Below, one piece after another: positions 1 through 63,512 of a stretch of 63,512 bases of DNA. Below the pieces are notes generated by a model. It was not told where the DNA came from. It saw nothing but the letters and a program-made list of their open reading frames with translations, and ran no database searches. Made by a program: the position numbers and the translations under genes. Numbering within the stretch: the first letter of the stretch is position 1; each line of letters begins with the position of its first letter. The DNA comes from a virus, in IMG/VR virus record IMGVR_UViG_3300024432_001127, positions 1 through 63,512 of that record. The stretch is one strand, 5' to 3'.

Positions 1-25123: not shown

Positions 25124-27525
25124 TTTTCGTAGGTGATAGTGACCATATCGTCTTCGTTACCGCTCCCGCTTTTTTCTGCCCAGGATTTCGCTCGTTTGCA
25201 CCATTCTATCCCTATCAACGGAACGTAAGATCGGAAAGACTCAACACTCTCGCGGACTGCTTCGGCAACTGCGTCAACTAAATCAGGCCGAGTAACACAG
25301 GCGACTTCATCGTGTACGTTGAGGGGTGCTACAAGAAACTCGTAAACGCCCGCCGGCTGCAACTCCCAAATTTTACATTGCAGCGCTTTGGTAATCTCAG
25401 CGCCCGGACTCTGAATCTCATGGTTCGCGGCGGCTCGCATGTTGCTCGCCTGTAAAGCGAAGGACGCTCCGTAAAGTGCTGATTGAGCTGCACCGCCTGC
25501 AGTTTGTACGCGATCTCGACGGCATACTTTGACGCCCTTACCGACCTCTTTCCAGTGGGGCGGTGGCTTCTGAGCCAGCCTAAAGAGCGTTCTGCAAATG
25601 CGGTTCTCAAGAGTGAAGTATCGGCGAAATTTTAACATGGTCTCGGCGTAGTCAGCAGGCTCTTTCCAGATAACCTGCGTACCGAGGCCGCCCGGTTGCG
25701 TCATTGAACAAAATGAATTACTCACCCGCTGCCTCCAGCGGCCTACACCCTTGTACTTCTTGCCAAATGATTCGATTGCGGCAACAGCATCCGCTTCCTT
25801 AACACCGAGCTTATTGATCAGTGTCATGTGATTGCCTCCATACAAGATAGACCCGAAAAATCCTTGCTTGCCTTTGGTATACAAGTCGTTTTCGGTGCCA
25901 TCTGTCGCACGAATCTCGTCGTAAGAGTGTCCAGGGAATAACGCCATTCCGAATAGCGCATGGATTTTCCGACCAGCCTTCAATTCGGCCCGAAGGTCCA
26001 CATCGTTACAAACAGCATCGGCGATCGTGACCTCGAATGCCGAGAAATCGCCAATACTAAGAACGTAGCCTTCCCACGCCAGAGGAAACTTCCCTCTGAC
26101 CTCCTTAGTGTGCTTGATGCCTTGGGCATTCAGACCGTCACCGCCACTCATACGCGATGAGAGAGCACCAATGACATTGAAGGACGCATGGAATTTGCCG
26201 GCCCGAAGCAGTTTGTTGTAGAGTTCAACTTCTTTCCCGGCGATCTTGACCGCCAAAATCTCTTTGGCGCGAACAGCAGCAGGGTGAATTCCGGCATCCA
26301 CAGTTCCGGTACCGAGACAACGCATACAATTCGGGTCAATTTCGATTAAGCAGCACGTACAAGGTTCGGACTCTTCTATCTCCCAAGTGCCAATGGCCTC
26401 GATATTGACTTTCTTCGTGGAGTCTTGAAGGATAATAGACTCCATGTCATCCATTGTAGCTGTTATGTATGCCCGTACTTCACTCGGCTTGTTAGTATTG
26501 ACCGGGGAGTTATCAATAATGGCTCTTGCTTGTTTAAGCAGTTCTCGCAAGCCCGGCTTGTCAATTGTAAACCCATGCCAACGAACCGCCGCGACCATAC
26601 AAGTTAGGATGGAGTCGTTGTCATTCGGCGTCGGATACCCGAAATGCTTATCGAGGTCTCGTAAGTAAACCACGTCATCCGTGGCATATATGCGTGCATC
26701 AGCATTCGACGCCCAGTGACAAATGGTTTCACGAATTACGCCAGGCCAGGCGTGACCTACGGGCTTCAACTTGCCGTCTTTTCCTTTTGCTTCTACGATC
26801 CAATTCTTATCGGGATTGGACATTGCCAGAGCGGTTGGAGCAAATCCCAATTCTTTTGGTCGGACGGCCGGTTCGACATCTTTGAAATGGAATTTGGGTT
26901 TTCGCTTTAATAGATACTCAGCCAGGTACTTCAGACCACCGGCCGGATTGAATTTCAGAACGACATCTTTGAAATGGTCATCTATGTCTCCGTACCGATC
27001 ATGTCGGTCGAAGACTTGCCACTTCGGAGCATTTACGTCATGTGATTTAGCGAAATAGATGTTGTCAAATTGAACTCGTGCTTCAAGTTCGTCCGCAAGT
27101 GCATCGGCCATAACTGTTGGTACGCGATTGATGCGGACGTTATTGCGGCTCATCAACGATTGCATCGGGCCCTTGCGGCTATGAAGCAGCAAATCAAGAG
27201 CGCCGGCCGGCTTTAAGCAGGGCCCGTCTTGCCCTTTGGGCTCAAGCAGGGCAATCTCTTCAATATGCTCCTCGGGGACCCAATTTGGGTCGCAGAGTAG
27301 AAAGATGGTATACAGCTTGCACAAATGAAAGAAATCGAAAACTAGATTGAACGCCACGATGGTGTGTTCGAGCATCCATTCGATCAGTCTAAGTGTCTCG
27401 TGAACCGGGCGCTTCCAAATATCGTAGAGAATGATCGGTCCATCTTCAACAGCATACTGAAGAAGAACCGGTAGCCCAAATAGGCCACACGTCTCTGAAT
27501 CAAGGTATAATTTTGGCGCACTCAT
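25120..27525 (-). CDS. Family A DNA polymerase (PolI-like) with 3'-5' exonuclease domain
   Basis: Exo I YLDSETCGL. Polymerase motif A DFSAFEV, motif B KGKQGFFGSILYGG and motif C HDEV. Confidence 0.85.
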   Translation of the reverse strand: MSAPKLYLDSETCGLFGLPVLLQYAVEDGPIILYDIWKRPVHETLRLIEWMLEHTIVAFNLVFDFFHLCKLYTIFLLCDPNWVPEEHIEEIALLEPKGQDGPCLKPAGALDLLLHSRKGPMQSLMSRNNVRINRVPTVMADALADELEARVQFDNIYFAKSHDVNAPKWQVFDRHDRYGDIDDHFKDVVLKFNPAGGLKYLAEYLLKRKPKFHFKDVEPAVRPKELGFAPTALAMSNPDKNWIVEAKGKDGKLKPVGHAWPGVIRETICHWASNADARIYATDDVVYLRDLDKHFGYPTPNDNDSILTCMVAAVRWHGFTIDKPGLRELLKQARAIIDNSPVNTNKPSEVRAYITATMDDMESIILQDSTKKVNIEAIGTWEIEESEPCTCCLIEIDPNCMRCLGTGTVDAGIHPAAVRAKEILAVKIAGKEVELYNKLLRAGKFHASFNVIGALSSRMSGGDGLNAQGIKHTKEVRGKFPLAWEGYVLSIGDFSAFEVTIADAVCNDVDLRAELKAGRKIHALFGMALFPGHSYDEIRATDGTENDLYTKGKQGFFGSILYGGNHMTLINKLGVKEADAVAAIESFGKKYKGVGRWRQRVSNSFCSMTQPGGLGTQVIWKEPADYAETMLKFRRYFTLENRICRTLFRLAQKPPPHWKEVGKGVKVCRRDRVQTAGGAAQSALYGASFALQASNMRAAANHEIQSPGAEITKALQCKIWELQPAGVYEFLVAPLNVHDEVACVTRPDLVDAVAEAVRESVESFRSYVPLIGIEWCKRAKSWAEKSGSGNEDDMVTITYEK

Positions 27526-27545
27526 CCCATCTCTCTCTCCACCAA

Positions 27546-27573
27546 GGGCCGCCCGCCCGATTGCGGGCGGCCC
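27546..27573. promoter_or_regulatory. Perfect 11-bp GC-rich stem-loop upstream of the DNA polymerase gene
   Basis: GGGCCGCCCGC-ccgatt-GCGGGCGGCCC, with no U-tract on either strand. Confidence 0.5.
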
Positions 27574-27579
27574 GTAGCC

Positions 27580-27891
27580 TCACAATACTTCCACTGTAAT
27601 GCGAAGCCTAACGCCCTCGCGCGTCCCATCAGGCACGCCTTCAACCGGTCGCAGCTTCTTCTCGCGAAGCGCTCGGAGCTTCTCGTACATTATGTCGAAT
27701 TCGGTATCACTTGGAAAACCCAATTCGTCACAAATCTTCGATTCCAATCGCCTCTGTGTGACTGAAACAGTTTCGGGTCCGTCAGTGGCAGCATTCGGAT
27801 CATCAATCAAAACGTGCTTTGAATCTGTCTCACCGATAAAATACGCCAGAGACACGTCGCCTTCAAGAACAAATAATGTGGTTTCGGCCAT
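27580..27891 (-). CDS. Hypothetical protein
   Basis: 103-aa ORF. Confidence 0.4.
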   Translation of the reverse strand: MAETTLFVLEGDVSLAYFIGETDSKHVLIDDPNAATDGPETVSVTQRRLESKICDELGFPSDTEFDIMYEKLRALREKKLRPVEGVPDGTREGVRLRITVEVL

Positions 27892-27907
27892 TTTTACCTC
27901 TCGTTAG

Positions 27908-28246
27908 TTAGAAAACCTCAAATTTCCACTTCTTATCGTCAGTCACGCCTTTGATCGAGGCGTGAGTAACAAGTTTGCTTTCAAAATTCCCATTCTTGAA
28001 GACTAATGACATCTTCAAAAGCTTACCGATCCAGTGATTGATCTGCACTTTCTTGTCATCAGAAAACGAGTGGGTCAGTACCCCGAGAACAGGGCACTTC
28101 AATCGTGGCTCCGTACCTGAAATTTCAACAACGCCTGTCTCCGGTCTTTTGACAATCAACTCGAAGAGATGGTTGTCCTCAGTCTCTACCAGAATAATTG
28201 ATCCGACTGCCTGCTTAGTTACGTCTACACCGATTTCCCTGGTCAT
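27908..28246 (-). CDS. Hypothetical protein
   Basis: 112-aa ORF. Confidence 0.4.
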   Translation of the reverse strand: MTREIGVDVTKQAVGSIILVETEDNHLFELIVKRPETGVVEISGTEPRLKCPVLGVLTHSFSDDKKVQINHWIGKLLKMSLVFKNGNFESKLVTHASIKGVTDDKKWKFEVF

Positions 28247-28277
28247 AGCAATTATTCTCCTTCTATCAGTATGATTG

Positions 28278-29090
28278 TCAAACGGAGCCCCACCCCGACA
28301 CTTTTTTCAGATCACCAACCAATTTCTCAGTTGAAATCGTCCCGGCGCACCATGCAGCAACGCGGGGAGGCAGATCAGAAATCCCCATCTCGAACATCAA
28401 GTCGATCATCTCGGCGATCTCGGCCTTCTTGCGCCGGCTATCGCTCACTCGTCGCCCCCTGTGAAGCTGTCTTCGTACTTTCCGCATTTCGGCAGGGCTT
28501 TTCTGGCGAGCCTCCAGGAGACGCTGTGCGGCCGTCTGAGCGGTCTTTGGGTCGTCTCGGTACGGAAGCACTGCGTCAAGGTCGCTTTGAGCCAGTCGGC
28601 CGGACGCAAACATCATTTGTACCGCGTATGGGAGGTCCAAGAGCCCCAATCGGCGGTACACCCATTGGCGGGGTCTTTTCAACTCTTTGGCAATCTCGCC
28701 GGGCGATTCGGACAACGGAAACAAGTGCCTGATCCCTTTAGCCTCTTCCAGGATATTCAGGTCTTGACGCTCTAAATTCTCAATCAGATTCAGCTTATGA
28801 GCCTCGAACTCAGAGAGATCACATTCCGTTACCATTGCCGGAATCTCACCCATGTGCAGCAGTCGGCACGCCTCGAATCGCCGGAAACCCGCGACAAGCC
28901 GGTAACAATAGCCGGGGTTCTTGTCCCAAGGTTGAATAATCACAGGAAATTGCAAACCAGTGTCACGGATGCTTTTGGCTAAAGCCTCAACTGATTCCGG
29001 AGTAAACCGTCCCCGACAGTTGAAGAACGGGTCAATCCAAACTTGCGACATCGAGATCGCGTATGCGTTGTACTCAGGGAGACTTTTCAC
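28278..29090 (-). CDS. ParB-like N-terminal (ParB/Srx) nuclease-domain protein
   Basis: RLVAGFRRFEACRLL is the ParB GxRR box. Confidence 0.6.
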   Translation of the reverse strand: MKSLPEYNAYAISMSQVWIDPFFNCRGRFTPESVEALAKSIRDTGLQFPVIIQPWDKNPGYCYRLVAGFRRFEACRLLHMGEIPAMVTECDLSEFEAHKLNLIENLERQDLNILEEAKGIRHLFPLSESPGEIAKELKRPRQWVYRRLGLLDLPYAVQMMFASGRLAQSDLDAVLPYRDDPKTAQTAAQRLLEARQKSPAEMRKVRRQLHRGRRVSDSRRKKAEIAEMIDLMFEMGISDLPPRVAAWCAGTISTEKLVGDLKKVSGWGSV

Positions 29091-29317
29091 GATTGCATTC
29101 CAAAGAAGTTAATTTCATGCCCGCATCGAATGCAGTGCTCAACAGTTCCTTTACGACCAGCCAGCGGCGCAAGAGAATCCTCCTCAAACCGGGCTGGTCT
29201 TCCTACGATCCAACCTCCACAGAAGTCGCAAGAATATGATGGGTCATTGGGCTTGCTTTCCAAAACCGGCAACGTCATGTTTCTCGGTGCCGGAACCCAT
29301 ATAGTTTGATACGGCAT
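29087..29317 (-). CDS. Small zinc-ribbon protein
   Basis: CDFCGG...CIRCGH. Confidence 0.35.
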   Translation of the reverse strand: MPYQTIWVPAPRNMTLPVLESKPNDPSYSCDFCGGWIVGRPARFEEDSLAPLAGRKGTVEHCIRCGHEINFFGMQS

Positions 29318-29320
29318 GAC

Positions 29321-30388
29321 TCAGACTTCTATTCCTGTGAAATTCGGTTTAGATAATATGTTATCCCCATCCCAATCATAAACACCAACATCACCATGCG
29401 GGCTGATCAACACAAAGCTACAAATATTTTCAGCCCAGGTACCGGTATTGTAAACCTGTAACGGCAATGTTTGACGATACAATTGACCCGCGCGGTGCGT
29501 GTGTCCTGAAACAAGAACATCGTATTTGTCCAAATACTCGATCAGACGGGAGTTCATAACTTTCGCCCGATTAGGTTTACGAAGAATCCAGCGAACAAAA
29601 CTCAATATCCGCTCTATGCGGCCCAGCGATCTGTTTTCAATCGTCTGGTATTTGTTCACAAGTGGCCCGCCGTTGCGATCCTCTCTGAGACCGGTGTAGA
29701 TGGCTGAAATTCGGCCTAGACCCGGTGTGTCATTGGCGCAGTAGCGATCTACCTCGTGGCCGTGAATGAAGTGAAATTGCTTACCGCCGATAGTTTCAGT
29801 GTGACTTGTCACCATGTTTCTGAAAAATGGGTGTGTTAATTTCAAGTGTCCACGAAAGTTCACTAAATCAGCATCATGGTTACCCAAGATGTAAATAGCC
29901 CCCATCGAAGCGAGTCGATTCAAAAGCCAAGGGCGGGCTGTAAGAACTCGACTCACATTGCTTTGCCACAGTTCAAAGAGATCGCCCGCAATGATAAGGC
30001 GGCCATTCTGTCTCTCAACGTAATTAAGAAAAGACGTGAAATCTTGCATCCGACGCCCTTCGGACATGAAAACAAAATTGTCTCTTACACCTCGATCACC
30101 GAGATGCAGATCGGATACAACAAAAATCGGCTGGGAAATCTTTTGCTTAGATCGCACCGGCTGCGGTTGAACCTGATGGACAGGTTCAGTAAACTGATCG
30201 TCGAGCGACTCAAAAGACTCAACAGACTCAACAGACTCGATAGGTGGGGCAATTGAAATTTCTGGCATGGTAGGTGTGACCTCTGGGTAAAACCATTCGT
30301 TAGCACAACACTGAAGCCGATACAAAACATCATTAGGATCAGTATCTTCTACAACGTTTTTGAACAAAATATTAACTTGGATGTCCAT
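29321..30388 (-). CDS. Calcineurin-like metallophosphoesterase
   Basis: VSDLHLGD, GDLFE, GNHD and GHTH motifs. The N-terminal region carries the tandem ESVESVESFES repeat. Confidence 0.7.
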   Translation of the reverse strand: MDIQVNILFKNVVEDTDPNDVLYRLQCCANEWFYPEVTPTMPEISIAPPIESVESVESFESLDDQFTEPVHQVQPQPVRSKQKISQPIFVVSDLHLGDRGVRDNFVFMSEGRRMQDFTSFLNYVERQNGRLIIAGDLFELWQSNVSRVLTARPWLLNRLASMGAIYILGNHDADLVNFRGHLKLTHPFFRNMVTSHTETIGGKQFHFIHGHEVDRYCANDTPGLGRISAIYTGLREDRNGGPLVNKYQTIENRSLGRIERILSFVRWILRKPNRAKVMNSRLIEYLDKYDVLVSGHTHRAGQLYRQTLPLQVYNTGTWAENICSFVLISPHGDVGVYDWDGDNILSKPNFTGIEV

Positions 30389-31072
30389 CTATTGGCCCAA
30401 ATCACCAAACACAACCGGCAAGCGAGCTTGCATAGCAGACAGAATAGCAGAGAAAATGCCGCGAATCTCCCACTGTGCGTGCTTGTTCAGAGCCCTCTCG
30501 GTGAAAACATGTCGCCACTGTCTCAAGTTAAAGGTAACGGCCAGTTCAGTTTTTGTGGCATTTGGAAGCACGAATCGAGCGTCCTCGGGCCGGATGCCAT
30601 CATCAAGCTCGCATTTGTACTCGTAGTACGCGCCATCTATTTGCTCAACCCACCGGCATTGGCGAAAACTTAAAGTAATCGCCTCGTAGTTTTGGGCGCC
30701 CATTAAATAATCACCGGGCGGAAGTCCAATGCTGGGCGGACAAATAACCTGCAGACTGTCACGCTTACCGTAATTGCAATAGCGCATCGACTCCTGGCTG
30801 TATGTTGCAATTCTGTGCCGAACCAGTTGATGACTCATTGCCCGACTACCTATAACAATAGCCGTAACTGAGGCATGTTCCAGTACGCTCAAATGACGAT
30901 TCTTCCGAATTTTCTTAACAAACGTATCAGCCGAGCCGGGAGTGATCTTCTCCTCAGATTTGTAGCAAATTCTGCCGCAGCGCTCAACATGCTCCAAAAG
31001 AAACGGGAACATCGACAATGTGGTTTCGGGCCAATAGAAACGCGGTTCAACTATTGTAATCATGGATACCAA
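30389..31072 (-). CDS. thyX: Flavin-dependent thymidylate synthase ThyX
   Basis: ThyX signature RHRIATYSQES (RHRxxxxxQxS). Confidence 0.8.
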   Translation of the reverse strand: MVSMITIVEPRFYWPETTLSMFPFLLEHVERCGRICYKSEEKITPGSADTFVKKIRKNRHLSVLEHASVTAIVIGSRAMSHQLVRHRIATYSQESMRYCNYGKRDSLQVICPPSIGLPPGDYLMGAQNYEAITLSFRQCRWVEQIDGAYYEYKCELDDGIRPEDARFVLPNATKTELAVTFNLRQWRHVFTERALNKHAQWEIRGIFSAILSAMQARLPVVFGDLGQ

Positions 31073-31614
31073 ATTTCTCCGTTGAAAAGGTTCTGGGCTT
31101 CGCCGATTTTGCCGTCGTACAGCATGTGACTAACTCCGCCACTTTCAAGAATCTCGATGCCAAGGTCCATCTCTTCTCGCCACCGTTCTGGCGTTCTGTC
31201 AAATGCCTGCAAATGTCCAACTACCAACTTGATGCCGGAGAGAACAATAGCACGAGCACAATCTGGGCAACAGGTCCACGAATAGACCATTGTTCGACCG
31301 TTCAACGAAATGCCTAACAAAGCCGCTTTGTAAATGGCCGCCCGCTCCGCGTGCTCAGTGATCTTATACTTGCGAGGTCGTTCATGGTTTTTCGGATCAT
31401 CAGCCATAGCCGGATCGATAAACGCATTGGCACCACTGACAAGAATCTCGCCATCATCATTGATCACCACCGCGCCAATCTTGGTGCTGGTATCGGTACT
31501 CTCTTTGAAAGCCACCTCGTAAGCGGCGAGTATCAAGTCTCGAAAAACCGGATTCCTTGTTTCAGTCACCGCAACTCCCTCCCCGCAGTTCACAAACATC
31601 GACTGATTCCTCAA
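31060..31614 (-). CDS. dCMP (deoxycytidylate) deaminase
   Basis: HAERAAI ... CCPDCA zinc-binding motifs of the CDA family. Confidence 0.75.
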   Translation of the reverse strand: MRNQSMFVNCGEGVAVTETRNPVFRDLILAAYEVAFKESTDTSTKIGAVVINDDGEILVSGANAFIDPAMADDPKNHERPRKYKITEHAERAAIYKAALLGISLNGRTMVYSWTCCPDCARAIVLSGIKLVVGHLQAFDRTPERWREEMDLGIEILESGGVSHMLYDGKIGEAQNLFNGEIWYP

Positions 31615-33217
31615 TCAATTCCGCACCCTCGTGAGCAACCGCTTCTTCATAAGGAACTGGTGTCAGTGGTTGCCCGGAGCGGCTACCATCCGGATAGCAT
31701 GTGATACCTCGAAGCTGAGGTAGGTATCGCATAAGCATGGAACCAAATGGTCGTATCGTGCGTTGATTATTCAACTCACTACCGTAGGCGGGTAGATTGA
31801 TCGTACTGCTGATGCAGTGATCAACATAACCTTGCACCCAAACCTGGAAAGCCACTCGCTTCTCGACATCTTGTGCAAGCGTATAAGCGTCGTCAATCTT
31901 ACTCGGATCAACTCCGCTCTCGATCAAACGTCTGGCACACGGATCGACAACATACTGATAGAAGTATCGTTCGCCTTTCAGGTATCGTCTCTTGTAGGCA
32001 ACACAAAAAATTGGTTCAATGGCGCTGGTAGTTTCAGCTATAATCGACGTAGTTCCGTTAGGCGCAATTGCCCGAGTCTTTTTCGGACGACTCAGCTTCC
32101 ACTCATCAGCCCACTTGTTAGCTGACCGACCGGATTTCGCATACGCCGCCAACCATTCTCCCAACTCTTCATCCGGAGCATAAGGCCGCCCACGTTTAAG
32201 AAGCCATTCTGTGACTCCCATCAAGCCAAGACCGAGCCGACGATTCTTACTGCGAACCTTGTCTACATCACTATAAGGAACATCTGAGTAAACTGAACCC
32301 GCCGTCAGAAACGCCATCGCAAGATCAATGAGAATTTTGAATTCATCGAGACTCTCGACTCGCGCTAAGTTAATTGAGCCCAAGTTGCAAATATCATCTG
32401 TGTCTCGACTAGACAATTCTCCGCAGGCGTTTCTTAACGTTTCATTGGTATTCTTTCCAATGTCAACACTAAAGCCCGGCTCACCAGTCCGAAGCATCTG
32501 TTCAATGACTGCCCAATAGACGCTGTGTGCCAACGCATGATGCTCATGTTCATCATCCCCATAGGCTTCAAAGAACAGATCATCCAATTGCACACTGATG
32601 TTAGTGAAATCCAAAGTTGCAGGGAAACTGAAGTCTTTAGCTTTCAAACTGCAAATTTCTTCGGACCAATTCTTTATCCGAATGAATCGGTGAACATCCG
32701 GATGATTCCACTTCAAACCGGCCCATATAGCGCTACGTCGTGTACTACCCTGCATAATCCCTCGGCCACATTCATTCAGTATTTGCATAAGGGAAAGTGG
32801 TCCAGATGCTAAGCCACCTGTCTTGCGAATCGGTGAACCTTCACATCGAATATCGGAGTAGTCAACTCCAATCCCTGCGCCCGACATCAGAGCCATGCTG
32901 GCTTTCATCAGCAACTCCGACCAGCCTTCTCGACTATCGTGAACCTTAAGCATAAGGCAGTTTTGCACCTGGTGATACTGACGCCCGGACGCATAGAGGT
33001 AACGCCCCGCCGGAATAAACTTTCGCTCAGTAATAACACGCCGAATATCCTGGGCAAATTTCTGCCGCATATCAATACCAACAGCCCGCATAACATTCTT
33101 TGTCACACGATCGGCAATCTCAGGCCATGTCTCTTTTCGATCTTCAACATCATGGGCATAAGTTCGATCCATGATATTCTGCGCAAAGACCGACATTGAT
33201 TCCGTTGCATTTTCCAC
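31562..33217 (-). CDS. Ribonucleotide reductase large (catalytic) subunit, probably class II
   Basis: Conserved NLGSINL active-site loop and C-terminal CELRGGSCG. No adjacent small subunit gene was seen. Confidence 0.7.
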   Translation of the reverse strand: MENATESMSVFAQNIMDRTYAHDVEDRKETWPEIADRVTKNVMRAVGIDMRQKFAQDIRRVITERKFIPAGRYLYASGRQYHQVQNCLMLKVHDSREGWSELLMKASMALMSGAGIGVDYSDIRCEGSPIRKTGGLASGPLSLMQILNECGRGIMQGSTRRSAIWAGLKWNHPDVHRFIRIKNWSEEICSLKAKDFSFPATLDFTNISVQLDDLFFEAYGDDEHEHHALAHSVYWAVIEQMLRTGEPGFSVDIGKNTNETLRNACGELSSRDTDDICNLGSINLARVESLDEFKILIDLAMAFLTAGSVYSDVPYSDVDKVRSKNRRLGLGLMGVTEWLLKRGRPYAPDEELGEWLAAYAKSGRSANKWADEWKLSRPKKTRAIAPNGTTSIIAETTSAIEPIFCVAYKRRYLKGERYFYQYVVDPCARRLIESGVDPSKIDDAYTLAQDVEKRVAFQVWVQGYVDHCISSTINLPAYGSELNNQRTIRPFGSMLMRYLPQLRGITCYPDGSRSGQPLTPVPYEEAVAHEGAELIEESVDVCELRGGSCGD

Positions 33218-33228
33218 ACAAATATCCT

Positions 33229-33588
33229 CTACAGTAAGTTGTTATCAATTTCCTCTTCAGTCCAAACAAACTCAGTACCATCCGAAATACGAAGCCCGAG
33301 ATGATGCACAGGTCCCGAGCACCAAGGTGATGCTTGATGGAACACATCCGCTGTACGGCCATCTTTCAGAATGTGGCGATGTAAAAGAAATTCCTCGTCA
33401 AACATCCCGAAGTAGCTGCCAATTTTCTCCGACTTGCGAGGAAATGGCCGCTGGCAACATTCGCAAATTTTCATCGGTACTTCATGCTCTTCAAGAAAAG
33501 CATCAGCAGCCGGTGGAAGCCCCATAAATTGATCGCATCGAATTCCCATGATCGCTCCCTTAGTAAATGATGGTCCGTTTGCGGTTTT
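33229..33588 (-). CDS. Hypothetical protein
   Basis: Minus-strand ORF. The start is at MKTANGP. Confidence 0.35.
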   Translation of the reverse strand, partial: KTANGPSFTKGAIMGIRCDQFMGLPPAADAFLEEHEVPMKICECCQRPFPRKSEKIGSYFGMFDEEFLLHRHILKDGRTADVFHQASPWCSGPVHHLGLRISDGTEFVWTEEEIDNNLL

Positions 33589-33718
33589 CATTGATCCTTT
33601 GTAACGTCTCCAGCAAATTGAATGGCGGTGCCTCAAGTTCAGCCATGTCACCGTACACCTTAGCAATTTGAGAGCAAATGTACCAAAGGCAATTTAATCT
33701 TCGCCATTCTTGTCTCCA

Positions 33719-33791
33719 AGCCGACGGTAGGAATCGAACCCACAACAAGCGCATTACAGATGCGCGGCTCTACCAATTGAGCTACACCGGC
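33719..33791 (-). tRNA. tRNA with a non-canonical anticodon loop (UGU/Thr if a 7-nt loop is assumed; C at position 33)
   Basis: Folds as GCCGGTG-TA-GCTC-AATTGGTA-GAGC-C-GCGCA-TCTGTAA-TGCGC-TTGTT-GTGGG-TTCGATT-CCTAC-CGTCGGC-T. Confidence 0.6.
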
Positions 33792-33794
33792 AAG

Positions 33795-33868
33795 TGGGCA
33801 ATGCGGGACTCGAACCTGCGACATCTGCCTTGTAAGGGCAGCGCTCTAACCAACTGAGCTAATTGCCC
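33795..33868 (-). tRNA. tRNA-Val (anticodon TAC)
   Basis: Folds as GGGCAAT-TA-GCTC-AGTTGGTTA-GAGC-G-CTGCC-CTTACAA-GGCAG-ATGTC-GCAGG-TTCGAGT-CCCGC-ATTGCCC-A, with a perfect acceptor stem. Confidence 0.8.
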
Positions 33869-33872
33869 TAAG

Positions 33873-33948
33873 TAGCGGGCATGGGATTTGAACCCACGAC
33901 CTCCTGGTTATGAGCCAGGCGAGCTAAACCAGACTGCTCTAACCCGCA
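33873..33948 (-). tRNA. tRNA-Met (anticodon CAT) with an apparent 1:72 mismatch (initiator-like or Ile2-type cannot be excluded)
   Basis: Folds as TGCGGGT-TA-GAGC-AGTCTGGTTTA-GCTC-G-CCTGG-CTCATAA-CCAGG-AGGTC-GTGGG-TTCAAAT-CCCAT-GCCCGCT-A. Confidence 0.7.
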
Positions 33949-34298
33949 TCAAACTTCAAATACGAAGTAACTCTCGATTTCTCAAGCCATCGGGGCACCT
34001 TTCGGAACACACCAGCCAAAGGATCATAGTATTTGTTCTTGTACCAAACAACCCAATGCGATCCGCCACTTGGATGTGTAAACTTCAATATTGCCGAACC
34101 CTCTCCCGGAAATCCACGTGTCAACTTGTCACCGCATGTGACTCCCGTCTGCCGCAATGCTGCGACCACATGCTTTGTGCGAGTCTGCCCTCTGCGACAA
34201 AAAATCATCAACGACTTTTCAAGCGTAAATCCGCAGATTGTTGCAACACATGCCTGACCACATTGGCTACTTCCAACTGGCTGTTTCACAAGTTTCAT
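33939..34298 (-). CDS. Peptidase C39-like (papain-fold) domain protein
   Basis: SQCGQACVATICG (Gln/Cys) and GGSHWVVWYKNKYYDP (His...Asp) catalytic layout. Confidence 0.5.
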   Translation of the reverse strand: MKLVKQPVGSSQCGQACVATICGFTLEKSLMIFCRRGQTRTKHVVAALRQTGVTCGDKLTRGFPGEGSAILKFTHPSGGSHWVVWYKNKYYDPLAGVFRKVPRWLEKSRVTSYLKFDAG

Positions 34299-34467
34299 CG
34301 AACTTCGATCTCTCTGACCCGTATCATAAAACCTATAGCCCCGCCGATGCTCAACGCTACCACTTCACAACAGTATCGCTACTGTAATCGTGGTTTAACA
34401 TTAGAACTATAAGGACTCAAAAATTTGTTTCAGTTTCTCCTGGAAAGCATAATAATGATCTACGCTA

Positions 34468-34710
34468 TCATTGTCCTTCCATTGCCTGTGCATCACCCAC
34501 GACTTCAAATTCCACAACACGGCCGGCGTCAAACGTGTCGTCTAACGCCTCCACTAAATAGTCGCTGTATTTAGGTTCTTGTAGTGCGTCGGGATCAACA
34601 CCTATTCCATCATCACCAAAATCACAAACAATCAACAGCACATTTCTCCGCTGAGTATTAAGTGTTTCAATAATGCTCACTTCAGATTTAGTCAAACTGT
34701 AGAGTTTCAT
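34468..34710 (-). CDS. Hypothetical acidic protein
   Basis: 80-aa ORF. Confidence 0.35.
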   Translation of the reverse strand: MKLYSLTKSEVSIIETLNTQRRNVLLIVCDFGDDGIGVDPDALQEPKYSDYLVEALDDTFDAGRVVEFEVVGDAQAMEGQ

Positions 34711-34725
34711 AGCATACCCCTAAGA

Positions 34726-35319
34726 TTAAAAGTTTATTTTCAGTTTTTTCTGAAAAACATGGTAGTGATCCAACATATCGTGGCCCTTCCGTTGCATAAG
34801 CCGCTCAACAACCTCTTCATCTGAGAACGGTCGCCACTCCCCCGTCAATTGGAAAGCGGTATCAGGCGACACATCCATCGACCGGCGCTCCGGCCAAATT
34901 GCATCCAGACATGCTTCACGCTGATTGTGACAATGCCCGTATAAATGAAGCGAACCACGATGACTCGACGGCCAGTGCGCATGTGGATAGTGCGACAGGA
35001 ACGCCAAGGCTCCACACACCTTCTTCACCATGCGTGTCAAATACATGGCCCCGCCAAACACATTTCGACACTTGGCTTCACTATCATGGTTGCCAACAAT
35101 CAAAGTCACATGGCGACATCGAATCCGTTGTCTCCAATAACCCGGCCGCTTCCACGCAAAGTCTCCGAGAATGAATAAGCGATCTGCACGATCCACCAGT
35201 CTATTGATATTACCCAATATCAACTCGTTCCACTCGTCTAAAGTGAATGGACGGGTCACCTGCGGTTCAAAGAACTTCGCGTGGTCAAAATGACAATCCG
35301 CAGTGAAAAATGTTTTCAT
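34726..35319 (-). CDS. Calcineurin-like metallophosphoesterase
   Basis: DCHFDH, GDF, GNHD and GHCH motifs. The start is at MKTFFTADCHF. Confidence 0.65.
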   Translation of the reverse strand: MKTFFTADCHFDHAKFFEPQVTRPFTLDEWNELILGNINRLVDRADRLFILGDFAWKRPGYWRQRIRCRHVTLIVGNHDSEAKCRNVFGGAMYLTRMVKKVCGALAFLSHYPHAHWPSSHRGSLHLYGHCHNQREACLDAIWPERRSMDVSPDTAFQLTGEWRPFSDEEVVERLMQRKGHDMLDHYHVFQKKLKINF

Positions 35320-35330
35320 AGCTCCAAGAC

Positions 35331-35957
35331 TTATAGTGAAAAGACTCCTACAAAGGCTTCGGCATTCGGAGTCCAATACTCGTTTAGCCGGGGAATACTA
35401 AGTTTCTCGATGCGCAAACCAGTGAGTCCTTTAGACAACAATTCCGGTGTAAGCACGTGCGGATGGCATTTGTCGGCTGGAATGTTAATCCATTCAAAGA
35501 TACGAAGCCGACCGCACCTATTGAGATGATTTTTTGCTTCGACAAGAACCTTGTTTGGATCGGCAACATGTTGAAGCACATTACATATCCAAACCTCATC
35601 GGCCGGCCACACATCAACCGTCAATAAATCCTCGCCCGCACAACGTACAAAGTCGATGCCATACTGACAATACCGGCGAAGTACAGCTTTTGGCCAGGCG
35701 ATAGGATCAACAACAGTGAGACGCGAGGCGTGGTGACACCGAAGTGTCATTGACACAGGACCCCCGCCTATATCAATCACGGACTTACCTTGCATGTCAA
35801 ACTCACCATTGTCGCCGTAATCAGCAATCAATTGCATTTCACGACTGTACATTTCTTGTTTGACAAACTCCTGCCATGTCGATAAGTTGAGACAGTCACC
35901 CCAGAATTTAGCTTCGTGTTTCTGGGCGTCGATCCAAATCTGAGAATCAGTCGTCAT
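35331..35957 (-). CDS. Class I SAM-dependent methyltransferase
   Basis: Motif I VIDIGGGPV. The start was set at MTTDSQIW. The longer ORF extension is a Thr-rich frame-mirror of the acidic repeat gene. Confidence 0.55.
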   Translation of the reverse strand: MTTDSQIWIDAQKHEAKFWGDCLNLSTWQEFVKQEMYSREMQLIADYGDNGEFDMQGKSVIDIGGGPVSMTLRCHHASRLTVVDPIAWPKAVLRRYCQYGIDFVRCAGEDLLTVDVWPADEVWICNVLQHVADPNKVLVEAKNHLNRCGRLRIFEWINIPADKCHPHVLTPELLSKGLTGLRIEKLSIPRLNEYWTPNAEAFVGVFSL

Positions 35958-36186
35958 CGTCCTCGTCGTCCTCGTGATTGTAATCAAAGTCGTCCTCGTC
36001 GAGATCATCGAGATCATCGAAATCATCATCGAAATCATCATCGAAATCGCCGTCAAAATCGCCGTCAAAATCGTCGTCAAAATCGTCGTCGTCGTCGTCG
36101 ATTTTGTCGTCGAAGTCGTCGTCGTGAAAGTCGTCAACAAAGTCGTTGTCGAAGTCGTCAAGAGTAGGGTAACTGCTTTCGGGCAT
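35947..36186 (-). CDS. Extremely acidic D/F-repeat protein (candidate DNA-mimic)
   Basis: MPESSYPTLDDFDNDFVDDFHDDDFDDKIDDDDDDFDDDFDGDFDGDFDDDFDDDFDDLDDLDEDDFDYNHEDDEDDDD, encoded by GTCGTC/GATTTC tandem repeats. Confidence 0.45.
   Translation of the reverse strand: MPESSYPTLDDFDNDFVDDFHDDDFDDKIDDDDDDFDDDFDGDFDGDFDDDFDDDFDDLDDLDEDDFDYNHEDDEDDDD
35985..36130. repeat. Low-complexity tandem repeat tract (GAC/GAT-TTC units)
   Basis: Direct reading gives cgtcctcgtcgagatcatcgagatcatcgaaatcatcatcgaaatc...gtcgtcgtcgtcg. Confidence 0.8.
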
Positions 36187-36223
36187 TTGTCTCTCCCTTT
36201 CCCTTTGGAACAAGTTAAATCAG

Positions 36224-36568
36224 TTACGGTTGAATGATCGGCGAAGGTGGTTCAGTTGGCGGTGAAGGCGGTTCAGTTGGCGGTGGCTGCGGCGCGCCTG
36301 CCGTAGGCGGTGCCACTCGATGAATACGAGACTTAATCGAGTACCACTGCAACAACATCTTGAAAACATCGTCGGCCGATAGACCCTCAAAGCAAGCCAA
36401 TGGAAACTGAAGGCTATTACCTGCAAAGAAATGGACATGGTACTGGACAATAAGACCATTAGGCAAAGTGACCTTAAGAGTTGTATCGATCATCGGACTG
36501 ATGGTCTCTTCCACCTCTTGCATCTGACCATCATACGGCCCACCAAGAAAAAGAATTCGTGACGCCAT
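36224..36568 (-). CDS. Hypothetical protein with C-terminal Pro-rich repeat (PPTEPPSP x2)
   Basis: 114-aa ORF. The 24-nt tandem duplication at 36241-36290 encodes the repeat. Confidence 0.4.
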   Translation of the reverse strand: MASRILFLGGPYDGQMQEVEETISPMIDTTLKVTLPNGLIVQYHVHFFAGNSLQFPLACFEGLSADDVFKMLLQWYSIKSRIHRVAPPTAGAPQPPPTEPPSPPTEPPSPIIQP

Positions 36569-36569
36569 G

Positions 36570-37178
36570 TTAATTTCCCTCTCTTATGAGGCATTGTTGA
36601 CATTGTATGTAAGTCACTTCCGTGTCACTCAATTCCGAACCAGGGGCCAAACATTTCATAGTCACTTGGATACAACCACAGTTTTTTGAACGATGCCCTT
36701 GCGGAAATCGCAGTAAGCATTTCGGCCACAACGGAGTAAATCGCCACGAATTCTCGGAATCACGCTGATAGCCCCTAATATCGCGTGGCGGTTCCCATGT
36801 GCCTTCCTCATGTTCATATACGATACTACCATCCGACTCCATTGTAAAGCGACGATCTTTTCCAGGTCGATGACGTGGAAGTGATGTGCGGATAGCTTGC
36901 AAATCGGGTCGTTCAATTGAATGATTAACAACCCAATTCGGGAGACCCTTCAACGAAACAAGTGGATGCTGCGGTGTTTCACTAAAATAACCTGTCTCAG
37001 TTTGACCGTCCTCAGTTTTCATAGTCATCAGACGCCCGTGCTCCTCAGCCGCCACCTGACACGATACACACTCTTCGTGAGTACAATCATCTCGCTTCAA
37101 GAAACAATGTAATCTCACAGACTCCAGTCTTCGAGTAAAGCGTCGGTGTATACACTTGGGAAGATTCATTAACAGCAA
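36570..37178 (-). CDS. Cys-rich hypothetical protein, member 1 of a 3-gene paralogue family (EPPRDIxGYQRD motif)
   Basis: DGSIVYEHEEGTWEPPRDIRGYQRDSENSWRFTPLWPKC...C.C resembles the ORFs at 49690-50028 and 50028-50453. Confidence 0.5.
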   Translation of the reverse strand: MLLMNLPKCIHRRFTRRLESVRLHCFLKRDDCTHEECVSCQVAAEEHGRLMTMKTEDGQTETGYFSETPQHPLVSLKGLPNWVVNHSIERPDLQAIRTSLPRHRPGKDRRFTMESDGSIVYEHEEGTWEPPRDIRGYQRDSENSWRFTPLWPKCLLRFPQGHRSKNCGCIQVTMKCLAPGSELSDTEVTYIQCQQCLIREGN

Positions 37179-38401
37179 GTTTCGCCTTCTGGAGTTGGTT
37201 CCGGATAAGCTCGGGTAAGTTGAACCTCAAGCACTTGATACGAGTGACAACCACCGACAAATTCGCAAGGATCACCAGGACCATAAGCAGCGCACCAGTA
37301 ATAAGGAACGCCTCCACAAGACGGCATACCAGTTATATACGCTTGGCCACTTTGCGTATATCCACCGCCTATCGCATAAGTCCAATCCCCATGCCACTCT
37401 CCACCCCCCTCGTAGTAAATATGACTTTTTATTTGAACAGACCAAGCAGCACGGCATCGGTGAAGAGAAGTAGGAATATGCCCTCCTAAACAATCCGGAG
37501 GCAGTTCATCACAAGTCTTGTTAGTTATCGGTTCCGTCCCAGGTAACGCCGTGTAGAAAAGTTGACAAAGGAGTGGAGCAATAGCATTTGCCATCAACCG
37601 ACTATTCTCCGCCTTCTCATCAGCTAAAACTGCGGCGTCATCAACTTCCACCTGCTTGGCATCGCGTTCCACAATCTTAGCGTCCAATTCCACTTGCTTG
37701 GCATCAACTTCATCTTGCTTAGCGTCTACAGCCGCTTGTGCTGCTTCGCAATTATTTGGCGGCGGTTTTGCACACTCAATATCCCGAATTTCTTCAAGTG
37801 CCAACAACTCAGCTTCAAGGTCCTCCAACTCATCTTCTAGCTCTTCGACTTCCTCGATAAGATTACAAAGCTCTGTTGTGTAATAAGTCCAATTTTGCGT
37901 AGCAATTTTAGCCCAGCCGCCCTCTATTTCCACGGCTCTCCTCGTAGCAGCAGAACACCCGCTACCCCCTGTTGGATTTGACTGACACGCTTCGACAGTG
38001 TACGAACCTATATAAGTCACAACAAGTCCAAGGGCATTATCACAATCGGGCATACACTCCTCGTGACAACACTCCTCTTCATCGCCCCAGCCGCCCCAAT
38101 CTCGATCAAGAGCCGCCTCAATCTCGATAATGATACTATCCCTCCAGATAGTTAAATCTTCGGACCAAGAAAAAGCACACATCTCGTCTATGGCGTCTCG
38201 AAGATTCTCAACATCTTGCTTTGTCCAAACATGATCTTCTTCGACCTCATCAATCGAACTCAATGCTTCGCAACTTGTATCGTCTGGTGGGTCCGCGCGC
38301 TCATCATTAACTTTGCGAATCACAGCATTCCATGCCTGATGGAGGTCTTCAGGCGTATCGCGTTTGTAGATGTTACCGCTTGGATTGGGATTCGCCATCA
38401 T
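37169..38401 (-). CDS. Hypothetical coiled-coil, Cys-rich protein
   Basis: 410 aa. The central region has heptad-like DAKQ(D/V)E(V/L)D repeats. The N- and C-terminal thirds are Cys-rich. Confidence 0.45.
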   Translation of the reverse strand: MMANPNPSGNIYKRDTPEDLHQAWNAVIRKVNDERADPPDDTSCEALSSIDEVEEDHVWTKQDVENLRDAIDEMCAFSWSEDLTIWRDSIIIEIEAALDRDWGGWGDEEECCHEECMPDCDNALGLVVTYIGSYTVEACQSNPTGGSGCSAATRRAVEIEGGWAKIATQNWTYYTTELCNLIEEVEELEDELEDLEAELLALEEIRDIECAKPPPNNCEAAQAAVDAKQDEVDAKQVELDAKIVERDAKQVEVDDAAVLADEKAENSRLMANAIAPLLCQLFYTALPGTEPITNKTCDELPPDCLGGHIPTSLHRCRAAWSVQIKSHIYYEGGGEWHGDWTYAIGGGYTQSGQAYITGMPSCGGVPYYWCAAYGPGDPCEFVGGCHSYQVLEVQLTRAYPEPTPEGETCC

Positions 38402-38576
38402 CTGTCTCGCTTAAACGTAACTCGTCGCCGGTCGCAATCACAAGTCCTCCAGCCAACTCCTGTGGCGAGAAAGTGACCACGATTGAACCATCTTCCTGTC
38501 GTTGAATCATCTCGTCCGTAAGTATCATTTCCCGGATTTTCTCCCCGTCTCGCCACTGCTCAACTAAATTATACAT
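38373..38576 (-). CDS. Hypothetical protein
   Basis: 67-aa ORF. Confidence 0.3.
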   Translation of the reverse strand: MYNLVEQWRDGEKIREMILTDEMIQRQEDGSIVVTFSPQELAGGLVIATGDELRLSETDDGESQSKR

Positions 38577-38588
38577 AGCATCCCCAGT

Positions 38589-38762
38589 TTAGAGATGAGG
38601 TTCAGTTCCCTTACGACGAGCTACTGCAAGTCCTTGGGCTCGTGCTTTTTCTTTCGCACGCTCGCGACTAGCCTTATTGCCAGACGTGTACGAATACTTT
38701 TTACCAGTCGTACCCCACTGATACGCTGGCTTACCATCGACAGTTGTTCGACGAACAGGCAT
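38589..38762 (-). CDS. Small basic hypothetical protein
   Basis: The start was chosen at MPVRRTTVDG. Confidence 0.3.
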   Translation of the reverse strand: MPVRRTTVDGKPAYQWGTTGKKYSYTSGNKASRERAKEKARAQGLAVARRKGTEPHL

Positions 38763-38790
38763 AGTAGTTCCCTTAATTGTATTTAACTCA

Positions 38791-40107
38791 TCAGTCCACC
38801 CAAATCGGGCCCACATCACGACCACCATCAATTTTATAGCGCTGCGGGCCAAGTTTCTCGTTCGGATGACGAAGCTTAACATTCAATCGCCATGACACCC
38901 CATATCGAGGCGACACCCCATGTAACCACTGCGCAGGCTCTCGATAACCTGCCAAGGCATTATAGGCAAACTGATCAGTCGCCAACCATGAGCCATTGAC
39001 CATTAGCTCGCCGTCAATATCGGAAAACGTACTCGCTGTATGGTGGTGACCACAACAAAAATAGCGAACTCGTGAAGCACCGGCGGCCGCGCCGAGAGCA
39101 ACAAGACCTTTCTGTCGCCGCACCATTCCGTACCATGGAATGCCTAGTTGACTCCGTACATCATCGCCATGTGAGATATTGAATCCGACGCCATTGATGT
39201 CAATATTGGCACTCCAGGCATCGGGAATCATAAACGTAACATTTTCCAAATCGCGGCAATGCAGCCGAGCCAACTCGGCGCATAAATAATCCCAATTCTC
39301 TTGAGGCCCACGGAAGTCTTTCTTTTGAGTCCGGCGCCCATGATTCCCGGCAAGGTATAACACATTCACCTGCGAGAAGTGTGCAGCTAAATCACGATAC
39401 ATTAAAGCATGAAGTTGCCCAATGGCGAAACAGTTGCGAAAAATGTTTCGGTAATAGGATCGCGGCACATGCCCGTGTATCTCACCACTGGTAAAATCAC
39501 CGTAAGCCAATACCCACAATACAGGGAAATGAAACTTCGGAGCCAGAGTCTTCTGTGTCCAATCCACTACTGTATTAACGTAACGCTCCGCTCGACAACA
39601 GGAGACAGGAAAATTGTACTCTTCGAGGCCACCGACTTCCGAAGCCCGAACCACCTGATCGTGATGACCATCACTCAAGTGCATAACCACATGCTCCGTG
39701 ATTTGCGATTTCTCCGGATACTTAATCGCAGAAGGTAACGATTCAAACGGTTTGACTCGCATGTCCATCTCTTCAACAATGGCTCGTTGGATGCCGCCTT
39801 CCCGGGCGCCGGCCTTCGATTTACGACGTTCAAGCAGCAACTCGTCACGTAGACTTACAACTTCCACTTCCAAATCCTGAACTCGTTCATCAGTGGGGTC
39901 GTACTCAGTGTTTTTGCGTTGGCCGCCACGCACCCGCGCTGATTGGTGATCCTCCGGCCAAGGAACGTCCTTATGCACACGGTTAGTAGCAATATCTGAA
40001 ATGATGGACCGACTAACTTTGTAAATTTTAGCGATCTCTGGCTGCGTCTCCCCATTAACCAACCGCTGCTTGATCCCACCGACTTGTTCTTTTGTCAATT
40101 TCTTCAT
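38791..40107 (-). CDS. HTH-domain protein fused to a calcineurin-like metallophosphoesterase
   Basis: N-terminal HTH (QPEIAKIYKVSRSIISDI). The C-terminal half has VMHLSDGHHD, LAGNHG and CCGHHHT motifs. Confidence 0.6.
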   Translation of the reverse strand: MKKLTKEQVGGIKQRLVNGETQPEIAKIYKVSRSIISDIATNRVHKDVPWPEDHQSARVRGGQRKNTEYDPTDERVQDLEVEVVSLRDELLLERRKSKAGAREGGIQRAIVEEMDMRVKPFESLPSAIKYPEKSQITEHVVMHLSDGHHDQVVRASEVGGLEEYNFPVSCCRAERYVNTVVDWTQKTLAPKFHFPVLWVLAYGDFTSGEIHGHVPRSYYRNIFRNCFAIGQLHALMYRDLAAHFSQVNVLYLAGNHGRRTQKKDFRGPQENWDYLCAELARLHCRDLENVTFMIPDAWSANIDINGVGFNISHGDDVRSQLGIPWYGMVRRQKGLVALGAAAGASRVRYFCCGHHHTASTFSDIDGELMVNGSWLATDQFAYNALAGYREPAQWLHGVSPRYGVSWRLNVKLRHPNEKLGPQRYKIDGGRDVGPIWVD

Positions 40108-40110
40108 TGC

Positions 40111-40140
40111 TATTCCCCGTTGTTCCCCGTTGTTCCCCTT
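40111..40140 (-). repeat. Direct 10-nt repeats (TTCCCCGTTG x2.6) immediately upstream of the HTH-phosphoesterase start
   Basis: tattccccgttgttccccgttgttcccc lies directly 5' of the ATG on the minus strand. Confidence 0.6.
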
Positions 40141-40180
40141 GAATCAAAATCTGCGAGAGGGCGGCCAACGCCGCCCTCTC
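40141..40180 (-). terminator. Rho-independent terminator-like hairpin after the S1 protease gene
   Basis: GAGAGGGCGGC-caac-GCCGCCCTCTC is a perfect 11-bp stem, followed on the minus strand by GCAGATTTTGATTC. Confidence 0.55.
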
Positions 40181-40203
40181 ACTTTCCCCCCTCAGCACAA
40201 GAA

Positions 40204-41160
40204 TTACCGAGTAGCTTCCAGCAGCTTCTCGAAAAGCCACTTTCCAACAGGACTCGGGTACATACCGGGACTACTCTGATAACTTGTCGGAAGAATACCG
40301 AGCACTTCAACCGGAAGCTTTTCAAGTTCAGCATACGAAGGCATTGGCACAGAGGGATCAAGTGCCCATGCAATATTTGAGTCAACTGCCCATTTGTGGA
40401 TTCGACGTACAGGGACAATAAAATTGAATCCCTGAAGACGCTGAACGCCTTGCGTCAACATACCAATGTAAATACCGGTGTCTTTCAAGTAGACGCCGCC
40501 ACCAGAGGAACCTGGAAAAGCAACCGCCGTAACCTGATCGAAGACCTTTCGATACGCACCCTTACTTTCCAGGAGCCTGCCAGTTTGACTAAGTACGCCT
40601 GTCGTGTAACTATTAGCGCCAAACTGCCCCAGCAAACTGCCGCAGTGACTCAGATTTTCGCCGACCGGCGGAATGTAATTGTGATCGGGATGAAATTTCG
40701 CAGAGGCGGAAATCGGATACGCATTTTTAAGACGAATCATTAGAACCGCCAAGTCCTCGCCGTAATCCGCATCACTGTACTTAATGACCTTACAATCCAA
40801 AGTTTGTTCACCGACTCGCCGTCCATTTTGGTGGCGTTCTTGAACAATCACAGGGTCTCTGAATTCCACCAAATACTTCGTAGCACCGTCTTCAGTAATA
40901 ACTCTGCGAATGGTTCGATAACAATCAACAACATGGGCGGCCGTCCACACAAATGTCACAGTGTCGCCGTCAATCTGTCGTGTAACAAGTGTGCCGGAAC
41001 CTTGGGCGCTACCCGCTCGAATAGTGACACTGATGTTTTGCAAGTATTCGGGAACCGATACGGTCGGTTCGGCAATGGCCGTTGAACTGAATACCAATAC
41101 CATGAACAAAGTCAATAGGCTTCGCATAAGAGACCTCCAGAAAAGTTTAAGAAACATCAA
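40204..41160 (-). CDS. Secreted trypsin-like (S1 family) serine peptidase
   Basis: Signal peptide. TAAHVV (His), a Asp region and GSSGGGV (Ser) catalytic motifs. Confidence 0.7.
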   Translation of the reverse strand: MMFLKLFWRSLMRSLLTLFMVLVFSSTAIAEPTVSVPEYLQNISVTIRAGSAQGSGTLVTRQIDGDTVTFVWTAAHVVDCYRTIRRVITEDGATKYLVEFRDPVIVQERHQNGRRVGEQTLDCKVIKYSDADYGEDLAVLMIRLKNAYPISASAKFHPDHNYIPPVGENLSHCGSLLGQFGANSYTTGVLSQTGRLLESKGAYRKVFDQVTAVAFPGSSGGGVYLKDTGIYIGMLTQGVQRLQGFNFIVPVRRIHKWAVDSNIAWALDPSVPMPSYAELEKLPVEVLGILPTSYQSSPGMYPSPVGKWLFEKLLEATR

Positions 41161-43129
41161 CTGACAGTAGCTTGTTTTCGGTACCTTTTGGGTTTTCCCA
41201 ATTTATTCCATCCATAACCTCGCCCATACTCATAAGCTCCAGACGACGATTAGCACGAAGAACTTCAAGCACTCGTTCATCTGTCGGCAAATGAATAAGA
41301 TCAACAATCAAGACGCCCAAATTCAGATCGGTGCCAATTCTGTGCAACCGATCCTCCGACTGAACACGGTACTCAGGCTTATACGTATTCGAGAAGTAGA
41401 CAGCCATGCGGGCTTCCACCAACGTCAAACTCATACCGCCACTCTCTGGATGCGCTACAAAAGCAACACGAGGATTAGAGAAATTAGCCCAGTAATCCAG
41501 TGGCTCTATCCCTGTGATTACTTTACCCTCATGCGTAGTTACCTGAAAACCCCGACCGTCACAACGGACAACATGCCAACCTTCTTCGTGGCAAAGCCGC
41601 ACACAGCGATCAATTGTACCAGTGAATCCTCCAAATATGACTACACGCCCATGTTCAGCATTCTCTTCCAATAGCATCTTGAGAGCTTGATCCTTCGGAC
41701 ATGGAACCTCGCGGGTTGTCCGAATGTACCGTGGCATTTGCTGCGTACCCTTGCAAGTTGGGCATTCAAGCTGCACCTCTTGAAGTCGCTCCACAATCTC
41801 AGGATTCACAAGATCAATGGCTTTGTACATTCGATCAGGATTACTCGGGTCCGACCATTCAGTGATTTTGCCTTCGGTGCAATGGGTGCAGTGAATTGTT
41901 CCGTCCTGTTTTTCACGATACTGGAAACCATCGCTCAACTCACGTAGTAACGTCACTCCAGTTATCGCATTCGGCGCTGCCGTCATCAACGCTTTAGCCA
42001 CACGCAACGTACTGGGACTTGGCTTACAATAGATGCGTCGATACCGTTTATCCGGCAAATCAAGGCAGTTTTTCTTGTGTTTAATAACAACAAGGCCCTT
42101 CATCCGCTGTGGCAGTAAAGCGACTTCATTGGTACTCGACTTATACTTGTGAAAGTCCTCAAGGGCTTCACATGTAGTTTCATCGTGATCAGGATGATCA
42201 GCATAGTGACCACACTCATGGCATTTGAGTTCATCGTCACGCCAGCCTTCAACCTTGTTGACAGCAACTCCAGTATCGAAATGGTGAAGTTTCATAAATG
42301 ACAAGCGTCGGCGAAATGCTTTATCGCTACCTTCGGCTAGAAAACCAGGCCAAACAATCTCAGCCTGCGCCCACCAATCCACCGGCGTTTTTGGAGACGG
42401 GGTGCCTGTCATCAAAATCACAAAGCCATTCGTACCGTGTTCCTTGCGAATCAAATCAGCCAGCTTTGCAGCAGCCTGTGTACGCTGAGCACTCCAATTC
42501 TTCAACTTCGATGATTCGTCACCGATGAAACCGATCGGAATTAGGTCTCCCGGAGTGAAATCATCCATGCGGCGCACTAGCCGTTCGTAAGTCATAAACT
42601 CAACATTGAACTGATCAAATGGAAAATTCCACTTGCGAAATTCACGTTGAATGTTAGGTAAACTTGTTTTGGGGCCAGCCCACCACCACTCCCCGCCTTG
42701 TGAACGTTCAATCACTTCTTGCGCAGAGAGAGTTTTACCAAGCCCCATCTCAGCACCCCAAATCTGATAATGATACGTGAGTCCGGCATCAGTCATATCT
42801 CTCTGGTGCGACATCAATGGACGGGTGTAATTGAAATGCTGCAATGACTGATCGAAATGCTCATAGATATTCTCACCCGCCAAAAATCGCATAGCCAACC
42901 GATTACGATGGCAGTCTTCAACCGACCACATCCGTCTTGGATTCACATCATCATAACCATGATACTTTGCGCCTCGCATCGCTTTAATGGCGTCTTTGAA
43001 ACAGAAGTCACTCTTGACGAAATGAATTCGGCCACCTTTTATCTCAAAAATAATCGGGGCCTCACGTTTTCGACCAAGATTATCTGTCTTAAGCCACTTA
43101 ACAGTATGCAATCCTGATGCCATCATCAC
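41147..43129 (-). CDS. SNF2-family helicase with inserted zinc-ribbon region
   Basis: GLGKT (Walker A, motif I), DESS (motif II) and YRVQSEDRLHRIG (motif VI), with Cys clusters between the helicase lobes. Confidence 0.75.
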   Translation of the reverse strand: MMMASGLHTVKWLKTDNLGRKREAPIIFEIKGGRIHFVKSDFCFKDAIKAMRGAKYHGYDDVNPRRMWSVEDCHRNRLAMRFLAGENIYEHFDQSLQHFNYTRPLMSHQRDMTDAGLTYHYQIWGAEMGLGKTLSAQEVIERSQGGEWWWAGPKTSLPNIQREFRKWNFPFDQFNVEFMTYERLVRRMDDFTPGDLIPIGFIGDESSKLKNWSAQRTQAAAKLADLIRKEHGTNGFVILMTGTPSPKTPVDWWAQAEIVWPGFLAEGSDKAFRRRLSFMKLHHFDTGVAVNKVEGWRDDELKCHECGHYADHPDHDETTCEALEDFHKYKSSTNEVALLPQRMKGLVVIKHKKNCLDLPDKRYRRIYCKPSPSTLRVAKALMTAAPNAITGVTLLRELSDGFQYREKQDGTIHCTHCTEGKITEWSDPSNPDRMYKAIDLVNPEIVERLQEVQLECPTCKGTQQMPRYIRTTREVPCPKDQALKMLLEENAEHGRVVIFGGFTGTIDRCVRLCHEEGWHVVRCDGRGFQVTTHEGKVITGIEPLDYWANFSNPRVAFVAHPESGGMSLTLVEARMAVYFSNTYKPEYRVQSEDRLHRIGTDLNLGVLIVDLIHLPTDERVLEVLRANRRLELMSMGEVMDGINWENPKGTENKLLSVDVS

Positions 43130-43650
43130 CCTCGTTTATCTTCGAGTAAATAGGTCACTTGATCCGTTGCCGGCCGTCGCCGAAAATTTGCCCAAAGATT
43201 GATTCCTTCACTTTGAAACCTGGTGTGAATTTCGTTAAACGCATGGCGAACCTCTGTTGGCATCTCCGGTGCAGTGCCCGCAATTACTGCCAACTGCCAT
43301 TGAGCCAAATTACCGGTCATCACCGCTAACAACACGCCCCGTACAACTGTAACTGCTGTCACAAACGGTATGCCACCGGCGCACTCTGCCATGTCCAGTA
43401 TATCCAATTCATTCGCCACAACCAGCACGCTATACGTAACATGAGTCAGCAACTCCGGATTCAAATCAATTCCGGCTTCTGAACTACGCATCGCCGACAA
43501 ATAGCTCAAAAAACAATCGGCAGCCGATAACTGTTTTGAGGAGGCATCGACTGCTGATGCTAGACTACGGCCAAGAACCTTCAATGCAATACTTAAAAAC
43601 ACGGGAGAATCAAAGTCTGGTCGTTGAATGATGAGTATTTCAGGCTTCAC
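43126..43650 (-). CDS. Hypothetical protein
   Basis: 174-aa ORF with an ATGA overlap with the helicase gene. Confidence 0.4.
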   Translation of the reverse strand: MKPEILIIQRPDFDSPVFLSIALKVLGRSLASAVDASSKQLSAADCFLSYLSAMRSSEAGIDLNPELLTHVTYSVLVVANELDILDMAECAGGIPFVTAVTVVRGVLLAVMTGNLAQWQLAVIAGTAPEMPTEVRHAFNEIHTRFQSEGINLWANFRRRPATDQVTYLLEDKRG

Positions 43651-43682
43651 AATCCTCTATCTCCTCCGAAAACAAGAAAAAA

Positions 43683-51212: not shown

Positions 51213-54047
51213 CTAGTCTTCTCTCAGGAACGCCGTTCCAGCGGCCCACATTTCGTAATCATCGGTCCACTTGAAATCGAATATCTCACCTTCTGGATGT
51301 TCCGAATCAGCAATCAACATATCTTTGTCGAGCACCAATTTGTTATCGACATTCAAACCCCTGAAAACATCTTTCAAATAAGCGTAACGACCAGGCGATT
51401 CTTCGCTGTCAATAATATGCGTCTTACGAATATCAATGACCACGGCCGTCTGCAACGCAACAGGGAGATCAGGATTGGTCGGCTCCGCCATAAACAAGTG
51501 TAAATTCAAACGCGGTTTCGTGCTATCCGTAACCTCGGCATAGCTCTCCAATATTCCGACACTCTGAGCCTCAAAACCCAAATCAGTCGGATGGCGATCA
51601 CCCCAATCACTTTGAGGTCGAAAAACTACATTAGGACCTCCGACAATCACAATATCATCGCCCCAATCCTCAAAGTAACCAATCGGCAGGGTCCCACTCG
51701 CACCCATACCTTCACCTCCGCCACCAGCGTCCCCAGCAGCAATCTCGTCCGGCGGCGGCCAGGTCAGAAGAAACGAGAGTCCGGCTGGCCAGAACCAATC
51801 GTACTTCTCCATCTGACCAGATTTGACCGGAACAAGACAGGTAAAATCTATAAGATTTGTTTCAGAGTTGTAAGTGGCTTCTTCCACAAGTGCTTTGATC
51901 GCGCCGTCCGCGACATAATTCTGTGCAAAATCGAGTGTCACACAGTCAAATGTCTCAAGGTTCAGTTTATTCAGAAACGTGCTGAATTGAATCCGCTTCC
52001 ATGTATTCGACTTCCGAATCAACCAAAACGTACTGGCCTTGTAGATGGTATCCGGTTGATTGTAGATGTACCAATCAAAATCCTCCTCCTGAATACCATA
52101 GCGGTTGACATTGTGACGAAGAATCATTGTCTGTTCACTTTTGTCTTTTTCACGGTCAGAGATACCTGGCGACCATCTCATACGCCACTTGATCTGCATC
52201 TTCGTTATCAAGTCTTCGGTGGTGGTCAATTCTACTTGCACGCCACTTTCCGCGTCAATATCGCTGACCGTGATTGTGTCCACACTATCCGGTTCTTCGG
52301 GGAGGTACTTGATGTAAAATTTTCCGTTACTAAGCCACAACGCACAGCGAGCTTGAAATGCAATCTCCTGAAGTATCTGAACAGTGTTCTTTCGATCCAG
52401 TACCGGAAAATTCACTGGGAACTGCGCCAGCTTGCCTCGCACATCTTCAAACGAAACTGAGTCATACGTCAAATCTGTGTAGTGCGCAATCAAATAGACC
52501 AGAGTGTCAATCATATCGGGCCCCACCGCCGAATTGGACTCAAATGTAACATAAAGATCGTCAGTCCACCCTTGATCTTTGTACGAACTCAACGGCCGCT
52601 GCGTAACAATCTGAACTGTCTTAAGAGTACCATAATCAACATTCTGAATCGTATAGTAACTCGACGGTACATCCACCAAACGCCGCTCCCCCGGAAATTC
52701 TTTGTAAGCTTTCACAGCCAATACGGTACCGGGGGAATAGGTATAAAGCGATGCCACAATGTAAGTGATCGGCTCCTCACTGAAAATACGAACAGATGCG
52801 CCGGGCTCCGCCCAAAATTGCTGGGGAATCGGGTCGTCCGGTACACGCGATGCTCGGCCTTCCCCGGTACTGATGATCATACCATGGTAACGACAAAGAC
52901 AATCAGTAAAAAACTGATTTCCACAGCCGCAAGGCACAGGGACTCGAAAATCATACCTAGTAGGACCGCCTCCGCTGGACGGCAAAGAGTACGGACATGT
53001 TTCATCCGCATCAGTAGCTTGACTATTCGCTTCCGTGTCACCGTCCGGCCAAGTTCGACTCGAAACATGAAAATTCTGTTCAGAAAAGTAACCCGTGAGA
53101 CGTGCGCCGCCTATTTCAAGAGTCAACGTCTCCCCTTGTGGGAAATCCTCGCCGCCAAGAATCCGTACCGGATTACATCCAAGACCCCGTGCCGTAGCAT
53201 CCGCAGTTTGTCGTTCCCGTTCCCACTGTGTACATGCCGCCTGTATATTAGCATTATTAACAATCTCGGCACGCTGCCTGTACAATTCGTTAATCTGGTC
53301 GAGTATCTCGGATGCCTTCCCACTATCGTAACCCCAGAAACAGGCCCGAGCACACCAGAGCGAACTAATTTGGGCCGCAAGCATCACGAGCGAAGCGTAC
53401 ACACTCGTATCAACATCCTGACCGTTACTGAAAAGCGGCATTGACGACAAGTAATTCAAACCTGAAACCACCCCGACGCCACACAAAGTCGTGCCAGTCA
53501 CAGCCTCATTGATTTGAAGAGCCGGACAATCTAGTACGGTTCCAAAAATCATCGGCCATGGTTTGCCCACCAACCCCGCTGGCAACCATTCAAACTGACC
53601 TTCTTCGGGGCTAAAGCCTACCTCTTTATCTTCAATCTGCGAAATGATCGTAAACTGAACTGATTGGGCACGCTCATCCCAAATAATCGGTGAACTAATC
53701 TTACCGGAAAAGAGAAGAAACCTTTCACCTATGACAAGCCCTTCAAACCATTGGTACACTCGGGCAGTGCGCTTGTGAATGTCTGTGCTATTAAAAATAG
53801 CCTTAATGCTGCCGTCCACATCATCCAAAGTCACCGTAATCTGCTGGGATGAATTGTTGTTTGAGACACCAACCACGTTATCTAAATCACCAACCTGCAA
53901 AATCTTACCGGGGATAGTACCCACAGTTCGGTCACCGTACCAATTTGAAGACGACTCTTGCCATTCAACTTCCAATAAAATAACTGGCTCATTGCCATGC
54001 GTCTGCGCCAGCTTCGCCAAAGCATTTGCTGAAATCGAACGTACCAT
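51213..54047 (-). CDS. Large tail protein (host-specificity or central tail fibre-like)
   Basis: 944 aa. It sits immediately downstream of the tail fibre and tape-measure genes. No enzymatic motifs were recognised. Confidence 0.5.
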   Translation of the reverse strand: MVRSISANALAKLAQTHGNEPVILLEVEWQESSSNWYGDRTVGTIPGKILQVGDLDNVVGVSNNNSSQQITVTLDDVDGSIKAIFNSTDIHKRTARVYQWFEGLVIGERFLLFSGKISSPIIWDERAQSVQFTIISQIEDKEVGFSPEEGQFEWLPAGLVGKPWPMIFGTVLDCPALQINEAVTGTTLCGVGVVSGLNYLSSMPLFSNGQDVDTSVYASLVMLAAQISSLWCARACFWGYDSGKASEILDQINELYRQRAEIVNNANIQAACTQWERERQTADATARGLGCNPVRILGGEDFPQGETLTLEIGGARLTGYFSEQNFHVSSRTWPDGDTEANSQATDADETCPYSLPSSGGGPTRYDFRVPVPCGCGNQFFTDCLCRYHGMIISTGEGRASRVPDDPIPQQFWAEPGASVRIFSEEPITYIVASLYTYSPGTVLAVKAYKEFPGERRLVDVPSSYYTIQNVDYGTLKTVQIVTQRPLSSYKDQGWTDDLYVTFESNSAVGPDMIDTLVYLIAHYTDLTYDSVSFEDVRGKLAQFPVNFPVLDRKNTVQILQEIAFQARCALWLSNGKFYIKYLPEEPDSVDTITVSDIDAESGVQVELTTTEDLITKMQIKWRMRWSPGISDREKDKSEQTMILRHNVNRYGIQEEDFDWYIYNQPDTIYKASTFWLIRKSNTWKRIQFSTFLNKLNLETFDCVTLDFAQNYVADGAIKALVEEATYNSETNLIDFTCLVPVKSGQMEKYDWFWPAGLSFLLTWPPPDEIAAGDAGGGGEGMGASGTLPIGYFEDWGDDIVIVGGPNVVFRPQSDWGDRHPTDLGFEAQSVGILESYAEVTDSTKPRLNLHLFMAEPTNPDLPVALQTAVVIDIRKTHIIDSEESPGRYAYLKDVFRGLNVDNKLVLDKDMLIADSEHPEGEIFDFKWTDDYEMWAAGTAFLRED

Positions 54048-54442
54048 TACTGTTCCTCCCCCTCGAATTCAATGTCAATACTAATCATCTCGCCACGAGG
54101 CATCGGAGTAATTGCCGGGTATGCTCGACTCTGAGCTTCAAATTCAAATGGGTTACTCGTGAAATAGCCCACCCAAGTGCGATCTAAGTGATCAGCAATT
54201 TTAATCTGCGAAGCAAAATACGACAGAAAGAAAGCCCGAACTTCCAACGCTTTATTTCGAGACAATTTGAACACCCACCGAAGCTTGCGACGTGTACGAC
54301 GCTTCACGTAAGTGTACTGTGTCCCATCCATTGCAGTACGCCGCGAAACAGTATTCAGATTCGACTCTTGATCCGAAAACTGTGGATTGGGCATAACAGT
54401 CAATGTCTGGAATGCCGGATAAGGTGCGATCATTTGGAACAT
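54047..54442 (-). CDS. Hypothetical tail-module protein
   Basis: 131 aa with 1-nt stop/start coupling on both sides. Confidence 0.4.
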   Translation of the reverse strand: MFQMIAPYPAFQTLTVMPNPQFSDQESNLNTVSRRTAMDGTQYTYVKRRTRRKLRWVFKLSRNKALEVRAFFLSYFASQIKIADHLDRTWVGYFTSNPFEFEAQSRAYPAITPMPRGEMISIDIEFEGEEQ

Positions 54443-54453
54443 GTTTCACCTAC

Positions 54454-56625
54454 TTAGGGACCGGGATCATACGTCGCCAATTCACCTTCAAACTCAAAAC
54501 CAACTGAATACTTACAGCCCGGACCATCCTGAACTACAGGCGAAGTTAAATCTGCAATAATACCGCTCCAAAATCGGTGCTCCCAATCTAGCATCCCAAT
54601 TTCCAAACCGAGATGGTCGTCCATAAACGTATGAAGGCCACTCGCCTCAGCCTTGGTGAGACCTGAAAAATCAATAACAAGTGTCTGAATCTTAGGCCAC
54701 ATTGGATCAGCATAGACAATCAACGTACCGCCCCGAGTCTCGCGGCTGACACGATTCATTTGAAGCCTGTCACGGTTACCAAGATTCGGGGCTCGCAACG
54801 ATAATGTATCGCTGAAAGGACCAGTCACCGGATAGACCAGTTGAAACGGGACAGTAATCCCAGGAATCGGTCCTTCAAGCTCGGATGGCGGAGGCTCGGG
54901 TGCAGACGGTGGACCAGTACCAGTGAACGGATGATAAACATAGAGATAATTTTCTAGTCGATTGTACCATAGCACCGACTCACTAAGTTCAAGTGTATCG
55001 CTGACCGTAAGATTTCGGATGACATTGTGCTGAGCCCCATCAGACAAGTCCAATTCATCGTCAGAAAGCTTGGAAAGTATCGCTTCGGCTGTGTCCGTGA
55101 GTGTACAAGTATCATCTGCAACACCGTCATACGCTACGTGAGCCTCATCCGATAAGCTGAAACTGTCAGAAGCCGTCGCCGGAATCGCGTCCACACGAAT
55201 TTTGTCGCCGATAGCCTGATCAGCAAGCCAAAATTTGTCGTCAATCTCTAACGGTGCATCACGAATAACAAACGCTTCAGCAGAATCTTGAAGACCGAGA
55301 TATGTGAAAGTTTCTTCAAGAGTCTCCGGGTCAAACTCGCTAAAAGTAGTCTGAAGAGCATCCGTCGCCGCTCGATTATGGAGGCCAGGCCAGGCAAATT
55401 CAATAAAAGTGAGATCAGAGTCATTAGCCGCTCGACTTCTAACCAAACTGTATACAACAGAATCTCCAATGGTTAATACATCACCGGCCTCGACGCGATC
55501 GCGTGTAAAAATAGCCGCATCAACAAGAATCATTTCGTCAGGCGAAAGGAGACTTGCTACTCCCTCAGCCTCATCACTGAGACCAAGAGTATCGGATTCC
55601 TCAAAAACTTTGACAACCGTTTCAATCAAAGTAATGGTATCTGATACAACTCCATCAATCTCACGTTCGAGATCAACTACCTCAGAAATCGAAATCGCAT
55701 CAATAGCTTCACGATTAAATATGCCAACGTAAGCCGCTTCCTCTTGAATAACCAACGTATCGGGAGCGAGCATTACGTATTCAAAAGTTGCCGTATCACT
55801 TAAAGTAAGCGTATCGAGAGCAGCTTTGGTAAGGTGGCCATCAGCATCATCACTTAGAGTCAACGTATCCCCGAGATCACGTTGCGTCACGCGCTCAGGA
55901 ATAGCAGTTTCAGTAAAGGTTAAAATGTCGCTCGCGGCGCGGTCCCTAATAAGAGTAGGGGACACCCCATCTGACAAAGCCAAAGTGTCACTGCCAATTT
56001 TGACTAGATCAAAAGTCGCAGAGTCGCTCAGTACCAGCGACTCTTCAACCGAAATAACACGATCACCTGCCACCTCATCGGTTATCGTCAATTGATCTTC
56101 AACGCTACGCGAAGCGACCAAAGAGAAGGAAGCGGTATCTTGGAGTGTTAAAGTGTCATCAACAACACGAAGCAATATCGCAGTGTAGATGGCCACATCG
56201 CTGCCAAATTCCAAGGTATCAAATGAGGCTCGCACTCTGAAAAGATCAACTTCCGCCTCATCAGTAAAAGTTAATGTATCCAAAGCAGGACGAGTAAGAA
56301 GTCCGATGCCTCCTTCACTTAGAGTAAACCAATCGACAGCAGTCACTTCATAAATTAGCCTTGCTATATCAGTAAGACTCAAAGTGTCAGTAACATCAAC
56401 TCCAAACTCTGCCGTGTAAAGCGCTTCATCTGACACGGAAAGTAAATCAGCACTACTAACTAAGACCGATGGTTCAATGGGTATTTCAAGAGAGGGGCGC
56501 CCTAAAATAAGAGTCGAACCCGTCAATATTGATCTGAACATTCCAAGCTGGCTTGTAAGGCCGGGAGATGTGCAAACCTCTTGGAGTTCAAGTAAATCTG
56601 AGCTATCAACAAAATACATTGACAT
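54454..56625 (-). CDS. Repeat-rich tail or structural protein (about 20 degenerate DTLTLSD/SDTL repeats)
   Basis: 723 aa with recurring D(T/A)L(T/S)(L/F)(S/T)D units. Confidence 0.5.
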   Translation of the reverse strand: MSMYFVDSSDLLELQEVCTSPGLTSQLGMFRSILTGSTLILGRPSLEIPIEPSVLVSSADLLSVSDEALYTAEFGVDVTDTLSLTDIARLIYEVTAVDWFTLSEGGIGLLTRPALDTLTFTDEAEVDLFRVRASFDTLEFGSDVAIYTAILLRVVDDTLTLQDTASFSLVASRSVEDQLTITDEVAGDRVISVEESLVLSDSATFDLVKIGSDTLALSDGVSPTLIRDRAASDILTFTETAIPERVTQRDLGDTLTLSDDADGHLTKAALDTLTLSDTATFEYVMLAPDTLVIQEEAAYVGIFNREAIDAISISEVVDLEREIDGVVSDTITLIETVVKVFEESDTLGLSDEAEGVASLLSPDEMILVDAAIFTRDRVEAGDVLTIGDSVVYSLVRSRAANDSDLTFIEFAWPGLHNRAATDALQTTFSEFDPETLEETFTYLGLQDSAEAFVIRDAPLEIDDKFWLADQAIGDKIRVDAIPATASDSFSLSDEAHVAYDGVADDTCTLTDTAEAILSKLSDDELDLSDGAQHNVIRNLTVSDTLELSESVLWYNRLENYLYVYHPFTGTGPPSAPEPPPSELEGPIPGITVPFQLVYPVTGPFSDTLSLRAPNLGNRDRLQMNRVSRETRGGTLIVYADPMWPKIQTLVIDFSGLTKAEASGLHTFMDDHLGLEIGMLDWEHRFWSGIIADLTSPVVQDGPGCKYSVGFEFEGELATYDPGP

Positions 56626-56630
56626 CAGTC

Positions 56631-57539
56631 TTATTCCTCAATCCACGTTGAAAAGACGGCCCTTTGAGTATTAACCGCCACACTCCAAGTGGTCGCAAAC
56701 AAATGAATCTCATCAGGTCCACCAGGAATGAATGTATCTCGATCATCACTGAATAATTCATCCCAGTGAACGCCGTCAATTCCATACCTAAAAACCAAAT
56801 CACCCGCTCCACCCTCGTCTTCAATCTGAAACCAAACAGAATCATCTGTCCGCAGTCTAAGTGCAGTAGGTCCACCTTCCCAAGACGTAGGACTATTCCA
56901 CCACGCACCAACAACAACACCCGTGCCAGCATATTGGATTGTATAAAATTTCCCGCTACTACTTTTCCTAAAACCAATCCCAACATTTCCAGCCTGAGTA
57001 GTTATGTTCCAAGCTAATAGCCAGCGCGGTATTTGAACTGTCAATTTGTACGGCGGTGTTGGTGCAGATTTTTTATAGAGGCGTGCATTGAGTGAAGCAT
57101 TCTTGGGAACCGACAGACGCAACCCACCCGACGCATAATCAGACAGTGTAGAATCACCCTGATTGATCGGTGTGAAATCAGAAGCAGTCAAAACATTACC
57201 ACTAACATCAACCAAATGATTCGACAACGGCACAGCCACATCAGCAAAAAGCGGCACATCATTTCGGACATGCTGCAATATGCTACCTGATGTAAGAATA
57301 TGCGCTACTACAGCGCCATTATTATGGGCCGCAGCAATAGTATTCTCGCAACCACGGACACACGTGAAAATTGATCCTGTTACGGCTACAACTTGAATAA
57401 TTTCCGAGTCAATAGCAACAATAAAATTGCCGCCACTCGGAAACTGAGAAGCATTCATAACGGTCATTGCTGTCACCGCATCATCAATAGCACCATACAG
57501 ATACGTAAACGCATCGTTGACAATTTGCTCCCGAACCAT
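56631..57539 (-). CDS. Tail fibre or receptor-binding-like protein, tandem paralogue 3
   Basis: Shares N-terminal (M.REQ..N.A..YL) and C-terminal (...STWIEE) sequence with the ORFs at 57546-58481 and 58487-59425. Confidence 0.5.
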   Translation of the reverse strand: MVREQIVNDAFTYLYGAIDDAVTAMTVMNASQFPSGGNFIVAIDSEIIQVVAVTGSIFTCVRGCENTIAAAHNNGAVVAHILTSGSILQHVRNDVPLFADVAVPLSNHLVDVSGNVLTASDFTPINQGDSTLSDYASGGLRLSVPKNASLNARLYKKSAPTPPYKLTVQIPRWLLAWNITTQAGNVGIGFRKSSSGKFYTIQYAGTGVVVGAWWNSPTSWEGGPTALRLRTDDSVWFQIEDEGGAGDLVFRYGIDGVHWDELFSDDRDTFIPGGPDEIHLFATTWSVAVNTQRAVFSTWIEE

Positions 57540-57545
57540 GATTTC

Positions 57546-58481
57546 TTACTCCTCAATCCACGTTGAATAGGCAACACTTTGAGTGGCGTCTAAACCTACT
57601 ATGGGATTTTTCCAAGTAACCCCAATCAAAGCGATCTCATCAGGTCCACCAGCCATGAATGTATCTCGATCGACACTGTAAAGCTGATCCCAATAGACGC
57701 CATCAATCCCGTATCTAAAAATCAAATTACCCGCCCCACCTTCATCTTCAATCTGAAACCAAAGAGGACTACTTGACCACATCTGTTCTGAAGCAGGCGT
57801 ACTCGGCCCCCCAGAAGTATACACAGGACCAGTCCAACTCGTAACAGACATCCTACGAAGACCCACTAGAGAAAGCAAAAAAAGTTTCCCGCTACTACTC
57901 TCTCGAAAACCAATCCCAGGATACCCGGCTGAAGAGACATCGTTATGGTATATCATCCACCGCGCCATTCGCACCGTCAATGTATACGGAGGTGTAGGTG
58001 CTGATTTTTTATAGACACGGGCATGAATTTCATTAGCTACCACCTTGGGGACAGACAAATACACACCACCGGATTCGTAATCAGACAACGTAGAATCACC
58101 CTGATTGATCGGCGTGAAATCAGAAGCAGTCAAAACATTGCCACTAACATCAACCAAATGATTCGATGTTGGCAAAGCCGAATCACTAAAAAGAGGTATG
58201 CCATTACGAAAGTATCGTAATAGACTGCCTGCCGTAACAATCAGTGCTACAACAGCACCGCTGTTATGAGTCGCCCCGCTAGTACCTTCGTAGCCGCGAA
58301 CACATGTGAAAGTTGATCCTGACACACCAGTGACCTGAATAAGCTCCAGATCAATAAGAATGACAAAATCACCTCCACTCGGGAATTGCGAGGCATCAGC
58401 AACGTCAAGCGTCGTTACAACAGCATCAATGCCGCTAGACAAATAGCTGATCGCATTGTTAGCAAACTGTTCTCGTGCCAT
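57546..58481 (-). CDS. Tail fibre or receptor-binding-like protein, tandem paralogue 2
   Basis: MAREQFANNAISYLSSGIDAVVTT... The central region is diverged and the C-terminus YSTWIEE is conserved. Confidence 0.5.
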   Translation of the reverse strand: MAREQFANNAISYLSSGIDAVVTTLDVADASQFPSGGDFVILIDLELIQVTGVSGSTFTCVRGYEGTSGATHNSGAVVALIVTAGSLLRYFRNGIPLFSDSALPTSNHLVDVSGNVLTASDFTPINQGDSTLSDYESGGVYLSVPKVVANEIHARVYKKSAPTPPYTLTVRMARWMIYHNDVSSAGYPGIGFRESSSGKLFLLSLVGLRRMSVTSWTGPVYTSGGPSTPASEQMWSSSPLWFQIEDEGGAGNLIFRYGIDGVYWDQLYSVDRDTFMAGGPDEIALIGVTWKNPIVGLDATQSVAYSTWIEE

Positions 58482-58486
58482 ATTTC

Positions 58487-59425
58487 CTACTCCTCAATCC
58501 ACGTTGAATAAGTAACAGTTTGAGTAGCTTGCACACCTCCCCCGCCACTACTTGCCCAAGTAACCCCAGACAAAAGAATCTCGTTAGGTCCACCAGTCAT
58601 AAATGTATCCCGATCAACACTGTGAAGCTCATTCCAATGAATGCCATCAATTCCATACCTGAAAATCAAATCACCCGCTCCACCCTCGTCTTCAATCTGA
58701 AGCCAAACAGGACTACTTGCCCAAATCTCCTGCTCAGCCGTTACCGGCGGAGACCCGGTAACATATATAGGGCTATCCCATTCCTCAACAATCATGGAAC
58801 CAAGACCCGTCATAGAAAAAAGCATAAGTTTCCCGGTGCCACTCTCCCGAAAACCAATTCCAGCATACCCAGCTTGGGTAGGAGGAATTTGATACAGCAT
58901 CCAATGTGACATTTGCACCGTCAATGTATACGGAGGTGTAGGCGCTGATTTTTTATAGACGCGAGCATAAAGATCAAGCACTGTCAACTTAGGAACAGAC
59001 AAGTATACGCCACCCGACGCATAATCAGACAGTGTAGAATCACCCTGATTGATCGGCGTGAAATCAGAAGCAGTCAAAACATTGCCACTATCATCAACCA
59101 AATGATTCGACAGCGGTATAGCTGACTCACTGAAAAGCGACACATCGTTGCGGAGATACCGCAGCAGACTGCCTGCCGTAACAATCAGTGCTACAACAGC
59201 ACCGTTGTTATGAGTCGCAGCACCGGTGCCCTCGTAGCCGCGAACACATGTGAAAGTTGATCCTGCCACACCGGTGACCTGAATAAGCTCCTGATCAATG
59301 AGAATGACAAAATCACCTTCACCGGGAAACTGTGAGGCATCGGCAACGTCAAATGTTGTTACAACAGCATCAATGGCGCTGGACAAATAGCTGATCGCAT
59401 TGTTAGCAAACTGTTCTCGTGCCAC
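58487..59425 (-). CDS. Tail fibre or receptor-binding-like protein, tandem paralogue 1
   Basis: MAREQFANNAISYLSSAIDAVVTT... with the C-terminus YSTWIEE. Confidence 0.5.
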   Translation of the reverse strand: MAREQFANNAISYLSSAIDAVVTTFDVADASQFPGEGDFVILIDQELIQVTGVAGSTFTCVRGYEGTGAATHNNGAVVALIVTAGSLLRYLRNDVSLFSESAIPLSNHLVDDSGNVLTASDFTPINQGDSTLSDYASGGVYLSVPKLTVLDLYARVYKKSAPTPPYTLTVQMSHWMLYQIPPTQAGYAGIGFRESGTGKLMLFSMTGLGSMIVEEWDSPIYVTGSPPVTAEQEIWASSPVWLQIEDEGGAGDLIFRYGIDGIHWNELHSVDRDTFMTGGPNEILLSGVTWASSGGGGVQATQTVTYSTWIEE

Positions 59426-59436
59426 GGTGACCTCTG

Positions 59437-59482
59437 TATAAAAGAAATAGGCCGGAACGGGCCGAAAGGCTCCGTCCCGGCC
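59437..59482 (-). terminator. Rho-independent terminator after the 59516-60136 gene
   Basis: GGCCGGAACGG...CCGTCCCGGCC interrupted 10-bp stem, followed on the minus strand by TATTTCTTTTATAC. Confidence 0.6.
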
Positions 59483-59515
59483 TTGGCGAGGGAGAGTTCC
59501 CTAAATACGCTTCGG

Positions 59516-60136
59516 TTACGCTGCGATAGTAATCGTGTATGTAACCTTTAGTTGGTCGTTATCCAACACAGCCACAGTGCCGGATGCGAAAGCAGTACCG
59601 CACCAAAGAATGTTGTCATCCGGCGGAGTGCCAGGCTCATGGTTCCCCAGGGTAGCAGCATTCGGACCGGCTACCAAGAAAAGACCTTTGAGCGTACCCG
59701 CAGTATCCATCGTGAATGTCACTGGCGTAGCATTCGTGATGACCTGACTCGATGCCACACCTTGCGTCCACGAGGGACGTGTTGCTGGATCATCGTAACC
59801 TTGCCACTCATCCCACAGGTTTCCAGATTGGTCGATATTGTCGTAAGTATCGCTGGCCTGGAAATTGGTAAAACCAGCATTGTCAACAAGCCCAATGTAC
59901 CACGTTTCGTACTTCGTGTACGAAGCAGTAAGGCCAAACATTGTGTTAAGAAGACGATTCTTGCCTTCATTAACAATCAAGTTCGGTGCCTCGTACACGC
60001 CAATCATCTTGCCTTCCCGCCAATGTTCAATCTTAAAGTGGCCCCTTGGATCAAACAAATCCAAAATCTGATGGGCGGGACGAACCACTTCACATCGCGC
60101 ACTTTCACTGATCGCCATTCGATCACTCATAATCAA
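59516..60136 (-). CDS. Hypothetical tail-module protein
   Basis: 206 aa, between the tape-measure and fibre genes. Confidence 0.4.
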   Translation of the reverse strand: MIMSDRMAISESARCEVVRPAHQILDLFDPRGHFKIEHWREGKMIGVYEAPNLIVNEGKNRLLNTMFGLTASYTKYETWYIGLVDNAGFTNFQASDTYDNIDQSGNLWDEWQGYDDPATRPSWTQGVASSQVITNATPVTFTMDTAGTLKGLFLVAGPNAATLGNHEPGTPPDDNILWCGTAFASGTVAVLDNDQLKVTYTITIAA

Positions 60137-60144
60137 TCTCCTCG

Positions 60145-63512: not shown

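Follow-up and report, generated by a model that had tools for sequence, protein, structure and literature searches.

A conserved, hyper-acidic mini-protein gene in an uncultured tailed-phage lineage and its candidate role as a nucleic-acid mimic

Introduction

The stretch of viral DNA analysed here (IMG/VR record IMGVR_UViG_3300024432_001127; 63,512 nucleotides, referred to as the window) contains a GAC/GAT-rich tract that translates into an extremely acidic product in one frame and into other low-complexity products in alternative frames. A preliminary description of this DNA proposed that the tract encodes a mini-protein which may be a DNA mimic or anti-defence factor, by comparison with Ocr and ArdA. 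The locus therefore raises the question of whether the tract is a gene at all, in which frame it is read, and what a protein of such composition might do for the phage.

The acidic gene and its product

The gene for the acidic mini-protein is located at positions 35947..36186 on the minus strand (ATG, 36186-36184; TGA, 35949-35947) and comprises 79 codons; a Shine-Dalgarno sequence, GGGAGAG (36191..36197, minus strand), was found by sequence reading 4 nt 5' of the ATG. The 79-aa product is MPESSYPTLDDFDNDFVDDFHDDDFDDKIDDDDDDFDDDFDGDFDGDFDDDFDDDFDDLDDLDEDDFDYNHEDDEDDDD; it starts with MPE, has a leader of about nine residues followed by an acidic tract that runs to the end, and terminates in DDEDDDD. 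A product of about 80 residues, consisting largely of Asp/Phe repeats with roughly 60% Asp/Glu, had been proposed, and this is borne out by the exact composition: 44 Asp (56%), 4 Glu (Asp plus Glu, 60.8%) and 11 Phe (14%), with one Lys and no Arg, for a net charge of -47 and about 50 carboxylates in 79 residues. Chance is ruled out for the Asp content, because the Asp background in the same window is 6.5% of residues (20 long ORFs).

At the DNA level, the Asp codons of the ORF (28 GAC and 16 GAT) form the GAC/GAT tandem tract that had also been proposed, with tandem repeats of 9, 12 and 21 nt. A perfect 3 x 12-nt tandem repeat at 36013..36048 (ATCATCGAAATC on the plus strand), which encodes DDDF units, belongs to a degenerate 12-nt array at 36017-36159 (both from Tandem Repeats Finder).

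No match to the acidic protein was obtained in Pfam (E<=0.01), PHROGs or PDB chains (E<=10), or by phmmer in 5.8 billion proteins. HMMER-type searches miss homologues of this protein because its sequence is of low complexity, and there is, for this reason, no functional annotation to lean on. The phmmer search returned nothing, even though a public assembly index contains the identical protein. Matches in cultured phages obtained with blastn (PLot gp60, Juicer gp36 and a Xanthomonas jumbo-phage protein) were rejected; they are Asp/Glu tracts inside larger, unrelated proteins.

AlphaFold2 returned a model without secondary structure (pLDDT 54, pTM 0.13) in a single-sequence run, in which real folds often score poorly. 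The protein is predicted to be intrinsically disordered, a prediction that fits the chain because a composition of 61% Asp/Glu leaves no hydrophobic core.

Reading frame

Relatives of the window were collected via the methyltransferase gene downstream of the acidic gene, the 114-aa gene upstream of it, a phosphoesterase, and a DNA pattern for FDDDFDDDF. Among the relatives, which lie within an uncultured phage lineage, 16 distinct positional orthologues of the acidic ORF (57-99 aa) were found. Flanking proteins in relatives with the same genomic slot are 54-85% identical; the acidic gene is present as well in L022 and L023, two relatives at a greater distance that were recognised by a phosphoesterase (64%) and by a 67-aa protein (43%, E=2e-11) in common.

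Three other ORFs cover parts of the tract in the window: a Thr-rich one that extends the methyltransferase frame back to a TTG start (35331..36161; 276 aa), an Arg-rich plus-strand ORF (35916..36167; 83 aa), and a Val/Ile-rich ORF (35974..36237). The Thr-rich and Arg-rich low-complexity ORFs are both present as the preliminary description had pointed out, and the coding frame, which it had flagged for confirmation, is settled for the Asp/Phe frame by the comparative data. Codon-usage log-odds over the six frames were uninformative, and comparative substitution patterns were used instead; the lines of evidence are several and not all independent of each other.

Among seven close variants, the variable sites are distributed over codon positions 1/2/3 as 7/7/40, and all alignment gaps are multiples of three. 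In their non-repetitive N-terminus, Pro, Gln, Tyr and Thr codons differ by synonymous changes, and the exchanges among Phe, Trp, Tyr and Leu at the hydrophobic positions are property-conserving in the Asp/Phe frame only. The start codon is conserved, and a GGAG-type site was found approximately 4-9 nt 5' of the acidic start in nine of nine variants examined. Furthermore, a public gene caller picked the Asp/Phe frame on an ENA contig with the identical protein; gene calls on five related contigs also use this frame, and the methyltransferase is called in the same records as a separate gene of about 208 aa. On these comparative grounds, the acidic ORF is confirmed as a genuine coding gene in the Asp/Phe frame, and the Thr-rich and Arg-rich frames are by-products of the GAY repeats.

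The reverse reading, that there is no separate gene and the tract either adds a Thr-rich stretch to the N-terminus of the methyltransferase or is repeat DNA that is hypervariable and non-coding, could draw on the Thr frame being open back to a TTG at 36161 and open in relatives too, and on the length of the acidic tract, which differs among relatives. The open Thr frame, however, carries no information, because GAY repeats make no stops in the +1 frame. The methyltransferase itself (35331..35957, minus strand; 208 aa) is a class-I SAM-dependent enzyme by its matches (Pfam Methyltransf_11, E=1.2e-5; phrog_3603, a family of unknown function, E=1.5e-31), and the phrog_3603 match begins at residue 13 of the 208-aa form, whose start (MTTD/MKTD) is conserved in relatives. 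No such tract lies upstream of the methyltransferase homologues with 28-43% identity, and conversely the acidic ORF occurs without the methyltransferase in L022, L023 and L049. The Thr extension is not a conserved product, and the tract, though variable in length, always remains in frame behind a conserved start and ribosome-binding site, and it is only in the Asp frame that its substitutions come out as synonymous or conservative; neither of the two outcomes that the preliminary description had named as fatal to a gene was thus found, and we regard the reading without a separate gene as highly improbable.

Conservation and evolution of the acidic protein

The content of acidic residues is 57-76% across the variants, and that of aromatics is kept at 11-16% by swaps among Phe, Trp, Tyr and Leu, with Leu in place of most aromatics in L058, L059 and L049. 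The number of basic residues is at most five per orthologue, and at most one in all but L021, the extras of which lie in its N-terminal segment; a non-acidic N-terminal extension (about 37 aa) is found only in L021. The N-termini read MPEND in the L001 group and in L049, MPQDDD in L058, and MPE in the window, and the C-terminal residue of every variant seen is D, E or S, in no case hydrophobic or aromatic.

One bulky hydrophobic residue is placed per 3-5 positions (Phe in the window; Trp, Tyr or Leu in relatives), and the hydrophobic residues are spaced more evenly than in shuffled sequences (P=0.0006 for the window protein), an evenness that results in part from tandem duplication at the DNA level. 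A C-proximal motif, [FL][DE]Y[ND][HY]ED, is common to the window (as FDYNHEDD), L049, L054, L056, L057 and L059, and shows true homology beyond mere composition.

Between the window and L054, the acidic proteins are 58% identical with 20 gap columns, against 82% and 85% identity with no gaps for the two flanking genes. By this comparison, the acidic gene evolves much faster than its neighbours, by repeat slippage, and the length changes among relatives are attributable to slippage in the tandem repeat array. The acidic protein is free-standing, built from repeats and punctuated by hydrophobic residues, and it makes up a conserved family of its own within an uncultured phage lineage. A comparable stand-alone acidic ORF is present in L030, an apparently unrelated viral contig.

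Genomic neighbourhood

The window is part of a tailed-phage genome with nearly all of its genes on the minus strand. Recognisable genes comprise those for a tape-measure protein, helicase, primase, exonuclease, DNA and RNA ligases, ribonucleotide reductase, a DNA polymerase with a separate exonuclease subunit, two ParB-like proteins, a sigma-like factor and an HNH endonuclease; three tRNA genes are also present. No close cultured relative was found, and the best tblastn matches of the DNA polymerase are to Thermus phages (28% identity). No sigma-70 promoter or intrinsic terminator beyond chance expectation was found in the flanks of the acidic gene, which places it inside an operon; this operon is long, runs on the minus strand and consists of genes for replication and nucleotide metabolism.

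The usual upstream neighbour is a conserved gene for a 114-aa protein (36224..36568, minus strand), with 29 homologues and synteny in L001, L049 and L054-L059. Its AlphaFold2 model (pLDDT 73) shows a domain of five strands and a helix, with a disordered, Pro-rich tail behind it, and no significant fold match in the PDB, OB folds included, was obtained for this model (best E=0.17). Another gene is inserted between the 114-aa gene and the acidic gene in L001 and L057-L059.

On the downstream side, the stop of the acidic gene overlaps the start of the methyltransferase gene by 11 nt (35947..35957, minus strand; ATGACGACTGA), with the methyltransferase ATG inside the last acidic codons. An equivalent overlap of 11-17 nt is found in the methyltransferase-carrying relatives L001, L014, L017 and L021, in the form ATGAAGACTGA in L001 and L017, and translation of the methyltransferase is possibly coupled to the acidic ORF via this start/stop overlap. 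An obligatory functional link between the two was rejected: the methyltransferase homologues at 28-43% identity come without an acidic ORF, and the acidic ORFs of L022, L023 and L049 come without a methyltransferase. The downstream gene of the acidic ORF varies, being the methyltransferase or a 109-aa, 135-aa or 84-aa ORF. Retention of the acidic gene where the methyltransferase is missing, or where a gene has been inserted upstream, indicates that its function is not tied to the methyltransferase. The methyltransferase provides no restriction-modification context, because it is generic, lacks a [DNS]PP[YFW] motif, and is absent beside the acidic gene in several relatives.

The overlap bears also on another explanation, in which the ORF is a translation-attenuating leader: being rich in D, E and P, it would destabilise ribosomes and thereby set the expression of the overlapping downstream gene (e.g. 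in response to Mg2+), and the peptide itself would be irrelevant. In E. coli, translation is aborted by N-termini rich in D, E and P, of which MgtL (MEPDPT) is an example, and bulky residues work against this effect (10.1101/2021.02.02.429294). The acidic ORF resembles MgtL-type leaders in its D/E/P-rich sequence right after Met (MPE, or MPEND in relatives) and in overlapping the downstream gene. It differs from them in being three to five times longer (57-99 codons, where such leaders need fewer than 20), in being rich in bulky residues, in being conserved as a protein, and in its inconstant downstream coupling; the short ORF and the fixed downstream gene of the MgtL type are both absent. In L049 and L030, the next gene is unrelated and lies 27-47 nt downstream without overlap, and in L022 and L023 the downstream gene differs from the methyltransferase. 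Bulky residues are maintained throughout the ORF, as expected if the full-length product is needed, and the C-proximal motif is conserved at the protein level. We consider a leader function quite unlikely on this evidence. The yield of full-length protein is nevertheless uncertain, because long Asp/Glu runs near the N-terminus abort translation in E. coli.

Comparison with known acidic phage proteins and tails

The acidic domain of SPO1 Gp44 (residues 56-122) contains 57% D/E and no basic residues, is disordered, has been proposed as an ssDNA mimic, and binds the beta and beta' subunits of RNA polymerase (PMC8208478). The window protein shares with this domain its phage origin, an Asp/Glu content of 57-61%, the near-absence of basic residues, predicted or observed disorder, and internal repeats; the features that define the Gp44 type, i.e. 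at least 50% D/E, virtually no basic residues and predicted disorder (PMC8208478), were all found in the window protein. Gp44 is, however, a protein of 237 aa with three domains, in which a folded N-terminal domain that binds DNA anchors the acidic region; neither this domain nor the C-terminal domain on the other flank of the acidic region of Gp44 has a counterpart in the acidic ORF of the window. The window protein is, in addition, free-standing, Asp-dominated and regularly punctuated by Phe/Trp/Tyr/Leu.

A second likeness is to the acidic tails of ssDNA-binding proteins. The C-peptide of E. coli SSB, DFDDDIPF, binds to the protein's own OB-fold ssDNA site in direct competition with ssDNA, and the acidic tail of T7 gp2.5 behaves likewise (PMC3936761); for the latter, the behaviour of the tail is attributed to Marintcheva et al. 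2008, as cited in PMC10359462. These tails are, like the window protein, Asp-rich and disordered with embedded Phe, and the window protein contains exact DFDDD. The tails are 8-26 residues long, tethered to an OB domain and hydrophobic at the end (Phe in E. coli SSB), whereas the acidic proteins are separate polypeptides of 57-99 aa with many repeats and an acidic or Ser end. In functional terms, and by analogy, the acidic protein would most resemble these tails and the acidic Gp44 domain.

The likeness to SSB could alternatively point to a decoy or adaptor for the SSB-tail interactome, in which DFDDD-like repeats would sequester SSB-docking host enzymes (exonucleases and RecQ/RecO/PriA-type proteins) multivalently, or recruit them to the phage replisome. 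The exact DFDDD units of the window protein match the acidic core found in the C-peptide of E. coli SSB (PMC3936761). The acidic gene is located among genes for exonuclease, helicase, primase, DNA polymerase and ligase, and no SSB was recognised among the approximately 40 ORFs of the window scanned with PHROGs. The invariably acidic or Ser ends of the variants speak against such a decoy, as a terminal Pro-Phe carboxylate is the key contact in SSB-partner complexes. The DFDDD unit, moreover, is found in the window, L014, L021, L023 and L030 and is absent from L001, L017 and L049, and the 114-aa neighbour, as the candidate for a tail-less OB partner, has no significant match to an OB fold or any other PDB entry. 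We therefore judge a decoy of this kind to be unlikely.

A 'split SSB', with the 114-aa protein and its linker-like, Pro-rich tail as the tail-less OB fold and the acidic ORF as its detached tip, was also considered and was not supported, as no significant PDB match was obtained; the genes inserted between the two ORFs in L001 and L057-L059 oppose it as well. No frameshift route joins the 114-aa and acidic ORFs, because the TAA of the 114-aa ORF is followed by a TGA in the acidic frame.

Ocr (T7 gp0.3) and ArdA act by mimicking the charge of DNA (PMC3439906 and PMC7261183). They share with the window protein their small size, acidity, encoding by mobile elements, and location in an early or middle gene region. 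Ocr and ArdA are, however, folded dimers with carboxylates arranged in a B-DNA-like pattern, whereas the window protein has no predicted secondary structure; a compact helical fold with the bent B-DNA carboxylate pattern of the Ocr type was not seen, on the weak evidence of a single-sequence AlphaFold2 model.

Proposed function

The reading that we favour, tentatively and by analogy with these systems, is that the protein, a free-standing and flexible polyanion, imitates nucleic acid and probably ssDNA in particular. Its carboxylates would stand in for phosphates and its aromatic side chains for bases, and the chain would compete with DNA by occupying the cationic/aromatic surface with which at least one host protein, or possibly a phage protein, binds nucleic acid. 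The candidates for such a target include OB-fold or recombination proteins, nucleases, defence proteins, RNA polymerase and nucleoid proteins. Repeat slippage would rapidly change the length and repeat type of the mimic, with its charge, hydrophobic punctuation and reading frame retained. The part assigned to the aromatics is weakened by the replacement of most of them by Leu in L058, L059 and L049. The gene, its frame, its conservation and composition, the predicted disorder and the rapid indel evolution are results of the analysis; the mimicry, its target and any anti-defence role are inferred.

Of the DNA-mimic proposal made in the preliminary description, the idea of a nucleic-acid mimic agrees with the protein's composition and predicted disorder and with its rapid evolution through repeats, and may be kept. 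Membership of the Ocr/ArdA family has to be dropped: there is no Pfam, PHROG or PDB match and no predicted fold, and the acidic content of the window protein is roughly double that of Ocr and ArdA. The suggested anti-defence role is possible and would fit the rapid evolution seen in the sequences.

Some of the same properties would also suit a charge chaperone or counter-ion sink, i.e. a polyanion that neutralises a basic phage protein, polyamines or Mg2+/Ca2+ and does not compete with DNA on a host target. The net charge of -47, the approximately 50 carboxylates and the predicted disorder agree with such a role, and the variation in length and repeat type with the charge kept suits non-specific electrostatic binding. 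However, no conspicuously basic gene is conserved alongside, the neighbours being the Pro-rich 114-aa protein and the methyltransferase, and the maintenance of 11-16% aromatics (or Leu) and of the C-proximal Tyr motif suggests more than charge; we consider a charge chaperone to be unlikely.

As an extension of the favoured nucleic-acid mimicry, the acidic proteins could represent an undescribed class of free-standing, disordered, repeat-evolving phage proteins that act as multivalent mimics of ssDNA or SSB tails and jam OB-fold proteins, recombination/repair proteins or nucleic-acid-sensing defence proteins, with slippage retuning the mimic; we regard this wider proposal as speculative and rather doubtful. 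The stand-alone ORF of L030 would, if such a class were true, suggest convergent origins.

Implications

In the literature, we found no free-standing, hyper-acidic, disordered phage inhibitor described. The EVADES preprint describes 11 DNA-mimic anti-defence proteins, and the word 'disordered' is absent from its main text. The acidic gene also presents a puzzle of translation, namely how a bacterial ribosome completes a 79-codon message with 61% Asp/Glu from codon 10 on; the regularly placed bulky residues may help the ribosome to finish the ORF. The known phage DNA mimics are, to our knowledge, nearly all folded and recognisable by structure. With a conserved, free-standing polyanion that is disordered, mimicry would come to include a class that is invisible to profile- and structure-based screens, and, if a target is found, the acidic protein could serve as a broad competitor for nucleic-acid-binding proteins.

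Codon usage in the acidic gene

The acidic ORF of the window (35947-36186, minus strand) encodes a 79-aa mini-protein rich in Asp and Phe, and GAC makes up 64% of its Asp codons vs 35% in the rest of the phage (binomial P=2e-4 for the excess). Of seven relatives examined, six likewise have more GAC than GAT in their acidic ORF (L001, L014, L054 and L056-L058; L059 is the sole exception), the Asp codons of the relatives' own flanking genes being too few for a clear baseline. The preference possibly reflects translation efficiency, the avoidance of out-of-frame ATGs arising from GAT-G, or the history of the repeat.

Genes surrounding the acidic gene

The product of the upstream 114-aa gene (36224-36568, minus strand) is one of an uncharacterised protein family with at least 29 members, in which a beta-rich domain (LFLGGPxDGQ...) and a Pro-rich tail (APPTAAGPEPPPTEPP...IIxP) are conserved; a 21-nt tandem repeat lies within the gene (36239-36285). 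An AlphaFold model of the 114-aa protein was obtained with a pLDDT of 73, and a fold search of the PDB with this model returned nothing significant.

In some relatives the 114-aa gene and the acidic gene are separated by an inserted gene of about 100 aa (L001, 3380-3760; L057, 4349-4654; L058, 4345-4636, where it appears to be split into two ORFs; L059, 4356-4649), which is absent from the window; its product follows the pattern …AWVQ..ECVQVD…GSAGALAATERHL..M..LVF. Also in the neighbourhood, a gene at 37169-38401 (minus strand) encodes a Cys-rich protein of 410 aa with an acidic, coiled-coil-like repeat, VDAKQDEVDAKQVELDAKIVERDAKQVEVD; no family match was found for this protein, and it is kept in the relatives L010, L049, L056, L057 and L059.

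Other viral proteins with acidic tails

A separate family of viral proteins (roughly 90-105 aa) was observed in four IMG/VR contigs (L027, L031, L034 and L039), and comprises a transmembrane helix followed by the C-terminal tail FFTPDYLEDFEDDFDDDFDDDFFEDE. This membrane-anchored tail is similar in composition (acidic/aromatic) to the acidic protein of the window. In Mycobacterium phage PLot (L011), gp60 (2314-3213), a 299-aa 'hypothetical protein', contains an extended Asp/Glu stretch, and its C-terminus, ...GEDDPF, resembles an SSB tail (the E. coli SSB tip is DFDDDIPF); PLot gp60 may represent an unannotated ssDNA-binding protein.

DNA polymerase and tRNA genes, and a possible set for RNA or tRNA repair

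The DNA polymerase gene (25120-27525, minus strand) is immediately followed, on its downstream side, by an HNH endonuclease gene (24566-25123, minus strand), with a 4-nt overlap of coordinates. Three clustered phage tRNA genes (Thr-TGT, Val-TAC and Met-CAT; 33719-33948, minus strand) are located just downstream of the gene block that holds the acidic gene. The window also encodes, all on the minus strand, an RNA ligase (7667-8734), an ATP-dependent DNA ligase (14015-15196), a 595-aa phrog_850 'RNA-binding protein' (15506-17293) and two metallophosphoesterases (29321-30388 and 34726-35376); together with the tRNA genes, this set may serve in RNA/tRNA repair or counter anticodon-nuclease defences.
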